DNA from: a virus
Lineage: Duplodnaviria; Heunggongvirae; Uroviricota; Caudoviricetes
IMG/VR virus record: IMGVR_UViG_3300045963_000153
Span: 1-64,000 of that record
Strand: one strand, 5' to 3'
DNA: 64,000 nt
In this document: positions 1-64,000 of the stretch, piece by piece
Layout of the letters: every line of letters starts with the position of its first letter
Position numbering within the stretch: position 1 is the stretch's first letter
The notes under the pieces: model-generated
What the model was told of the DNA's origin: nothing
Databases searched by the model: none
What the model saw: only the letters and a program-made list of their open reading frames with translations
Position numbers and translations under genes: made by a program

Positions 1-446
1 GAAGCTGCTGCGACTTTTGCTGCTGGTGCAACATAAGTTTTTGCTGGAGCTTGGCGACCCATAGCACTTTCGCCATCATCATCGACTGCTCCAATGTTTA
101 AAAATGATTGAAGACCATAACGTCTAGCATAACTAATTCCGCTACCTTGCCCTTGTGGATCGTTAGCTTTTGCATATACAATCTCTGTTTGACTAGATAA
201 AAACTCTCCAGATGAATGTAATAGTGTTGTTTCAACAAAAGATTTTCCTTCATTAAAAATCGTTGGTTGTAATACTGTAATATTATTTTTATTTAAAACT
301 GGAATACAAGCTTCTCTAACAGAATTTAAATCAGCAAATTTTGATTTAAAAAAAGGATTTGCCGATCCTTTAACTGCATCTCCCATATCTGTTTGAGCTT
401 TCAATAAATCTAAAGCTAATTTACTAATTGTTTCACTTTTTTTCAT
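1..446 (-). CDS. ERF-family single-strand annealing protein (N-terminal part; C-terminus lies beyond the window edge)
   Basis: Minus-strand ATG at 446 preceded by a purine-rich RBS. The translation MKKSETISKLALDLLKAQTDMGDAVKGSANPFFKSKFADLNSVREA... matches the ERF N-terminal signature (KAQ..NP.F.SKYADL..V). The frame stays open to position 1. Confidence 0.5.
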   Translation of the reverse strand, partial: MKKSETISKLALDLLKAQTDMGDAVKGSANPFFKSKFADLNSVREACIPVLNKNNITVLQPTIFNEGKSFVETTLLHSSGEFLSSQTEIVYAKANDPQGQGSGISYARRYGLQSFLNIGAVDDDGESAMGRQAPAKTYVAPAAKVAAA

Positions 447-1008
447 TTTTCTTTCCTTTCACAATTTTACTAACAGTATTTCTGTCAGCATTAAAACTAC
501 GAGCAATTTCGTTAATTTTAAATCCTAATTTATACAATTCTTGCATATCTATACGAGATTGTAAATTAAATTTATAGTACCCATTAGATTTAAATAATTT
601 AATATCTCTGGCATGTTGTAGATTTTCTTGTCTAGTCATCCATTCTAAATTATATAAACTATTATCTTCTTTATTACCACTAATATGATTAACTTCAAAA
701 ATATAGTTAGAATTATCAAAATGTGATAAAAAGGTTTCGGCTACTAATCTATGATTAAAAACAGAACGTCTACCTCTTCCATCATTAAATTTAACATTTA
801 CCATATTATAATTATTACGATTTTTATAACTTTTAAAAATTGTTCCAGTTATTGAATTTTTAACATTACCATAATTAGAAACTAAAATATTATTACAATT
901 AGGATGAAAAATATATATTTCTTTTTCTTTTGGAAAAAGATTAATAATGTTATTTCTAACACTATTTCTATTATTTTTATCTAATGCGGTAATAGTAGAA
1001 TATTTCAT
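433..1008 (-). CDS. HNH homing endonuclease with C-terminal helix-turn-helix
   Basis: NHRLVAETF....EVNHISGNKEDNSLYNLEWMTRQEN is an HNH_3-like motif. The C-terminal IARSFNADRNTVSKIVKG is a DNA-binding HTH. Confidence 0.7.
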   Translation of the reverse strand: MKYSTITALDKNNRNSVRNNIINLFPKEKEIYIFHPNCNNILVSNYGNVKNSITGTIFKSYKNRNNYNMVNVKFNDGRGRRSVFNHRLVAETFLSHFDNSNYIFEVNHISGNKEDNSLYNLEWMTRQENLQHARDIKLFKSNGYYKFNLQSRIDMQELYKLGFKINEIARSFNADRNTVSKIVKGKKNEKK

Positions 1009-1011
1009 ATT

Positions 1012-1275
1012 TTATAGAACATCTAAACCATTAGACAAGAGAATTACATGTAATCTTTCTTGAATAATGAATTTATCTGTATTGCTTTCAATGATACGGA
1101 TCTCACCCGTTTCTTTTGAATCTTGATTAAATGGAATTTCAATAACATGCCATTTACCGTCAGCTTCATATAATGAATATGCATTATTATTATAAATTAC
1201 TGCTGGTTTTGATGATACTAGAGTTTCTTCTAGTGGTTGAGTTACTTTAAACGTTTTTACTTCTTTTTGTGCCAT
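1012..1275 (-). CDS. hypothetical protein (87 aa, starts MAQKEVKTF)
   Basis: The internal ATG has an AAGGAAAA RBS 5 nt upstream. The N-terminal extension of the listed 141-aa ORF looks like frame read-through. Confidence 0.4.
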   Translation of the reverse strand: MAQKEVKTFKVTQPLEETLVSSKPAVIYNNNAYSLYEADGKWHVIEIPFNQDSKETGEIRIIESNTDKFIIQERLHVILLSNGLDVL

Positions 1276-1288
1276 TTGATTTTCCTTA

Positions 1289-1468
1289 TTATTTAATAAA
1301 TTTAAAAACGCTAATTTTTTTAACCATAACATGTGTACCTTCAGCATCAACAAAAAAACTAGTTGCATCACCAAATTGCACACGTTCTTTAAACTCGTCT
1401 TCAGTTCCGTTAAAATTGATGATATATTTTTTTCCATTCTCTAATTCCAATTCTGCTTTAATATTCAT
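1289..1468 (-). CDS. hypothetical small protein (59 aa, MNIKAELELENGKKY...)
   Basis: Short ORF with an ATGA overlap onto the nadV stop. It was not in the ORF track because it is under 60 aa. Confidence 0.3.
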   Translation of the reverse strand: MNIKAELELENGKKYIINFNGTEDEFKERVQFGDATSFFVDAEGTHVMVKKISVFKFIK

Positions 1469-2934
1469 ACTAATTGTTCCTTTAATCGATTACGAATCGT
1501 ACTGAGAGATTCATCTACAAGTAGTTTACCATCTTTAAAGATTTCTACAAGTAAATTTCCTTCAATACTATCATTTTTTGTTAATCCATCTAAACATACG
1601 ATTTGATTGTTGTTTTTAACAACAGCAACACGACCACGTTTAGAATTTTTTGTTCCATCATCGGTTTTTGGTGCTTTAAAAATTGCTTTCTCATCTCCAT
1701 TAATAGTGACTGAAGTGGCTTTCATTGCAAAACCAAATGTATCCCTAGTATTAAATTGATAAGTAAAACTACCAACGCCAAAAACAATATTTGTACTACA
1801 AAATCCTTTTGACTTAAGACCTTCACAAATTTCTTGTGCTCTCTTAAGAGTAATACTATCGCCATAAATAGCACCAATATGAGAGTCAAGAAGTTTATAA
1901 CTTGAAGCATTTAATGTTCCTCCAAATGTATCATATAAACATTCAATAAGACCTTTTTTAGCAAATTCATTATCACTATTAACATCACCACAGACAATTT
2001 TTACTGGATCTCCACTGTCTGGACGAATAACAAGTTTACCATCTCTCGCCATAATAATATCTTTAATTTGTGGTAAAACATTACCAACAATATTCCAAAA
2101 ATCCCAAGTATCTGATACTACCGAAAGAATACCTTTTGGATGTACTTCTGTTAATAAACGAAGAAACGTTTGTTTCTCATCAGAACCACCAGCAGACATT
2201 ACAGAGTGTTCGGTGGCAAACACTGAAGTTCCAACAAGTTCCTTTTCAACATTAGCATTATAAAATTCTTCTGCTCCAAGGATAGCTGGAATTGTATCTG
2301 TTCCAGCAAATGAAACTAAATGTCCAAGACCACTATTGATTGAACTGTTTACTGAACTCATTCCTCGCATAGCAAAATCGTGTGCTTGAAAATCAATAAA
2401 TCCAAGATCTCCACCAGTTTGTTTTGCATAATTAGTGAGAAGTTTTCTGTATTGATGTGCAATAGTTGCTGATGTCGATGATTGCCAAAGCTCACAAGAA
2501 ATTAATGTTTCAAGAAAGTTTGTTAACCAAAAAAATCTAGAATCTGTATTTTCAATAGTCATCATAGGAACACGAATTGGGCATAGTGTCCCTTCTGGAA
2601 GTGCTTTAATTGATAGTGGTAAATAACCTAAATCATGTAACTCTTCAATATGTTTAGTTTCTGGGTTAGCATCAAAAAATGCATTCTTCATGATACGAAC
2701 ATAATTTGCAATTACTTGTTCTTTTGGTTGACTAAAAAAATTATTATTAAATTCACCAATCAAAAATTCTTTAATTAACTTTTGTTGACCAAAACTTACA
2801 ACACCATCCACGTTAGGAATTAGTGATTGTCTTGGAGTCCAAGTGGAATAAACAACTTCTGTTCCTGTTGGATATTGTTGACGATGATGAAGCTTATATG
2901 CATCTGCTAATAACATTACCTGTGTGTTTTTCAT
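1465..2934 (-). CDS. nadV: nicotinamide phosphoribosyltransferase family protein (NAMPT/NadV-like; Namat candidate)
   Basis: N-terminal LLADAYKLHHRQQYP matches NAMPT LLATDSYKVTHYKQYP. Further family matches are FWLTNFLETL, HDFAMRGMSS, GTDT, VVSDTWD, RPDSGDP and YGDSIT. Confidence 0.85.
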   Translation of the reverse strand: MKNTQVMLLADAYKLHHRQQYPTGTEVVYSTWTPRQSLIPNVDGVVSFGQQKLIKEFLIGEFNNNFFSQPKEQVIANYVRIMKNAFFDANPETKHIEELHDLGYLPLSIKALPEGTLCPIRVPMMTIENTDSRFFWLTNFLETLISCELWQSSTSATIAHQYRKLLTNYAKQTGGDLGFIDFQAHDFAMRGMSSVNSSINSGLGHLVSFAGTDTIPAILGAEEFYNANVEKELVGTSVFATEHSVMSAGGSDEKQTFLRLLTEVHPKGILSVVSDTWDFWNIVGNVLPQIKDIIMARDGKLVIRPDSGDPVKIVCGDVNSDNEFAKKGLIECLYDTFGGTLNASSYKLLDSHIGAIYGDSITLKRAQEICEGLKSKGFCSTNIVFGVGSFTYQFNTRDTFGFAMKATSVTINGDEKAIFKAPKTDDGTKNSKRGRVAVVKNNNQIVCLDGLTKNDSIEGNLLVEIFKDGKLLVDESLSTIRNRLKEQLV

Positions 2935-2935
2935 T

Positions 2936-3391
2936 CTATTCCTCTTTCATGTTTGGATCGCAAATAGTAATACTAATCATATACCTTTTACAAAGTAAAG
3001 TCAATAGTTTCTCTGTTTCTTCCCAATTTACTTTAAACCCACCACTATTAATTTTTGGCATATAAAAATTCTCTTTAAATATTATTGAGTTAAAGAAAGA
3101 ATTTAATGCCAAACCCGTATAAAAATTAATTGAATATGGATCGTCTGGATTTTGACTATCTCCGTTAGAAACATATAAGTTAACTAACCCAAACTCATCG
3201 TAATCATAATAATCATAGGTTCCAAGATCTGAGTATTTACAATATTCTTGATAATCAATAAACATTTTAGGATTAAATTCTTTCAAGGCTTTGGCAACAC
3301 CAGAATCCCATTTTCCCTCGATATTGCAAGATTGGATCAATATACCGTCAGAAGGTACATCCAATACTGACATTTTTTTATAGATTAACAT
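2936..3391 (-). CDS. mini-macro (Macro_2-like) ADP-ribose-binding or processing domain protein
   Basis: ILIQSCNIEGKWDSGVAKALKEFNP resembles the hhh(Q/H)xxNCxGxxGxGhAKxh start of phage mini-macro domains. The first ATG with a purine-rich RBS is at 3391 (MLIYKK); the longer track ORF begins with TTG. Confidence 0.4.
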   Translation of the reverse strand: MLIYKKMSVLDVPSDGILIQSCNIEGKWDSGVAKALKEFNPKMFIDYQEYCKYSDLGTYDYYDYDEFGLVNLYVSNGDSQNPDDPYSINFYTGLALNSFFNSIIFKENFYMPKINSGGFKVNWEETEKLLTLLCKRYMISITICDPNMKEE

Positions 3392-4155
3392 GGTACTTCT
3401 TGTCCTCGACAAATAATTCTATTATAACCAGTCTCTTTTACATCTTTTAATCTATTAGGTTGAATAATATGACTAATATGAAGGTCAATAGACTTACTAA
3501 TAGATTTTAAATCTTTAATAATATTAATAAATGTTGCTCCCCCATCAATAAGGTCATCGCATACAAGAACATTTCCTAACTCAAACTTTTCTGGTATATA
3601 TAACTTCATTTCTAATATCTTGCCAGTAGAAGGATCTCTATGCTTTTCAAAATATCCTTTATCAGCTTTATTAAAAGCAAAAGGAATATGCGTAAACATT
3701 TCAGAGTAGCGAGTTAACGCACCTTTATCTGGAAAAATAATTGTATCGTAGAAATGTTTATTATCTTCAAAATAAATAGCTAACTCATAAGGAAGAATAT
3801 TAATAACATGTGATCGGATTGCTTCAACATTATGAATATCATACGCACTTTTCTCACATTGCATTAATGATAAAACCGTTTTGAAAGTATTTAAAGCAAA
3901 TGTACTACCAGATAAAAACATTGGTTTATCCTGTCGTGCATATGGAAGTGTTGGCATATAAATTCTATGTTCAATATCATTTGCGGATAATACTTGTGAT
4001 AATTGTAATAAATGAAAAATTTCTGCATCATTTTCAAATTTAAAAATAATTTCATTCATTTCTTTATATTTAACAAAATTAGTTAATCCCCAAACTTGAT
4101 GAGTATTATCTGGAAATTTTGTTGGTTTAATTTCATGTCCATTAAGTGTAATCAT
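3385..4155 (-). CDS. ribose-phosphate pyrophosphokinase (Prs) family protein, shortened (Adps-like candidate)
   Basis: MPTLPYARQDK matches the Prs IPYFGYARQDR signature. VLVCDDLIDGGATF matches the PRTase/Prs VLVDDMIDTGGT motif. Length is 256 aa versus about 315 aa for cellular Prs. Confidence 0.8.
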   Translation of the reverse strand: MITLNGHEIKPTKFPDNTHQVWGLTNFVKYKEMNEIIFKFENDAEIFHLLQLSQVLSANDIEHRIYMPTLPYARQDKPMFLSGSTFALNTFKTVLSLMQCEKSAYDIHNVEAIRSHVINILPYELAIYFEDNKHFYDTIIFPDKGALTRYSEMFTHIPFAFNKADKGYFEKHRDPSTGKILEMKLYIPEKFELGNVLVCDDLIDGGATFINIIKDLKSISKSIDLHISHIIQPNRLKDVKETGYNRIICRGQEVPC

Positions 4156-5171
4156 TTTTTCTCCAATTTAATTAATCCGTCCATTGAATTTTTATGGCAT
4201 AAATCACGATACATACATGGTCTGTAATAACCATCATTGTCGCATTTAGTAAGATCTGGAGTGATTTCCCCACTATTAATCTTATCATTTACCATTCCAA
4301 TATTATCTATCACAGCATCAATAAATTCAATAGGAATTTCATCAATAATAATTTGCATTGAACATGTTGGATGTAAAGTCTCTTCCCACTCACCATTGCA
4401 TCGCACAGGTTTTGGTGGATTAGATAAAAGTTGTGCCACTTCATTATCACAAGTTTTAAATTTACCGCCACTACCATCTTTATTACATATTTTGCAGATT
4501 TTCTTTTTGTTCTTTTTAATATTCTTAGAAAATACTACATAACCTGCTAAATTGGTATTGTATTTATCTCCCAATGTATATAGGTATTGTGATAACTGAA
4601 TTGATTCTTTTACAGAGTTTGCTTCATAATCTTTACTAGCGGTTTTAAAATCAAGTACAATCGGTTTATCATAACCTTTAAGCTTAACTACAGCATCTGC
4701 ATAACCTACGTTAGAATCGTCACCGGAGGTTAATAATACTTCTTCCTCTGTGCTATAGACTTTTTCTAATAATGGAATAAAATTGGTAATAAACGAATCA
4801 ATCATTAAGTGTGCTTTAGTTCTTAATGATTCCCAAGGTGTCTCACCAAAATCAATGTCAAAATCTGATTTACTATAAACAACATTTATAGATTCTTTTA
4901 GATTTACTGTAACATTATTAAATTCTTGGAATGTCCATGCTTTATCAAAAAAATCTTTGGCAATAGAAATATCTACCTGATTGTTTGTAAATGCTTGTAG
5001 AATATGTTCAAAGGTTTTACCGATTGCACTACCAAAAATTAATGGACTAGCAATACTTGTTGGTCGAAGACGCTCAACATAGTGGTTATACCAAGCTCTT
5101 TCACAAAATTGAAATTTTTGAATCTGAGAATGCGAAAGACGGTTAGCCATTTTAAAAATCTCCCTTGGCAC
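4152..5171 (-). CDS. PD-(D/E)XK nuclease, Cas4/RecB-like, with C-terminal Cys cluster
   Basis: The N-terminus SHSQIQKFQFCERAWYNHYVERLRP is Cas4/YqaJ-like. GYADAVVKLKGYDKPIVLDFKT is a D...(D/E)xK core. C-terminal cysteines (C...C..C......C) suggest an Fe-S or Zn site. Confidence 0.5.
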   Translation of the reverse strand: MPREIFKMANRLSHSQIQKFQFCERAWYNHYVERLRPTSIASPLIFGSAIGKTFEHILQAFTNNQVDISIAKDFFDKAWTFQEFNNVTVNLKESINVVYSKSDFDIDFGETPWESLRTKAHLMIDSFITNFIPLLEKVYSTEEEVLLTSGDDSNVGYADAVVKLKGYDKPIVLDFKTASKDYEANSVKESIQLSQYLYTLGDKYNTNLAGYVVFSKNIKKNKKKICKICNKDGSGGKFKTCDNEVAQLLSNPPKPVRCNGEWEETLHPTCSMQIIIDEIPIEFIDAVIDNIGMVNDKINSGEITPDLTKCDNDGYYRPCMYRDLCHKNSMDGLIKLEKK

Positions 5172-6045
5172 AAGCTAATGTTACAATTCCACGACTTCTC
5201 CACATATCAACAACTCTCGCCCTATCATCAATAGCAAATTTAATATTTGCAAATCTTGTTTTTATTTCAAAATCTAAAATAATTTCTTTTACTAACTTAT
5301 CATCCCTATGATCTGCACGAGGACGCATCATAAGATAATCATAAAAGAATTTATTATCTTCCAACCATTTTTTAGTTTGTGGTTTTAATGAATCTGGTCT
5401 GCCAGAACAAAAAACAATGAGATTTTTATCTCTCATACTGTTAACAATTTCTCTACACCACTGATTCGGTGTATCTAAATGTATATTATCAAAAAAAGAT
5501 TTCCAATCTGCTTTTTTTCCATCTTTCTTATCAACAAAATATAGCCTGTGGTCTATATTTGCTGCTGTTCCATCGATATCAACCAAAATTGCAGAACTTC
5601 TATTTGTAATGTTTGGATAACGGTATTCAACCGTATCGGCTTCATCAAAAGTAGGACGTTCATATTTACTAAAAAACATATTTAATGCATTTTTAGCATG
5701 TTCTTCGGTTGTAATTGTTGGGTGATCAAGTCTAGCATTACATCTTTTAAGACAAGTCTCATAGTTTTCATGCATAACAATGATTTGTGTTTCGTATCCA
5801 GATTCTTTCGCTGGGTTTAGATAACGAGCACGTTGTTCTTTATTAAAATTAAGACGATCCATAACAATGTTACGTTTACATTCAATAGCAGCTTTAAACA
5901 TAGTCAAATGACCAGATTTAGTATGATCATCCTGATTGATACGAAGAAAATGATTTCCATCAGATTCTAATTGAGATGAAATTGAATGTGCTAATGAAGT
6001 TTTGCCAGCACCGCTTGGACCACAGAGGATAATTAATTTTGGCAT
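5152..6045 (-). CDS. pnk: polynucleotide 5'-kinase / 3'-phosphatase (T4 PseT/Pnk homolog)
   Basis: P-loop ILCGPSGAGKTS at the N-terminus. HAD phosphatase motif ILVDIDGTAAN. The C-terminal FAIDDRARVVDMWRSRGIVTLACAKGDF aligns with T4 Pnk [28 protein letters not shown]. Confidence 0.9.
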   Translation of the reverse strand: MPKLIILCGPSGAGKTSLAHSISSQLESDGNHFLRINQDDHTKSGHLTMFKAAIECKRNIVMDRLNFNKEQRARYLNPAKESGYETQIIVMHENYETCLKRCNARLDHPTITTEEHAKNALNMFFSKYERPTFDEADTVEYRYPNITNRSSAILVDIDGTAANIDHRLYFVDKKDGKKADWKSFFDNIHLDTPNQWCREIVNSMRDKNLIVFCSGRPDSLKPQTKKWLEDNKFFYDYLMMRPRADHRDDKLVKEIILDFEIKTRFANIKFAIDDRARVVDMWRSRGIVTLACAKGDF

Positions 6046-6046
6046 A

Positions 6047-6331
6047 TTATGCCTTACGTCTAAATGTAGGAGCCATATATTCTTCTACTTCATATGGAAC
6101 ACAGTATGAAAAATCAGTTCCATCATAACTATCATAATGACCATTAGCTTGAACAAAAAAAGTTTCTCCGTCTTTACATGTAATTTTATACACATAAGTA
6201 TAAGTTTCTCCCTCACCTTCTCCACCACTTTCAAGAGCATTATGAATTAATACTCCTTTAATTTCTGGCGTAGTATAATGATCATATTGTAATTGTTTTT
6301 GAATTTCATTAATAATTTCGATTTTAGTCAT
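6047..6331 (-). CDS. hypothetical small acidic protein, paralog A (GGEGEGE motif)
   Basis: 94 aa. Shares the GGEG(D/E)G, GxYxSxD and YEVEEY motifs with the adjacent ORF. Confidence 0.4.
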   Translation of the reverse strand: MTKIEIINEIQKQLQYDHYTTPEIKGVLIHNALESGGEGEGETYTYVYKITCKDGETFFVQANGHYDSYDGTDFSYCVPYEVEEYMAPTFRRKA

Positions 6332-6620
6332 GTTTTTTAACCTTTCTCCAATCTTTAACTTCTTTAATATATTCTTCTACTTCATATGCTTTATCATCAA
6401 ACTGGTTACTATCCCAACTACTATAATATCCATCAATACGAAACAAAGCTACTTCTTTTCCTTGAGAAATTTCAAAAATATAAGATAGAGGAGCACCGTC
6501 CCCTTCACCACCGACTTCAGCTTCAATTTGAACGTCATAACCTTCTAATTCAAATTCTTCATAATAACCACCGTCCATCATAAAATTTGATAATTCTTTG
6601 ACAATTAACTTTTTATCCAT
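6324..6620 (-). CDS. hypothetical small acidic protein, paralog B (GGEGDG motif)
   Basis: 98 aa. Tandem paralog of 6047-6331. Confidence 0.4.
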   Translation of the reverse strand: MDKKLIVKELSNFMMDGGYYEEFELEGYDVQIEAEVGGEGDGAPLSYIFEISQGKEVALFRIDGYYSSWDSNQFDDKAYEVEEYIKEVKDWRKVKKHD

Positions 6621-7353
6621 TTTTCATCCCCTTATGTATTTGAAAATAACGTTCGTTCATTTGATTAAATCTTAAATCAAAATAGTTGTCAATTAAAAAT
6701 AAATTAAACCATCCTGTAGTTGAAGAAGTAATTAATTGCTTTAACGCTTTAGCTAATGCAATTTTAGGTGGATATTCTAAATATCTTTCAATTCCAAATA
6801 CATAAGCTTCTTCTAACGCACATTTAAGTTTTTCTTCATGAGTAATTTTGTCCCAAAGTAATTTGCTACACTTTACACTATGTAAATTGGGGCGAATAGT
6901 TTCATGTAATGGTCTATCGCCAAATTTAACAAGTTCATGTAATTCATCGTGATTATATTTTCTAGTAATTTTTGAAGTAAAGAATGTATCTGTATCGCCT
7001 TCAAGTTTTACTTTTTTCTTGTGGTGGATTATAGACCAGTCTTCCAAAAGACTCTCATAAAGCTCATAATTGAGTTTACAGCCCTTATCTTTCATGAACT
7101 TGATATCATGCATAGTCTTATCGAAATTGATATCATAGCAAGCGTGAGAGATTTTAATAGTATATAGGAAGTTTGGATCTACATACCGAGTATCACTATT
7201 AAATTTTACAATATGTTTAAAAGATGGAGCAAAATGGTATTCTATTCCTTTTCCGCTTTTACCTTTACCAATATAGTCAAGATCTTTTGGGTTTCTTGGA
7301 AAATCAGGAAACCAATGTTTTAGTGCTGTGCTACCAAAAATTAAATTATCCAT
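6613..7353 (-). CDS. putative Pol-beta-superfamily nucleotidyltransferase
   Basis: The N-terminal LIFGSTALKHWFPDFPRNPKDLDY fits a GS...D.D nucleotidyltransferase motif. Weak. Confidence 0.35.
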   Translation of the reverse strand: MDNLIFGSTALKHWFPDFPRNPKDLDYIGKGKSGKGIEYHFAPSFKHIVKFNSDTRYVDPNFLYTIKISHACYDINFDKTMHDIKFMKDKGCKLNYELYESLLEDWSIIHHKKKVKLEGDTDTFFTSKITRKYNHDELHELVKFGDRPLHETIRPNLHSVKCSKLLWDKITHEEKLKCALEEAYVFGIERYLEYPPKIALAKALKQLITSSTTGWFNLFLIDNYFDLRFNQMNERYFQIHKGMKNG

Positions 7354-8326
7354 TTTTTACCACTTGAGAATATACATCATATACAAAATTGTCAATCCAA
7401 GTTTGATCTGGGGTTTCTCTAAGTGATGATGTCATTTGTGCTGCTTGAAGTTTTTCTAAACCATCAACAATAATATCGGCAACTTCATTATATTCCATTT
7501 TACCAATTTTAATATTTAAAAGTAATTCTCGATCTGGTCTTGGGAATGTAACAAATGAAGTTTTAAGTAATTCTAATCCTTGTGAATTAACTCTAACCGC
7601 ATGTGAAAGTGCTTTCCAGTCGATTCCTTCGTTTAATTCTGCTTTTAGTGCTCTCTGCCCATATTGATCAAAACGTCTTTGGACTTGATCTCTAGCCATT
7701 TTAACGGAACTATTAAAAGCATAGTGCTTATCACATACTTTTAAAAACATATCTTTAGTTCCAAACTTATTATCTAATTCCACAATAGAAATAAATTCAT
7801 TATTTGAATCTACAACAAAATTAATTAAAGCGATGTGATTTTCATGAAGTTTACTATGTAAATGTAATTTTTCTAAAAAAGAAATAGTATCTCGTAAAGC
7901 AGCAACACGAAATCCTTTTAAACCATATTTTGCTGCTTGCTGTCTTGCATAGCCAATAAATGCTGCAAGATTTTTAGAAATTAATTTTTCTCTATTATTG
8001 TAGATGTCAGAAAAGATATAGAAATCATCTTTATTTAAATATGTAAACATTCCAAGTGGAGCAAATAAAATATCAAGGGAAACAGTTTGACCTTCAGATA
8101 ATAATTTAAGATATCGATCTAAACTAAATATTTCAACGTCAACATCATCTTTGGTGTTACGTTCATTTACCGCTTTTGGTCTTTGTGTACTAATTGTTTT
8201 TTTATAATTACCTAAAACAATTTCACGAGCTTCTGGAATATATATTGATTTTAAATCTAGATCTGAGTTTGGCGTAGAGGTGCCGTAAAGGGCACTTCCA
8301 AATTTAAGTTCAAATAATTTATTCAT
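7346..8326 (-). CDS. Pol-beta-superfamily nucleotidyltransferase (minimal-NTase / RlaP-like)
   Basis: FGSALYGTSTPNSDLDLKSIYI is a canonical hG[GS]x9-13Dh[DE]h nucleotidyltransferase motif near the N-terminus. An alpha-helical C-terminal domain follows. Confidence 0.6.
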   Translation of the reverse strand: MNKLFELKFGSALYGTSTPNSDLDLKSIYIPEAREIVLGNYKKTISTQRPKAVNERNTKDDVDVEIFSLDRYLKLLSEGQTVSLDILFAPLGMFTYLNKDDFYIFSDIYNNREKLISKNLAAFIGYARQQAAKYGLKGFRVAALRDTISFLEKLHLHSKLHENHIALINFVVDSNNEFISIVELDNKFGTKDMFLKVCDKHYAFNSSVKMARDQVQRRFDQYGQRALKAELNEGIDWKALSHAVRVNSQGLELLKTSFVTFPRPDRELLLNIKIGKMEYNEVADIIVDGLEKLQAAQMTSSLRETPDQTWIDNFVYDVYSQVVKNG

Positions 8327-8610
8327 GATTTTAATTTACTACTAACAACTGTACATTCTGTAAAGACCTTTGGTGGTTTTTTATTAGCCATAGCCTTTTG
8401 AAATTCGTGTTCCATTATAGCATTATTATATTCTGAAGCACAAATATTTTGTAAATCTTCAAATATCATTCCATCTGGTATTAAATTTGCTTTTTTTAAT
8501 TCCGTCCAAATTGCTGGTAGATGATTAAAAACAAGCTGTGGGAGTATGTTTGGGTAACCAAGTTTAGTTAAATAATCTATAATTACTTTTTTTGTTTGTT
8601 CTTTATCCAT
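8323..8610 (-). CDS. hypothetical protein
   Basis: 95-aa ORF, operon-packed with ATGA-type overlaps. Confidence 0.35.
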   Translation of the reverse strand: MDKEQTKKVIIDYLTKLGYPNILPQLVFNHLPAIWTELKKANLIPDGMIFEDLQNICASEYNNAIMEHEFQKAMANKKPPKVFTECTVVSSKLKS

Positions 8611-9080
8611 TAAGGTTTTGATCCATATACTTTACTATCAATAACTAAAAAACCGTCTTTATGTAACCCATTATCCCGATTTCCCGGATTATAATGAACC
8701 CAATGGATAATTGCTCCCATTGGTGATGGTCTTTGTGCTCGTGAGCTTACTGTTATATAATCACCACAAGCTAGAATTCTCATACCAGACATCAATACTG
8801 GTAATTGACCAAACTCATTATTATAAATAATTTCAATATCTCCACCGAAGATTGAATCAATATCTAAAGAAAAATGTGTGTGCCCAGTTTGGTTTGGATA
8901 TACTGTAACTACTGTACCACTAACCAGTGCTCGTTTTAGTGTTTGGTCTGGAGTATTATGTTTCCAAAAAATAACTTGTTGATTTAAATTTGGTAAAATT
9001 CTATTGTCAATATCTAAACAATTTGGAACAAGGGCAAATGTTTTTGTTGTAAATAGTAAAATCAATAGATATTTTATCAT
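8610..9080 (-). CDS. secreted hypothetical protein (signal peptide)
   Basis: N-terminal MIKYLLILLFTTKTFALV hydrophobic signal. C-terminal HWVHYNPGNRDNGLHKDGF. Confidence 0.4.
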   Translation of the reverse strand: MIKYLLILLFTTKTFALVPNCLDIDNRILPNLNQQVIFWKHNTPDQTLKRALVSGTVVTVYPNQTGHTHFSLDIDSIFGGDIEIIYNNEFGQLPVLMSGMRILACGDYITVSSRAQRPSPMGAIIHWVHYNPGNRDNGLHKDGFLVIDSKVYGSKP

Positions 9081-9355
9081 CTCTTAAAATCCAATCTATA
9101 ATCTAAAATACCACTTATAGTATGTCCATCTAAAACTTTATTAGAATCTTTAAAATCTTTATGCGTATTACCACATTGACAATTTAAGTATTCATCTTCA
9201 ATTTTTGGTGGTGTATCAGTTAGCCCATAGTAACCACGAGTAGTTTGATCCATTTTTTCAAAATGACCAATCCAATCTTTTTCCCAAGTAATTATATATT
9301 CTAAGTCTACTGGGAAATAACACCAGCCACATTTATTACATTCTATTAAGTTCAT
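9077..9355 (-). CDS. Cys-rich small protein (Zn-finger-like)
   Basis: CNKCGWC ... CQCGNTH cysteine pairs. Confidence 0.35.
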   Translation of the reverse strand: MNLIECNKCGWCYFPVDLEYIITWEKDWIGHFEKMDQTTRGYYGLTDTPPKIEDEYLNCQCGNTHKDFKDSNKVLDGHTISGILDYRLDFKR

Positions 9356-9668
9356 TTAATTCTCTTTGAATTTGTTCATCGTCAACTAAAACATAACCAG
9401 AAATAATAGCATCTTGTAAATATTCATTAGCTCCTAAATTTAAAAAAAGATATGATTCGGCTTTTTTAATATGAAATGAACTAGTTCCTTTATTATATTT
9501 TTTTAATTGTTTTATATGATTATCTCTAACAGTTTTAATATCTGCTTTTGACATATATACAGAACCGGGAAAAGCTTGATTTGTTTTAGCATCAACAGCT
9601 TCTACTGCAGTTAAAATTTCATCCCATTGTTGTTTTAAAAGAGATTTTTTAATTTTAATTATTTTCAT
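9336..9668 (-). CDS. hypothetical protein
   Basis: 110-aa ORF. Confidence 0.3.
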   Translation of the reverse strand: MKIIKIKKSLLKQQWDEILTAVEAVDAKTNQAFPGSVYMSKADIKTVRDNHIKQLKKYNKGTSSFHIKKAESYLFLNLGANEYLQDAIISGYVLVDDEQIQRELNELNRM

Positions 9669-9818
9669 TTTTTAACCTTTTTATTATCGCATCCCATACA
9701 ATAAATTTTATCAGTTTTTTCATTCATAACACCAGCATAAATTTGAGCACCACAAATACTGCAAGTCAACAATTCATAATCTGATTGTTTCTTTTTGTGT
9801 TTTTTCTTTGGTTTTCGT

Positions 9819-10034
9819 TTAGCTTTGCTCATAATTATTTAGCCAAGTATTAACTTCTTCAGAGTCTGGAAGTTTTTTAATAATCAAATATGCTTTATTT
9901 AAAAGAAATTCATACTCCATGTTTTTTTTCATGGTTTGAACATTTAAATCGCCAATGAATAAAGCTTCTTCCGTTGGATCTGGAGCTTTAAACTTAACTA
10001 ATAAATTTTGCAATGATTTCGTTAACCGAAGCAT
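9819..10034 (-). CDS. hypothetical protein
   Basis: 71-aa ORF. Confidence 0.3.
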   Translation of the reverse strand: MLRLTKSLQNLLVKFKAPDPTEEALFIGDLNVQTMKKNMEYEFLLNKAYLIIKKLPDSEEVNTWLNNYEQS

Positions 10035-11550
10035 CGAATCCTACCACCCTTAAAATATTTGCATCGTTTTGAGGAAAATTAGTGACCCCATTGGCAACCA
10101 TTGCCACTTCTATAACTTTAACATTTTTATTAATAGTACGGCGATACTCATTTAAAAGATCAATTGAATGTCTACCACCAGCATATGTTTCACTATCAGT
10201 TAAAATTACAATAGCATCAAACTTGCGTTTAGTTTGTAATGCATACTGAATTGGAATAGAACAATCTGTGCCTCCTCCATGAGTAACGGCTTTCATAGCA
10301 TCAGTAATCGCTGTACGTTTACCCAAAGCAATCTGTTGTAGTTGTGTATCAAATGCAATTAATTCTGCATTAGGTTCAGTTTTAAGAGTTGTTAGAGCAA
10401 GCACAGCACCGAGTTGTGTTGCTGTAAAAGATGTACCGCCGACTTCGGTATTCATGCTTCCAGATACATCTAAACCAACAAGGATGTTTTTACCTGTCGC
10501 ATTAAAATCTTCTACAGAATTATGATAAGCATCTTCTAATGCATCTACAAGCTTTTGATTTACAGGCCAAGTTCCATTACCTTTAAATCCTTTACCACTA
10601 GCATATGTTTTCAAATAATTAACAATATTAACTGGATGAAGTTTTGAATATTTAATTGAAGATTTATTTAGTTTTGTTGTTATAATAGCTTTTGTTGTAT
10701 CACTTAAACCCTCGGTTAATTTAGCATTAGCAAATCTATTTAAATTTCTAATGGTAGCAGTAACAGGCATATTTGGAAGTAATGATTTTAAAACTGTAGC
10801 ATTATTTAATTGATCGGTAGGAATCATTTCCCAAGCTAACTTGTTTTTAACAACAGTATCAACTAGAAGTTCGCCTTCCAATGTTTTGGAAGCTTCAAAC
10901 CCTAAAATTAAACTATTTGTTGTTTCTGGAACTGTACCAGAAACAATATACTTTAAAATTTCATTAATTTGTGGATCTGCACATTTAACATGACAAAGAC
11001 GAAGAACATCTCTATGTGTAAACCCAGAACGATTGCGATATTTTAAAATTTGATAAGTAAGATCTTGTGGAGTTTTTGAAGTATACCAGCGTCCAACAGC
11101 TTTACGAAGTCCAGAAGACCAACCCTTTAAAGTATTTGCTTGAGACACAAATGTTAACAGATGTGTACCTGTACGACAAATTAAATTTAAATTAGTATAA
11201 ATACACTTACGAGTATAATCATCTCCATAAGTAACACAAAGGGCGGCTACAAACAATACCGTATCATATTTCGGAGCATTGTGTGCTTCAATTGTATCAA
11301 AAAGAATATCAACAACAGATTCGCCATGTTGCTTAATTAATTTAATAATTTCAGCAGATGTCTCAATTGTTAATTTTGCTTCCCCAACGTAATATGTTCC
11401 ACCAGTAGAACCAATCAGTAAAAATCTACGAAGTAGCTGTTCTCCAGTGATTGCAAATGAATACCCTTCGGCATTGTTTTTAATCATTTCTGGATAGGCA
11501 GGATGTTTTGTTTTTTGATTTACATTTGAAATTACTTGTGCGTAGTCCAT
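9994..11550 (-). CDS. rsr: Ro60 ortholog (TROVE domain + von Willebrand A domain; Rsr)
   Basis: The N-terminal ~350 aa has a TROVE-like helical repeat region (YYVGEAKLTIETSAEI..., LRKAVGRWY). The C-terminal vWA domain has the MIDAS motif LVGLDVSGSM...GGTD...TDSET. Confidence 0.75.
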   Translation of the reverse strand: MDYAQVISNVNQKTKHPAYPEMIKNNAEGYSFAITGEQLLRRFLLIGSTGGTYYVGEAKLTIETSAEIIKLIKQHGESVVDILFDTIEAHNAPKYDTVLFVAALCVTYGDDYTRKCIYTNLNLICRTGTHLLTFVSQANTLKGWSSGLRKAVGRWYTSKTPQDLTYQILKYRNRSGFTHRDVLRLCHVKCADPQINEILKYIVSGTVPETTNSLILGFEASKTLEGELLVDTVVKNKLAWEMIPTDQLNNATVLKSLLPNMPVTATIRNLNRFANAKLTEGLSDTTKAIITTKLNKSSIKYSKLHPVNIVNYLKTYASGKGFKGNGTWPVNQKLVDALEDAYHNSVEDFNATGKNILVGLDVSGSMNTEVGGTSFTATQLGAVLALTTLKTEPNAELIAFDTQLQQIALGKRTAITDAMKAVTHGGGTDCSIPIQYALQTKRKFDAIVILTDSETYAGGRHSIDLLNEYRRTINKNVKVIEVAMVANGVTNFPQNDANILRVVGFDASVNEIIAKFIS

Positions 11551-11574
11551 ACTTTCCCCTTTGTTAAAAAAATT

Positions 11575-11710
11575 GACTGATAAATGTCGTTTATTGGGTT
11601 TTTTCTATCGCTCTACCAACTGAGCTATCCCCCGTCAAAAATGTTCGGGGGAGCAAGAATCGAACTTGCGACATATAGTTCCCAGTATAACCAATAAACT
11701 ACGACCAGTC
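11575..11710 (-). ncRNA. yrlA: YrlA-like Y RNA: Ro60-binding bulged stem enclosing a permuted tRNA-like module
   Basis: On the minus strand: GACTGGTCGT(AG)TTTATTGG ... T-arm GCAAG-TTCGATT-CTTGC ... acceptor-like helix TCCCCCG/CGGGGGA closed by an 11-nt loop ... D-arm GCTC-AGTTGGTA-GAGC ... CCAATAAACGAC-ATTTAT-CAGTC. The 5' and 3' ends pair with an AG bulge, and a U-run follows. It lies immediately upstream of rsr on the same strand. Confidence 0.6.
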
Positions 11711-11797
11711 AAAAATATGGTAGATAAAGATTAAATAAAGGCATTTGGCTTCAAGATAGTTGAAAACCTTTATTTGACGACCTACCAGTAAAATTTT

Positions 11798-11928
11798 GCA
11801 AAGAAATAAATATTGAGATGGATATAGTGCGTTACCAATTACGCCACCAGAGGATTACTCCACCAGATGGGACTCGAACCCATAACACTTCATTAACAGT
11901 GAAAACCCATCTCTAACGACCTCTCTGC
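11798..11928 (-). ncRNA. second tRNA-like or Y-like RNA element (canonical T-arm GGTTCGAGTCC, anticodon-like arm with a GUU loop, D-arm-like GCG-TAATTGGTAA-CGC; no canonical acceptor pairing)
   Basis: The minus strand has TTTCA-CTGTTAA-TGAAG (a perfect 5-bp stem with a 7-nt loop, U33/A37, Asn-like GUU) and ATGGG-TTCGAGT-CCCAT. The termini GCAGAG/CTTTGC and GAGATGG/CCATCTC can pair. A hairpin plus U-tract (about 11713-11790) separates it from YrlA. Confidence 0.3.
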
Positions 11929-11972
11929 TTAATTAGTTTACGTCATACAAAATATGAAGTCAACAATTATTT

Positions 11973-13826
11973 TTAAGTAATTTCACACAACCCACCAGCA
12001 CAAGCTAAGTTATCAATACGATTGGTGTTATCATCGTTTTCTCTTACTTTAGTAAGATCAATATCTTTAACCATTGAATTATATTTATCGAAAGTTTCTT
12101 TATCACAAGTTTCAAATGGGGCTTGTTGATATGTTCCACCGTCAAATGGTAATAAACTAATGCCTGTATAACTTTCACGGAATTTCCACATAAGATCAAA
12201 TAGTTCTTCTATTTCAGAATCTTTGTAAGAAATAGTAACACTGACATTATGTTGATTCACACCTTGGTTATGTCCGGGTTTAATCCAGTTATCTTGATAC
12301 AAAGTTGTACGTTCAAACATAGATTTAACAGACTCTGCATCTCTAATAATTGCGCCATTTGGTGATTCTTGTGGAATAGTAACCACAACACCATTTGAAG
12401 AGAATACATCATCTTCTACCAATTCAGGAACAACACTCTTTAAATAAACACTAAGAGCATCATCTTTATTCATTCTAACTCGACGAAGATAATAATTGGC
12501 ATGGCGAGCATGGATACCAGAAGAACTACCCAAAACACAAGAAGCCGTACCTTCGGGTTTAATAGTTGTAATACGAGCAGCAGGATTAATCCCAAGTTTA
12601 CGAGCATATTTTTCATTGACTTCTTTTGCGAGTTTAGCTCCTTCATTTAACCATTCTGCAGTAATTAAACCGCTTGCGTCTGCAATACCAGTACAACTAA
12701 CTCCTAATAGTGCTTCTAATTCTGTTGTTTGTTTCCAACTTGGACGAAGATAAGGGAAGTCTGTGTATGCCGCTTGAAGTGTTCCAAGTAGTGTTGCTGC
12801 ATAAATACGATTCAACCAATCTTTTTTATCTTTAACGCCAGTTTGATTAATTGTTGTTAAATTACAAAATTGATTGCTATTCAAACTAATTTCGGCGCAT
12901 GGATTAGTTCCCAAATTTTCATCGTTAGTCCAGAAAAAGCCGGGTTCACCAGATTTACTGTTGATACACATATCAAAAATATGTCTGAACTCATCTTTCT
13001 TAACTGCACCCCTTGGAAGTACTGCGGAGTTATTTGCTCTAGCTCTGTATGGATGTTTCTCCCACCAAGTACCATGCTTAGATTTTAGCATTTCATCATC
13101 TGTGCGATCAAATAATGAAATAAGAGCGGCACGACGAATACCACCAGCAAGAACACAATCCGCAATAATACAAACTAGATCGTGAATTTCAATTGGTTTT
13201 AATCTGCGACCTTCAGCAGCTTTCAATCTAGCATCTACTTGTTCTAGCATGTATTTTAATGGTGCAGGGCCGGGGGCTTTTGCACCAGTCGTAACAAGAT
13301 AAGATCCTTTAGGACGAACATTTGAAAAATCATACACAGGACGCATACGACCATAAAAATAAGAGTCCATTAGAATATCTAGTGCTTGTGCCCACCCAGT
13401 AATGCTGTCGTGTACAACAAACAATCCTTCTTCCCTTGGACGTTGAATTACTGGAAGCTTATTAACATGTCTTTTTTGACAGCTAAATCCAACACCAGTT
13501 CCAGATAATAATAGGAATAGTGCTTCACCAAAAGATCTTGGATCATCAATATGTAAAAACGAACAATTGTATGAACGAATGTTATTCTTTAGAATTGCTT
13601 CTCCACCAAACTGTAATGCTCTCATTGATGGCATTACTTTATACTCATGTACACGCTGATATGCTTTTACAATGTCACGAGATAATTTTGGAAACTTATC
13701 TAAATGCATTTGCATATTACGATTTAATGTTTCTTCAAATACTTCTCGTCTACCAAAGTTTTGAAGATGCTTTGCGTATGTACGAAAACTTACGATGTCT
13801 GATAATAATTTATTACTTTGATTCAT
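11973..13826 (-). CDS. nrdJ: ribonucleotide reductase, class II (adenosylcobalamin-dependent, NrdJ-like), monomeric type
   Basis: Has the RNR active-site loop TNPCAEISL, NrdJ-like central segments and the C-terminal Cys pair ACAGGLCEIT. No separate small subunit is present. GAGAGAGG RBS. Confidence 0.75.
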   Translation of the reverse strand: MNQSNKLLSDIVSFRTYAKHLQNFGRREVFEETLNRNMQMHLDKFPKLSRDIVKAYQRVHEYKVMPSMRALQFGGEAILKNNIRSYNCSFLHIDDPRSFGEALFLLLSGTGVGFSCQKRHVNKLPVIQRPREEGLFVVHDSITGWAQALDILMDSYFYGRMRPVYDFSNVRPKGSYLVTTGAKAPGPAPLKYMLEQVDARLKAAEGRRLKPIEIHDLVCIIADCVLAGGIRRAALISLFDRTDDEMLKSKHGTWWEKHPYRARANNSAVLPRGAVKKDEFRHIFDMCINSKSGEPGFFWTNDENLGTNPCAEISLNSNQFCNLTTINQTGVKDKKDWLNRIYAATLLGTLQAAYTDFPYLRPSWKQTTELEALLGVSCTGIADASGLITAEWLNEGAKLAKEVNEKYARKLGINPAARITTIKPEGTASCVLGSSSGIHARHANYYLRRVRMNKDDALSVYLKSVVPELVEDDVFSSNGVVVTIPQESPNGAIIRDAESVKSMFERTTLYQDNWIKPGHNQGVNQHNVSVTISYKDSEIEELFDLMWKFRESYTGISLLPFDGGTYQQAPFETCDKETFDKYNSMVKDIDLTKVRENDDNTNRIDNLACAGGLCEIT

Positions 13827-14036
13827 GTGCCTCTCTCATGTTGTTAAAATGGTCAGGTAGCTGGTGACGCTCCAGATCCCTCGCTTCACAGGCGAGTACA
13901 TTGACTAACTATATGCTACTACCTGTATAAAATTATAGCCCTCTCGTGTGCGTTACACCAGCGTCATCGTGGGTAATCCAACCCAGTGAATACACAGTCA
14001 TTTCCCACTCCTACCAAGGGCACCGTAGGATTACAA
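13827..14036 (-). promoter_or_regulatory. GC-rich structured 5' leader of nrdJ (candidate riboswitch or cis-regulatory RNA; weak cobalamin-riboswitch-like motifs)
   Basis: A 210-nt ORF-free gap of about 50% GC inside a 30% GC genome. Perfect hairpin CTCGC-CTGTGAA-GCGAG and long-range pairing GACGCT/AGCGTC. The minus strand reads GGTGCC..GGGAA..GATGACGCTGGTGTAACGC, reminiscent of the GGTG / GGGAA / GCTGACGC..GGTAA blocks of B12 elements. Confidence 0.3.
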
Positions 14037-14330
14037 TTAAAATGGAACATCTTCGTGCTGAACTTCCATATAGGAAGAGTCTGCTACTAATGTAGCTGGT
14101 GCTACACTTGATTCTTCTTTTTTAGATACAGGAGGATTTTCCATATAAAATCCATAAATCTCTCTTAATGCATCTTCCATATCTTTCATTGCAACATTAA
14201 ACTTTGGGCTTGGTCCATTAACTGTAATGTTAATTTCACCAGTACTTGTTGTTTTTAATGATACAATGTCTAATTCTCCAGCCACAGCAGCTTCATCAAT
14301 ACTTACAATCAAATTCTTTTTAATTGCCAT
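14037..14330 (-). CDS. hypothetical protein with acidic C-terminal tip ...EDVPF (SSB-tail-like)
   Basis: 97 aa. The C-terminus HEDVPF resembles the SSB DDDIPF tail. Too short for an OB-fold SSB. Confidence 0.35.
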   Translation of the reverse strand: MAIKKNLIVSIDEAAVAGELDIVSLKTTSTGEINITVNGPSPKFNVAMKDMEDALREIYGFYMENPPVSKKEESSVAPATLVADSSYMEVQHEDVPF

Positions 14331-14339
14331 ATTCTCTCC

Positions 14340-14576
14340 TTAGTTAAATCGTTTATTAATTGTTAGCCTAACATTATTAAATGTGTCAACTGCTAATTGT
14401 TGATCTTTATTTAAATTTTTCTTGAATGGTGGTGGATTCATTCCTTTGAGATAACCAATAATTTCCATAGTCATATTTAGAAATTCTTTTTTTCTCTTTT
14501 TGGACTCAATATTATTATAAATATAATCGGCATGAGCACCAAACGAATTGAGTATTAAATCTTTCATTAGCACCAC
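14340..14576 (-). CDS. hypothetical protein
   Basis: 78-aa ORF. Confidence 0.3.
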   Translation of the reverse strand: MVLMKDLILNSFGAHADYIYNNIESKKRKKEFLNMTMEIIGYLKGMNPPPFKKNLNKDQQLAVDTFNNVRLTINKRFN

Positions 14577-15061
14577 CAGCGTCTACTAGCGTTTAGTAAA
14601 ATATCTCCAAGATCTCGTAAATCTTGTTGAGCATCTTCTTCTGCTTTTTTAATTATTTCTAAAAATTCTTTTCGTTCTTGTTCTTTTTGCTTCTTAGTTT
14701 TAACTTTAGAACGATCTAGATTTTTTCCATCAAAATTTAATTCACCCCATTTTTTATCATGCTTCTCTTTATAGGCATCACCATAATTATCTTCAACAAT
14801 ATTATCACATAGTTTAATAGCCAATAATAAAGCTTTGCGATCTTTTGGAGTAAAGGTATGATATGGATCTTTATCTAACGTATTGTAAAGTCTAGATAAC
14901 TTAAAAGATAACAGCTTATAAACAGAACTATAATCAAAATCATAGTTTGCCCATCCAAATTTAGCATAAGCAAACGATCTACAAATCTTTTCTTTATATT
15001 CTGTAAATTTGCTAATGATATCATAATAAAAAAATAAAATCTTTGCAGCATATTTTTTCAT
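14567..15061 (-). CDS. hypothetical protein (basic, coiled-coil C-terminus)
   Basis: 164-aa ORF. Confidence 0.35.
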   Translation of the reverse strand: MKKYAAKILFFYYDIISKFTEYKEKICRSFAYAKFGWANYDFDYSSVYKLLSFKLSRLYNTLDKDPYHTFTPKDRKALLLAIKLCDNIVEDNYGDAYKEKHDKKWGELNFDGKNLDRSKVKTKKQKEQERKEFLEIIKKAEEDAQQDLRDLGDILLNASRRWWC

Positions 15062-15300
15062 ACAGATTCCCCAGTTGTATTAGAAACTGTTCCACCAATA
15101 ATTCCAGTACCCCAAGGACCAAGAGGTTGAACAAAAGGATTAATATTTGGTGGATTATATGGTTGAATAAACGGTTGAGTGTTTGTTCTATTATAATCAA
15201 AATGTGTTCTTAAAGAATTATATAATTCACGAGCTTCTGTTTCTGTTAATTCAAAAGCTTTATTTCCAATTTCAATTTTAAAATTAACTTCCATCTTCAT
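15058..15300 (-). CDS. hypothetical protein (Pro/Gly-rich C-terminus)
   Basis: 80-aa ORF. Confidence 0.3.
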   Translation of the reverse strand: MKMEVNFKIEIGNKAFELTETEARELYNSLRTHFDYNRTNTQPFIQPYNPPNINPFVQPLGPWGTGIIGGTVSNTTGESV

Positions 15301-15301
15301 A

Positions 15302-15601
15302 TTAATACCCTCTACTTAAATTATATTCAGAAACTACAATATTATAATAGTAATAACCGTAACAAACAACAGGATTTAAAAGATATTGAAATCCATTATT
15401 ATATGTACGATTAATAATTCGACCATTACAAATAATACCATTTGGCATTCTAGTATAAACTAATTCACCAATATTAAATCGTGGTGGTATAGTGTATACT
15501 GTGGATGGTGTACTATATACTATAGTATCTATGCGATCACAATCACTTCCACATGCAGATAACATTACTAATCCTAAAATAACCCCTAAATATTTAAACA
15601 T
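15302..15601 (-). CDS. lipoprotein (lipobox LSAC)
   Basis: MFKYLGVILGLVMLSACGSD is a signal peptidase II-type signal. Confidence 0.5.
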   Translation of the reverse strand: MFKYLGVILGLVMLSACGSDCDRIDTIVYSTPSTVYTIPPRFNIGELVYTRMPNGIICNGRIINRTYNNGFQYLLNPVVCYGYYYYNIVVSEYNLSRGY

Positions 15602-15603
15602 AA

Positions 15604-16485
15604 TTACCCCTTACAACTTTCTAATTTAATTTTAATATCTTGTATACGTTTAGTCAAGTCTTTGTATTTGTTTTGATCAAATTCTTTATCAAACTTAACT
15701 TTTAATTTTGTATAATAAGAACATACACTTGTAGTATCAACAGTTAAGGTTTGGTTTAATCCCACTTTATCTGTATCATAAAACCCATATAACTTTAAAG
15801 ATAAACTACCTTTAAATGGTAGCTGAGTAATTGATACCAGTGAATCTAAATATTTAAGTACGGTTTCATATTGAATTGGTGATGTCATTGGTGTGGACAT
15901 AGATTGTTCAATCATATAATCTTTAATAAAACTATATCTCAATGTAACTAATCCATATACCGCAGATTCGTAATTACCGCCAATTTGCGTTTTATACATA
16001 TCAAGCATTTTAGTTTCTGGAATTAAACCAGAAATAACTTGAAGTGCATTTAGTTTAATGTACTTACCCAAATCTATAGCATCTTTTTGTTGTTTGTTAA
16101 TTCCATCAATTTGCGCCAAATTAATTTCAGAAATCCACAAAAAAGCAATACCAGCAAGTTCTTCTGGTGTAGCGGTTTCTGCTAATGCTTTAGCTACAGC
16201 AAGCATTGGAATGATATTAACAGATGTTAATGTTATATATTTAGTATTGTCTGGTTTAAGAAGCTCATTCATTGCAAGCATTAGTGCTTGTGAATGTAAA
16301 GCATCTTTTGTATCAGAAAGACTTTTATCCATTCCAGAAATAGATCCATGCATGTCATCTAGATTCTTTACCATCTTATCTAAACGTGTATTAAGACCTT
16401 CCATCTTAGCATCTACATTCTTTAATGAATCAGATATACCACAACCACTTAGCATTAATAACAATATGGGGAATATTGTTTTCAT
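15604..16485 (-). CDS. lipoprotein (lipobox LSGC), helical
   Basis: MKTIFPILLLMLSGCGISD. Confidence 0.5.
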   Translation of the reverse strand: MKTIFPILLLMLSGCGISDSLKNVDAKMEGLNTRLDKMVKNLDDMHGSISGMDKSLSDTKDALHSQALMLAMNELLKPDNTKYITLTSVNIIPMLAVAKALAETATPEELAGIAFLWISEINLAQIDGINKQQKDAIDLGKYIKLNALQVISGLIPETKMLDMYKTQIGGNYESAVYGLVTLRYSFIKDYMIEQSMSTPMTSPIQYETVLKYLDSLVSITQLPFKGSLSLKLYGFYDTDKVGLNQTLTVDTTSVCSYYTKLKVKFDKEFDQNKYKDLTKRIQDIKIKLESCKG

Positions 16486-16610
16486 GATGCAGCCTTATCT
16501 TTCTTTTTATCAACAAACTCTTTTTTAGGTTTATTATTTAATTGTTCATTAGTCATGGTAGCACATGCACTAAAACTTACTGCCATAATAATCAAAATAA
16601 ATACTTTCAT
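16482..16610 (-). CDS. small lipoprotein (MKVFILIIMAVSFSACATM..., about 42 aa)
   Basis: Unlisted short ORF with an FSAC lipobox. ATGA overlap with the downstream gene. Confidence 0.35.
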   Translation of the reverse strand: MKVFILIIMAVSFSACATMTNEQLNNKPKKEFVDKKKDKAAS

Positions 16611-16625
16611 TTCTCTCTCCTTTTT

Positions 16626-16762
16626 TAATCGTTACTGCTTGCTGTAGTTTCAATATCCCCGAACGTTTGAACTGGGCATACAGAAACTCCCTTCTCATTT
16701 ACCTTACACAAACTTGCACATCCAGACAAGTAAATTAAACTAATTAAGATAATGTATTTCAT
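16626..16762 (-). CDS. small lipoprotein (MKYIILISLIYLSGCASLCKV..., about 45 aa)
   Basis: Unlisted short ORF with an LSGC lipobox. Confidence 0.35.
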
Positions 16763-16763
16763 A

Positions 16764-17411
16764 TTAATATCCAAACGTTGTAGCAGGGTTTTGTAAAAGT
16801 TGTGCTTTTAATGATGCTCCATCACTATCAGTAACGGTTCCTAAAAACATTGAAAAGATTTTTGTTGTTAATCCTTGATTATTTGAATTGATTGGAAAAA
16901 CCCTACCAGCAGAATTTTCGTACTGCACTGAGTTTCCATTAGCTACGATAGTGATGTTATCATCGGCGTACATAGCATCTTGTGAATTAATAGCAGATAC
17001 AATTGCAGTAACATCAGATCTATATTGTGGCATTTCTGTAACTGAGATTGCATTTGAAAGATAAGTACTGATTGCATCTTGTACTGTAGCACTATCTAAT
17101 GATCTAAGGAATGTCATACGAATTGCGGTAGTTCCAACATTTGCAATGCTAGAAGCTGCGCCATTATCAGTACGAACAAAGTTTTGTGATTGTTCTGCAT
17201 AAGTTTGAAGAACAAACAATTTAACTTTGGCAATACCCATTTTCTTTGTCGCTGTGCCAGTTGATAACAATTGAAGTGTTTTACCATTAGCTACTGCAGT
17301 TTGACCTACAGGTACACCATTGATGTTATACCCACGACTTGTATCAATATTAAGAATACTAGCTTGGACATTCAAACAGAACATTAAACCTAAAGTAATT
17401 ATTGTTTTCAT
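16764..17411 (-). CDS. secreted protein (signal peptide MKTIITLGLMFCLNVQAS)
   Basis: Cleavable signal followed by a Ser/Thr/Asn-rich beta-rich body. Confidence 0.45.
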   Translation of the reverse strand: MKTIITLGLMFCLNVQASILNIDTSRGYNINGVPVGQTAVANGKTLQLLSTGTATKKMGIAKVKLFVLQTYAEQSQNFVRTDNGAASSIANVGTTAIRMTFLRSLDSATVQDAISTYLSNAISVTEMPQYRSDVTAIVSAINSQDAMYADDNITIVANGNSVQYENSAGRVFPINSNNQGLTTKIFSMFLGTVTDSDGASLKAQLLQNPATTFGY

Positions 17412-17412
17412 A

Positions 17413-17688
17413 TTATTTCTCCTTTTTTCTTATCTCGTCATAGAAAGTAGCGTTCAAAATGTCAACAAGATATTTTTTAGCATCAAGTTTTACATATTTA
17501 ATATCCGTGAATTGTTTTATCCCCTTGGAATTAAACAAGATTCTTTTACTAGTAAAGTCTTTAATCTTATATTCTAACTGGTAAGTATCAATAACAACAA
17601 ACACAATACAAGTTTTACAAACTATAGGTTCACTGTTCTCAATATATTTAGTTTTAGTATGTTTGTATTTGATTCTTGTTGAGTTCAC
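17413..17688 (-). CDS. hypothetical protein
   Basis: 91-aa ORF. Confidence 0.3.
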   Translation of the reverse strand: MNSTRIKYKHTKTKYIENSEPIVCKTCIVFVVIDTYQLEYKIKDFTSKRILFNSKGIKQFTDIKYVKLDAKKYLVDILNATFYDEIRKKEK

Positions 17689-18073
17689 ACATTTTCCTTT
17701 TGTAATGGCGCAAATTTTTATTGCACCGATTTACATACGATTGATTAATAAATTCACAATCCATGTATTGTGTGTGTCCAAGATTGTATGCTGCCATTGT
17801 CTTATCATTACTCTTATACTTTGATTTAAGAGACTTTAAGTATTTAGCTGCCACTTCGATATTAACTCTCGTTTGCTGTAATGCAAGAGAGTCTAAGAAG
17901 TTTCCACCGTATTGTTTGGCGGTATTTAATTTTAATTGACAAATACCATATGTTGTATTTGATTGATTGTTAATATTTCTTAAGTTTGTTTCTGTTGTGC
18001 AAACACTAAGAAGTATCATTGGCGATATTCCTACTTTAATTGCAATATGCAATAATGAAGGAATATAGTTCAT
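17654..18073 (-). CDS. lytic transglycosylase (SLT domain)
   Basis: TTETNL...NQSNTTYGICQL and AAYNLG match the SLT catalytic motifs (E-S / GLMQ / AYNAG). Confidence 0.65.
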   Translation of the reverse strand: MNYIPSLLHIAIKVGISPMILLSVCTTETNLRNINNQSNTTYGICQLKLNTAKQYGGNFLDSLALQQTRVNIEVAAKYLKSLKSKYKSNDKTMAAYNLGHTQYMDCEFINQSYVNRCNKNLRHYKRKMCELNKNQIQTY

Positions 18074-18294
18074 TAATCAAAGTCACATTCTCGGATTGCG
18101 GTCATTACTTTATTAAGATCCCAGTTAGATTCCCAGCGATCAAAACAAGCCTGAAATAGATCATCAAAGTCTTCCATATCACCCCAAGTTTCTTTGTGAA
18201 GTACTTCTTTTGTATTTTTATCAAGAGTAAGTTTAATTAAAACTTTAATACCATTCTTTTCTTCTAAAACAAAATCTGTAATTGTTTCTGGCAT
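18073..18294 (-). CDS. hypothetical protein (likely start MPETITDF)
   Basis: The ORF is trimmed to the internal ATG so that it does not overlap the upstream gene. Confidence 0.3.
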   Translation of the reverse strand: MPETITDFVLEEKNGIKVLIKLTLDKNTKEVLHKETWGDMEDFDDLFQACFDRWESNWDLNKVMTAIRECDFD

Positions 18295-18295
18295 A

Positions 18296-18745
18296 TTACT
18301 CCCTAACAAATATAGAGTAAACAATAAACGCCGCACCAAGAAGAAGTGTAATGATAACCAAATAACCAAAAAAACCAATACCTGTATCTGGTTGAGAGTA
18401 TACTGGTTGTTGATATACAGGAGCTTGTGTTTGTTGTTGTCCCATTGGAGCTACAATTACTGGCTGTTGATTATTCATCATATGACCCATAAGCATTCCA
18501 GTAAGAAAACCACCATTACTACTTGGTCTTTCGTAAGTATGAATTACGGTGCTTGTGGGAACAGAAGTATAACGTGGAACTGATCTTGTAATTGGCGCAC
18601 TATAAGAACGTGAAGGAGCAGAATAAGATCTTGATCCAGAATAACTAGAACGACCTCCACCAAACCCACCACCACGAGCAAAACAAGTAATTGAAATACA
18701 TAAACTTAATAACATTATTAACATTTTCATTCGCATTTTCTCCAT
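18296..18745 (-). CDS. secreted low-complexity protein (RGG/Ser-Tyr-rich, Q-rich) with C-terminal TM anchor
   Basis: Signal MEKMRMKMLIMLLSLCISITCFA, then GGGFGGGRSSYSGSRSYSAPSRSYS repeats and a C-terminal hydrophobic helix. Confidence 0.45.
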   Translation of the reverse strand: MEKMRMKMLIMLLSLCISITCFARGGGFGGGRSSYSGSRSYSAPSRSYSAPITRSVPRYTSVPTSTVIHTYERPSSNGGFLTGMLMGHMMNNQQPVIVAPMGQQQTQAPVYQQPVYSQPDTGIGFFGYLVIITLLLGAAFIVYSIFVRE

Positions 18746-18879
18746 TTTTTAATATTACATACAGTACAAACTTTAGTTTGCACTAAAGTATAATATGGTA
18801 TTCCATCTTCACTAACAAACTTAAACATGTATGGATCACACCATTTTGTATATCTGTGAAATAACCAACACATAATTTC

Positions 18880-19195
18880 TCCTATAAAAATTTGCATGGA
18901 ATCCGGTCAGTTCTCGTCAAGGGCCAATCTCTCGTTGTCTTTACCATGACCATGCTCCGCTATTGCGGAAAATTAATGAGAGTGCTAGTCGCTACTCTAG
19001 CTATTCGTGGGCGGTACGACTTAACCACGTTCCCCTGATTTCATCTTTCGATGTCTAGCGAGGATGACTAGATTTTGTGTCGTCTTTTTGCGTGTCTCCA
19101 GTGGTAACTTTCGTGGGTTCAAAGCCCATTACTCAATCACAGCGATACTTTGGCTATTTCTTCCCAAGCTTTCCACGCCGACTCTCAAATTTTAA
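18880..19195. other. GC-rich ORF-free island (about 48% GC): candidate structured ncRNA
   Basis: A 450-nt intergenic gap. Stable hairpins CCGC-TATT-GCGG and GCTAG-tcgcta-CTAGC. A T-arm-like GTGGG-TTCAAAG-CCCAT lies on the plus strand. The only ORF is a weak 64-aa one. Confidence 0.3.
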
Positions 19196-20017
19196 TTACT
19201 TCGATAAATTAATAAACGGAACAGATCCACCGTTAGTCATCATTGAAGGAAGCACACCATTCCACTTTTGAATAGCTTCGTATTGTAAAAGTTGTGGAGT
19301 AATTGATGCCATTTTTTGACGATTAGCTTCAGCTTCTCCCCTTGCAATTGCAATAGCTTTCTCTGCTTGCGCTTTAGCTTGTGCTACTTCGTTTTGAACT
19401 TTCATTGCATCTTGAGTTGCAGTGATTTTAGAATTAAGTGCTGCTACTACAGTCTCAGGAAGACGCATAGACCCAACAAGATAAAGTTTATCAATAATGA
19501 TACCAATATCTTTAGTTTGAGCTGCTACATCATTCTGTGCTGCTAGAAGAAGATCAGACTTTTTTGGTCCATAAACATCTTCAACACTCATGGTAGATGA
19601 AGCTTTGTTTAAAGAATCTCGTACCATGTTGCGAATAAACACATGGGTAATTTCATCAATTCCTTTGCGGTATTTTTGAAAGATTGTAGATACTTTAGTT
19701 GGATCAATTTCATAACTGATACCAATATCGGTATTGATTGATAATCCTTCTTTAGTTTGGAATGTAAACGATTCGTCTTCATTACGACCTTCTGTTGCAG
19801 ATTTAGTCCAGACGTAATTTTGCATAGAAGTTGGGAAAGTAAATAATTGTTCGTTCATACCAATCCAATAACGACCTACTGGAAGTACTTCATGATCAAC
19901 ACCTTTAGATCCACCAAGCATGTAAACTTTTACTCCCACAAAACCTGCAGGTACTTGGCTACATGCAGACAATCCTAACATCATAACTAAAGACAACAAC
20001 ATTAACATTTGTTTCAT
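19196..20017 (-). CDS. SPFH/band-7 (prohibitin/HflC-like) lipoprotein
   Basis: LSAC lipobox. An SPFH core, then the Ala/Gln/Glu-rich coiled coil VQNEVAQAKAQAEKAIAIARGEAEA typical of HflK/C-stomatin proteins. Confidence 0.65.
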   Translation of the reverse strand: MKQMLMLLSLVMMLGLSACSQVPAGFVGVKVYMLGGSKGVDHEVLPVGRYWIGMNEQLFTFPTSMQNYVWTKSATEGRNEDESFTFQTKEGLSINTDIGISYEIDPTKVSTIFQKYRKGIDEITHVFIRNMVRDSLNKASSTMSVEDVYGPKKSDLLLAAQNDVAAQTKDIGIIIDKLYLVGSMRLPETVVAALNSKITATQDAMKVQNEVAQAKAQAEKAIAIARGEAEANRQKMASITPQLLQYEAIQKWNGVLPSMMTNGGSVPFINLSK

Positions 20018-20250
20018 TTCTTTTTATCTCCTTTGATAAATTCAATTGCATTAGGTAAAAAATAAATACAGATTGCTGTAAGTAAAATGCCTAATGCTAC
20101 ACCAGTATCTGAAGCTGTACTAATTAAAAATGGTAATACAATTCCCAACAACAAGATTGCAACAAACATTACACCAACAATTCTTCTATACATATCTTTC
20201 CCCTTTAGATTTGTGACAGTAACAGCATATTTCATGCGAACAACAGTCAC
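20014..20250 (-). CDS. small membrane protein (2 TM)
   Basis: Hydrophobic 78-aa ORF. Confidence 0.35.
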   Translation of the reverse strand: MTVVRMKYAVTVTNLKGKDMYRRIVGVMFVAILLLGIVLPFLISTASDTGVALGILLTAICIYFLPNAIEFIKGDKKK

Positions 20251-20267
20251 AAGAATTATTTACTTTT

Positions 20268-20606
20268 TTAAAGATTATGTTTTTTAGCACAAACATAACA
20301 AACCCTTATACTTTCTGCACTGCGTAAAGTGTGCTGATTAACTACCCATTCTTCCATTTGTTTAAATCTTTTTTGCGCTTCATCAAAGTATCTGTAATTT
20401 CTTGCGTTATGCTTTTCATAACCATCAATAAGGATATTTAATCTTTCTACTTCTTTTTCTAATTCTTGAGTCTTTTTAAAATAATGATCTGCCCAACGTT
20501 CTTCACTTTGAGTTTCTAATTCTGATTCTAAAGTATGAATTTTACATTTCGGATGATAACCATATTTTTTAATGGCTTCTATTTCTCCACAAATACATTC
20601 ACTCAT
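20268..20606 (-). CDS. Cys-containing coiled-coil protein
   Basis: CxC...C at the N-terminus and CYVC at the C-terminus. Confidence 0.3.
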   Translation of the reverse strand: MSECICGEIEAIKKYGYHPKCKIHTLESELETQSEERWADHYFKKTQELEKEVERLNILIDGYEKHNARNYRYFDEAQKRFKQMEEWVVNQHTLRSAESIRVCYVCAKKHNL

Positions 20607-20785
20607 TTACGTTCTCTCCTATCATCTTCAATCAATTTAAAAATTCTATCTGTAGAATCTTTATTTAAAAGAATAATTGAATTGTAGTTAACAAAATCAA
20701 GAGATATTCCACCATCAGCAAGCATATATGCCTCACCAATTGGTCTGTCTTTATAATCAAATAGCGGTTCTTCTCTTTGACTCAT
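20603..20785 (-). CDS. hypothetical protein
   Basis: 60-aa ORF. Confidence 0.25.
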   Translation of the reverse strand: MSQREEPLFDYKDRPIGEAYMLADGGISLDFVNYNSIILLNKDSTDRIFKLIEDDRRERK

Positions 20786-20964
20786 TTAAACTTCCTTGCC
20801 CATTGATTAAACTCATCGATTGTAATTTTATATCCACAATAAAACATAATTCCAGAGTGTAGATTTTTAGGGAATTTATAATCATATTCAAAACATGCTA
20901 ATTTAATTGCTTCTTGTTTACTCATTCTCACCTTCTTTGAGTGCTTGTCTTGCAATTTCGCCAT
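20782..20964 (-). CDS. hypothetical protein
   Basis: 60-aa ORF. Confidence 0.25.
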   Translation of the reverse strand: MAKLQDKHSKKVRMSKQEAIKLACFEYDYKFPKNLHSGIMFYCGYKITIDEFNQWARKFK

Positions 20965-21313
20965 TTTCTAAATTAAATTTATCGTCTGAATCACAAACCC
21001 AGTTTGCAGGTTCTCCACTTGGATTTTCAAGATCATTTTTTAAGTCTTGAATGTGGCTACTGCTTGAATAAAACTCCAACGCCGCCCTGTATTTCTGATT
21101 CTCAGCTTTGAGAGATTGGATTTCATTTCTAAAATGCTCATTAAAAATATACATTTCTGCTATCTCATCTTTTGTCGGTCTCTCAGCTTCCAACTTCTCA
21201 TAAGCCTCGATAAGTGCGAGAATGTTTTTAGCGTCATAATCAGCAAACGTATCGTCAAAATCTTCAATGACTTTCTTGCTGTATTCCTTAATTTTAGTTA
21301 TTAGCTTAGTCAT
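20918..21313 (-). CDS. hypothetical coiled-coil protein
   Basis: 131-aa ORF. Confidence 0.3.
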   Translation of the reverse strand: MTKLITKIKEYSKKVIEDFDDTFADYDAKNILALIEAYEKLEAERPTKDEIAEMYIFNEHFRNEIQSLKAENQKYRAALEFYSSSSHIQDLKNDLENPSGEPANWVCDSDDKFNLENGEIARQALKEGENE

Positions 21314-21606
21314 CCCTTACCCCTCTTCTTCATTTCGGTTTCGATCCAATCGGCAAGCACTTCACCTGTTTGACCAAATAATCCATGAATAGTTTTATGG
21401 CAATGTCTTACTGCTTTGGCTTCATCACTCCTCAACAAATCCAATATCTCCTGCACCGTAATACTGTGGACAAAGGATGCGCCTTTTTTAAAGCCTTTAG
21501 ATTGTTCTGACATAAATTCACCGTTTCCAGCCCAGAATAATTTTCTTGCTTCTTCTTCAACCCTCTCCTCAAACGACTGTGGTTTTGGTTCACTCATCAC
21601 TTCCAC
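21310..21606 (-). CDS. hypothetical protein, paralog of 21590-21832
   Basis: Shares W..G..E......IT/VQEILDLLRSDEAK with EVIRMLRSEEFQ in the adjacent ORF. Confidence 0.35.
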   Translation of the reverse strand: MEVMSEPKPQSFEERVEEEARKLFWAGNGEFMSEQSKGFKKGASFVHSITVQEILDLLRSDEAKAVRHCHKTIHGLFGQTGEVLADWIETEMKKRGKG

Positions 21607-21832
21607 CCTTCACTTGCTGCTCAATCAACTCAGCATAATGCTCTCCCATGTAAGAACCAGTTTGAAACTCTTCACTTCTAAGCATCCTAATCACCTCATC
21701 AACTGCCCAATGCGATCCTGCTTGAAAGCCTTCAGCGTGTGACCTGTATATTGTTCTAATCCTACTTATTCGTTGATATGTTTGAGATTGCTTATCAGCT
21801 TCCTCACTCAGCTTGGTTTTGAATGAACTCAT
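21590..21832 (-). CDS. hypothetical protein, paralog of 21310-21606
   Basis: See above. Confidence 0.35.
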   Translation of the reverse strand: MSSFKTKLSEEADKQSQTYQRISRIRTIYRSHAEGFQAGSHWAVDEVIRMLRSEEFQTGSYMGEHYAELIEQQVKGGSDE

Positions 21833-22053
21833 TTTAGTCGCTCCAATATTTTATCAAACCAGTTCTTCTTACGAAGCTTAGTAAAGTATTTTTGACAAAT
21901 CCAGCAAGGTTGTAAAATTCCTAAGTGTGTATCTTGAACTGCTGAATTTTCTTTGCAAATAGCGCATAGGTAATTGTGTTCCATACACATGAAACCGATA
22001 CTATAAACAAACTCTGATTTTTCTATGTTGGTTCCAAATGGTACTTGTTTCAT
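21829..22053 (-). CDS. Cys-rich zinc-ribbon-like protein
   Basis: C..C...C.IC..........C.IC pattern. Confidence 0.3.
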   Translation of the reverse strand: MKQVPFGTNIEKSEFVYSIGFMCMEHNYLCAICKENSAVQDTHLGILQPCWICQKYFTKLRKKNWFDKILERLK

Positions 22054-22283
22054 GCTAAAATATCCTTGAAGTTTTCCATGAATACCTTTTGAAAATCTTC
22101 TGGCATGTCTTGCATATTTCTTTTTAAATGTTTAGCTTTATTATTAACTAACTCTGCACGAATATCTTCGTTTAATATTTGCAATCGTGCTTCAATAAAT
22201 CTAAATAAAGAATCGGGAAGTTCCCATTCTGTTGCTCTTGATGGACAACCACTTTCTGTTTTTAAACTTGTTGTAAATTTCAT
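22050..22283 (-). CDS. hypothetical protein
   Basis: 77-aa ORF. Confidence 0.3.
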   Translation of the reverse strand: MKFTTSLKTESGCPSRATEWELPDSLFRFIEARLQILNEDIRAELVNNKAKHLKRNMQDMPEDFQKVFMENFKDILA

Positions 22284-22390
22284 TTAAACCTTCTGTACAA
22301 TAACCAATTTATTACTGGGATTGAAATAATAGCTACAATTATTCCTCCGGTAATGCCACCAAGTGTAATTAATAATATATCTTTCATCAT
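22280..22390 (-). CDS. small single-pass membrane peptide (MMKDILLITLGGITGGIIVAIISIPVINWLLYRRFK)
   Basis: The track ORF 22280-22471 has no ATG at its 5' end (TTG only). The first ATG is at 22390. Upstream, 22391-22559 is a GC-richer structured leader with a 6-bp hairpin CTTACC/GGTAAG. Confidence 0.3.
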   Translation of the reverse strand: MMKDILLITLGGITGGIIVAIISIPVINWLLYRRFK

Positions 22391-22559
22391 AAAAATTTGG
22401 CCGATTCGTGGTGTCGCCACAAATGTCACAGTCATCGGCTCACTGACCGCTCGGATTAGTTCGGTTTGCAATTACCGAGTTTTGCAAATACGCTTACCTT
22501 TAGCTCAGGCGGTAAGACCTGTTTGTACAATCCCGATCCCTCTACCAGTATAAATCAAT

Positions 22560-23189
22560 TCAATTTACATTGTCAATAAATTTAAATGCATTAAGTGTAG
22601 GATGGTCTATGTCATAATAAGAACTCATCACTTCACCCATCTTAACTTTTTGTTTAAACTCTAATGCCAACTTAGGATTACCCATAAATGCTAAAGCTTG
22701 CCTTTGTAGCCATTGTAATTGAGTACCACTAGAATCACCAATGCTTACTGTTTGAAACCGTAGCATTGGATATAAAGCAGTTCTACACAGAAACCTAACC
22801 ACTTTGTTTGGGAAAGCTGCTGCCAACATAATAATCCAAACAATAGGAAATCTTAACAATTGACTTTTGAAGAAGTCTCCCTTTTCAAAACTATTTTGCA
22901 TGAATCCTACTTTCTTAATAAGATTCCACAAAATAACTCTAGCCCATCTTGGATTGTAGCACATACAATATACAGCAACCCCAAGGTAATTATCGTGTGA
23001 TTCTTGACCAAACGAATTGTATGGAGTACGCATAAGAACACCACGTTCAGCATTCCAAAGTGATGTCAAAGGAATATAATCACCAGTTAATAATGTATAG
23101 ATAATACTAAACAAAGCACCATTACCAGAATCTACACCAGCCAGCCTTGTTTTAATTAGTCCGTTCTTATCTTTCCACTGTTCGTTCAT
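22560..23189 (-). CDS. hypothetical protein
   Basis: 209-aa ORF with hydrophobic central segments. Confidence 0.35.
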   Translation of the reverse strand: MNEQWKDKNGLIKTRLAGVDSGNGALFSIIYTLLTGDYIPLTSLWNAERGVLMRTPYNSFGQESHDNYLGVAVYCMCYNPRWARVILWNLIKKVGFMQNSFEKGDFFKSQLLRFPIVWIIMLAAAFPNKVVRFLCRTALYPMLRFQTVSIGDSSGTQLQWLQRQALAFMGNPKLALEFKQKVKMGEVMSSYYDIDHPTLNAFKFIDNVN

Positions 23190-23343
23190 TGTAATGGTAA
23201 CCTTTCATACTCTGGATTAAACATAGCATTCATACGCTTAAAGTCTTCATGACCTTTAGCTGTCATGCTATACTTACCATCTCTATCTAATTCAAGATGA
23301 CCACTATCTACCATGCTGTCTAACAAAGTTTGCAATTCTTCAT

Positions 23344-23562
23344 TCATACTTTACTTCCTTCTTTATCTCTAATTTTAAGATATTGTTCGTATTCAATATC
23401 CATCCATTCATGAACATCCAATTCTAATCCACAATAACCACAAGCAATCATGTCTTGTTTACTTGGATTTTCTTTCCAAGTAACAACAAGTTTGCCTCCT
23501 CTATGCTTTACACAATGAACACATGGACATCTTTGTTTACCACCACATTTAGGACAATTCAT
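23344..23562 (-). CDS. zinc-ribbon protein
   Basis: CPKCGG..RCPCVHC and CGYCG. Confidence 0.35.
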   Translation of the reverse strand: MNCPKCGGKQRCPCVHCVKHRGGKLVVTWKENPSKQDMIACGYCGLELDVHEWMDIEYEQYLKIRDKEGSKV

Positions 23563-23870
23563 TTAAATCCCATCATCTTACAGGCATCATATAAATTTAA
23601 AGTATGATAACCAGAACCTTTCGTAAATTTTCTCCAAATTGCTTCAAACTCTGCTTTATTTAAAATCCTATCTCCTTCACACATCTCTATTGCCATATAT
23701 GAATTAACTCCCAAATCCTTATAATTAATACATCCAAGTTTTGGATCATATATTCCACCCATAGTTCCAGTTTTAATTATAACTTCTCTACGATTAACGG
23801 TTGCTTTTATTTCTGAATCTACTTTTTTATAAGTAATGCCATTGATTATTAATAAATCAGAATCATTCAT
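23559..23870 (-). CDS. hypothetical protein
   Basis: 103-aa ORF. Confidence 0.3.
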   Translation of the reverse strand: MNDSDLLIINGITYKKVDSEIKATVNRREVIIKTGTMGGIYDPKLGCINYKDLGVNSYMAIEMCEGDRILNKAEFEAIWRKFTKGSGYHTLNLYDACKMMGFK

Positions 23871-24014
23871 TTTAATATCCTTTCAAATTTATCATGATAT
23901 TCCCATAACCTTTTTAAATGAACTTTATCTTCATCATCTAAAAGACCAAACGGTTCAGATTCGTATACTAATATTCCAAACCTAATTAATTTTAATCCTA
24001 TGTATGCTTTAATC

Positions 24015-24464
24015 TTATTCATAATTCTTCTCCTGTATATTCTTAATCTCTCTATTGAGATACCAAATCGCTTTTTCTATGTCTTGAATGGTTTTGGTAG
24101 GATCTTTCTTTCCTGCTCTTAAAACGTATTTTATGCAGTTACCAAGATTAAACCCAAGCTTGTATGCTTCAATCACTTCGATCACTTCAAACTTATCGTT
24201 TTGATAATGATCGGGATTATTAACTTGTTCTTTTACTTTTTTTAATAATTTTGTATTTTGTTTTTCAATACTCTCAAATAATTGAAAACGATTTTCTAAA
24301 TAGTAATCAAAAACATCATCACCAATATAAATAAAATATTCGCCAGTTTCTTTAGATGTAGTTATTGCACGAACAGTATAAATATCTTTAGTATTTAAAT
24401 TTCCAGAAAAATCTGGATCAATACAAATAACGTTATCACCAATTTTAAATTTACTCTTGCTCAT
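24015..24464 (-). CDS. DUF3310-like phage protein
   Basis: C-terminal NPDHYQ..FEVIEVIEAYKLGFNLGNCIKYVLRAGKK...QDIEKAIWYLNREI matches the DUF3310 signature. Confidence 0.45.
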   Translation of the reverse strand: MSKSKFKIGDNVICIDPDFSGNLNTKDIYTVRAITTSKETGEYFIYIGDDVFDYYLENRFQLFESIEKQNTKLLKKVKEQVNNPDHYQNDKFEVIEVIEAYKLGFNLGNCIKYVLRAGKKDPTKTIQDIEKAIWYLNREIKNIQEKNYE

Positions 24465-24672
24465 ACCATTCTCTCCAATTCTTAATGTCTTGTTGTTTCA
24501 CTGTAATCACATCACCAGCTAATATCTTATGACTAGTAGCACCTACCCAATAACCTTGAATAAGAAATTTATCATCAAGTTTAGTAATATGCATTGGTCT
24601 AAAAGCTACATCTATGCAATCTTTATGCTTGTATAGATTATAAGGCTTGAAAGTATTTTCTAACGTACTCAT
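24451..24672 (-). CDS. hypothetical protein
   Basis: 73-aa ORF. Confidence 0.3.
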   Translation of the reverse strand: MSTLENTFKPYNLYKHKDCIDVAFRPMHITKLDDKFLIQGYWVGATSHKILAGDVITVKQQDIKNWREWYEQE

Positions 24673-24877
24673 CTAGTATTCTCTCCTCTATCAATTCTAA
24701 CAATGCATCTGCAAATGTGTCAACTGGTAAACCTTTATAGTCTATTACTCTATCTAATTCATAAGATACTAAAGTATAAGTTACATTTCTAAACTCTCTA
24801 TCAACAGATTCCTGTATATTAACATTACTAATAACTACACAGTAATTACATTTATTATATTCTACATAAAATTTCAT
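24638..24877 (-). CDS. hypothetical protein
   Basis: 79-aa ORF. Confidence 0.3.
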   Translation of the reverse strand: MKFYVEYNKCNYCVVISNVNIQESVDREFRNVTYTLVSYELDRVIDYKGLPVDTFADALLELIEERILDEYVRKYFQAL

Positions 24878-24879
24878 AT

Positions 24880-25231
24880 ATTCTCTTTCATGACATGGAC
24901 AGCGAAGCTGTCTAAGACATTCTATGTGTATGCCGTTCGTTCCGCTTATGCTCCACTGGCATACACGTTTAGCATACTAGGGGATTTGTGTTGCTGAATG
25001 TTTATTAGTTATTCTCCGCAATCGAGCGGAGAAAGGCTAACTTATCCTCCGCATGCTGAGATGTTATGTTGCATAACCGCAACATGCCTCTCGCTTGTCG
25101 CTTCGGCATTGGGGATATTAGTAAGAAGTTAAACATTAGCTTCTAGTCGAAGTTTAGTTACTCACTGGCGTTCGTTCTGTTTTTGTTGATATACTATCAA
25201 TAGCATAAAAAAGTTAATTTGTAAATAGTTT
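24880..25231. other. GC-rich ORF-free island: candidate structured ncRNA or leader
   Basis: About 350 nt with nested perfect hairpins: GACAGC-GAA-GCTGTC, GTGTATGCC...GGCATACAC, CTCCGC-AATCGA-GCGGAG, ATGTTGC-ATAACC-GCAACAT, and a GC-TTCG-GC tetraloop. Confidence 0.3.
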
Positions 25232-25438
25232 TTATTTTCTATTAGATTCAATATGTTGTCTTTTAAATTTACGTTTTTTCTTATATTTGTTTAACTTATA
25301 TCTAGCTAATTCTTCTTGTGTTAATGGATCTGGTTGTTTTATTAGTGAACTATCAATATTTTTAACTTTAGATGTATACACTAATCCGTTTAATAGATTA
25401 TTTTTATATTGCCATTTACCATTCAGTACTTTACTCAT
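25232..25438 (-). CDS. hypothetical basic protein
   Basis: 68-aa ORF. Confidence 0.3.
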   Translation of the reverse strand: MSKVLNGKWQYKNNLLNGLVYTSKVKNIDSSLIKQPDPLTQEELARYKLNKYKKKRKFKRQHIESNRK

Positions 25439-25499
25439 TATGTTCTCCTAATGTACATGTTTATTGAATGTGTTACAAATATTGCATTATTGTAACATA

Positions 25500-25742
25500 T
25501 TATTTAAGTGGAATGATTTGCTGTTCTGAGTATAGGAACTTCTTATTGTCACCAAATGTTGCTGTATCTGTTTGGCGTTCTGACATCTCTCGAATTGCTC
25601 GTAGAGTTTCTTCTTTTGGTATTCTAAATTGCCATACACCGTTAGCTATGGCTTCGGTAATGGTCTGAGGTTCTGGTGAAGCATATGTAGTACTTAGCCA
25701 TCCAAACTTGTCTTTAAATTTTAGTAAAGTGATGTTTCGCAT
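25500..25742 (-). CDS. hypothetical protein
   Basis: 80-aa ORF. Has the TCGATGGGGGGTC motif 25-40 nt upstream of its start. Confidence 0.35.
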   Translation of the reverse strand: MRNITLLKFKDKFGWLSTTYASPEPQTITEAIANGVWQFRIPKEETLRAIREMSERQTDTATFGDNKKFLYSEQQIIPLK

Positions 25743-25893
25743 TTTTAAAATTTCGTGGTTCGACTAAAGCCCCAATTTTTAAAAGAGACCCCCCATCGAA
25801 TATCCTATTCCTTATGCTAATATTATAATTAAGTAATTGAATTGTCAACTAAATTAGTTGATAAAGAAGATATAATTGTGCATTATAGGTTTA

Positions 25894-26100
25894 CTATAAT
25901 TTCACACCACTACAACATATGTAGGCAATAAACAACCAGACTGGTGACCACATGATGGCAATAACCAACAACCCCAAAAATAAATCTGCAAACGATAATA
26001 TGATAAACCCTAACACTAACCCCAGTAATAAACTCATTGATGTCTCTCTCAGGCAAAAAGTTTTATATATCTCAATACTATGTTGGGACAAGTACATCAT
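25894..26100 (-). CDS. small membrane protein
   Basis: Two hydrophobic helices. Confidence 0.3.
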   Translation of the reverse strand: MMYLSQHSIEIYKTFCLRETSMSLLLGLVLGFIILSFADLFLGLLVIAIMWSPVWLFIAYICCSGVKL

Positions 26101-26141
26101 GTACCCATCCCTCCATATCCCATCTCTACAAACTAAACGAA

Positions 26142-26366
26142 CTAGATTGTCTTCTCAACGTTTACAGCTTGAAGACCTTTAGCTCCAGTCATAACTTCAA
26201 ACGTTACTTCAGAATCTTCTGCAAGCGTTTTAAATCCTGCATCATTGATAGCAGAATAGTGTACGAATACATCACCCTTTACTTCTGAACTTGTAAGGAA
26301 CCCGAAGCCTTTAGTATCTGAAAAAAATTTAACTTTACCAGAAACTCTTTTATTTACATTACTCAT
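26142..26366 (-). CDS. csp: cold-shock domain protein (CspA family)
   Basis: [18 protein letters not shown]...DVFVHYSAI...[15 protein letters not shown] matches the RNP1/RNP2 cold-shock-domain consensus. Start taken at the internal MSNVNK. Confidence 0.8.
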
Positions 26367-26449
26367 TACAATACATCCCCATTGTTCACAATTAAATTTA
26401 TTATACACTGTGAACCTATGTATAATAAAAACATATACTTGTTATATGT

Positions 26450-26944
26450 TTAAACTTTAATATGTTTCCAAGTTTTACCTAATGATATTTTACCTATAGT
26501 ACTATAATTAACATTAAATTTAATTCCCAATTCTTTATGAGTATAACCAATTAATAATAATTTTTTAATTTCAATGACTTGAGCTTCTGTTAATATGCTA
26601 CTGTGACTATCTTCCCCACATTTTTTTTTATACAAACCGAGTTTCCACCCATGTCTTATATTTTCTTTTGTTGTAACATACTCTAAATTTTCTAATCTAT
26701 TATCAGTTTTTACGCCATTCTTATGATTTACTTCTAATTTACTTTCACCAATAAAAGAAAGCATAACTAATCTATGAATAAACATACCTCGCCGTTTACC
26801 ATTGTTTCTTAAATCTACAACGTGATATCCCTTTTTTGATGAAGTTGGTTTTAGTATTTTATTATATCTAACTGATAACACTTCTCCATTTGAGCTAATT
26901 TTATAAAGACCATCGAATATTGGGATATCTTTCCAAACAACCAT
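26450..26944 (-). CDS. HNH homing endonuclease (NUMOD4-like N-terminus + HNH_3)
   Basis: WKDIPIFDGLYKISSNGEV (NUMOD4-like) and FIHRLVMLSFIG...EVNHKNGVKTDNRLENLEYVTTKEN (HNH). Confidence 0.7.
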   Translation of the reverse strand: MVVWKDIPIFDGLYKISSNGEVLSVRYNKILKPTSSKKGYHVVDLRNNGKRRGMFIHRLVMLSFIGESKLEVNHKNGVKTDNRLENLEYVTTKENIRHGWKLGLYKKKCGEDSHSSILTEAQVIEIKKLLLIGYTHKELGIKFNVNYSTIGKISLGKTWKHIKV

Positions 26945-26958
26945 ACTTTTAGTTTATA

Positions 26959-27174
26959 CTAATTCTGTTTCTTTATCAACATTTTTAATTGATGTGCGCA
27001 TCTTTCCGCTTCACATTCATTATCCACACAAAAGTGCAGTAAATTTCCTGATGACATATCATAAGTTTTACTTATGTGTATTGTTCCTGTGTCGTCTTCA
27101 ATGACATAAAACTTCTCCATTAGGTTTCTTTTATTCTTCATATATTTATTTACCACTCTAATTGTTACCTTCAA
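26959..27174 (-). CDS. hypothetical protein
   Basis: 71-aa ORF. Confidence 0.3.
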   Translation of the reverse strand: MKVTIRVVNKYMKNKRNLMEKFYVIEDDTGTIHISKTYDMSSGNLLHFCVDNECEAERCAHQLKMLIKKQN

Positions 27175-27275
27175 TCTTATTGATTATGGTTTTAATTTCC
27201 TGCCAATCCAGATATTCTTGTGAGTCATTAATAATTTTATACATATGGTTAACTGCCAATATTTTTCTAATAAAT

Positions 27276-27491
27276 TTAAACATTTTTATCTTTCTTCTTT
27301 GATATTTTTTCTAAGATCTGTTCACCATTCTGATCGTAATCTATTTCATTATCGGTATCGATACAGCTACTGTATGCATCTTGATATGGCATATCACCAA
27401 TGGGATGTGTTTCTTCCCATCCTTTAATGTAATCCAACACTGCTATATGTTTTGCTTCTTTATTTAATTCTGAGAATTTATAAGTTTTCAT
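27276..27491 (-). CDS. hypothetical acidic protein
   Basis: 71-aa ORF. Confidence 0.3.
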   Translation of the reverse strand: MKTYKFSELNKEAKHIAVLDYIKGWEETHPIGDMPYQDAYSSCIDTDNEIDYDQNGEQILEKISKKKDKNV

Positions 27492-27736
27492 TTTAAAAAG
27501 TTATCTATTACATTCATTCTAGTTTCATACAAAGCATTATGAATTGGTTGATTGTAATCACTACTCAATTCATCAACATACAAACCATTAATTGAAATTT
27601 GAATGCCATTGTTTGTCATTTGAAGTTGTACTCTGTCGTTAATTTGATAACAATTTTCAGTTCCTTTAATTGTATTTTCTTTAATTAAGTTTACTATTTT
27701 TTCTGCTAGTTCTTTTCTTTTATTTTTTCTATACAT
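27488..27736 (-). CDS. hypothetical protein
   Basis: 82-aa ORF. Confidence 0.3.
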   Translation of the reverse strand: MYRKNKRKELAEKIVNLIKENTIKGTENCYQINDRVQLQMTNNGIQISINGLYVDELSSDYNQPIHNALYETRMNVIDNFLK

Positions 27737-27738
27737 AA

Positions 27739-28092
27739 CTATGCTCCATATAATTCTTCTGTCGATACAACATCTCCATTTGGAATGTCTGTCATTCTAA
27801 CTAAATATACTTCATACTCTGATGGATCTCCAATGTATTCAATATCATTTGGATCTTCACCAATCCTAAGCATGGTAGTATCATTATCAAACTCACTTAA
27901 TAGTTTTTCCATTGCATTTATACTTGGATATGATTCATACCACTTAATGTAATCCCATTTGAATACATAAATGTTATACTTAGGTACAAAATAAGTTTCA
28001 TCACAGTCTTCGATGATGTCTTTAATCTTATCTTTGTTTGCATCAAAACAATCTTTTTTAATTGTAACTACACATTGACTTCGATATCCCAT
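27739..28092 (-). CDS. hypothetical protein
   Basis: 117-aa ORF. Confidence 0.3.
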   Translation of the reverse strand: MGYRSQCVVTIKKDCFDANKDKIKDIIEDCDETYFVPKYNIYVFKWDYIKWYESYPSINAMEKLLSEFDNDTTMLRIGEDPNDIEYIGDPSEYEVYLVRMTDIPNGDVVSTEELYGA

Positions 28093-28093
28093 A

Positions 28094-28351
28094 TTACTTC
28101 CTTATTTTAATTCGATTAAATATTATTTTACCGCAAGCACAATTTGGATTGGTATGCTTTGTACATTTTTCCCATTCACTAAACGTGGTCATACAATAAA
28201 ATTTTTTGCGTAACGTTTCATTCATGCCGATTACATCATCACGATTTGGTTCATTGATTAACGCATTTTTTGATTTTCGGTCTTCGACTGAATCAGCCAT
28301 TTTAAAACGACCCCCCATCGAGTTTGTTGTCCATGTATTCTTGAAGTACAC
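28094..28351 (-). CDS. hypothetical protein (C-terminal CxxxxxxxCxC)
   Basis: 85-aa ORF. The same TCGATGGGGGGTC motif lies upstream. Confidence 0.3.
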   Translation of the reverse strand: MYFKNTWTTNSMGGRFKMADSVEDRKSKNALINEPNRDDVIGMNETLRKKFYCMTTFSEWEKCTKHTNPNCACGKIIFNRIKIRK

Positions 28352-28471
28352 TTATAACAGCAATACCTAATAGTGTAGATAATTCTTTAATCAAAGTACG
28401 TTCAGAATATGTTTGTTCATATCTTTCTACTTGAGCAATTAGTTGTTTAGCTCTTTCAATTTGTGCGTTTG

Positions 28472-28654
28472 TCATCGCTTACTCCTTTCGGGTAGAGTAG
28501 CCCGCATTGAATCGCATACTCTTATTGCATCTTCATTAATACAGAGTACAACATACTCAGGCTTATCCTCAATGTCGTATCCTTTAAGTACTGTGATTGT
28601 ATCTGGTGTTGATGCACATCCAGTTAGTGTTAATAATATTAAAAATGTTTTCAT
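28472..28654 (-). CDS. small lipoprotein (LTGCAS)
   Basis: MKTFLILLTLTGCASTPD. Confidence 0.4.
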   Translation of the reverse strand: MKTFLILLTLTGCASTPDTITVLKGYDIEDKPEYVVLCINEDAIRVCDSMRATLPERSKR

Positions 28655-28906
28655 GATGTCGCTCTCTCTTTGTTATATCTATATTCTGCGCTGTGATGAA
28701 ACCCATGCAAAGCTTCATTATAAATTTCAAATCCTGTGATGGCTAAAGTAAATCCATACTCACCTTCATACACCCAGTTACCCCAGTACCATGTCTTATA
28801 TCTTATCTTAATCATTTGATTCCTTAAAGGGAATCCCTACCTACCCAGACCATCTAAGTAGATAGGGATAATGTTAGCCAAGCGAGGGTCTTACCTAACA
28901 AAGTTA

Positions 28907-29677
28907 TTAAGCTGCTGCTAGTTCATATGCCATGTCGAACAATTGCATATTGATTGACTTATCTTTATCAATCGAAGTAATCGCTCGTGATTGTCTACGT
29001 CTATTGTTAGTTGATGTAGTACTTGATCCACGAATCAAAGCTTCTTGTACACGATTGTATACTGTGAATAGATCTGTAGGTTTGTCTGCTTCACGATTGA
29101 TAGGTACTGATACATCAAGCATACCTTTGTTTGGATATCGAACCTTCACAGCATTGTGAAAGAATAAAAAGATTTCTGCATTAGTCATTGTCTTCATCTT
29201 CATGCGGTCGATAGCATTGTCTAGGTGTTCAAGCTGTGCAATCATACGTTCAACTGCTGGCTCAATCTGTTCGATGATGTTACCTGAATGGCGCAATCGG
29301 ATTGTCTCAAAGGTATTACCTACCACTAACCCATTGCTGCAGACCAAGCGATAGATGCCAAGCTGCAATTGAAAACTGGATGAACCGTCGTGACTGTTCG
29401 TGAGTAGAAGCTGTAGCTTTACATCACTATGTTTACTACTCAACATACTAGGATGTGAAAGGCGTGTGAAATGTTTCTGGTATCCACGACGAGAATGATC
29501 TTTCACTCGTACTGATTTGTAATCATCGACTACGAATCCCAATGATGTAAACTTATTGATTACATCTTTAGTGGGAACTAACTTGTAAGCTTCACTTACT
29601 CGTGAGTGTTTGGTGTCGAGTGTATCGATCTCAATATTGTTTGCGTGGTTTACGTTATATACTAATGGACTAATCAT
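28907..29677 (-). CDS. DUF932/DUF945 (phage/plasmid-like, TIGR03299-type) protein
   Basis: YQKHFTRL....LQLLLTNSHDGSSSFQLQLGIYRLVCSNGLV motif block. Start set at the internal MISPLVY to avoid a 220-nt overlap. Confidence 0.5.
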   Translation of the reverse strand: MISPLVYNVNHANNIEIDTLDTKHSRVSEAYKLVPTKDVINKFTSLGFVVDDYKSVRVKDHSRRGYQKHFTRLSHPSMLSSKHSDVKLQLLLTNSHDGSSSFQLQLGIYRLVCSNGLVVGNTFETIRLRHSGNIIEQIEPAVERMIAQLEHLDNAIDRMKMKTMTNAEIFLFFHNAVKVRYPNKGMLDVSVPINREADKPTDLFTVYNRVQEALIRGSSTTSTNNRRRQSRAITSIDKDKSINMQLFDMAYELAAA

Positions 29678-29990
29678 GGTCTGTGTCTGCTTTCTGTTTG
29701 TTACGCTCAATGATATACTGAGCCTGTTGTTTATTGTATGATGGGTAACTTCTAATAGCCGATCTATCAGAGTACTTCTCATTGAATAAAAATTGATTCC
29801 CTTGTGCTTTCCATGCTGATACGAATACTTCTGCATCGCAATCTTCTTCAAGGTAAACGGTCTTACCTTTGATGTATGAGCAACCACTAATCTTATCGAT
29901 TAGTTTTAAGTCTGCTAATAATTTGAGAGGCACTGCAACCCATCCATGACCTGCATCGCTGTGGAAATTAAATACTTTCATTTGCTTCAC
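29670..29990 (-). CDS. hypothetical protein
   Basis: 106-aa ORF. GC-richer codon usage. Confidence 0.35.
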   Translation of the reverse strand: MKQMKVFNFHSDAGHGWVAVPLKLLADLKLIDKISGCSYIKGKTVYLEEDCDAEVFVSAWKAQGNQFLFNEKYSDRSAIRSYPSYNKQQAQYIIERNKQKADTDHD

Positions 29991-30237
29991 GTTCTTTCTT
30001 TGTTTCTTCTTTGAGTTGATATCGTTTTACTGACGTTGTCGTAAAACTCACGTTCTTCTCTTTGAAGTTATCAATGATCTTGTATCCTAAGCCTTGCTTG
30101 AATCGTAGCTTGCGTAGCTGTTCAATCACTTCTTCTTGTTCTTGATATGCTACCTTAAGCATTGCAATCTTTGTGTTGATCTCAATGTTACGGGCTAATA
30201 ATTGTTTTACTTTACCTAAGTTTCTTACTCTGCTCAT
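29968..30237 (-). CDS. hypothetical coiled-coil protein
   Basis: 89-aa ORF. Confidence 0.3.
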   Translation of the reverse strand: MSRVRNLGKVKQLLARNIEINTKIAMLKVAYQEQEEVIEQLRKLRFKQGLGYKIIDNFKEKNVSFTTTSVKRYQLKEETKKEREANESI

Positions 30238-30605
30238 GTGTTTAGTTCTTTCTTTAATTGTGTTGCTGTTAATGACTTCCCTGTACTTGTGTTGATAACA
30301 CCTACTGTGCCATCAAGTTTTAAAATGTATTGAAACTCTGCGCCGTAGTCTGACTTGTCTTCACTGCAAGCGACTACTCCCCAGCCTGTAAACTCGCTGT
30401 CATCAAGATCATACTTCTTTGCATCTCGTGCCGATGATCTGAGAAGCTGTGCAAATTTATATTGAACATCATCACCACGTTCTTTTTTAAATTCTATATT
30501 GAAGTCTCTAAGCCAAGGATACACTGCTTTGGGATACCCATCCCAATGCTTGTACACCATGTAATCATTGTTACCTTCAATCTTAATCGTGCATCTCGTA
30601 CTCAT
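30234..30605 (-). CDS. hypothetical protein
   Basis: 123-aa ORF. Confidence 0.35.
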   Translation of the reverse strand: MSTRCTIKIEGNNDYMVYKHWDGYPKAVYPWLRDFNIEFKKERGDDVQYKFAQLLRSSARDAKKYDLDDSEFTGWGVVACSEDKSDYGAEFQYILKLDGTVGVINTSTGKSLTATQLKKELNT

Positions 30606-30607
30606 AT

Positions 30608-31249
30608 TTACTTACTCCATTCTGTGTTATCGAATCGTTTGTTCCCATGATAAACCAATGCTACACGTTTGTTTTTAGTGATAGCAAATAGATCATTATC
30701 ATTAGCTTTGATGTACGTTTCAGGGATATCATTGTCATTCTCATACACCTTAACGTGCCTATCATTATCAGTGTCAATCAAGTGATCTTGCTTGCCACCG
30801 AATGAATAGATTACTTCAAAGTTTTTAGGATGCTTGATAGACTTGAGTACACTAATCATCTTAGTGTATGCGTAGAACTTTACATGAGGATTATCATTGA
30901 TGATGTCTAACCACTTGTTTAGATATGCTGTGCTGTAGAAGTCTCCGCTATCGTGGATACGAACATACAATTGTTTATCAATATGCTTTGCTCTCAGGTA
31001 TTGAATTTCCGCATTCATCTGGTAAACAAAGTTAGCACTCATGGTAGCTGAAAGGCGCATCTCATATGCATTCTTTACTTTAGGAAAAGTATAGGTGTAC
31101 ATCTGAGCGTAACATCCTGACTTGCATACTCCAGCCATTGGGCAAGTGACCTTACCTGTCACTGACTTGTATGCTGGTATACCGAAGTTATACACTGCAA
31201 TCTTTGCGCTGTTTGATTTCTGAATCTTAGTATTCTGTTTCAACATCAT
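30608..31249 (-). CDS. GP88-like phage protein (motif VRIHDSGDFYS)
   Basis: hDSGDF plus downstream W..I...NPHVKFYAYTK. Start trimmed to MMLKQ. The family assignment is tentative. Confidence 0.35.
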   Translation of the reverse strand: MMLKQNTKIQKSNSAKIAVYNFGIPAYKSVTGKVTCPMAGVCKSGCYAQMYTYTFPKVKNAYEMRLSATMSANFVYQMNAEIQYLRAKHIDKQLYVRIHDSGDFYSTAYLNKWLDIINDNPHVKFYAYTKMISVLKSIKHPKNFEVIYSFGGKQDHLIDTDNDRHVKVYENDNDIPETYIKANDNDLFAITKNKRVALVYHGNKRFDNTEWSK

Positions 31250-31556
31250 CCGATTCGTTCTCCTCTTCTCTGTCGTAATAATCATTGTCTCTGTTCTCAC
31301 TCTCATACTCTGCTCGTGCAATTGAATGTGCCATGCCATTCATTTGACCTTCCATATCTTTGTACGCTTTGCATTCTTCATTGTCACAACCACTATCAAA
31401 GTCATCGATGAAAGGATTCTTCACACTCACTTCGACAAGTAAATGATTACATAACTTACATGGTTGATCTAATAATTTTCTATGCGTTGCCATTGTCTTG
31501 CTCCTCAATAATGCATTCAACTTCTGCCTGTGTTTCCATCCAAATTCTTGCACCAC
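31227..31556 (-). CDS. hypothetical protein with Cys pairs and a strongly acidic C-terminus
   Basis: CKLC...C..EEC, then ENRDNDYYDREEENESDDVETEY. Confidence 0.3.
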   Translation of the reverse strand: MVQEFGWKHRQKLNALLRSKTMATHRKLLDQPCKLCNHLLVEVSVKNPFIDDFDSGCDNEECKAYKDMEGQMNGMAHSIARAEYESENRDNDYYDREEENESDDVETEY

Positions 31557-31731
31557 ACGACAAGGGATTGTGCGGTCTGTGAATCACTCTTGATTCACCC
31601 TTAATAATAACCTCATGGCAATTGACTAATGACTTGTATGTCTTCACTGTCAATGCTGGTAGGTTAGTACCATTCTTTGTGTTAGCTTTGATGATGTGCT
31701 GGTTAACATGAATGATGGTCTTCATGGGCAC
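31480..31731 (-). CDS. hypothetical protein
   Basis: 83-aa ORF. Confidence 0.3.
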   Translation of the reverse strand: MPMKTIIHVNQHIIKANTKNGTNLPALTVKTYKSLVNCHEVIIKGESRVIHRPHNPLSCGARIWMETQAEVECIIEEQDNGNA

Positions 31732-31958
31732 ACTCTACGTTTCAATTCTGATTCAATTTGTTTGATGCAAACCATTAGAGATTCATGTGCTTTCTTATGG
31801 TTTAACTTTAATTGTATTACCCATGCGTGACGCAATGCTTTAATCTCACTGCGTAGCGTTGCGGTATCCACTGTCTCGACTGGAACTTGTATGCTATACA
31901 CTTGATTGGGAAATTCTTTTTTCATTGTACTCCTAATATGTGATGTCAATTTCTTCAA
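31722..31958 (-). CDS. hypothetical protein
   Basis: 78-aa ORF. Confidence 0.3.
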   Translation of the reverse strand: MKKLTSHIRSTMKKEFPNQVYSIQVPVETVDTATLRSEIKALRHAWVIQLKLNHKKAHESLMVCIKQIESELKRRVCP

Positions 31959-32271
31959 ACTTACTGGTCAAACTTGTTTTGATAAATTCTATTTGAGCGT
32001 CTGTAAACATACCCTCATATTCAAAGTCACTAACCAATTCTTTAACTATTCTGGTTGACTTATCATTCAGGTTACTTTGCGCCTCATTCAATCCTGATTC
32101 CCTACCTTCATCATAACCTTCTGATTCTTTGTTGCTCACTTCATCACGAAGCAAGTCAATCAATTGAACTTGTTGAGTATGATTTAAAACTTCCTTATAC
32201 ATAAGTATTCTATTCCTTATGTACTCAAGTTCACTCACTACAATGTCAGTCTGAACTTCATTTAAAGTCAT
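31933..32271 (-). CDS. hypothetical acidic protein (first sizeable gene of the leftward operon)
   Basis: 112-aa ORF. Confidence 0.3.
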   Translation of the reverse strand: MTLNEVQTDIVVSELEYIRNRILMYKEVLNHTQQVQLIDLLRDEVSNKESEGYDEGRESGLNEAQSNLNDKSTRIVKELVSDFEYEGMFTDAQIEFIKTSLTSKFEEIDITY

Positions 32272-32587
32272 ATTATTTCCTTATTGATTTGATCAACTCA
32301 AACAGTATAAAGCCTAAGCCTACACTTGCAATCAATGCGCTTGTGTCAATCAATATTGTTAATACTCTCAAATCTGCCTTACTCATGTGCTCCCCTTAAA
32401 ATAAACAACAAATAAAAAACACTGCAATTGCTGGAAATAATCCGAATTGAGCGAATGTCAATGCTGTCAAAATGATACCGATCATAAAAGTCTCCTATTC
32501 TTATTTGAACAATTAAGACAACGAATCAAGTTGACTCGCTGCCTTATTGAACTAATAAAATTTAATAAGTCTAAACTATAGTTGCCA

Positions 32588-32616
32588 ATTATAGTCTGAC
32601 TAATTTAAAGCGTCAA
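32588..32616 (-). promoter_or_regulatory. sigma70-like promoter for leftward (minus-strand) transcription
   Basis: Minus strand reads TTGACG - 17 nt - TATAAT. Confidence 0.45.
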
Positions 32617-32837
32617 AGCGGTATCCTGATAGTGGCGTTCATTGACGCTACTTGTCTATCAAGCTTGCACGTGTTTAAATGTTAACGTTCCTTAACTCAC
32701 CAATTTACTTATGGGTATCTATAAGGCATAACATTACTTTAAATCTAATTAGTTTACCGATTAAACTATAACTCTGGTCAAGTAAAGCCTGACCGCATCG
32801 CTTAAATTTATTTTACTTCATTTTTATTTTGAAGTCA

Positions 32838-32965
32838 ATCTTTTTTTTTATTTATTTTAAATATTTTTTTTATTTAAAACTTATATCAGTGTTTTGAATC
32901 ACTGCCTTGACTCATTATGCTATAGTTTTAAAATTAAGTCAATACTTTTTTTTATTTATTATTCT
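32838..32965. repeat. direct repeat AAGTCAAT(C/A)TTTTTTTTTATTTATT x2 inside an extreme AT/T-tract region
   Basis: Two copies about 97 nt apart in the divergent control region. Confidence 0.5.
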
Positions 32966-33153
32966 TTTTTTTTATTTTCTATTCTTAAGATATCCTAACA
33001 ATTTAATAGCGATTTTAGAGCATATATAGGAACGTGCGTGCGTTGCATAATTTGAGTTTAAAGTCAAGGGTAAAATTGAGTTTTTTATAATTATTTTTTG
33101 TCAAGTTAAATCTCCATTATTCCTACTTATACCTTGTCATTATTTTAAATAAT

Positions 33154-33183
33154 TTGACAGGCTGCCTATCATGATAGTATACT
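33154..33183 (+). promoter_or_regulatory. sigma70-like rightward promoter (TTGACA - 18 nt - TATACT)
   Basis: Consensus -35 with a near-consensus -10. The downstream TATACTATAAGGTTA block is shared with the next promoter. Confidence 0.5.
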
Positions 33184-33313
33184 ATAAGGTTAACCTGCTC
33201 CCATGCTACTAATAAAAAAAGAATCACATTACAGTATATCATATTAATTTTTTAAAGTCAAGCAAAATAATTTCCCAGATTTTAATTGTTAATAATAATT
33301 ATTTATTTTCCTG

Positions 33314-33342
33314 TTGACTATATTTAATAGCTGTGGTATACT
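33314..33342 (+). promoter_or_regulatory. sigma70-like rightward promoter (TTGACT - 17 nt - TATACT)
   Basis: Shares the extended GTATACTATAGGGTTA with the promoter at 33154. Confidence 0.5.
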
Positions 33343-33400
33343 ATAGGGTTATGCTAGAGCTGGTATGTTTATTAGAGCTGGTGGTATGCTAGGGTAGGGG
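33343..33400. repeat. short direct repeats (TATGCTAG x2, AGAGCTGGT x2, GGTAGGG x2), iteron-like
   Basis: tatgctAGAGCTGGTatgtttattAGAGCTGGTggtatgctagGGTAGGGGTAGGGtac. Confidence 0.4.
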
Positions 33401-33602
33401 TAGGGTACTTTAGAGAGGCAAGAACGCCTTCTACCATTCATCTGTGCTATTCCAGTTAACTAAATAGAAACGTTTTCTTTACATGGCTTTACAATGTTGT
33501 ATATTACAATGCAAATTTGTATAGTGATAAACAATAGAAACTAATTCTTATTTAACAACTAGAAATAATTAGAGTTGATTTGTAGCATGTAATATAATTA
33601 AG

Positions 33603-34172
33603 ATGGGATGCAATATGGAAGAGATGAAGTGGGATATGCTGAAGTTAAACAGTTGGTTACATTTGAATAGAAGTGGAGTGTTGCTGCTAGTTAATGAAGA
33701 GAAGAAGAAGTTTTGGATTACTGCAGCTAATAATATGGTAACTAGTATGTATGTCTTTATGAGTAAGATTGACACTAAAGTTAACAAAGATTTTCTTACA
33801 GATGTAAACAATATAGAAATTAAGATATTAGATAGGGATATTAGTGGACTATCTAAGTCAGAGAAACTATTGATCACTACCAACATAGCTAAAGAAATGT
33901 TAGCTAGTGGATATACAGAATATAAGAAGATATATACAGTCAACTATAAAGTTAAAAAGAGAATAGCATTTTATAAGAATAAAGCATACTGGAGGGTACA
34001 TGTCATTAATGGACAGAAGACTAAAACTCTAGTGGGAGTATTTTATGAGGAAGATGAATGTGATGCATTCCTAGCTAAACACTATCCTAATAGTCAAGTA
34101 ATTAGTTTAGTGTACTCGGATAATCAGGTAACTAAGAAGTGGATAGCTGAAGGTATATTTGGACATAGTTAG
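33603..34172 (+). CDS. putative DNA-binding protein (AP2-like C-terminal domain)
   Basis: AYWRVHVINGQKTKTLVGVFYEEDECDAFLAKHY resembles the AP2 fold (W...I..NGK...LG.F.TEEEA) seen in phage HNH-AP2 endonucleases. No nuclease motif is seen. Confidence 0.3.
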   Translation: MGCNMEEMKWDMLKLNSWLHLNRSGVLLLVNEEKKKFWITAANNMVTSMYVFMSKIDTKVNKDFLTDVNNIEIKILDRDISGLSKSEKLLITTNIAKEMLASGYTEYKKIYTVNYKVKKRIAFYKNKAYWRVHVINGQKTKTLVGVFYEEDECDAFLAKHYPNSQVISLVYSDNQVTKKWIAEGIFGHS

Positions 34173-34507
34173 TCGGATATAGAATATCGGAATTTTAACA
34201 ACTAGTATTGAGCAGACTTTTGCATTGATAAACCACTTGTGCATTATCCTTCTGTGAATAGTTTAAAAGCTATTCGGTTACTAGCTTCCGAGATAACTAG
34301 GCCATCTTAATAGTTTTAAATTATCAACGCAAGCAGCGTAGAAGTGGTAAAACTTATTCTAAAATCGGATAGGATATCACTACTCGTTGCACTCGCCCTT
34401 ACGTTTTCGCTTGTCGCTGCACTACAGGGGGTATGTTATTCGGATTGGATATGTTGTTGGTATATAGCGAGTGTTATTAATATATTATTAAGAACGGACG
34501 GATAGTT
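34173..34507 (+). repeat. ORF-free GC-richer region with a CGGATAnGATAT-type direct repeat (3 copies)
   Basis: tcggatatagaatatcgg at 34176, aatcggataggatatcac at 34365, ttcggattggatatgttg at 34440. Begins with a late-promoter motif at 34194. Confidence 0.35.
34194..34206 (+). promoter_or_regulatory. conserved phage motif TTTTAACAACTAG (copy 1)
   Basis: ggaaTTTTAACAACTAGtattg. Confidence 0.4.
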
Positions 34508-34897
34508 ATGGTTATTAATACAAATAAAAGAATTACTAAAAGAAACTACAGGGCTGAGAAAAAAAAGAATGGTTTAATTACTCTTAATGATACAGCAAAA
34601 CAATTTGTAAAAGAAATACAAATTAAGTTGGGTATTGAAGATATTAAGGTAAGTAGAAAGTACAACAGTTTATTTTTAATTAGTGAAGGTAGTAAATTTG
34701 TTATCATTATGAATTGTAAACATAATAACTTTGTTTGTTTTAAAGATTATTACCCAGAATATAGAATTATAAATTTTAAATTAAGAGAGCATACAAAAGA
34801 TAACCTGTTTCAAATGTTAGATGGGTTTAAAATGATTAAAGCCCCGAAGGTTATTTTAAAAAGAAACTATGAAGAAAAAGAAGAAGCAAGTAGTTAA
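34508..34897 (+). CDS. hypothetical basic protein
   Basis: 129-aa ORF. Confidence 0.35.
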   Translation: MVINTNKRITKRNYRAEKKKNGLITLNDTAKQFVKEIQIKLGIEDIKVSRKYNSLFLISEGSKFVIIMNCKHNNFVCFKDYYPEYRIINFKLREHTKDNLFQMLDGFKMIKAPKVILKRNYEEKEEASS

Positions 34898-35041
34898 AGC
34901 TCCAGTAAAAAAGGTTAATCCCTTTTCATTGGCATTTAAAGAGAGATCCTTACAAAGACGTAAGGATGTTGTAATTAGTTATACAGGTAACAATTTACTT
35001 AAGGATGAGATAGAACGTTTAACTATGGAAGGTAAGAAGTT

Positions 35042-35341
35042 ATGGTAAATAATGACGAGCATATAGAAATTGAGAAGCACAGTACTCTCACAGAATATTC
35101 TTTTGTGAAGTGTAAAGTGTGCAAGCAGGAAAAAGTAAGATGGTTGGCTGGATACTATCCAAATGGTAGAGATAAGAAGTGGGTGGATACACAAGACCGT
35201 ATGTTTAATGGTAAACAATGCCCCGACTGTCATGCGTTAAAAGTTAATGTAGAGCAAAAGAAAAAACGTAACAATGTCCTAGAGCAACGTAAAAGAGATA
35301 GGATGAAAAGTTATTTAGCAAAGCAAGACAAAGGAGAATAA
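35042..35341 (+). CDS. zinc-ribbon protein
   Basis: CKVCKQEK ... CPDCH. Confidence 0.35.
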   Translation: MVNNDEHIEIEKHSTLTEYSFVKCKVCKQEKVRWLAGYYPNGRDKKWVDTQDRMFNGKQCPDCHALKVNVEQKKKRNNVLEQRKRDRMKSYLAKQDKGE

Positions 35342-35600
35342 CATGTACACCAGTGATGAAACTCTATTGAAAGTATTTGATGCCTCGCAGGATGATGAGT
35401 ATGTACAGAAGTTATTAAGAGAATGGAATGAAGAGACTGATTGGGGTCAAAAAGATATGTTGATGAGTAAATTAGTCAACTATGTAGATTCATTGTCCAA
35501 TATGCCCTCAAATCTTCCATAAATGCCATTTAACGGCATTTGTTTAAAATGATACAGAGTATGCCTCGCGGGGTAACAACACAAATTTGGAGTATATACA

Positions 35601-36011
35601 GTGATTACATTAAGAGATTTTTTAACAGCTTCAGGAAAATATCCAGATAGAGAAAGTTCGGAGGAACTCACCGAAGAACTGCTGGGGAATGCCAGCATAC
35701 TATTGGATAAAGTAAATAAGTTTTTGCAGGATATAGAAATACAGGGCGGGACGCTAAAGGTTAGCAGTGGGTTTAGACCTGCGGCAGTGAACGCTGCTAT
35801 CCCGAATGCTGCAAAAAAGAGTAACCATATGATATGTAAGGCTATTGATCTAGAAGACCATGACGGTTCTTTGGATGCTTTAGTAGCTAAACATCCAGAT
35901 TTATTGAGAAAATATGAATTGTTTCAAGAAGATCCTGAGAGCACCAAGGGATGGTGTCATCTTGACTTTGGAACTAGGGGAGATAGACCTAGTAGGCAAT
36001 TTAAGGTCTAA
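35601..36011 (+). CDS. peptidase M15 family endolysin (L-alanyl-D-glutamate peptidase, T5 Lys-like)
   Basis: SGFRPAAVNAAIPNAAKKSNHMICKAIDLEDHDG ... GWCHLD parallels T5 Lys GIRTVAQSAQNIANGTSFLKDPSKSKHITGDAIDF...GGHVEL (the H..G.AID...H.D zinc ligands). 136 aa. GTG start with a GGAG RBS. Confidence 0.6.
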   Translation: MITLRDFLTASGKYPDRESSEELTEELLGNASILLDKVNKFLQDIEIQGGTLKVSSGFRPAAVNAAIPNAAKKSNHMICKAIDLEDHDGSLDALVAKHPDLLRKYELFQEDPESTKGWCHLDFGTRGDRPSRQFKV

Positions 36012-36022
36012 ATAAACGTAAT

Positions 36023-36050
36023 TTTAACAACTAGGTTTGTATATATAAAT
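36023..36050 (+). promoter_or_regulatory. late-promoter-like element TTTTAACAACTAG + TATATATAAAT (copy 2)
   Basis: Upstream of the acidic/holin/terminase block. Confidence 0.45.
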
Positions 36051-36119
36051 ACATCAGACAAAGACTCACCACCGTTCTTACGGTAAAAAATAATACAAGA
36101 GGAGTCAAGTTCTATCAAT

Positions 36120-36449
36120 GTGTTTTTTGTACATAAAATTAGGAGAATCATGCTACGCAATATAATTAATAAAGATAATGCAGTATTAGTAATCTTTTTG
36201 CTTTTTGTAGGAAAGATTGGATTTAATGGAAATGCAGATATTGCTGAAGCTATTATTGCTTTGGGATTGGCAGGAATCTTAGGATTCATGGCTCATATTG
36301 AAAAACATCCTTCAATAAAAGAAATGAAAGAAGTTATCAATAAACAAAATCAAGCTTTAGAATTAATGGCTAAAGAAGTTGATGGTGTTAAATCACATAT
36401 TAGTGGAATGAAACTTCAACAAAATATGAAATCTTTTAGTTCAAAATAA
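36120..36449 (+). CDS. membrane protein (holin candidate)
   Basis: Two or three TM helices (VLVIFLLFVGKIGF / AIIALGLAGILGFMA), immediately downstream of the endolysin. Confidence 0.35.
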   Translation: MFFVHKIRRIMLRNIINKDNAVLVIFLLFVGKIGFNGNADIAEAIIALGLAGILGFMAHIEKHPSIKEMKEVINKQNQALELMAKEVDGVKSHISGMKLQQNMKSFSSK

Positions 36450-36452
36450 TTT

Positions 36453-36848
36453 ATGGATATTAAAGAATTAGAAACAAATTTCTTTGAATTGCAAAAAGCA
36501 AATGATGATCAATTTAAAAGTATTATTGATCTCAAAAAGAAATTAAAACTTTTAGAAGAAGAAAACAAATCTTTAAAAAATAATTCTTTAACTATGCAAC
36601 CTTTGAGTACTGATCTTGGGATTAGTAACGAAGAAATTATTTGTAGAACTCAAATTGCAATTCTTAAAACTAGAGCATTACAACAAGAATTAACATTTGA
36701 AGAATCTAAAAAATTACAAATTTATGTAGATGTATTAGATATACTATCAAGTAAAGAAAAAACAGAAGATGAATCTGTTAAATTTGAAAAATTATCTAAT
36801 GATGAATTACTACAGGTTTTAAATGGAACAATCGAAACAGAACAATAA
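36453..36848 (+). CDS. coiled-coil protein
   Basis: 131 aa, heptad-rich. Overlaps the terminase start. Confidence 0.3.
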   Translation: MDIKELETNFFELQKANDDQFKSIIDLKKKLKLLEEENKSLKNNSLTMQPLSTDLGISNEEIICRTQIAILKTRALQQELTFEESKKLQIYVDVLDILSSKEKTEDESVKFEKLSNDELLQVLNGTIETEQ

Positions 36849-38307
36849 ACTAAACCCAAAGTTAGCAAAAGAAATTGCTTGGCGTAGGGGAATGTTAAGT
36901 TGGTTATTAGATAAAAGTCAACAAGACCTTTATCAATTGTTTCATAATAATGATAAAAGAATTCATACATGGTTACTTGCACGACGTTCTGGGAAAACAC
37001 ACTCACTAGCAGTACTTTCCATTGAATATTGCATTAAACATAAGAATAGCATTATTAAATTTGTTGCACCTACCAAGATGCAAGTGGAACGTTTTATTAG
37101 ACCACTTATCAGACAAATTTTAGAAACTTGTCCCGAAGACCTAAAGCCTGAATTCAGAGTAAAAGATAGTACATACTTTTTCCCCAACGGCTCTGAATTA
37201 CAACTTTGTGGTGCAGAGGGTGGTAACATCGAATCAATCCGTGGAGGCTTTGCCCATATTGCAATTATTGATGAGGCACAGGACGTATCGGATTTGAGCT
37301 ATTCAGTTAATAGCGTTTTGTTACCAACAACGCTCACTACGGGTGGTAAAATCCTGTTATCAGGAACCCCACCTAAAGACATGGATGGAGAATTTATTGA
37401 CTTTGTTGAGATGTGTGAAGCACAAGGCACATTGATTAGGAAGACAATCTATGAAAATCCAAGACTTACTCCTAAAGATATTCAAGATCTAAAAGATGCA
37501 ATGGGTGGAGAACAGTCTGAAAGTTTTCAACGTGAGTGTTTAGTAAAAATTATTAAAGATAGTAGCCGAAGCGTTATCCCAGAATTTGATGAAGAAAAGA
37601 TTAAAACAATTGTTCGTGAAGTAAAACGTCCACCATTTTTTGATGCGTATGTTGGTATGGATTTTGGATATAAAGATTTAACTGCAGTATTATTTGGTTA
37701 TTATGATTTTCAAAACCATGCTGTGGTATTTGAAGATGAAATAACTATTAATGGCGATAAACTTTATTTAGAAAAATTAGGATATGATATTCTAAGTAAA
37801 GAAAGACAACTTTGGACTAATGAATTTAGTGGTGAGATTCAAAAACCAAAGAAAAGGGTTGCAGATAATAATTTAATTGCAATTAATGAGATTAGACGAT
37901 CTACAAAATATCAATGTTTATTTGATCCTGTAGATAAAACAATGAAACACGCAGCATTAAACTTGGTGCGAAGTCTTATTAATAATAATCAAATCATTAT
38001 TCATCCACGTTGTACTACATTAATTCAACATTTAAAGAATGCAAGATGGGCTTCTACAACAAATAAAGATACGTTTGCCAGATCTTTAGAAAATCATCAC
38101 TACGATTTAGTAGATTGTTGTGCGTACATTGTAAAGTCTATAGATTTTTCTCGAAATCCATTCCCAAAAAATTATGGAAGTGATGTTAATCCAGATGATA
38201 TTTTTGATTTAAAAAGAGAAAAAGAAGAGTTTAAAATAAAAACTATGAATAAATCTGATAACGATATTTATAGAAAATTATTAAATATTAGAAAAGGTAA
38301 CAAGTAA
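36823..38307 (+). CDS. terL: terminase large subunit
   Basis: Walker A LLARRSGKTHS. The ATPase segment IAIIDEAQDV contains the Walker B acidic residues. The C-terminal RNaseH-like nuclease has conserved acidic residues. It lies directly upstream of the portal. Confidence 0.85.
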   Translation: MEQSKQNNKLNPKLAKEIAWRRGMLSWLLDKSQQDLYQLFHNNDKRIHTWLLARRSGKTHSLAVLSIEYCIKHKNSIIKFVAPTKMQVERFIRPLIRQILETCPEDLKPEFRVKDSTYFFPNGSELQLCGAEGGNIESIRGGFAHIAIIDEAQDVSDLSYSVNSVLLPTTLTTGGKILLSGTPPKDMDGEFIDFVEMCEAQGTLIRKTIYENPRLTPKDIQDLKDAMGGEQSESFQRECLVKIIKDSSRSVIPEFDEEKIKTIVREVKRPPFFDAYVGMDFGYKDLTAVLFGYYDFQNHAVVFEDEITINGDKLYLEKLGYDILSKERQLWTNEFSGEIQKPKKRVADNNLIAINEIRRSTKYQCLFDPVDKTMKHAALNLVRSLINNNQIIIHPRCTTLIQHLKNARWASTTNKDTFARSLENHHYDLVDCCAYIVKSIDFSRNPFPKNYGSDVNPDDIFDLKREKEEFKIKTMNKSDNDIYRKLLNIRKGNK

Positions 38308-38309
38308 TT

Positions 38310-40451
38310 ATGATGCAACCAGATCCAAATAATGACAAAAGTAATTTAGATACATACTTTGCAGCCGAGAGTCCAGAAAAATTAGCGTCCACTTGTTTAT
38401 CAAAATCTTCAAGTTTTTATCAAACATTAAATGTAAACTATTATTTAGATACTTTAATTCAAATGTGGTTATATTACCACGGTCAGTATAATGCAAGTAT
38501 TGCTGGTGATAGTCATCGTATTTCTTTTACTGGAGAAGAAGGTGAATTAGTTGGATTAGCAGTAAACCATTTTAGAAATATTGGACAACATATGTTAAAT
38601 ATGATTACTGCCAATCGTCCTACGATGGAAGCTCGTGCAATTAATACAGATTATAAATCATTATCTCAAACTTATCTCGCTAATGGTATCTTAGACTATT
38701 ACATGAGAGAAAAGAAACTTGAAGATGTTATTCGTCGTGCAACAGAAATGGCGATTGTTCTTGGAACTGGATTTGTTCGTTTAGAATGGAATGCTACTGC
38801 TGGTAATTTATACGATTTTGATCCAGAAACTGGAGAAAAAAATTATGAGGGTGAGCTTGAATTTAGTAATCTATCTCCTTTTGATGTTGTGTTTGATGGT
38901 ACTAAAGAAACTTGGAATCATGAATGGGTAATTGTTCGTTCATTCCAAAATAAATTTAATTTAATGGCAAAATATCCAGAACTTGCTGAACGTATTTCTC
39001 AAATGCGTACAAAAAATGATGGATCTACATACCGTCTTTCAGTATTTTCTAATGATAGTACTGATGATATTCCTGTATATGAATTTTTTCATGATCGTAC
39101 AGAAGCACTTCCAGATGGACGTTATCTTCTTTATTTAGATGATGATCTTATTCTTTTAGATCTTCCACTTCCATATCGTCAAATCCCAATTTTCCGTGTT
39201 AGTGCTGGTGAATATATGGGAACTAGTTATGGTTATAGCCCAATGTTTGATTTATTCCCACTCCAAGAAGGTGCAAACTCTCTTTATAGTGCGATTATGA
39301 CAAACCAATCTGCATTTGCAGTACAAAACATTTTCATTCAAAATGATAGTGATTTGGACATTAATAGTTTAGAAGGAGCATTGAACATTCTTCGTGGTAA
39401 TTCTAAACCGGAAGTTCTTCAATTAACTGGTTCATCTCCCGAGACATTTAAATTCTTAGAAATGTTAGTACAAGCAATGGAAACTATTTCTGGAATTAAT
39501 TCTGTTACTCGTGGTAATCCAGAAGCTTCACTTAAATCTGGTACTGCATTAGCACTAGTTCAATCAATGTCTTTACAATTTATTTCTGGTCTTCAAAATA
39601 GTTATGTTCGACTTATTGAAGATATTGGAACAGGTCTTATTAATATTCTTAAAGACTATTCTAAAACACCAAAAACAATTGCTCTAGTTGGAAAAAATCA
39701 ACGTCCATTACTTAAAGAATTTACTGCAGACGATATCGGTGCAATTAATCGAGTTATTGTTACTGTTGGTAATCCACTTGCTCGTACTACTGCAGGTCGT
39801 GTTCAAATGGCAGAACAAATGCTTCAAATGGGTCTTATTAAAAATCCAAATGAATACTTTCAAGTCATTAACACTGGTTCTATTGACACCATGTATGAAG
39901 GTGAAATGAATGGTGTTCTTCTTATTAAAAAAGAAAATGAATATTTAATGGAAGGTAGACAAGTAAAAGCCAATCTATTAGATGCTCACAGAGCACATAT
40001 TATTGAGCATAGAAATGTTATTTCAGATCCAGATCTTCGTGATGATGAAGTTTTAGTTCAAAACGTAGAAGCACATATTCAACAACATATTAATTATTTG
40101 CGTACTGCAGATATTGATTTATTACAATTAATTCAAGAACAACCACTTAATAGTCCAGTTCCACCACCTGATGCGCCGCTTCTAGAACGTGCTCCTCCCC
40201 CTCCTCCAATGCCTATGCTACCACAAGGGCCAATGGGCGGCCCTCCTCCTAATGGAATGCCTCAAATGGGTGGTCCTCCCCCAAATATGTCGGCAATGAT
40301 GACTCCTCCTAGCGAAATGCCACTTCCTCCAAATCAATTAATTAAAGGACAGGGTAACGCAGGTGGTCAACCAGAGCCTCAACCAGCAAAACCACCTAAA
40401 CCTTTTCAACATAATCCAGTAAATGCTCACGATTTGTTACCTCAAAGCTAA
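38310..40451 (+). CDS. portal protein with Pro/Gly-rich low-complexity C-terminus
   Basis: 713 aa, immediately after terL. C-terminal PPPPPMPMLPQGPMGGPPPNGMPQMGGPPPN. Confidence 0.55.
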   Translation: MMQPDPNNDKSNLDTYFAAESPEKLASTCLSKSSSFYQTLNVNYYLDTLIQMWLYYHGQYNASIAGDSHRISFTGEEGELVGLAVNHFRNIGQHMLNMITANRPTMEARAINTDYKSLSQTYLANGILDYYMREKKLEDVIRRATEMAIVLGTGFVRLEWNATAGNLYDFDPETGEKNYEGELEFSNLSPFDVVFDGTKETWNHEWVIVRSFQNKFNLMAKYPELAERISQMRTKNDGSTYRLSVFSNDSTDDIPVYEFFHDRTEALPDGRYLLYLDDDLILLDLPLPYRQIPIFRVSAGEYMGTSYGYSPMFDLFPLQEGANSLYSAIMTNQSAFAVQNIFIQNDSDLDINSLEGALNILRGNSKPEVLQLTGSSPETFKFLEMLVQAMETISGINSVTRGNPEASLKSGTALALVQSMSLQFISGLQNSYVRLIEDIGTGLINILKDYSKTPKTIALVGKNQRPLLKEFTADDIGAINRVIVTVGNPLARTTAGRVQMAEQMLQMGLIKNPNEYFQVINTGSIDTMYEGEMNGVLLIKKENEYLMEGRQVKANLLDAHRAHIIEHRNVISDPDLRDDEVLVQNVEAHIQQHINYLRTADIDLLQLIQEQPLNSPVPPPDAPLLERAPPPPPMPMLPQGPMGGPPPNGMPQMGGPPPNMSAMMTPPSEMPLPPNQLIKGQGNAGGQPEPQPAKPPKPFQHNPVNAHDLLPQS

Positions 40452-40488
40452 CATTTTGCATTTATTGATTATTTTGATATTTAATCAA

Positions 40489-40512
40489 TTTTAACAACTA
40501 CAGGTATAAATT
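40489..40512 (+). promoter_or_regulatory. late-promoter-like element TTTTAACAACTA + TATAAATT (copy 3)
   Basis: Immediately upstream of 40513. Confidence 0.45.
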
Positions 40513-40875
40513 ATGAGCGATTTCGTTGTCCATAGACAAAATAATAAGGTTTTTATTGATGTAGGGTTAACTGATAATCCTATTTCTTCCCCTCTTAATA
40601 TTAATAGTTTTTCTTTATATGCATTTCAAATTTGGTGGGAAGATTATGTTGCTGGTACAGCAGATAAAATTATTATTGAAGCAACAAATGATATTTCCGA
40701 TAAAGCTGATTCATCAAAAGTTTATACTCAAGTTACTGCTTTTGCTCCAGTAGGAACTACTGGGTCTGTTCTTCTTAATGTTGAAAAAGCAGCATATGCA
40801 ATTTTAAGATTTAGATTAGTTACAGATACTGGAACTGGTACTTTTAATGCAATTTTAAATGGTAAAATAATGTAA
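40513..40875 (+). CDS. virion structural protein (small)
   Basis: 120 aa, in the structural operon, preceded by a late-promoter motif. Confidence 0.35.
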   Translation: MSDFVVHRQNNKVFIDVGLTDNPISSPLNINSFSLYAFQIWWEDYVAGTADKIIIEATNDISDKADSSKVYTQVTAFAPVGTTGSVLLNVEKAAYAILRFRLVTDTGTGTFNAILNGKIM

Positions 40876-41837
40876 TGGATATTTTTCGCAATATACGAGA
40901 AGATGGAGTTGTCCTTGTTCTAAATGCTGCGGAAAGAAATTTACTTTTTCCTAGTGATGGAACTCTCGTAGAACAATTAGATGATAATAGTCTTTGGGCT
41001 TGGAATGCATCTTCACAAACTTGGGTTGCTATTAATGGTGGCGGTGGGGGTGGGACATATACTGGTGCCTCTCCAACAACTATTACTGTTGGTGGTTTAC
41101 CAGCAGGTTCTGGTATTTCTGGACAAACATACACACAAATTTTTCAATCTATTTTAGTTCCGTATGTAAGTCCAACATTTTCAAGTTTTAATATTTCAGG
41201 GCAAACAAATCCAATTGAAGTAGGAACAACAATTTCTGGTGTTCAATCTTTTGTATTTGGATTTACTAATATTGGTAACGTACAAGCAAATACATTAACT
41301 ATTAGAGATATAACTGCAGCAACAAACTTAGTAACTGGTGCTCCAATTACTTCTCCACAATCTGCTAACGTTGGGTCAATTTTAAATAATTCTCCAGCTA
41401 CCCATTCATGGCAAGGAATCGCAACAAATACAAATTCTGTAGTATTTAATAGTGCTTCATATACGGTTAGTTGGTTATTTAGAAGATTTTCTGGAACTAG
41501 TACAAATACGACATTAACTGGTGCTCAAGTTTTGGCATTAGCAAATAGTCAATTAAATGCAAATATTTTACAAACAACAACATTTGCTCCCGGTGGTTAT
41601 AAATATTTTGTTTGGTCGGATACATTTGCACCACCTACAGCTTCTACAGGATTTAAAGACACATCAAATAACCTTCCAGTATCTATGGCCGGATCAGCAG
41701 AAGGATTTACATCTGTAGATGCCAATGGATGGCATTATACAACAATCTCAATTACAAGTAATGGTGTTACATATCCATGTAAAATGTATAGAACACTAAA
41801 TCAACTTGGTTCAACAGTTACGGTACAGGTGAGTTAA
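40875..41837 (+). CDS. fibre or structural protein (poly-Gly hinge NGGGGGGTYTG)
   Basis: Ser/Thr/Asn-rich beta protein with an ATGG overlap with the upstream gene. Confidence 0.4.
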   Translation: MDIFRNIREDGVVLVLNAAERNLLFPSDGTLVEQLDDNSLWAWNASSQTWVAINGGGGGGTYTGASPTTITVGGLPAGSGISGQTYTQIFQSILVPYVSPTFSSFNISGQTNPIEVGTTISGVQSFVFGFTNIGNVQANTLTIRDITAATNLVTGAPITSPQSANVGSILNNSPATHSWQGIATNTNSVVFNSASYTVSWLFRRFSGTSTNTTLTGAQVLALANSQLNANILQTTTFAPGGYKYFVWSDTFAPPTASTGFKDTSNNLPVSMAGSAEGFTSVDANGWHYTTISITSNGVTYPCKMYRTLNQLGSTVTVQVS

Positions 41838-41838
41838 T

Positions 41839-44800
41839 ATGGCATATCCTACAGGAAGTATCCCATTTACGGGTATAGTTGGAACAACAAATATTTCTGA
41901 TACATACCCAGTTACTACTGACGAATTAAATCTTGGTGGTCATCGGGCTGTTGCAGATAATACAGCTCGTGATGCAATTACTACTGATCGTCGTCGTTTT
42001 GGTATGCTTGTTACCACACAAGATCAAAATCCACCAGTAACATATATTCTTTGTGATATTACAATGGGTGGAACATCAAATACTCTTTCTGATAATACTA
42101 ACTGGATTCCATTGCCTACAGGATCTTCATTATCATTAACAACAACTGGTTCTGGGGCTGCTACCTATGTTAGTGGTATATTAAATATTCCAACAATGCT
42201 TCTTGAATCAAATCTTGATGCTTATTACGGCGATCGTTTAATTCCTGCAAATACTGCTTTAAATGGTTACAAGATTGCAAAATCAATCAACGGAGCAGTT
42301 GGCTATCACGCCGAAAACTCGGATGATTCTGGTAATGGTGCAATTGCAAGTTTTGTTGCAAAGGGTTCAGGAACTCTTTACCAAAACGGAATTTCGATGA
42401 GCTATTTTAATAATAGTTATTTTATTCCATACCTTCGTGGATCAGGCGCACTTTATGCAAACAAAGATTTTTATCAAGTTGGTTTAACTAAAATTGATTT
42501 CAGAACAGGAACAACATTAGTAAACGCGACAACAAAATTTCTAATTGCAAATGATGGAACTTTGACCGCACCAGCCTTTACTATTCCAATGATCAACACG
42601 GCTGGAAACCCCGCCTTAATTACTCTTGAGTATTTGAATGATGCGCTTGCATCGCTTCCAGTTCTTCACACACTTCTTTATCCGAATAGCACCATCGCAT
42701 TTGATGCCTCAACAAACGAACAAGCGGCAATGCAATATTTGACTGGGTATGGTCAATTAAAGTTTGATGGTGTAGGATCTTTATTCCTTCAAACAGATAC
42801 TTCAAATACTTCGGTTTTCAATCAATTTATAATTAAAGACAAATCTGATACGGGCGTTGGCACAAACTCTGCGGGCGTTGGGATTGGGCAAAGAAATATT
42901 GTTTTTGGTGTAACTGATAACGCTCTTGGTTCTTACATTGGAAGTGCATCAAGTAACAATCTAGTGTTTGGTGATGTGTCGGGTGGTTCTCAAATTGTAA
43001 GTTACTCTGACAACTCAATTACTTTTGGTTTAGCTCAAACTGGAAGCCAAATTACAAACTATGGAATGGGTCTTGCTTTTGGTATAGCAATTAATGGCTC
43101 TGGAATTACCAATTATGGAGTCGGTGGTTATGCTGCAGGATATGTTGGAATTGCTGCAACTTCTAGTTCTGGAATTTTTAACGGTGGTGCAGGTGGTTTT
43201 GCTTCTGGTTTAGTTATTGACGGCGGAAACTACATTGGTTCAAACAGTGACGGAACTTTTGCATTTGGTATTGTTCGGGGATCTGGCGGTTCTAATAGTA
43301 TTCAATCAAACAATGGCGGATCGTTTGCAATGGGCTACATCAGTAGCATGACCGCTTCAAATTCTCAGATTCTTTCTAATGGTCAAGCTTCGCATACATT
43401 CGGGTATATCTCGGCAGATTCATCGGTTATTAAATCCGATGGATATGGTGCTTTAACTTTTGGAACAATTGTTGGTGATTCATCAAATATTTGGGGTATT
43501 GGTCAAGCTTCTCTTGCGAGAGGATACGTTGAAGGCAATACAGCTTTGATTTATGCGGGCGGTGTTGGTTCGGAAGCTTCTGGTTATATTGCAAATTCAA
43601 ATGGATCAATTAGTGCAAATGCAAATGCTTCTTATGCAAGTGGTGTATCTCTAAATGGCGGTCAATTTATTGCTGACTTTGCTGGTTCAAGGGTTTGGGG
43701 TGTTGCTGATGGGGCAAGCTCTAGCATTAAAACTGCAACCGATGGTCGCGCTGCAATGGCAAACGGATACGCTGAAAACGGCGGTACAATTTTAGCGCAA
43801 AATATTTCATCTCATGGCGAAGGTTACGTTAACGGAGCAGGTACAATTTCTGGTTCTGGAGTAGCTTCATGGGCGCGTGGTTGGGTTGAGGGCGCAGGTG
43901 GAGTAAGTGCAGGTGACATTGGATTGGCTTTTGGTCACACTACCGATGGGTATATCTCTTCTTCACACGTTGGGGTTGCATGGGGTTGGGTTGATGTTGG
44001 TTCAATCAATTCTAATCAAGGCGGATTGGCTTACGGAAATATTTCTGGCGCAGGTGATATTACAAACAGGGGTAATTGCAGTACCGTATGGGGTAACTCT
44101 CTCAACGGCGGTCAAATTTATGCTTCAGGATTTTACGACCTTGGTTCAGAATCTCCTATTGGTGGTGGAAATTTAGCTTTTGGTGATGTTGATGGCGGAG
44201 ACATTTGGAGTTACTTCTCAAGAGGTTCTTTGACTTATGGTTCTGCACAAGGTCATGGAGTAATTCAAAATGGTTATGATGATTTTGCAGGAACAGCTTA
44301 TCAATCTTCTGGTTCTTTTGTTGGTGGTTTTGCAAACAATAGTTCATTGATTTACGCATTCAACAATGGGATGGATATTTTTTCAGCATTTATTCATGGC
44401 TATGCAGACAATACAAGCACAATTTCTGTATCAAATAGCGGTGGTAAAATTTTTGGTATGGCAAATGATTCGAGCGATATTTCAGTTCGTTCACTTGCAG
44501 GTTTTATTACTGGTATTGCAGATAGTGGTTCAACAATTAGAGTTGGTTCTGGTAACGGCGGTTTTGCAGGTGGTTACGCAACCTTTGCATCAAATTATGA
44601 TTCTTCTGGTTTAGGAATTACAACGCTTGGGGATGGCGCATTTTCTTACGGATATGTAAGTTCTGGTAGAATTTCTTCAAGTTATCAAGGTTCTTTTGCG
44701 ATGGGTAGCGCAGAAAGCGGAGGAATTATCGCAAGCTCAGGTAAAGGAAGCCTTGCGATGGGTAGTGCAACCGACGCTTCTTACATTCAAGCTTCTGGTA

Positions 44801-45723
44801 ACGGATCGCTTGCAATGGGTGACAATGCTCTTGGCGGAGTTTATGTTTTTGGTAACGGTTCAATTTCAGTAGGAACTGGAAACTATATCGGTTCTGCTTA
44901 TAGTTCTGGATTTGGTAATTTAATTTCAACTTATGATTTTAATGCTCATGGAATTGGTTCAAGCATTACTCTTTCTGGTAACAATTCTTTTGGTATCGGA
45001 TACAATTTAAATTCTTCTTCAAATAGTTCTTGGTTACTTGGTGAAGGGTACACAAATACTCTTTCAGATAATTTATCAATTGGTTTTGGGGCGCAACAAT
45101 TTAGATTCGATGCAAATGGATTTGGTATTCTAACCGACACTACACTTGCAATTCCATTTGCTTTTACAATGGGTAAAACAGCAAATGCGTTTGTTTACTA
45201 TAACACAACCGACCAATCTACAAACTATGAGTATGTAAAACATTTTTGGAACTCAAACGTATATACCACTTCATCAATTCGAGGTGGTACTGGTACGGTT
45301 AGAAGTATGCAGCATGATTTCCAAGTAACTGGAACGACTGCATCAAGCTCACCAGAATTTATTATTAAAGATGGTCACATCACACATAAACAAACAACTG
45401 CGCCGACAACTACTGTTTACGCTGCTGCAGGAACAGGGGCAACTTGTACTGTGGTAGGAACAGACGTTGCTGGTGTTGTTACTTTGACCTCTGGTTCTGG
45501 AAGTTTTTCAACTTTTGGAGTCGCTGACATTAATTTTAATAGGGGTTATGCCAATGGTTGCGTTGTTGTATTTACGCCATCAAATGCAAACGCTGCAGCA
45601 GATATGGCTGCAAAACAAATTTATGCCGCATCGTTTGCGGGTAATTTCACAATTAACTTTGGGGTCGCAATGACTGTGGCAGGAAGAGTGTATCAATTTA
45701 ATTACCATGTAATTGGTAAGTAA
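41839..45723 (+). CDS. large fibre or tailspike-like structural protein (1294 aa) with a long run of degenerate GxxG/SxS beta-repeat units
   Basis: Dozens of about 20-aa repeats of the type G(N/S)xSx(A/F)xG(Y/F)(V/I)xxxS. Confidence 0.5.
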   Translation: MAYPTGSIPFTGIVGTTNISDTYPVTTDELNLGGHRAVADNTARDAITTDRRRFGMLVTTQDQNPPVTYILCDITMGGTSNTLSDNTNWIPLPTGSSLSLTTTGSGAATYVSGILNIPTMLLESNLDAYYGDRLIPANTALNGYKIAKSINGAVGYHAENSDDSGNGAIASFVAKGSGTLYQNGISMSYFNNSYFIPYLRGSGALYANKDFYQVGLTKIDFRTGTTLVNATTKFLIANDGTLTAPAFTIPMINTAGNPALITLEYLNDALASLPVLHTLLYPNSTIAFDASTNEQAAMQYLTGYGQLKFDGVGSLFLQTDTSNTSVFNQFIIKDKSDTGVGTNSAGVGIGQRNIVFGVTDNALGSYIGSASSNNLVFGDVSGGSQIVSYSDNSITFGLAQTGSQITNYGMGLAFGIAINGSGITNYGVGGYAAGYVGIAATSSSGIFNGGAGGFASGLVIDGGNYIGSNSDGTFAFGIVRGSGGSNSIQSNNGGSFAMGYISSMTASNSQILSNGQASHTFGYISADSSVIKSDGYGALTFGTIVGDSSNIWGIGQASLARGYVEGNTALIYAGGVGSEASGYIANSNGSISANANASYASGVSLNGGQFIADFAGSRVWGVADGASSSIKTATDGRAAMANGYAENGGTILAQNISSHGEGYVNGAGTISGSGVASWARGWVEGAGGVSAGDIGLAFGHTTDGYISSSHVGVAWGWVDVGSINSNQGGLAYGNISGAGDITNRGNCSTVWGNSLNGGQIYASGFYDLGSESPIGGGNLAFGDVDGGDIWSYFSRGSLTYGSAQGHGVIQNGYDDFAGTAYQSSGSFVGGFANNSSLIYAFNNGMDIFSAFIHGYADNTSTISVSNSGGKIFGMANDSSDISVRSLAGFITGIADSGSTIRVGSGNGGFAGGYATFASNYDSSGLGITTLGDGAFSYGYVSSGRISSSYQGSFAMGSAESGGIIASSGKGSLAMGSATDASYIQASGNGSLAMGDNALGGVYVFGNGSISVGTGNYIGSAYSSGFGNLISTYDFNAHGIGSSITLSGNNSFGIGYNLNSSSNSSWLLGEGYTNTLSDNLSIGFGAQQFRFDANGFGILTDTTLAIPFAFTMGKTANAFVYYNTTDQSTNYEYVKHFWNSNVYTTSSIRGGTGTVRSMQHDFQVTGTTASSSPEFIIKDGHITHKQTTAPTTTVYAAAGTGATCTVVGTDVAGVVTLTSGSGSFSTFGVADINFNRGYANGCVVVFTPSNANAAADMAAKQIYAASFAGNFTINFGVAMTVAGRVYQFNYHVIGK

Positions 45724-45744
45724 TAACAAACAAGGAGAAATAAA

Positions 45745-45951
45745 ATGTCAGTAACATTAACACAAGCACAAACGGATGAATTAAATATTTTAAAGGCTGC
45801 GGTATTCGATGCGCAAGAAGCATTAATGGCTGCCGATAAAGCACAAATGGAAGCGGTAAAAACATTCCAAACTGCTCGCCAAGCTTTGGTTGCCACAAAA
45901 ACGGCTGCTGATGCTGCGGTTAAAGCAAAAAAACTTGAATTAGGAGTTTAA
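45745..45951 (+). CDS. small Ala-rich helical protein
   Basis: 68 aa. AAGGAGA RBS. Confidence 0.35.
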   Translation: MSVTLTQAQTDELNILKAAVFDAQEALMAADKAQMEAVKTFQTARQALVATKTAADAAVKAKKLELGV

Positions 45952-45956
45952 TTTAA

Positions 45957-46373
45957 ATGAAAGAATTACTTTATTTACTAAGAGCAATGCAATTGTATGC
46001 ACATTCTGCACATCATTTAGTGAAAGGTAATTCTTTCTTTTCTGATCATGAGTTTTTTAGTGAAGTTTATTCTGAACTAGAAGATGAGTATGATGCAGTA
46101 GCAGAACGTATTATAGGATTATTTGGGGAGCAACATTTGAAACTTCAAGATGTTCTCCAAAATTCTTTTAATAAAATTGCCGATGCGCCAAGTATTGGTA
46201 TTCCAGATAATAAATTATTTTTTGAATATCAATTTGGATTAGAACATAGACTTTGTGATTTAATTCAACAAGTACTTAAAGCTGGAGTTTCTGCTGGTAT
46301 TGAACAACTTATTGGTGAATTTTGTAATAAATCTGAAATGCGTCAATATAAAATTAAACAAAGGTTAAAGTAA
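45957..46373 (+). CDS. Dps-like / ferritin-fold protein
   Basis: LLYLLRAMQLYAHSAHHLVKGNSFFSDHEFFSEVYSELEDEYDAVAERIIGLFGE parallels the Dps signature L..L.A....Y.K...FHWNVKG..F..LH..FEE.Y.EL....D..AERI..LG. Confidence 0.5.
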   Translation: MKELLYLLRAMQLYAHSAHHLVKGNSFFSDHEFFSEVYSELEDEYDAVAERIIGLFGEQHLKLQDVLQNSFNKIADAPSIGIPDNKLFFEYQFGLEHRLCDLIQQVLKAGVSAGIEQLIGEFCNKSEMRQYKIKQRLK

Positions 46374-47155
46374 TGATTAAATCTGATGTAAAAGATGAAG
46401 ATTTAAATATACCAGAAAATGAATATGCGTATGATACACCATCTCCATATATTGGTAAATTTCCAAAACTTACTTCTGTTTTAAATGCAGACCCTACATC
46501 AATTGATAGACCAGAAACAATTAAAAGATTAAACACATATTTTAATACAATACCAGATCCAATTTCAAATAACGAACGTAAATATGTGGGTGCTTCTGAA
46601 GATTTTAGAAAATTAAGAAGAACCCAAAATGATGTTATTAATGGTTATTTAGATGATACAACTCATACAAGAAATTTAAAAGAACTAACACCAAAAATTA
46701 TACAAGATTTTGGAGTAAATCCCGTTTCTGTTGATGATTATAATACTCAATTTACTAATAATATAGGTAAACCTTTAAATGGTGGTGAATCTATACTAAA
46801 AGATGGTGATATTAAAACAAATGTTAATATGAATATGGATAAATACAATTCAAAAATTGCAAATCCAGAATTAGCATTATTTCATGAATTAAGACACGCT
46901 TATGATTTTGATCAACAGTTAAATAAATATAAAGTAAATCATGAATATCCAAGTTCACATATTTCAAAAGAAACACCAGAAGATCAAAGATTATTTTTAG
47001 CATCAAATCGTATTGGTAGTACAAATCACCATGTTCCAATGACAGATGAAAATGGTAATAATTTACCAACAATGCTTATGTATCCATTTGAAAAACTTGG
47101 ATATAGGCAAGAACCATCAATGTTTAGTAAAATAAAAGATTATTTAAAAAAATAG
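46373..47155 (+). CDS. HExxH-motif protein (putative zinc metallopeptidase)
   Basis: LALFHELRHAYDFD is a single HExxH. Confidence 0.35.
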   Translation: MIKSDVKDEDLNIPENEYAYDTPSPYIGKFPKLTSVLNADPTSIDRPETIKRLNTYFNTIPDPISNNERKYVGASEDFRKLRRTQNDVINGYLDDTTHTRNLKELTPKIIQDFGVNPVSVDDYNTQFTNNIGKPLNGGESILKDGDIKTNVNMNMDKYNSKIANPELALFHELRHAYDFDQQLNKYKVNHEYPSSHISKETPEDQRLFLASNRIGSTNHHVPMTDENGNNLPTMLMYPFEKLGYRQEPSMFSKIKDYLKK

Positions 47156-47158
47156 TAA

Positions 47159-47172
47159 ATTTAACAACTATA
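47159..47172 (+). promoter_or_regulatory. late-promoter-like element TTTAACAACTATAAT (copy 4)
   Basis: Immediately upstream of 47173. Confidence 0.4.
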
Positions 47173-47403
47173 ATGAAAGAAGTTATGAAACCATTTAAAT
47201 TTCCAAAACTGGGCGCAACAATAAAACAACATATGAATCAAAAATTTGGCGGTAATACGCAATTTAAAACTTTAGATCATATGAATGGTGAAAATAATCC
47301 AGCAAAGTTTGTTAAACCAGTTAATGATACATTTAAAGAAACTTCCGCAGAAAATAATTTAAGAAAATTTGGAAACGTGATGAGATTTCTAAAAAGTAAG
47401 TAA
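47173..47403 (+). CDS. hypothetical protein
   Basis: 76 aa. Confidence 0.3.
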   Translation: MKEVMKPFKFPKLGATIKQHMNQKFGGNTQFKTLDHMNGENNPAKFVKPVNDTFKETSAENNLRKFGNVMRFLKSK

Positions 47404-47493
47404 GCTATTTTACTTTAACAAACTCGCTCTACCGTAATAGCACGATGAGTAAACATTCGCCTACCTTTAAAAAGATGGCATTATGGAGAATAT

Positions 47494-48429
47494 ATGGAAA
47501 ACGTAGGAGCACCAACAAGTGCGGCTCCGGCAGCATTAGATGTCGGATCACAAGTAGTAGATAATAGTCAAGTAGATAGTGGTGGAGTAGAAGGTGTAGA
47601 AGCACCACAAGCTCAAGCAGCTAAAGCACAAGCAGAACAAAAGAAATATTTAAATTCTTTGAAATTAAAAGTTAATGGTCAAGAATATGATGAAGAACTT
47701 CCATTTCAAATTGAAGAAAATCCAGAAGCTGTAGAATATCTTACAAAACAACTACAACTTTCTAAAGCTGCACAAGCAGCAATGCAAGAAAATAGTAGTT
47801 ATAAAAAACAAGTAAATGCGTTTCTTGGTCAATTAAAAGGTAATACTCGTCAAGCTCTTATTGATATGGGTATTGATCCAAAAGAATTTGCAGCTTCAGT
47901 AATTGAAGATGAAATTAAAAAAGCTCAAATGTCTCCAGAACAACGTAGACAACAAGAACTTGAAACAGAATTAAATACGTTAAAAGAAGAAGCAAAACGT
48001 AAAGACGATGAGTTTAAATCTAAAGAGATGGAACGTCTTCAACAAATGGAATTCAACAAAATTGAATCTCAAATGATGAATGCAATTGAAAAAACTGATC
48101 TTCCAAAAGAACCATATATTATTCGTCGTGTAGCTGAGTATATGTATACTGCAGCAAAACATGGTGTAGAAATTACTCCAGATGAAGCAATGCCATTGGT
48201 TCGTAACGAATTACTTGCTGATCTTCAACGTATTATTAAAGTTCTTCCAGATGATAAAGCTGAAGAATTTATCGGAAAAGAAGTATTAGATCGTTTCCGT
48301 AAAAAGAATTTGGCAAAAGCTAAACAAACTCCGGGTTCAGTTAAATCTTCAATTAAAGATGTAGCAAAAACTGCTAAACCTGAAGCTCCAGTTCAAAAAC
48401 AACTAGCTAAAGATTTTTTTGGATTTTAG
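47494..48429 (+). CDS. scaffolding protein (candidate)
   Basis: Helical, Q/E/K/A-rich, 311 aa, directly upstream of the capsid-associated genes. Confidence 0.45.
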   Translation: MENVGAPTSAAPAALDVGSQVVDNSQVDSGGVEGVEAPQAQAAKAQAEQKKYLNSLKLKVNGQEYDEELPFQIEENPEAVEYLTKQLQLSKAAQAAMQENSSYKKQVNAFLGQLKGNTRQALIDMGIDPKEFAASVIEDEIKKAQMSPEQRRQQELETELNTLKEEAKRKDDEFKSKEMERLQQMEFNKIESQMMNAIEKTDLPKEPYIIRRVAEYMYTAAKHGVEITPDEAMPLVRNELLADLQRIIKVLPDDKAEEFIGKEVLDRFRKKNLAKAKQTPGSVKSSIKDVAKTAKPEAPVQKQLAKDFFGF

Positions 48430-48505
48430 TTAAATTATTGAAATTATTCACATTTTGGCCTCGGTGTAATAATGTTACATCGGGGTCGGATAAAAATTAA
48501 CGAAT

Positions 48506-48530
48506 TTTAACAACTATATATGTAAAAATT
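48506..48530 (+). promoter_or_regulatory. late-promoter-like element TTTTAACAACTATATATGTAAAAA (copy 5)
   Basis: Upstream of the 48657/capsid operon, after the hairpin at 48460-48492. Confidence 0.45.
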
Positions 48531-48656
48531 TTTTGAAGTAATCGAATTAGACGCTCTAATACCCAATTGGATTTAAAGCTATCTCTAGATGAAAAGAAGT
48601 AAGTCGGGAATTTTTCCCATAACAAATCAACAAACAATTAAATAAGGAGACATAAA

Positions 48657-48980
48657 ATGTCTATTAGTTATCAACCAAAAGACAGTTCTACACAATCTGT
48701 TGCATTGAAAGTGCAAGAGCTAACAGTAAAACTTTCTGATTCAGCAATCGTATCTCAAAGTGGTGCAGCAGTTACCATTAACGTAAATGAAGCAATTAGC
48801 GAAGTTCGTTCTGCTAGTATCTTTATCGGTTCAACTTTCGCAGCAGGAACAGTTTCTGCTATTGCAATCGTTGATCCATCAACAGGTTCAGTTACCACTA
48901 ACGGTAAAGGAATTAAAGTAACCCTCTCAACCGCAATGTTAGCAGCAGATGCTCTTACTTGCCGTTACGTTGTAGTTTAA
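48657..48980 (+). CDS. abundant small virion protein (decoration-like)
   Basis: Strong AAGGAGA RBS. Codon usage matches the capsid gene (GCT/GTT/CGT/TTC). Confidence 0.4.
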   Translation: MSISYQPKDSSTQSVALKVQELTVKLSDSAIVSQSGAAVTINVNEAISEVRSASIFIGSTFAAGTVSAIAIVDPSTGSVTTNGKGIKVTLSTAMLAADALTCRYVVV

Positions 48981-49002
48981 TAAGAAGGAGAATAAATAAT
49001 AT

Positions 49003-50262
49003 ATGTCAGCACCTAGCGCAAATACGTTTGGAACACCAAACAATACAGTAGGAACACTTAACGGTCTATTCAAAGAAGTTTATGCAGATAAACTTAAAGA
49101 ATTGATTCCAGATGGTGTTAAATTAGTAAACATGATTAAATTCATGTCAAAAGATAAACAACCGGGTAACCTTTATCACCAACCAGTAGTTCTTGGTTTG
49201 GAACACGGGATTACTTTCGCAGCTTCAGATGATGATGCATTCAGTTTGTTACCAGCTATCGCTGGAGCAATTCGTGATGCACAAGTTCGTGGTAGCCCAG
49301 CAGTACTAAGATCAGTTCTTGGTTACTCTGCAGCTTCTCGTGCAGCTCAAGGTGGAGCACAAGCGTTCATGGATGCAACTAAATTCGTAGTTGGAAACAT
49401 GCTTCGTTCTATGGCTAAGAAAATCGAAATCGAAATGTTCTACGGTCAAGTTGGTTATGCAACCATCAATACCGCTTCTGGAACTTTGCTTACAATTAAC
49501 GCTGCTGAATGGGCACCGGGAATTTGGGCAGGAGCAGAAAAAATGCCAATCGAAGTTCGTGATTCTACTGGTGCAACCGTTCGTGGTTCTGCTAACGTAC
49601 AATCAGTTGATCTTAACGCTCAAACTGTTACTACCGATTCAGCTATTGCTGGTGTAGTTAACGGCGACGTTATTTGGCACAAAGGAGCATACGGTAACGA
49701 GTTTATTGGTCTTCATAAGATCATTCAACAAACTGGTATCACTACTTTGTTCAACATCGATACTTCTACTTATAACCTTTTCAAAGGTAATACTTACGAT
49801 GCTCAATCTGGTGCTCTTAGCTTTGCTAAATTGAACCAAGCTGTTGCTCGTGCAGTAGAAAAAGGTCTTGAAACTAAAGTAACTGCTTTCGTTAACCCTC
49901 GTGGTTGGGCGAACATGCTTAATGACCAAGCTGCACTTCGTAAATATGATGGTTCTTACAGCCGTAAGAAACTTGACAATGGATCTGAAGCTCTTTCTTT
50001 CTTCTCTCAAAACGGAGAAATTGAAATCATCCCTTCAATCTACGTTAAACAAGGTTATGCTTACCTTATCCCAGTTGAAGATTTTGCTCGTGTAGGATCT
50101 ACCGACATTACCTTCAAACGTCCGGGCCAAGTTGACGGAAATTTCTTCCGTGACCTTGAAAATGCTGCTGGTTATGAACTTCGTTGTTATACTGACCAAG
50201 CTCTCTTTAACGCAGCTCCGGGCCGTTCTACTCTTGTTTACAACATTGTAAACCAAGCTTAG
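49003..50262 (+). CDS. major capsid protein
   Basis: 419 aa, AAGGAG RBS, strongly biased highly-expressed codon usage. It sits after the scaffold, and a strong rho-independent terminator follows. Confidence 0.7.
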   Translation: MSAPSANTFGTPNNTVGTLNGLFKEVYADKLKELIPDGVKLVNMIKFMSKDKQPGNLYHQPVVLGLEHGITFAASDDDAFSLLPAIAGAIRDAQVRGSPAVLRSVLGYSAASRAAQGGAQAFMDATKFVVGNMLRSMAKKIEIEMFYGQVGYATINTASGTLLTINAAEWAPGIWAGAEKMPIEVRDSTGATVRGSANVQSVDLNAQTVTTDSAIAGVVNGDVIWHKGAYGNEFIGLHKIIQQTGITTLFNIDTSTYNLFKGNTYDAQSGALSFAKLNQAVARAVEKGLETKVTAFVNPRGWANMLNDQAALRKYDGSYSRKKLDNGSEALSFFSQNGEIEIIPSIYVKQGYAYLIPVEDFARVGSTDITFKRPGQVDGNFFRDLENAAGYELRCYTDQALFNAAPGRSTLVYNIVNQA

Positions 50263-50287
50263 TAATTAATTGAAATAATTAAATTAA

Positions 50288-50324
50288 GGCTCGGGGGGAG
50301 ATTCCCTTCGGGCCTTTTTTGTTT
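50288..50324 (+). terminator. rho-independent terminator after the capsid gene
   Basis: GGCTCGGGGGGAG-ATT-CCCTTCGGGCC followed by TTTTTTGTTT. Confidence 0.7.
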
Positions 50325-50345
50325 ATTTAACAACTAATATTAGTA
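50324..50345 (+). promoter_or_regulatory. late-promoter-like element TATTTAACAACTAATATTAG (copy 6)
   Basis: Just after the capsid terminator, upstream of 50410. Confidence 0.4.
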
Positions 50346-50409
50346 GTTGGTTTTTTATTTTTATCCTCCGAGTTAATAACCCCCTTGGAGTATAAATGGA
50401 GGAAATCAA

Positions 50410-51246
50410 ATGAAAAGTATGTTGTTAGTTTTAGTTTCTTTATTTTTACCTATCAATATTTGTGCTACTCAAATGTGTACAATTCTTGATAATGCTAATG
50501 GTTTAGAAATTTCCGTTAATTCTCAAACTGGCTTAAGTGAAACCCAATTCAATTCTGTTCTTTCAGAATTTAATACTATCTATGCCCCTATTGTTCGTTC
50601 ACACGGCTTTAATTTGGTTTTAAAGAACAAATGGAAAGATGCTACCGTAAACTCAGATACCACTGTAAGTGGTTCAGATTGGGTTATTAATGCTTATGGT
50701 GGGCTTGCTAGATATTCTATCATGACTCCAGATGCATATATGTTAGTTCTTTGTCACGAGATGGGTCATCATTTAGGTGGTTATCCTAATATGGGGTGGG
50801 CTTCAAATGAAGGTCAATCTGATTATTATGCTACAGCTAAATGTTTTCCAAGAACAAGTTTTGGTAAAAAAAGTTCATTAAGAATGGTTCCAGAAGTAGT
50901 TACAGAACATTGCAGTTTACAACATGTTGCATCAAATGAAGTTAATGTTTGTAAAAATTCAGCAATGGCTGGTCTTACTTTAGCTCAGGTTCTTAGAGGA
51001 TTAAGTAATAGTCCAAATCAAGTTGATTTTATTACTCCAGATCCGACTAAAGTATCTAGAACAGATAATTCACATCCAGAAGCACAATGTCGTTTAGATA
51101 CATATTTTGCTGGGGCTGTTTGTGGTAAACCCTATACACAAGATTTTTCATCAAATAGTCCAATTCAAGGTGCTTGTTCAGAAGAAGCAAATGAAAGCAT
51201 AGGCATTCGTCCTCGTTGTTGGTATAAACCCAATAATTTCCGTTAG
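50410..51246 (+). CDS. secreted HExxH zinc metallopeptidase-like protein
   Basis: Signal peptide MKSMLLVLVSLFLPINICAT. Zincin motif LVLCHEMGHHLGG. Several Cys pairs. Confidence 0.5.
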   Translation: MKSMLLVLVSLFLPINICATQMCTILDNANGLEISVNSQTGLSETQFNSVLSEFNTIYAPIVRSHGFNLVLKNKWKDATVNSDTTVSGSDWVINAYGGLARYSIMTPDAYMLVLCHEMGHHLGGYPNMGWASNEGQSDYYATAKCFPRTSFGKKSSLRMVPEVVTEHCSLQHVASNEVNVCKNSAMAGLTLAQVLRGLSNSPNQVDFITPDPTKVSRTDNSHPEAQCRLDTYFAGAVCGKPYTQDFSSNSPIQGACSEEANESIGIRPRCWYKPNNFR

Positions 51247-51263
51247 TTATAATAATTACTAAA

Positions 51264-51289
51264 TTTTAACAACTAGGGATGTATATAAT
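51264..51289 (+). promoter_or_regulatory. late-promoter-like element TTTTAACAACTAGGGATGTATATAAT (copy 7)
   Basis: Upstream of 51293. Confidence 0.5.
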
Positions 51290-51292
51290 CCT

Positions 51293-51550
51293 ATGTTAAA
51301 TTCATTAATAAATTTCTTTCTTTTAATTAATAAGAAAACTGGAAAACCTTCGTATTCTACTACGATGGTTGTTTTTGGTTTTTTTATTATTAATTTAAAA
51401 TTATTATTTTCAGGTATTACATATAAAGGCATTAAATGTTCTGATTTTTCTGGTGTAGATTATTCAGCATGTCTTGCTGCAATAAGTGGTCTTCATATTG
51501 GAAATAAAATAGTGAATAAAAAATCAACTGATAAAGAGGCACAAGAATAA
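51293..51550 (+). CDS. small membrane protein
   Basis: TM helix TMVVFGFFIINLKLLF. Confidence 0.3.
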   Translation: MLNSLINFFLLINKKTGKPSYSTTMVVFGFFIINLKLLFSGITYKGIKCSDFSGVDYSACLAAISGLHIGNKIVNKKSTDKEAQE

Positions 51551-52059
51551 TGTCACAAAGAGTGCAAATTGGTTCTACCATTATTAATTTTCCTACATCT
51601 GGAACCGATGCAAACTGGGCAGATGCAGTCGATTTATTTGTAACCGCAGTAGAACAACAACTTTCTACAATCTCCAATGTTAATGATATTCCAAATATTG
51701 TTACTCAACTTCCTGATGGTTCAAGTGGATTTATTCTTACTCAAGCAATATTTGATCACACTTTAGTACGTTCTTTTAATTTTGATTATGGTATTTACAG
51801 AAATACAAAAATATCTACATTACCAGATGTTTATTTTAATTTAGCAGAAGTTGGTAAAGTTTATGGTGTATATAATACACAAGAGGCAACTTGGACTTTA
51901 CAACACGAATTTTCTGGACCTAGACAAGCAGACGGAACTCCATATCATGAATTTAGTATTTCAAATGATACTTTGCAAATGAAAATTGTTGCAATTAATG
52001 GTTCTGCTCCTACTGGACAAATAACTTACTCTGCAAGAACAGAAGCAATAACGAGCTAA
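51550..52059 (+). CDS. structural protein (tail or baseplate-associated)
   Basis: 169 aa. ATGA overlap chain with the neighbours. Confidence 0.35.
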   Translation: MSQRVQIGSTIINFPTSGTDANWADAVDLFVTAVEQQLSTISNVNDIPNIVTQLPDGSSGFILTQAIFDHTLVRSFNFDYGIYRNTKISTLPDVYFNLAEVGKVYGVYNTQEATWTLQHEFSGPRQADGTPYHEFSISNDTLQMKIVAINGSAPTGQITYSARTEAITS

Positions 52060-52061
52060 TA

Positions 52062-54134
52062 ATGTCAAATAAAAATTATAAAAATTTTGTAAACGGAATT
52101 GCAATAGTACCAAAAACTGGTTCTACTAGTTCTAATGCTATTCTTGGTGATATTGATTTAATTTCTTCAGATAAAAAACTTAGATTTCATAATGGTACTA
52201 TTAATGATCCAATTGTACAAGAAAATGTAGCTGCTACACTTACAAATAAATCAATTGATGCAAATACAAATACTATTACAAATCTTTCAAATATAAATTT
52301 AAACGGTTCTGCTGCTATTTCTAATAATAATTTAGCACCAATGCCAGCAAATACATTAAAAGCAAATATTGGAAGCGTTTCTTCAGTTCCTTCCGATATT
52401 ACCTTTGTATCTACAAATACACCTTCAAGTGGTGTATTAAGAGATGCTTCTGGTAATTTTTCTGCAAATGACATTACTGCAAATAATATCATTGCAAATA
52501 AAGTAACTGGAGCAACGATTGAAGCAACTGCAGTAATTGAACTAGACCAAACTATTGATACATCAATAATTGGTGATAATGTAAATTTACCATTACCAGC
52601 AACTAGTTCTTTAATTTTTGGTATTACTAGCCCGGCAAGTGGGCTTATTGGTATTCAAAATATTGGTGTTGGTGAAATTGGACAACTTTTATTTATTAAA
52701 AATGATAGTGGTGCTAGTATTAAATTTTATAATAATACTTCTGGTACTGGTGCTAAAATTATTACTGGTACTCAAAATACATTAGTTCTTACAAATGAAT
52801 CATCATTATTACTTGAATTTAATTCTAATAATTCTTGTTGGAATGTTATTGGTGGAAGTGGTTCTGCAGTTTCTACTGGTGATATGAAAAAAGATGATTT
52901 TAGTGGCACTGGTTCTCAAACTATTTTTACATTAAGTTCAGACCCTGTAACACAAAATAATACTTTTGTTTTTATTAATGGTGTTTATCAACAAAAATCT
53001 ACTTATACTATTGCTAGTACAACTTTAACTTTTAGTTCTGCTCCTCCGGTTGGAACAAATAATATTGAAGTAATGTATCCAATTATTTATGCTATTGGAA
53101 CTCCTTCAGATAATACAATATCAAACGCTAAACTTCAAATAAATTCAGTAAGTACATCAAATATTGTTGATGGAAATATTACTTTATCAAAAATGGCAGT
53201 AAATTCAGTAAGTACTTCCAATATTATTAATAATAGTATTACTAATGCAAAATTAGCTAATGTACCAGCATTAACAATTAAAGGTAATAATACTGGAAGT
53301 TCTGCTACACCAACAGATCTTACGGTTGCACAAGTTAATACAATGCTTAATGCAACAATACCACCAGTACGAATGACTTCAATACTAAATAATACTTTAT
53401 TTTATTCTGGTTATTCTTTTGTATTAAGTGGATCTGTTACTGTATCCGTTGGAGATACATATACAAATAATGGACAAACTTTTACTGTATCTTATTTAGA
53501 TAATATTTTTGGATTTTTAGTTTGTACTGGAACAGGTTCTCCAACATCTTCTGGTAATTTGGTTGTTGCTACTGGTTCAGGAACTACACCAATTCCATTT
53601 GTTGCAGTTACTCCAGTTTTTATTCCAAGATCAACTACTAAATATTTAAAAATTAGAATGGTCGGTGGTGGTGGTGGAACTAATGGATTAAGCGTTGTTG
53701 CTGGTAATGATACAACATTTGGTTACGGTTTATCTATTGCAACAGCATATGGTGCAGATTCAAGTTCTAATGGTGGTAGTTATAATTTAAATGGTGTGGG
53801 TGAAGGATTTGGTATTAATGGTGGTTGTGGAAGTACTGCACATGCTGGTGGTGGTGCTCCTCAACCCGGTGATGCTGGTGGAAATAGCCCTTTTGGTGGT
53901 GCGGGGGGTGGTGGTGGTTCTCCTACTAATGCTGCTGCAAATACTGGAAGTGGTGCTGGTGGTGCTCCGGGTGGTGGTGGATTTAATGGTGCATCAGGAG
54001 GTGCTGGCGGTTATTTAGAATTTTACGTTTTTAGTCCACTTAATCCATATTATACATATTCTGTTGCTCCTGCTGTTGGATCTTCTAACCTTGGTGGTTC
54101 TGGAATTATTATTATTGAGGAGCATTCAATCTAA
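52062..54134 (+). CDS. tail fibre protein with a Gly-rich C-terminal region
   Basis: 690 aa, Asn/Thr/Ser-rich. C-terminal GGGGTNG...GGGAPQPGDAGGNSPFGGAGGGGGSP...GGAPGGGGFNGASGGAGGY. Confidence 0.5.
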   Translation: MSNKNYKNFVNGIAIVPKTGSTSSNAILGDIDLISSDKKLRFHNGTINDPIVQENVAATLTNKSIDANTNTITNLSNINLNGSAAISNNNLAPMPANTLKANIGSVSSVPSDITFVSTNTPSSGVLRDASGNFSANDITANNIIANKVTGATIEATAVIELDQTIDTSIIGDNVNLPLPATSSLIFGITSPASGLIGIQNIGVGEIGQLLFIKNDSGASIKFYNNTSGTGAKIITGTQNTLVLTNESSLLLEFNSNNSCWNVIGGSGSAVSTGDMKKDDFSGTGSQTIFTLSSDPVTQNNTFVFINGVYQQKSTYTIASTTLTFSSAPPVGTNNIEVMYPIIYAIGTPSDNTISNAKLQINSVSTSNIVDGNITLSKMAVNSVSTSNIINNSITNAKLANVPALTIKGNNTGSSATPTDLTVAQVNTMLNATIPPVRMTSILNNTLFYSGYSFVLSGSVTVSVGDTYTNNGQTFTVSYLDNIFGFLVCTGTGSPTSSGNLVVATGSGTTPIPFVAVTPVFIPRSTTKYLKIRMVGGGGGTNGLSVVAGNDTTFGYGLSIATAYGADSSSNGGSYNLNGVGEGFGINGGCGSTAHAGGGAPQPGDAGGNSPFGGAGGGGGSPTNAAANTGSGAGGAPGGGGFNGASGGAGGYLEFYVFSPLNPYYTYSVAPAVGSSNLGGSGIIIIEEHSI

Positions 54135-54658
54135 TGAGCTTAACACAAATTACTTTACCATTATTAGATCCAAGTATTTTAAATGCAATAATGCCAACAG
54201 GAGCAGTTATTCCATTTGCTGGATCAAGTTCTCCTAGTGGATTTTTATTATGCGATGGTTCAGCAATATCTAGAACTACATACGCAACATTATTTTCTAC
54301 CATTGGAACAACTTTTGGATCTGGTGATGGATCAACAACATTTAATATTCCAAATACACAAGGTATATTTGTAAGAGGAGCAGGGTCACAATCTATTGGT
54401 GGCCTTACTTATACTGGAACTTTGGGAACATCTCAAAATGATGCAACTAAGAAAAATGGATTAGGTATAAATGATTCCCATACACATAGTTATGTACAAC
54501 CATTAGTTGGTGGTGGAAGTCAAGGTGTTGGTGGAAATACAAGTTTACCACTTACTACTGGTGGAACTACAGGTGCAAATACTGCAATTACTTTAACATC
54601 TGGTGATTCTGAAACTCGTCCAGCAAATATTAGTTTAAATTATATTATTAAAACGTAA
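54134..54658 (+). CDS. phage tail collar domain protein (T4 gp36/gp12-type receptor-binding tip)
   Basis: VIPFAGSSSPSGFLLCDGSAISRTTYATLFSTIGTTFGSGDGSTTFNIPNTQGIFVRGAG matches the Collar consensus (FAG...P.GWL.CDG...S...Y..LF..IG..YG.GDGSTTF.LPD.RGRF). Confidence 0.7.
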   Translation: MSLTQITLPLLDPSILNAIMPTGAVIPFAGSSSPSGFLLCDGSAISRTTYATLFSTIGTTFGSGDGSTTFNIPNTQGIFVRGAGSQSIGGLTYTGTLGTSQNDATKKNGLGINDSHTHSYVQPLVGGGSQGVGGNTSLPLTTGGTTGANTAITLTSGDSETRPANISLNYIIKT

Positions 54659-54667
54659 GGAAATAAC

Positions 54668-54940
54668 ATGTCAAATACAAGTAAAAATTTAGGTGAAGTA
54701 GATGCAAATCAAACATTAATGTTGTGTTATAATCCATCTGATGCATCTTTTTCTATGGCAGATCAATGGGTTCAAGCAGTTATTGGTCGTACAATTACAA
54801 ACGTAATTACTACAACGACAGCAACTGGTGATACTGTAACTTCAACATATACAGAAGGTAGTAATACTCTTTTTGTAATTAAAACTATTTATACTGATAA
54901 TACATATAAAATGAAATTGAGTCAAACAAGGTTGTCATAA
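54668..54940 (+). CDS. hypothetical structural protein
   Basis: 90 aa. Confidence 0.3.
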   Translation: MSNTSKNLGEVDANQTLMLCYNPSDASFSMADQWVQAVIGRTITNVITTTTATGDTVTSTYTEGSNTLFVIKTIYTDNTYKMKLSQTRLS

Positions 54941-55170
54941 TGTCTCGTAAATACACTCTGTATGATCCACATCAAATTACAGTAAAAACTTTTAACGAAG
55001 AAAATGAAAGTGTTCGAGTTACAATTGTTAACCCAGAACATTTACCAAAAGATAAAGAAATTGTTAAAGAGATAGTAACAAAAGTAGAATATAAAGAATT
55101 ACCAATTTGGATAAGAATTTGCTTAGTGATGCAATTCATATCTATACTAATTTTATCACTAAAAAAATAG
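54940..55170 (+). CDS. small protein with a C-terminal TM helix
   Basis: IRICLVMQFISILILSL. Confidence 0.3.
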   Translation: MSRKYTLYDPHQITVKTFNEENESVRVTIVNPEHLPKDKEIVKEIVTKVEYKELPIWIRICLVMQFISILILSLKK

Positions 55171-55179
55171 GAGAAAAAA

Positions 55180-55419
55180 ATGGCATATTTAGCATTAAAG
55201 ATTTACGCACCAAATTATTCGGTAAACGATATGAACGTTAAAGTTGAAGGTGGAGATGCAACTAAACCACAAGAAGTTATTAACGAACTTTCAAAATTAT
55301 TGGATGGAATTAAAGCTGGAGCAATTGAAGCTTCTGTAGCATTTGCAACTAGCCCTGCAGATATTTCTATCGGAGCAGCAGGTTCTGGTGGAGTTTCTGG
55401 AACAGCTAATCTTCTTTAA
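55180..55419 (+). CDS. hypothetical protein
   Basis: 79 aa. AGGAGAAAAAA RBS. Confidence 0.35.
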   Translation: MAYLALKIYAPNYSVNDMNVKVEGGDATKPQEVINELSKLLDGIKAGAIEASVAFATSPADISIGAAGSGGVSGTANLL

Positions 55420-55440
55420 TAAATAGTAAAGGAAAATAAT

Positions 55441-55884
55441 ATGAACGCATTACATAAATTAATTATGAAGAAAAAAGGAGAAGGTAAAGATCTTTCTCCA
55501 GAACATGCTGAAGCAAAATCTAGTATGTTAGAAAAATTAATGGGTGATATGGATTCTATGGGTGCTGATAAGCTTAAAGGGCTTAAAAAAGTAACTGTAG
55601 CTTCTAATTCTCCAAAAGGTCTTGAAATGGGACTTAGCAAAGCTAAAGATCTTGTTAAAAAACCAGAAATGATGGATGAACACGAAACTGACGAAATTGA
55701 TCCAGAATTTCACAAAGACGGTGAAGAAGAAATGTCTGAAGATGAAGAATCTCCAGAACATGAAAGTATGGAATCTCCAGCACTAGAAGCATCTGAACAT
55801 GAAATGGGTGAAGATATGTCTGAAGATGAATTAAGAGCAAAAATTAGAGAACTTGAAGCTAAATTAAATCACATGAAAGCGTAG
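55441..55884 (+). CDS. highly acidic protein (E/D/M/S-rich)
   Basis: EDEESPEHESMESPALEASEHEMGEDMSEDELRAKIRELEAKL. Could be an internal or ejected protein, a chaperone, or a DNA mimic. Confidence 0.4.
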   Translation: MNALHKLIMKKKGEGKDLSPEHAEAKSSMLEKLMGDMDSMGADKLKGLKKVTVASNSPKGLEMGLSKAKDLVKKPEMMDEHETDEIDPEFHKDGEEEMSEDEESPEHESMESPALEASEHEMGEDMSEDELRAKIRELEAKLNHMKA

Positions 55885-55891
55885 GTTTATT

Positions 55892-57229
55892 GTGGCTAAC
55901 GCAAAACCTTACTATACAAGTGATGATCTAGTTGCGTCTATTCAAAGACGTATTAGTTATCCCTTGTCTGCAAATACTTTTTTATATGATGATCTTATGG
56001 CGTTTCTTAATGAGGAATTGCAGCTTAGTGCTGTACCTACCGTTAAAGAAACACATGAAGAGTACTTTGTATTTAAAGTAGAAACACCATTGGTAAATGG
56101 AATTAGTCGTTACGAGATTCCAAATCGTGCTATTGGTATGGCTTTGCGTGATGTTAAATATTCTGATACATATGGTAATTTTTACGATATGACCAGAATT
56201 GCTCCAGATGATAAAGCATTCTTTCAACAAAGTAATGGTTCAAATCAAACTGTTGCTAAATATTATTTGGAAGGTAATGAATTAGTTCTTACCCCATCAA
56301 TTGTATCAGGTGCCAGTGGTTTTTTAAATCAATTTATATTTTTAAGACCAAACAATCTTGTAAGAAATACAAGAGCTGCAACTATTGTTAGATATCATAA
56401 AAATATTACAATAAGTAATTTTGGTGCTTTAGCTGCTGGGGATGTAATTACTATTTCTGTAAATAATCAATCTCAAAATCCTTTAATTTATTATTTTACA
56501 GCAATTAGTGGTGGTACTCCTGTTGAAAATCAATTTTTAATTGGTACTGATAGTATTACTACCGCAATTAATTTAACTACAGCAATTAATAATGCTAACA
56601 TTGGGGTTGTTATTGCAAATAGTGCTACTAACGTTGTTGATTGTTCATATAATGAAATTTCAGCATCGTTTATTGCATCAAATACTACAGCATTTACTAT
56701 TGATAATGTAAATTTGGATATTGAATTTAATCAATTACCAAACACATACACCGATCCAGATACAGATCAAACTTCAACATTATATCAAGCTGGAGTATTA
56801 GTTGACTTTCTCCAAACTAATCCCGGCCATAGAACATATAATTTTGATGTTCCTTTAATTAGTATTAGTGCTGGTAATAGGGCAAAATTTCCAGTTATAT
56901 ATTTACAAACACATGCAAATAATAGTAGTGGTGGAGCTTTAACGTATTATAATATTAAAATTGGAGATTATATTTGTTTACAAAATGAATGTATTATTCC
57001 ACAAATTCCACCAGAACTTCATAATGCATTAGCTGAACGTGCCGCATCTAGAATTTTGGCAGCGATTGGTGATGTCCAAGGTTACCAAGTAAGTCAAGCA
57101 AAAATTGCTGAAATGGATAAAAAAACTGATATTCTTATTGGTTCTCGTATTGAATCTAGTGTTCCAAAAGTATTTAATCGATATTCTCTTTTAAGAATGG
57201 GAAAATCTCGTTTCCGAAGAAGGTACTAA
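55892..57229 (+). CDS. structural protein (445 aa)
   Basis: Asn/Thr-rich beta protein in the tail gene chain. Confidence 0.4.
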   Translation: MANAKPYYTSDDLVASIQRRISYPLSANTFLYDDLMAFLNEELQLSAVPTVKETHEEYFVFKVETPLVNGISRYEIPNRAIGMALRDVKYSDTYGNFYDMTRIAPDDKAFFQQSNGSNQTVAKYYLEGNELVLTPSIVSGASGFLNQFIFLRPNNLVRNTRAATIVRYHKNITISNFGALAAGDVITISVNNQSQNPLIYYFTAISGGTPVENQFLIGTDSITTAINLTTAINNANIGVVIANSATNVVDCSYNEISASFIASNTTAFTIDNVNLDIEFNQLPNTYTDPDTDQTSTLYQAGVLVDFLQTNPGHRTYNFDVPLISISAGNRAKFPVIYLQTHANNSSGGALTYYNIKIGDYICLQNECIIPQIPPELHNALAERAASRILAAIGDVQGYQVSQAKIAEMDKKTDILIGSRIESSVPKVFNRYSLLRMGKSRFRRRY

Positions 57230-60200
57230 ATGTCTTCCAGCGTAACATTAAAAGCATTAGGACTTAATTATAGTCCAAATAATTTATCTTTACCAGAAGG
57301 TTCACTTGTTCAAGCTAATGATGTTATTGTTAGACGAGACAATGTTGTAGAATCTCGCCGTGGTATTTTTGACTACTCAGAAAATTTTACAGGAAATACT
57401 GTACCACCAAAACAACTTTTAACATATAAAGATAGAATTTTATCTCATTATGCTTCTACTTTAAATTTTGATACTACAGTTTTAGATTCAACAGGTAAAT
57501 CAATTTTTAATAATTTTGATGGAACATATTCTGAAGTTGCTGCCGGATTAAGAATTAAATTTATTGAAGCTAATAAAAATTTATATTTTACTACTTCAGA
57601 TGGTATTAAAAAGATTTGTGCAAGAACAGCTAAAGATTTTAATACAGCACCAAATTATATTGTTCCAAGTGGTGGAATTAAAGCATTAGATTTTACTGCA
57701 ACATTAGAAATAAATCAAGGTCAAAATTCTGGATTTTTACCAGTTGATAGTGTAACTGCGTATCGCCATCTTTGGGGTTATAAAGATTTAAATGATAATT
57801 TAATTCTTGGTACTCCTTCAAATTCAATTCCAGTTTATAATTATCTTTCAGATACTATTCCATTAGATATTAATACTCTTTGTTTAGCATTAGATAACGT
57901 TACTCAAAACTCCGCGACATATCATTCAGTAATTAATAATAGCGTAACTCTTCCTCCTGCTGGAGCATTTACTTTTTCAAATTTATTTAAATCAAATATT
58001 ACAGATCTTGGTAGTACATTTGCAACAAATGTAATTGATATTGCAACATATATTGATAAATATTCTACTCTTGCTGATATAAATGTAACAACACTAACAA
58101 AACCACTACAAATTGGAACTTTTGAGTTAACTAATAATGTTGCAAAAATTATCTTTTCTGCTGGTGATGCTACTAAAGTATTTAAATTTGGTGATGTTAT
58201 TGAGATTAACGGCACTGCAGATGTTGGTATCGTACCGTATAGTGTTTTTAATAATCCAAATGGTACAAGTCTTTATTGGCAAATTACATCAGTAACTTCT
58301 ACAGCAATTACATTTAATTTAACACATGCGGATATTACAGTTGGTACTCCCGGTGGTGCTCCAAAAATATTTCCATACACATATCGAAATATTGTAAACA
58401 CTTCTAGTCCAAATGTTAGTTCAAATGGTAGTAATTATCCAGCACTAACTAGTCCAAATTTTACAGTGGAAACTCCAGCTACTGATTTTGAATTAAGAAC
58501 AATTCAAGATGCAATTGGTAGAATTATTACAACACTACAATCCAGTTTAAATGATTTTATTTCTTCAGCATTAGTAACTGCATATTTAACAAATTTATCC
58601 TTAACACAATCTGGTAATGTAAAACTTGCAATTAAAATTCCAAAATATATTATTGATACAAATAATACAAATTATTTTGTTCAAGTATATAGAACTAGAA
58701 CTTTTACCGCAAATGGAATTGAAATTCTTGGTGATACTGTAACTCCAGATGATGAAATGCGTTTAGTATTTGAAGGATTTCCAAGCAGTGTTGATTTTTC
58801 AACTGGGTTTATTAATTATTTTGATGAATATCCAGAAGAATTAAGAAATACAAATGCAAATTTATATACTAATCCAACAACTGGTGAAGGTATTAATCAA
58901 GCAAATGATATTCCCCCAATTGCTGAAGATATTAATCGTTTTAAAAACGTTTTATTTTTTGCTAATACTAAAACTCGTCATCGTATTAATCCTTTTCAAT
59001 TACTTGGAACTACAAATATTGGTAGTTTAAATAATAATGATAAAATTACTTTTAGTAATGGAACTACAAATATTACATTAAAATTTAATCCCGGTGTTCA
59101 ACAAATAACTAGTGTAAAATATACCTCTGGTAGTACTCCAGCAAATTATTTAAATAAATACTGGTTAATTGATAGTGGAACTAATTTTAATAAATACTAT
59201 GTTTGGTATCGTGTAGATAATGTTGGAACTGATCCAGCAATTGCAAATAGAATTCCAATTCAAGTTAATTTACTTACTGGTGATAGTATTACTTTAATTC
59301 AACAAAAAACAATTGCGGCATTTGATTCTTTTCTTTTAGATTTTACAGCAATAGCCAGCGGAACTGATACTGTACTTATTACAAATCAAACTGAAGGTAT
59401 TACTACTTTAGCTTCCGATGGAAACGTTGGTGCTCCTATTACAATTACAACACCAACTATTGGTGCTGGGCAAGATATTTTAAATAAAACCGTATTGCTT
59501 TCGACTGTAGGAACTAGAGCACAACAAATTGATGTTACTGCGAGATCTTTAGTTCAAGTATTAAATGGACAATTAAACACGTTTGTTAATGCATATTATG
59601 TTTCTGGTTCAAACTCTTCTCCCGGAATTATTAATTTAGAATCAATTTCTTTATTAAATACTGCTTTTTATATTTTAGGTTCTAACACTGGAATTGGAAC
59701 TTCGTTTAATCCAGATATTTCTCCTACTAATTTAATTACTGGAATTACTACCGCAGCAAATGCTGTAGTAACTTCAGTTGGGCATGGATTAACAAATTTA
59801 GAAGAAATTATGATAAGTGGAACTGATAGTACTCCATCTATTGATGGTATTTGGCCTGTTACTATTATTGATGCAGATCATTTTAGTGTTCCAGTTTTAA
59901 CTTCTGGAACTGGTACTGTTGGGGCTTGGGCAACACTTGAAAATACAAACGTTTCTAATAATGAAACAAAGCCTAATCGTATTTATTATAGTAAATTATC
60001 ACAACCAGAAGCCGTTCCTTTATTAAATTATTTTGATGTAGGATCTCAAGATGCGGCAATTAAACGTATTTTTCCTCTTCGTGATAGTTTATTTGTATTT
60101 AAAGAAGATGGACTATATCGTATTTCTGGAGAAACCGCACCGTTTGTAGTTACATTATTTGATAGTTCTATTGTTCTTACTGCTCCAGATAGTGTTGCTG

Positions 60201-61948
60201 TTGCAAATAATATTATCTATGGTTGGACAACTAAAGGTATTTCAAATGTAACTGAAGCTGGTGCAAATGAAATTACTAGACCAATTGATACTCAAATTTT
60301 AAAATTATCATCGGCAAATTATCCAAATTTTTCAACATTAACTTGGGGATTTGGATATGATAGTGATAATTCATATACTGTTTATACTAATGCAAATATT
60401 GATGATACTGTACCCACAATTGGATTTAGATATTCAAATCTTACTAATACTTGGACTAATTTTATTAGAAGTCAAAATTGTGGAATTGTTTTACCAAAAC
60501 AAGATGTAATGTATCTTGGTTCTGGTACAGATGGATTAATTCAAAAAGAACGCAAAACATTAACACGTTTAGATTATGCCGATAAAGATTTTACTGTAGC
60601 TTTACCAACAGATTCTGTATTTAATAATGGGACACTATTATCTTTACCTAGTGTTTCTGGAATTTCAATTGGTGACGTTGTTACACAAGAACAATATCTA
60701 ACAACGTTTGTTTTTAATTCATTATTAGAAAAATTAGATTTTGATCCTTTTGTTGGATTTAATACTATTTCTAGTACTACTGGTTCTGGAACTACAATTA
60801 CAGTAAACATGACTTCAAATCATGGATTAAACACTGGCGATTATGTTGTTCTTTCACAAACAAATTCTGCTCCAGTAATTGATGGAAAATATCAAATTGT
60901 TTATAACAGTCCAACTTCCTTTAATGTTCAAGTAGAAACTCCATTATTAATTCAAGCAACTTTTGGTAAATCAAAACGTTCTTATTATTTATCTATTCCA
61001 GCAAAAACTGGAGATAGTTTAAGAGACAATATTGTAAAATTGGCATCGTATTTAGATACAGATCCAGTATTAACGCCAATTACTCCGTCTTATTCTTCTT
61101 TAATTGCTAATAAATTTGGAAATATTATTAGTAATGCTATTGGTGTTAATACAGCAATTTATGCGCCAGCACATGGTCTTATTAATGGTCGTGTTGTTAG
61201 TATCTTTGGAACAAACTCTTCTATTCTTCCAATTACTGGAGTATTTTCTAGTACATTTATTGACGCAGATCATTTTAGTGTTCCAGTAAATGTTAGTACT
61301 CCCGGTGGAAGTGGATTAACATATACAACATCTAGCACATTAAATAGCATTGATGATATTGTAATATGTTATAATGCTATAATTAATGAATTAAATTTAA
61401 CTAGTAGTGGAACTAGATTTAAAAATTATGTTCTTTTAGATAATCAAACTGCAAGTTTATTTGAAGCTGTAGTTTTAGATGTAAGTGTTAAAAACAAACA
61501 AATTACAGTTAATCTTCCTTTACAATGGGTTGTTGGTGATCTTAGAGTTTATAAAGCAATTCCTTGTAAACTAGTTTATGCACCAATTACATTTGGTGAT
61601 CCTTTACAATTAAAACAAGTTTATGAATCAACTTTAATGTTTAATGATAAAGCATTTACAAAAGCTACAGCATCTTTTAGTAGCGATTTAAAACCAGAAT
61701 TTTCTCCTATTGATTTTTATGGTCAAGGTAATGGTATTTTTGGACATTATTCTAATCCGGGATTCGGGTTTGGATTTTTTGGTGGTTCTTCTAATAGTGC
61801 TCCATTTAGAACAATCATTCCAAGAGACAATCAACGTTGTCGTTTTATGAATGTTGCATTTGAACATAAAATTGCTCGTGAAAAATGGTCATTATATGGA
61901 ATTACATTAACTAAAACTAATAGTGATAGTACTAGAGCATATAGGTAA
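57230..61948 (+). CDS. giant structural protein (1572 aa) with at least 4 internal copies of an about 35-aa repeat (G[DE].[IV].[IL]SGT....IDG...V..IDADHFSVPV)
   Basis: IDADHFSVPV occurs twice verbatim (near aa 870 and 1340). Related copies lie near aa 320 and 1200. Confidence 0.5.
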   Translation: MSSSVTLKALGLNYSPNNLSLPEGSLVQANDVIVRRDNVVESRRGIFDYSENFTGNTVPPKQLLTYKDRILSHYASTLNFDTTVLDSTGKSIFNNFDGTYSEVAAGLRIKFIEANKNLYFTTSDGIKKICARTAKDFNTAPNYIVPSGGIKALDFTATLEINQGQNSGFLPVDSVTAYRHLWGYKDLNDNLILGTPSNSIPVYNYLSDTIPLDINTLCLALDNVTQNSATYHSVINNSVTLPPAGAFTFSNLFKSNITDLGSTFATNVIDIATYIDKYSTLADINVTTLTKPLQIGTFELTNNVAKIIFSAGDATKVFKFGDVIEINGTADVGIVPYSVFNNPNGTSLYWQITSVTSTAITFNLTHADITVGTPGGAPKIFPYTYRNIVNTSSPNVSSNGSNYPALTSPNFTVETPATDFELRTIQDAIGRIITTLQSSLNDFISSALVTAYLTNLSLTQSGNVKLAIKIPKYIIDTNNTNYFVQVYRTRTFTANGIEILGDTVTPDDEMRLVFEGFPSSVDFSTGFINYFDEYPEELRNTNANLYTNPTTGEGINQANDIPPIAEDINRFKNVLFFANTKTRHRINPFQLLGTTNIGSLNNNDKITFSNGTTNITLKFNPGVQQITSVKYTSGSTPANYLNKYWLIDSGTNFNKYYVWYRVDNVGTDPAIANRIPIQVNLLTGDSITLIQQKTIAAFDSFLLDFTAIASGTDTVLITNQTEGITTLASDGNVGAPITITTPTIGAGQDILNKTVLLSTVGTRAQQIDVTARSLVQVLNGQLNTFVNAYYVSGSNSSPGIINLESISLLNTAFYILGSNTGIGTSFNPDISPTNLITGITTAANAVVTSVGHGLTNLEEIMISGTDSTPSIDGIWPVTIIDADHFSVPVLTSGTGTVGAWATLENTNVSNNETKPNRIYYSKLSQPEAVPLLNYFDVGSQDAAIKRIFPLRDSLFVFKEDGLYRISGETAPFVVTLFDSSIVLTAPDSVAVANNIIYGWTTKGISNVTEAGANEITRPIDTQILKLSSANYPNFSTLTWGFGYDSDNSYTVYTNANIDDTVPTIGFRYSNLTNTWTNFIRSQNCGIVLPKQDVMYLGSGTDGLIQKERKTLTRLDYADKDFTVALPTDSVFNNGTLLSLPSVSGISIGDVVTQEQYLTTFVFNSLLEKLDFDPFVGFNTISSTTGSGTTITVNMTSNHGLNTGDYVVLSQTNSAPVIDGKYQIVYNSPTSFNVQVETPLLIQATFGKSKRSYYLSIPAKTGDSLRDNIVKLASYLDTDPVLTPITPSYSSLIANKFGNIISNAIGVNTAIYAPAHGLINGRVVSIFGTNSSILPITGVFSSTFIDADHFSVPVNVSTPGGSGLTYTTSSTLNSIDDIVICYNAIINELNLTSSGTRFKNYVLLDNQTASLFEAVVLDVSVKNKQITVNLPLQWVVGDLRVYKAIPCKLVYAPITFGDPLQLKQVYESTLMFNDKAFTKATASFSSDLKPEFSPIDFYGQGNGIFGHYSNPGFGFGFFGGSSNSAPFRTIIPRDNQRCRFMNVAFEHKIAREKWSLYGITLTKTNSDSTRAYR

Positions 61949-61956
61949 ACTATTAT

Positions 61957-62370
61957 ATGAAAATACCTTCATACCGAAGACTATTTAAAACTGATTATAA
62001 AGAAGAATGGCAACCGTTAGTTGACAAACTAGCTACTTCCATTAATAACGCTTTTGACACCATTTATAACGCTTTAAACAAGAATTTAACGTTTGTTGAT
62101 AATATTAATTCTACAATTGCAACATTTACAGTTAGTGTAGATGGTAATGGAATACCAAAGCAAACTACTCAATTTAAGTTAGACAGCGCACAAACAACAG
62201 TTCAAGGTCTTATTGTAATTGATTGTTTTGCCTCAAACGACACTAGTAAATACCCAAATTCTGGTATTTTTATAAATTTTACTAAAAACGATACATTAAT
62301 TAATGTTAATAGAATCAAGGGGTTACCACAAGATGTTCAGTTTAGTGTTAAAGTCCTTATGATTTCTTAA
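61957..62370 (+). CDS. structural protein (137 aa)
   Basis: ORF in the tail operon. Confidence 0.35.
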   Translation: MKIPSYRRLFKTDYKEEWQPLVDKLATSINNAFDTIYNALNKNLTFVDNINSTIATFTVSVDGNGIPKQTTQFKLDSAQTTVQGLIVIDCFASNDTSKYPNSGIFINFTKNDTLINVNRIKGLPQDVQFSVKVLMIS

Positions 62371-62372
62371 AT

Positions 62373-62396
62373 TTTAACAACTAGGAGTATATAATA
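62373..62396 (+). promoter_or_regulatory. late-promoter-like element TTTTAACAACTAGGAGTATATAAT (copy 8)
   Basis: Upstream of 62401. Confidence 0.5.
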
Positions 62397-62400
62397 TTCT

Positions 62401-64000
62401 ATGCCAATTATAAATCAACCAGCAAATCCGACTCAACCAACGTCACAAGTTAATCCGCAGGAACAAAACGATCCTGTTGGAAAGAGAGATATTGGCTCTG
62501 GATTCACTAATATTCGTAATATTCTAAATGCAAATCAAGGTGCTGGTGCTCAAATAGGTAATAATATTGCAAATAGCGTTTCTAATCAAGCTGGACGATT
62601 ACAAGGTTCAGTAGATGCAAATCAAGCAGATTTTACTAATCAAGCACAACAAAATTTTAATACGAATCAAGGTAATATTACTAACGCTAATAATGCAGTT
62701 AATACAACAAATTCTGATGATACATATTATACAAATATTGGTAAAGCACTATCTACTTCTCAATATACTGGGCCTCAAGGATTAACAAACGCACAAAATT
62801 TACAAAACCAAGCATCTAATTTAAATAATGTTGGTGGCTTATTAAATACAACAAACGGCCAAGGAAGTTTAATTCGCTCTTATGCTGCTACTCCGGGAAA
62901 TTATACCAGAGGGCAACAAGCATTAGATTCTATGTTTTTAGGACAAGATAAAGGTGCTCAACAAAATTTAAAATCACAACAAAAAAATGTTTTTAATATT
63001 GCACAAAATGTTCAAAATGCAAATGCATTAGATCAACAAACTGCAAATACATATAAAACAGCAATTGATAATAATAAAGCAAATACTCTTACAGATTTTA
63101 CAAATAAAGCTAATACTATTGATCAATCAGCATTAACTCAAGGTACAGATTATAATTCAAATATTTCTCGTCTTAAACAATTAATGTCTGGTGTTGATGC
63201 TAACGGTCAAGCTGTTCATTATAATACTTTAACTGATGCTGATCAACAATTATTACAAAATTTAAATAAATATGGTATTAATAATGAAAACATTTATCTT
63301 GGTCGTGATGATGCCAGAAACAATGTATTAGATAGCATTGCTGGGACCGCAACAATTGCTCAAGGTGGTAAACAATATACTGATGAACAAAAAAACCAAG
63401 CAAAAAATCTAGCATTATTAATGCAAAATACAGATTTAGCTAATACTATTAGAAATAATCAATTTAATTCTACATTTACTGGTGGTAAAGATTCAACATT
63501 ATATAATCCAGCAACACAAGCACACGATACCGATGTTTCTGATCAACAAAAAGTACAAAACTATATTAATTTTGTAAATCAACACGATTTGAGTTCTTTA
63601 TATGATAATAGACCAGAAAATAGACAAATAGATTTGGGTATGTTAGGAGCAGCATTAAATCAACAAGTAGGAGATACTGGATTTAATTTAGGACATGCAC
63701 TCAATACTAGAGATTATGGTTCTAGTATGCAAAATAAAATTATTGATTTTTTTACTAATAATACCCTAACACAAGAACAACAAAACCAAGTACATCAATT
63801 TCAAAATTCTCCCGGAAGAACTACTGGGCAAGTTATGGATTTAATTAAAGGGTTATATAGTGGTCGATATTCTGATTTAAATTCTCGTATTCCTAAATAT
63901 GGAAGTATTCAAGAAGCAATTTTACAAAGACTTGGTAAATCTCCAGATCAACAATATGCTTCAAATGCACTTTCTTCAGCAGAAACTGGACCTTTAAATA
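62401..64000 (+). CDS. large Asn/Gln-rich structural protein, N-terminal part (continues past the window; tape-measure or tail candidate)
   Basis: ATG at 62401 right after the late-promoter motif at 62373. The frame is open to the window end. Confidence 0.45.
   Translation, partial: MPIINQPANPTQPTSQVNPQEQNDPVGKRDIGSGFTNIRNILNANQGAGAQIGNNIANSVSNQAGRLQGSVDANQADFTNQAQQNFNTNQGNITNANNAVNTTNSDDTYYTNIGKALSTSQYTGPQGLTNAQNLQNQASNLNNVGGLLNTTNGQGSLIRSYAATPGNYTRGQQALDSMFLGQDKGAQQNLKSQQKNVFNIAQNVQNANALDQQTANTYKTAIDNNKANTLTDFTNKANTIDQSALTQGTDYNSNISRLKQLMSGVDANGQAVHYNTLTDADQQLLQNLNKYGINNENIYLGRDDARNNVLDSIAGTATIAQGGKQYTDEQKNQAKNLALLMQNTDLANTIRNNQFNSTFTGGKDSTLYNPATQAHDTDVSDQQKVQNYINFVNQHDLSSLYDNRPENRQIDLGMLGAALNQQVGDTGFNLGHALNTRDYGSSMQNKIIDFFTNNTLTQEQQNQVHQFQNSPGRTTGQVMDLIKGLYSGRYSDLNSRIPKYGSIQEAILQRLGKSPDQQYASNALSSAETGPLN

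What the first reader, a model, noticed from the sequence alone, without database searches (positions are those of the whole stretch)
11713..11928. Second tRNA-like element in tandem with YrlA: canonical T-arm plus an anticodon-like arm (GUU) but no acceptor pairing
The minus strand carries a textbook T-arm (ATGGG-TTCGAGT-CCCAT). Four nt upstream is a perfect 5-bp/7-nt anticodon-like hairpin TTTCA-CUGUUAA-TGAAG with U33, A37 and anticodon GUU. Downstream is a D-arm-like GCG-TAATTGGTAA-CGC.
No 5' acceptor strand complements the 3' CTGGTGG. The order T-arm, then short hairpin, then D-arm is again permuted. The element's ends (GCAGAG/CTTTGC, GAGATGG/CCATCTC) can pair like a Y-RNA closing stem. 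A hairpin plus U-run (11713-11790) separates it from YrlA.
It could be a second Y-like RNA (YrlB-like) mimicking tRNA-Asn, or a degenerate tRNA gene. The motif GGTCGT recurs three times on this strand (in both closing stems and the spacer hairpin).
Basis: seen in the sequence. Interest (0 to 1): 0.6.

Follow-up and report, generated by a model that had tools for sequence, protein, structure and literature searches.

The report
Second tRNA-like Y RNA beside phage Ro60
The element is a real, conserved small RNA gene: a second tRNA-shaped "Y RNA" of the known YrlA type, first of three tandem Y RNAs transcribed just upstream of a phage-encoded Ro60 (Rsr) protein, so it adds to a known family and is not a new kind of element.

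Summary
On the minus strand, 11928-11798 (131 nt, here called E1) has the full architecture of a YrlA-class Y RNA:
- two closing helices around a GGUCG/UUUAU internal loop, the putative Ro-binding site;
- a 5-bp hairpin with a 7-nt loop;
- a 4-nt variable loop and a T arm;
- U8-G9 and a D arm.

A covariance model built only from two other contigs hits E1 at 82 bits (E about 1e-19). Across 45 homologues, 34 of 35 base pairs show compensatory changes.

The "anticodon-like arm" is the "V" stem-loop already described for YrlA RNAs. Many homologues keep anticodon-loop geometry there (7-nt loop, U33, R37, 9-10 nt before the T stem). The triplet itself varies, so there is no tRNA-Asn identity.

The "spacer hairpin" (11787-11718) is itself a short YrlB-like Y RNA. 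The locus therefore reads: promoter, E1, E2, YrlA (E3), rsr, in a phage that also carries RlaP-like and PNKP genes.

Verdict: a new member of a known kind, of moderate interest. Binding to Rsr and any effector are inferred, not shown.

The parts
11935..11963 (-). Sigma-70-like promoter: TTGACT, 17 nt, TAAACT. G11928, the first base of E1, lies 7 nt after the -10 element.
   Evidence: 9 of 12 consensus matches. The same arrangement (TTGACA, 18 nt, TATACT, 6 nt, G) precedes the orthologue in L001.
11798..11928 (-). E1, the finding: a complete YrlA-class tRNA-like Y RNA, 131 nt.
   Evidence: Model R1 hit 11800-11927, 82.3 bits, E = 7e-20. Rfam partial hits: YrlA 23 bits and tRNA 25 bits. Fold z-score -3.6.
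11921..11928 (-). P1 outer closing helix, 5' strand GCAGAGAG. It pairs with 11805-11798.
   Evidence: Sequence. The P1 pairs all show compensatory changes in 45 homologues and in the unfitted alignment.
11798..11805 (-). P1 outer closing helix, 3' strand UUCUUUGC.
11916..11921 (-). GGUCGU, the 5' half of the putative Rsr/Ro60-binding internal loop (GNCG motif).
   Evidence: Near-invariant G(G/N)(U/C)CG in all aligned homologues. Motif GNCGAAN0-1G of Chen et al. 2014.
11806..11814 (-). AAUAUUUAU, the 3' half of the internal loop (conserved UUUAU(C) motif).
   Evidence: Conserved (A/U)UUUAUC in homologues.
11907..11913 (-). P2 inner closing helix, 5' strand GAGAUGG. It pairs with 11821-11815. 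This is the anticodon-stem equivalent in the published YrlA drawing.
   Evidence: all 8 model pairs covary.
11815..11821 (-). P2 inner closing helix, 3' strand CCAUCUC.
11888..11904 (-). It is followed by the 4-nt variable loop UGUU (11887-11884).
   Evidence: The three inner model pairs covary strongly (e.g. UA:21/CG:17); the outermost is often unpaired. In the alignment 40 of 45 loops are 7 nt, with U33 in 38 of 40 and R37 in 39 of 40. A model-free scan shows the same enrichment.
11867..11883 (-). T arm AUGGG-UUCGAGU-CCCAU.
11847..11866 (-). Closed acceptor-like stem-loop (AS): CUGGUGGA-GUAA-UCCUCUGG, 8 bp with one U.U and a GNRA loop. It is followed by U8-G9 (11846-11845).
   Evidence: Orthologue UCGGAGC-GUAA-GCUUCGG. 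The AS pairs covary.
11829..11844 (-). D arm GCGU-AAUUGGUA-ACGC (A14, A15, G18, G19). A15 can form the Levitt pair with U48 (11884).
   Evidence: Levitt-pair rule from Chen et al. 2014.
11718..11787 (-). E2: a short YrlB-like Y RNA (UGGUAGGUCGU...CUUUAUCUACCA), followed by a U-run at 11715-11711.
   Evidence: Fold z-score -4.1. It shares GGUCG and UUAUC with 12 short modules next to rsr in other contigs, with covariation in both helices.
11575..11710 (-). E3: the previously recognised YrlA, with no convincing V hairpin.
   Evidence: Rfam RF02553 40.3 bits, E = 1e-6. R1 57.1 bits.
9994..11550 (-). rsr, the Ro60 orthologue (518 aa).
   Evidence: Pfam TROVE 1e-26 and vWA_Ro60 3e-42.

Best explanation
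E1 (11928-11798, minus strand) is a gene for a YrlA-class bacterial/phage Y RNA. It is a paralogue of the YrlA 90 nt downstream and the first of three Y RNAs (E1, short E2, E3) in the leader of a phage rsr (Ro60) gene.

**Shown here**
- Its 5' and 3' ends pair into two helices, P1 and P2. They flank an internal loop carrying the family-wide GGUCG / UUUAU(C) motifs.
- The apical part is a circularly permuted tRNA-like domain: V hairpin, variable loop, T arm, closed acceptor-like hairpin, U8-N9, D arm.
- The nucleotides for the tRNA elbow (G18, G19, T loop) and the Levitt pair (A15:U48) are present.
- The structure is conserved with covariation in 45 homologues.
- A conserved promoter places the predicted transcription start at the first base of E1.

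**Inferred from work on YrlA, Yrn1 and phage phiLo Yrl RNAs**
- The GGUCG loop is bound by the phage Rsr ring.
- The RNA gates the Rsr cavity and uses its L-shaped tRNA mimic to tether Rsr to a partner that recognises tRNA shape or to an exoribonuclease such as host PNPase.
- The three modules are cut out of one precursor.

Keeping distinct paralogues, V-bearing (E1 type) and V-less (E3 type), in related phages suggests they recruit different partners. The likely setting is tRNA/RNA damage control during infection, given the RlaP-like and PNKP genes next door.
For: **Architecture and family**
- Sequence anatomy.
- R1, built from L162 and L163 only, hits E1 at 82.3 bits (E = 7e-20) and E3 at 57.1 bits. 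These are the only two hits in the window.
- In 45 aligned homologues, 96.2% of cells are paired against 61% in shuffles and 34-47% when partners are slid. 34 of 35 pairs show double changes.
- RNAalifold on an unfitted MAFFT alignment of 11 orthologues independently recovers P1, T, AS and D with compensatory changes.
- The closest homologue (Rsr 76% identical) has the same three modules, with compensatory changes in the T stem, D stem, AS and P1.

**Genomic context**
- rsr identity.
- Promoter, conserved in L001.
- The window is a phage, with terminase, portal and major head protein. It also carries an RlaP-like nucleotidyltransferase and a PNKP.

**Link to described YrlA RNAs**
- Cultured actinophages BearBQ and Blubba carry the same architecture, V hairpin included, upstream of annotated Ro-like genes.
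- Definition of YrlA, including the V stem-loop, GNCG motif and Levitt covariation: PMC4201824.
- tRNA-like crystal structure: bioRxiv 10.1101/312249.
- Phage Ro60 binding two upstream Yrl RNAs and host PNPase: PMC12135203.
Against: - There is no expression, end-mapping or Rsr-binding data for this RNA. Everything is sequence-based.
- Rfam RF02553 scores E1 at only 23 bits, partial, against a gathering score of 69. The same model also fails on the neighbouring YrlA (40 bits) and on actinophage YrlAs (33 bits or no hit).
- The motif is GGUCGUUAG, not the published GNCGAA.
- The YUAY motif is UUUU here.
- The AS contains a U.U mismatch and four G-U pairs.
- The alignment used for pair counting was fitted to the model, which inflates pairing percentages.
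- No intrinsic terminators were detected, so the 3' ends are undefined.
Confidence: 0.85

Rival explanations
1. It is a cis-acting leader. The three structured modules act mainly in cis on the rsr mRNA, for example by attenuation at the U-runs, protection of the 5' end, or autoregulation by Rsr binding its own leader. They would not be released as stable trans-acting Y RNAs.
For: - All three modules lie between the only clear upstream promoter and the rsr start codon, on the same strand, each followed by a U-run.
- No canonical terminators separate them.
- M. smegmatis YrlA and YrlB are likewise made from one precursor upstream of rsr.
Against: - In M. smegmatis and phage phiLo the equivalent upstream RNAs are discrete and bound by Rsr.
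- In related contigs the same modules sit downstream of rsr (L003, L194). There they cannot be a 5' leader.
- A conserved tRNA elbow and Levitt pair are not needed for attenuation.
Confidence: 0.07
2. It is a permuted pre-tRNA. E1 would be a circularly permuted or split tRNA precursor. The P1/P2 handle is excised and the ends ligated, possibly by the phage PNKP plus a ligase. The acceptor loop is then opened by RNase P/Z and CCA added, giving a decoding tRNA with anticodon GUU.
For: - The hairpin, variable loop and T arm have exact tRNA spacing, and the Rfam tRNA model scores them at 25 bits.
- U33, R37 and A38 are conserved in homologues.
- M. smegmatis YrlA with a 7-bp AS is cut by RNase P and receives CCA. 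The L001 orthologue has a 7-bp AS.
- Wang et al. raised this possibility in general terms.
- A PNKP gene lies nearby.
Against: - No bulge-helix-bulge or other known excision signal is present, and no bacterial or phage enzyme for such splicing is known.
- In the window the AS has 8 pairs with a U.U mismatch and four G-U pairs, with no CCA or discriminator context.
- V stems in homologues are mostly only 3-4 bp.
- The invariant GGUCG/UUUAUC handle and the linkage to rsr point to Ro binding.
- The triplet varies even between close orthologues (GUU, CUU, CUG).
Confidence: 0.04
3. It is a decayed tRNA remnant. E1 would be a non-functional relic of tandem tRNA genes (3' part of one, 5' part of the next) that happens to sit upstream of rsr.
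For: - T-arm, spacer, D-arm strings are produced by ordinary tandem tRNA genes. My pattern scans of viral contigs retrieved only such arrays.
- The window has another odd tRNA-like call nearby.
Against: - The permuted order plus the P1/P2 handle is conserved with compensatory changes in 45 homologues whose GC content ranges from 34% to 68%.
- The AS is a closed hairpin with a GNRA loop, not two acceptor halves plus a spacer.
- Promoter placement is conserved.
Confidence: 0.02

Closest known systems
YrlA RNAs (Salmonella Typhimurium, Mycobacterium smegmatis, mycobacteriophages; Chen et al. 2014, PMC4201824; Rfam RF02553; crystal structure PDB 6CU1)
   Same: - Encoded next to rsr.
- A GNCG-type motif near the 5' end, in an internal loop of the end-to-end stem.
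- A permuted tRNA-like domain in the order (V), T arm, closed acceptor-like stem, U8-N9, D arm.
- Elbow nucleotides and a 15:48 Levitt pair.
- The optional 'V' stem-loop upstream of the T arm.
- The same architecture is found with my model in Gordonia phage BearBQ and Mycobacterium phage Blubba.
   Different: - Very divergent in sequence: RF02553 gives only 23 bits, partial.
- The motif is GGUCGUU instead of GNCGAA, and YUAY is UUUU.
- It occurs as one of two YrlA-type paralogues plus a short Y RNA in the same leader.
- It has an unusually complete 5-bp, 7-nt-loop V hairpin. Salmonella YrlA, the crystallised one, has no V hairpin and is described as lacking an anticodon loop.
YrlB / Yrn2-type short Y RNAs
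   Same: Same locus, the same putative Ro-binding motif and the same closing helix. Window E2 (11787-11718) is of this kind.
Thermus phage phiLo Yrl1/Yrl2 with phage Ro60 (PMC12135203)
   Same: A phage-encoded Ro60 with more than one Y-like RNA immediately upstream. Those RNAs have a CGAA-type motif in a stem-bulge-stem, bind the phage Ro60 and form ternary complexes with host PNPase.
   Different: In the passages I searched, the phiLo RNAs are described as stem-bulge-stem Y RNAs, and the terms 'YrlA' and 'tRNA-like' do not occur in the text. I made no sequence comparison with them.
Circularly permuted tRNA genes (Cyanidioschyzon merolae and others) and tandem (dimeric) tRNA transcripts
   Same: - The T arm precedes the D arm, the acceptor stem is closed by a loop, and the ends pair.
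- The dimeric-tRNA origin model for YrlA is cited by Wang et al.. Ordinary tandem phage tRNAs give the same T...D string.
   Different: - No processing signals are present.
- The handle carries a Ro-binding motif.
- There is no evidence that a mature tRNA is made.
Deinococcus radiodurans Yrn1
   Same: A Ro-bound Y RNA with a T-arm-like loop. Chen et al. note a potential 5-bp 'anticodon arm'.
   Different: The orientation of the T and D elements differs. Its loop is 6 nt and it has no V arm, and it is considered to have evolved independently.

Membership tests
YrlA-class Y RNA (Chen et al. 2014) | Encoded within about 2 kb of an rsr/Ro60 orthologue | tested here: met
   E1 ends 248 nt upstream of the rsr ATG (11550), on the same strand. 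rsr matches TROVE and vWA_Ro60.
YrlA-class Y RNA (Chen et al. 2014) | GNCGAAN0-1G-type motif near the 5' end (putative Ro-binding site) | tested here: met
   GGUCGUUAG at 11921-11913. The GNCG core is present, but UU replaces AA. The L001 orthologue has GGUCGAAUUG. G(G/N)(U/C)CG is near-invariant in the alignments.
YrlA-class Y RNA (Chen et al. 2014) | T stem-loop with a tRNA-like UUCRA loop | tested here: met
   AUGGG-UUCGAGU-CCCAU. All 5 pairs covary across homologues.
YrlA-class Y RNA (Chen et al. 2014) | Closed acceptor-like stem-loop (AS) between the T and D arms | tested here: met
   CUGGUGGA-GUAA-UCCUCUGG. The AS pairs covary.
YrlA-class Y RNA (Chen et al. 2014) | D stem-loop with G18 and G19, preceded by the U8-N9 dinucleotide | tested here: met
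   UG + GCGU-AAUUGGUA-ACGC.
YrlA-class Y RNA (Chen et al. 2014) | Levitt pair 15:48 (G:C or A:U) | tested here: met
   A15 (11839) and U48 (11884) in E1, against G15:C48 in E3. Rule.
YrlA-class Y RNA (Chen et al. 2014) | 5' and 3' ends pair into a long stem interrupted by an internal loop | tested here: met
   P1 (8 bp) and P2 (7 bp). All 14 model pairs in these two helices show compensatory changes.
YrlA-class Y RNA (Chen et al. 2014) | Optional fourth 'V' stem-loop upstream of T, introduced by YUAY | tested here: met
   UUUCA-CUGUUAA-UGAAG. The YUAY position reads UUUU here and UUAU in most homologues.
YrlA-class Y RNA (Chen et al. 2014) | Bound by Rsr; carries tRNA modifications (pseudouridine 55, dihydrouridine) | not testable with these tools
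   Needs co-immunoprecipitation, EMSA and modification mapping.
Rfam RF02553 (YrlA) as curated | Score at or above the gathering threshold of 69 bits | tested here: not met
   23 bits, model positions 27-81 only. E3 scores 40.3, Blubba 33.2, and BearBQ has no hit. The curated model does not reach this branch of the family.
Canonical tRNA (tRNA-Asn) | Contiguous cloverleaf with a 5'/3' acceptor stem, detectable by tRNA finders | tested here: not met
   ARAGORN makes no call at this site. Rfam tRNA gives 25.2 bits, below 29, and aligns only the anticodon-like and T arms.
Canonical tRNA (tRNA-Asn) | Conserved anticodon identity among orthologues | tested here: not met
   GUU (window, L163), CUU (L001), CUG (L162), UGU and others. 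There are 26 triplets among 40 loops.
YrlB-type short Y RNA | Ro-binding stem capped by a small loop, without T/AS/D arms | tested here: not met
   E1 has all three arms. E2 (11787-11718) fits this class instead.
Circularly permuted tRNA gene | Processing to a mature, aminoacylatable tRNA (excision signal at the junction, CCA end) | not testable with these tools
   I saw no obvious excision motif by eye. Small-RNA sequencing is needed.

The most novel reading that the evidence does not exclude
The 'V' stem-loop of E1 and of many YrlA-class RNAs may be a selected mimic of the tRNA anticodon stem-loop, not a nondescript variable arm.

**Basis**
- It has a 7-nt loop with Y32, U33, NNN, R37, A38.
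- The loop ends 9-10 nt before the T stem, the spacing of tRNA positions 39-48. In most homologues a tRNA-like xGGUC variable loop follows; in E1 it is UGUU.
- These RNAs would then be complete five-helix tRNA replicas (acceptor, D, anticodon and T arms) with a Ro-binding handle inserted between the D arm and the anticodon arm.

**Possible role**
- In a phage that also carries PNKP and an RlaP-like nucleotidyltransferase, such a replica could present an anticodon loop to host anticodon nucleases or to tRNA modification and repair enzymes.
- It would then act as a decoy, sensor or recruiting bait that brings Rsr and a nuclease or repair enzyme to damaged tRNAs.
- The papers I could read call this element 'less conserved' and state that YrlA lacks an anticodon loop.
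Probability: 0.2. Interest if true: 0.65.

Novelty: new member of a known kind. Interest (0 to 1): 0.4.

Why it matters
It shows that an uncultured phage carries a three-gene Y RNA array in front of its own Ro60: two different tRNA-shaped YrlA paralogues and a short Y RNA. Close relatives carry up to six modules (read by eye).

This extends the known repertoire of phage Ro60/Y RNA systems. It also shows that the curated Rfam YrlA model misses most of this diversity.

The side observation that the V hairpin keeps anticodon-loop hallmarks across very divergent sequences gives a testable handle on an open question: what the tRNA-like domain of YrlA RNAs binds. It also bears on the proposal that these RNAs arose from tRNA genes.

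The element itself fits an established family, so the advance is incremental.

Tried and rejected
- **Rfam at gathering thresholds.** Nothing in the whole window, not even the neighbouring YrlA. Permissive E-value searches were needed.
- **Nucleotide search of GenBank phages.** Megablast of the locus found no match. tblastn with Rsr found only relatives at 34% identity or less.
- **The search for related loci with the single Rsr protein.** Nothing in viral contigs. An alignment query was needed.
- **The one metagenome scan.** Close relatives came from exact-protein look-ups instead.
- **Pattern scans of viral contigs for 'T arm, 14-40 nt, E1-type D arm'.** These retrieved only ordinary tandem tRNA genes, so they were not used.
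- **MAFFT plus RNAalifold.** It could not recover P2 or V because of register shifts. These two helices rest on the model-fitted alignment and on a model-free hairpin scan.
- **Reviews by Sim & Wolin (2018) and Sim et al. (2020).** Not held in the library under the ids I tried, one of them recalled from memory. I could not check whether the anticodon-like signature of V has been described.
- **My first reading of the AS** as a 9-bp helix with a G.G mismatch. I replaced it with the 8-bp/GUAA register that matches L001.
- **Two GGTCGT copies at 19784 and 19871.** They lie inside an ORF and are unrelated.
Full report
**1. What is in the sequence**

Read on the minus strand, the 422-nt gap between a class II ribonucleotide reductase-like ORF (13826-11973) and an Ro60/Rsr gene (11550-9994) holds three structured modules. 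The Rsr gene matches Pfam TROVE at 1e-26 and vWA_Ro60 at 3e-42.

The finding covers the first two modules. The first, E1, is 11928-11798 and reads as follows.

| Element | Sequence | Coordinates |
|---|---|---|
| P1, 5' strand | GCAGAGAG | 11928-11921 |
| Internal loop, 5' side | (G)GUCGUUA | motif GGUCGU at 11921-11916 |
| P2, 5' strand | GAGAUGG | 11913-11907 |
| Linker | GU | 11906-11905 |
| V hairpin | UUUCA-CUGUUAA-UGAAG | 11904-11888 |
| Variable loop | UGUU | 11887-11884 |
| T arm | AUGGG-UUCGAGU-CCCAU | 11883-11867 |
| Closed acceptor-like hairpin (AS) | CUGGUGGA-GUAA-UCCUCUGG | 11866-11847 |
| U8-G9 | UG | 11846-11845 |
| D arm | GCGU-AAUUGGUA-ACGC | 11844-11829 |
| Linker | ACUAUAU | 11828-11822 |
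| P2, 3' strand | CCAUCUC | 11821-11815 |
| Internal loop, 3' side | AAUAUUUAU | 11814-11806 |
| P1, 3' strand | UUCUUUGC | 11805-11798 |

The standard detectors give the following.
- ARAGORN calls no tRNA at this site.
- Rfam at curated thresholds reports nothing in the window.
- At permissive thresholds the tRNA model aligns the hairpin plus T arm (25.2 bits; threshold 29).
- The YrlA model aligns the T arm, AS and D arm (23 bits; threshold 69).
- The neighbouring E3 (11710-11575) is a full-length but sub-threshold YrlA hit (40.3 bits, E = 1e-6).

**2. Is it more than chance?**

E1 folds better than every one of 200 shuffles (z = -3.6). The stronger evidence is comparative.

The closest Rsr relative (76% identity, contig L001) has the same three modules in the same order behind the same promoter. 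Its E1 orthologue shows compensatory changes:
- T stem: G-C changed to A-U.
- D stem: G-C changed to U-A.
- P1: GCGGAGAG/CUCUCUGC.
- AS: a clean 7-bp stem, UCGGAGC-GUAA-GCUUCGG, with the same GNRA loop.

Further relatives at 50-54% Rsr identity carry an E1-type module of 126-134 nt (L005, L162-L164, L192-L195).

I built a covariance model (R1) from L162 and L163 only. It finds E1 full-length at 82.3 bits (E = 7e-20) and E3 at 57.1 bits. There are no other hits in the 64-kb window.

It also finds 85 matches in 88 viral/assembly loci plus the window, and 20 strong matches in 80 metagenome loci.

On the alignment of the 45 best matches, counted:
- 96.2% of cells are standard pairs, against 61% after shuffling and 34-47% when partners are slid by 1-3 columns.
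- 34 of 35 pairs show changes on both sides.
- Every helix covaries: P1, P2, V, T, AS and D.

That alignment is fitted to the model. As a check, RNAalifold on an unfitted MAFFT alignment of 11 orthologues independently predicts P1, T, AS and D, with 20 of 23 pairs showing compensatory changes. P2 and V are lost there because of register shifts.

**3. What it is**

Chen et al. 2014 (PMC4201824) define YrlA RNAs by these features:
- location next to rsr;
- a GNCGAAN0-1G motif near the 5' end;
- near-invariant T and D stem-loops with a third stem-loop (AS) between them;
- a Levitt 15:48 pair that covaries;

E1 meets each sequence-testable criterion. The Levitt pair is A15:U48 in E1 and G15:C48 in E3.

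The low Rfam score does not argue against membership. R1 finds the same architecture, V hairpin included, upstream of the annotated Ro-like genes of two cultured actinophages:
- Gordonia phage BearBQ: 75.7 bits.
- Mycobacterium phage Blubba: 47.1 bits.

RF02553 gives only 33 bits (partial) for Blubba and no hit for BearBQ.

**4. The 'spacer' is a third Y RNA**

E2 (11787-11718) has this layout:
- it folds into a long hairpin (z = -4.1);
- GGUCGU sits on its 5' side and CUUUAUC on its 3' side;
- a U-run follows it.

Twelve short modules next to rsr in other contigs share the invariant GGUCG and UAUC, and both of their helices covary. This matches the YrlB/Yrn2 type of short Y RNA described by Chen et al..

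The recurring GGTCGT is thus the 5' half of the shared putative Ro-binding site. RNAalifold pairs GGU with AUC, leaving CG in the loop.

**5. Transcription**

A sigma-70-like promoter (TTGACT, 17 nt, TAAACT; 11963-11935) places the expected start at G11928, the first base of P1. L001 has TTGACA, 18 nt, TATACT at the same distance.

No canonical terminator was found. The three RNAs and rsr are therefore probably made as one transcript and processed, as in M. smegmatis. That step is inferred.

**6. Context**

The window is a phage genome, with terminase large subunit, portal and major head protein.

Downstream of rsr on the same strand lie an RlaP-like nucleotidyltransferase (8326-7346) and a T4-type polynucleotide kinase-phosphatase (6045-5152). 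Further along are a NAMPT-like enzyme and a weak macro-domain hit.

The NrdJ-like/rsr neighbourhood recurs in related contigs.

**7. How it most likely works**

Shown: the conserved structure, the linkage to rsr and the promoter.

Inferred from the literature:
- The GGUCG/UUUAU loop is bound by the Rsr ring.
- The tRNA-like domain adopts the L shape seen in the Salmonella YrlA crystal structure. It tethers Rsr to a partner that recognises the tRNA elbow, or to an exoribonuclease.
- A phage Ro60 with two upstream Yrl RNAs forms ternary complexes with host PNPase in vitro (PMC12135203).

The window and its close relatives keep two distinct YrlA types. The E1 type has a V hairpin and D loop AAU(U)GGUAA. 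The E3 type has no V hairpin and D arm GCUCAGUUGGUAGAGC. Keeping both suggests division of labour.

**8. The anticodon question**

The GUU triplet is not conserved. Orthologues have CUU (L001), CUG (L162), GUU (L163) and UGU (L195), and there are 26 triplets among 40 loops. This excludes tRNA-Asn mimicry.

The hairpin's geometry, however, is conserved well beyond E1. In the 45-sequence alignment:
- 40 V loops are exactly 7 nt.
- U33 occurs in 38 of 40.
- A purine at position 37 occurs in 39 of 40.
- A38 occurs in 35 of 40.
- A pyrimidine at position 32 occurs in 35 of 40.
- The loop ends 9-10 nt before the T stem in 37 of 40. That is the length of tRNA positions 39-48, often with a tRNA-like xGGUC variable loop.

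A model-free scan of 73 unique rsr-linked T...D modules gives the same picture:
- 39 have a hairpin of at least 3 bp with a 7-nt loop at that distance, against 10.5 ± 2.9 in shuffles.
- 29 carry both U33 and R37, against 1.6 in shuffles.
- Other loop sizes are not enriched.

The stems covary through at least ten different sequences.

In the papers I could read, V is called 'less conserved' and YrlA is said to lack an anticodon loop. I could not access the 2018 and 2020 reviews, so I cannot say whether this signature has been reported.

It fits the tRNA-derived origin of YrlA. It also leaves open that V is a functional anticodon-arm mimic.

**9. Rivals**

- A purely cis-acting leader is possible but unlikely. 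The same modules lie downstream of rsr in L003 and L194, and the equivalents in M. smegmatis and phiLo are discrete, Rsr-bound RNAs.
- A permuted pre-tRNA that matures into a decoding tRNA is not excluded but lacks any processing signal.
- A decayed tandem-tRNA remnant is ruled out by the covariation.

**10. Verdict**

E1 is a new, divergent member of the known YrlA class, in a phage with a three-module Y RNA array. Among the 52 loci where my scan found a tRNA-like module, 17 carry two or more. Reading the upstream regions by eye, close relatives carry up to six Y RNA modules of both kinds.

Novelty: new member of a known kind. Interest is moderate, mainly because of the array organisation and the anticodon-like signature of the V hairpin.

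Noticed in passing
window 13850-13925 (-): ARAGORN calls a tRNA-His (GUG) just upstream of the NrdJ-like gene. The Rfam tRNA model reports nothing there, even at E up to 10. By eye it has a 7-bp acceptor stem, an encoded ACCA end and a good anticodon arm. Its T loop (AGCGUCA) and D loop lack the usual UUCRA and GG elbow motifs. It may be an atypical phage tRNA or another tRNA-like element.
   Followed up: partly
window 11684-11712 (-): A strong promoter-like match (TTGACT, 17 nt, TATACT; 10 of 12) lies across the 5' strand of E3/YrlA. It uses the GACUGGUCG stem and the GGUUAUAC motif. It could be coincidence, or an internal start giving a 5'-truncated YrlA.
   Followed up: no
L163:790-1480, L164:940-1490, L162:1030-1480, L005:2550-2980, L193:1115-1480: By eye, relatives with 50-54% identical Rsr carry four to six tandem Y RNA modules upstream of rsr, a mix of short and tRNA-like types. 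Each has GGUCG on the 5' side and UUUAUC on the 3' side. This is more than the two Y RNAs per characterised species in the papers I read.
   Followed up: partly
L005:2838-2977, L163:1007-1154, L164:1150-1282, L192:1284-1423, L194:3203-3341: The E3-type (V-less) YrlA paralogues of relatives carry an extra small hairpin, often with a GAAA-type loop, between the D arm and the 3' strand of P2. The window's E3 lacks it.
   Followed up: no
window 5152-8326 (-) and 1465-3412 (-): An RNA-repair/NAD-type gene set lies downstream of rsr: RlaP-like nucleotidyltransferase (7346-8326), T4-like PNKP (5152-6045), PD-(D/E)XK nuclease (4152-5171), NAMPT-like (1465-2934) and a weak macro-domain hit (2936-3412). 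No RNA ligase was looked for.
   Followed up: partly
L194:4201-4566: In a related contig a Thg1-like gene (tRNA-His guanylyltransferase family) lies about 1.1 kb downstream of rsr. Two Y RNA modules sit between them.
   Followed up: no
L165-L191 (viral contigs): Searching for 'T arm, 14-40 nt, GCTTAATGGTAAAGC D arm' retrieved only ordinary tandem tRNA genes in phage tRNA arrays. This shows how easily a dimeric tRNA transcript supplies the T...D order proposed as the origin of YrlA.
   Followed up: yes
L003:2118-2185, L193:1115-1181, L006:2909-2976 and other short modules: In the short Y RNAs the conserved GGUUAU appears to pair with a downstream AAUAAC, forming the apical hairpin GGUUAUUUUUGGAAUAAC (by eye). 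That would imply the YUAY motif is helical rather than the start of a loop.
   Followed up: no
whole window: The Rfam gathering-threshold scan returned no family at all for 64 kb of phage DNA that contains at least two YrlA-class RNAs. The curated RF02553 model is insensitive to phage and metagenomic YrlAs.
   Followed up: yes
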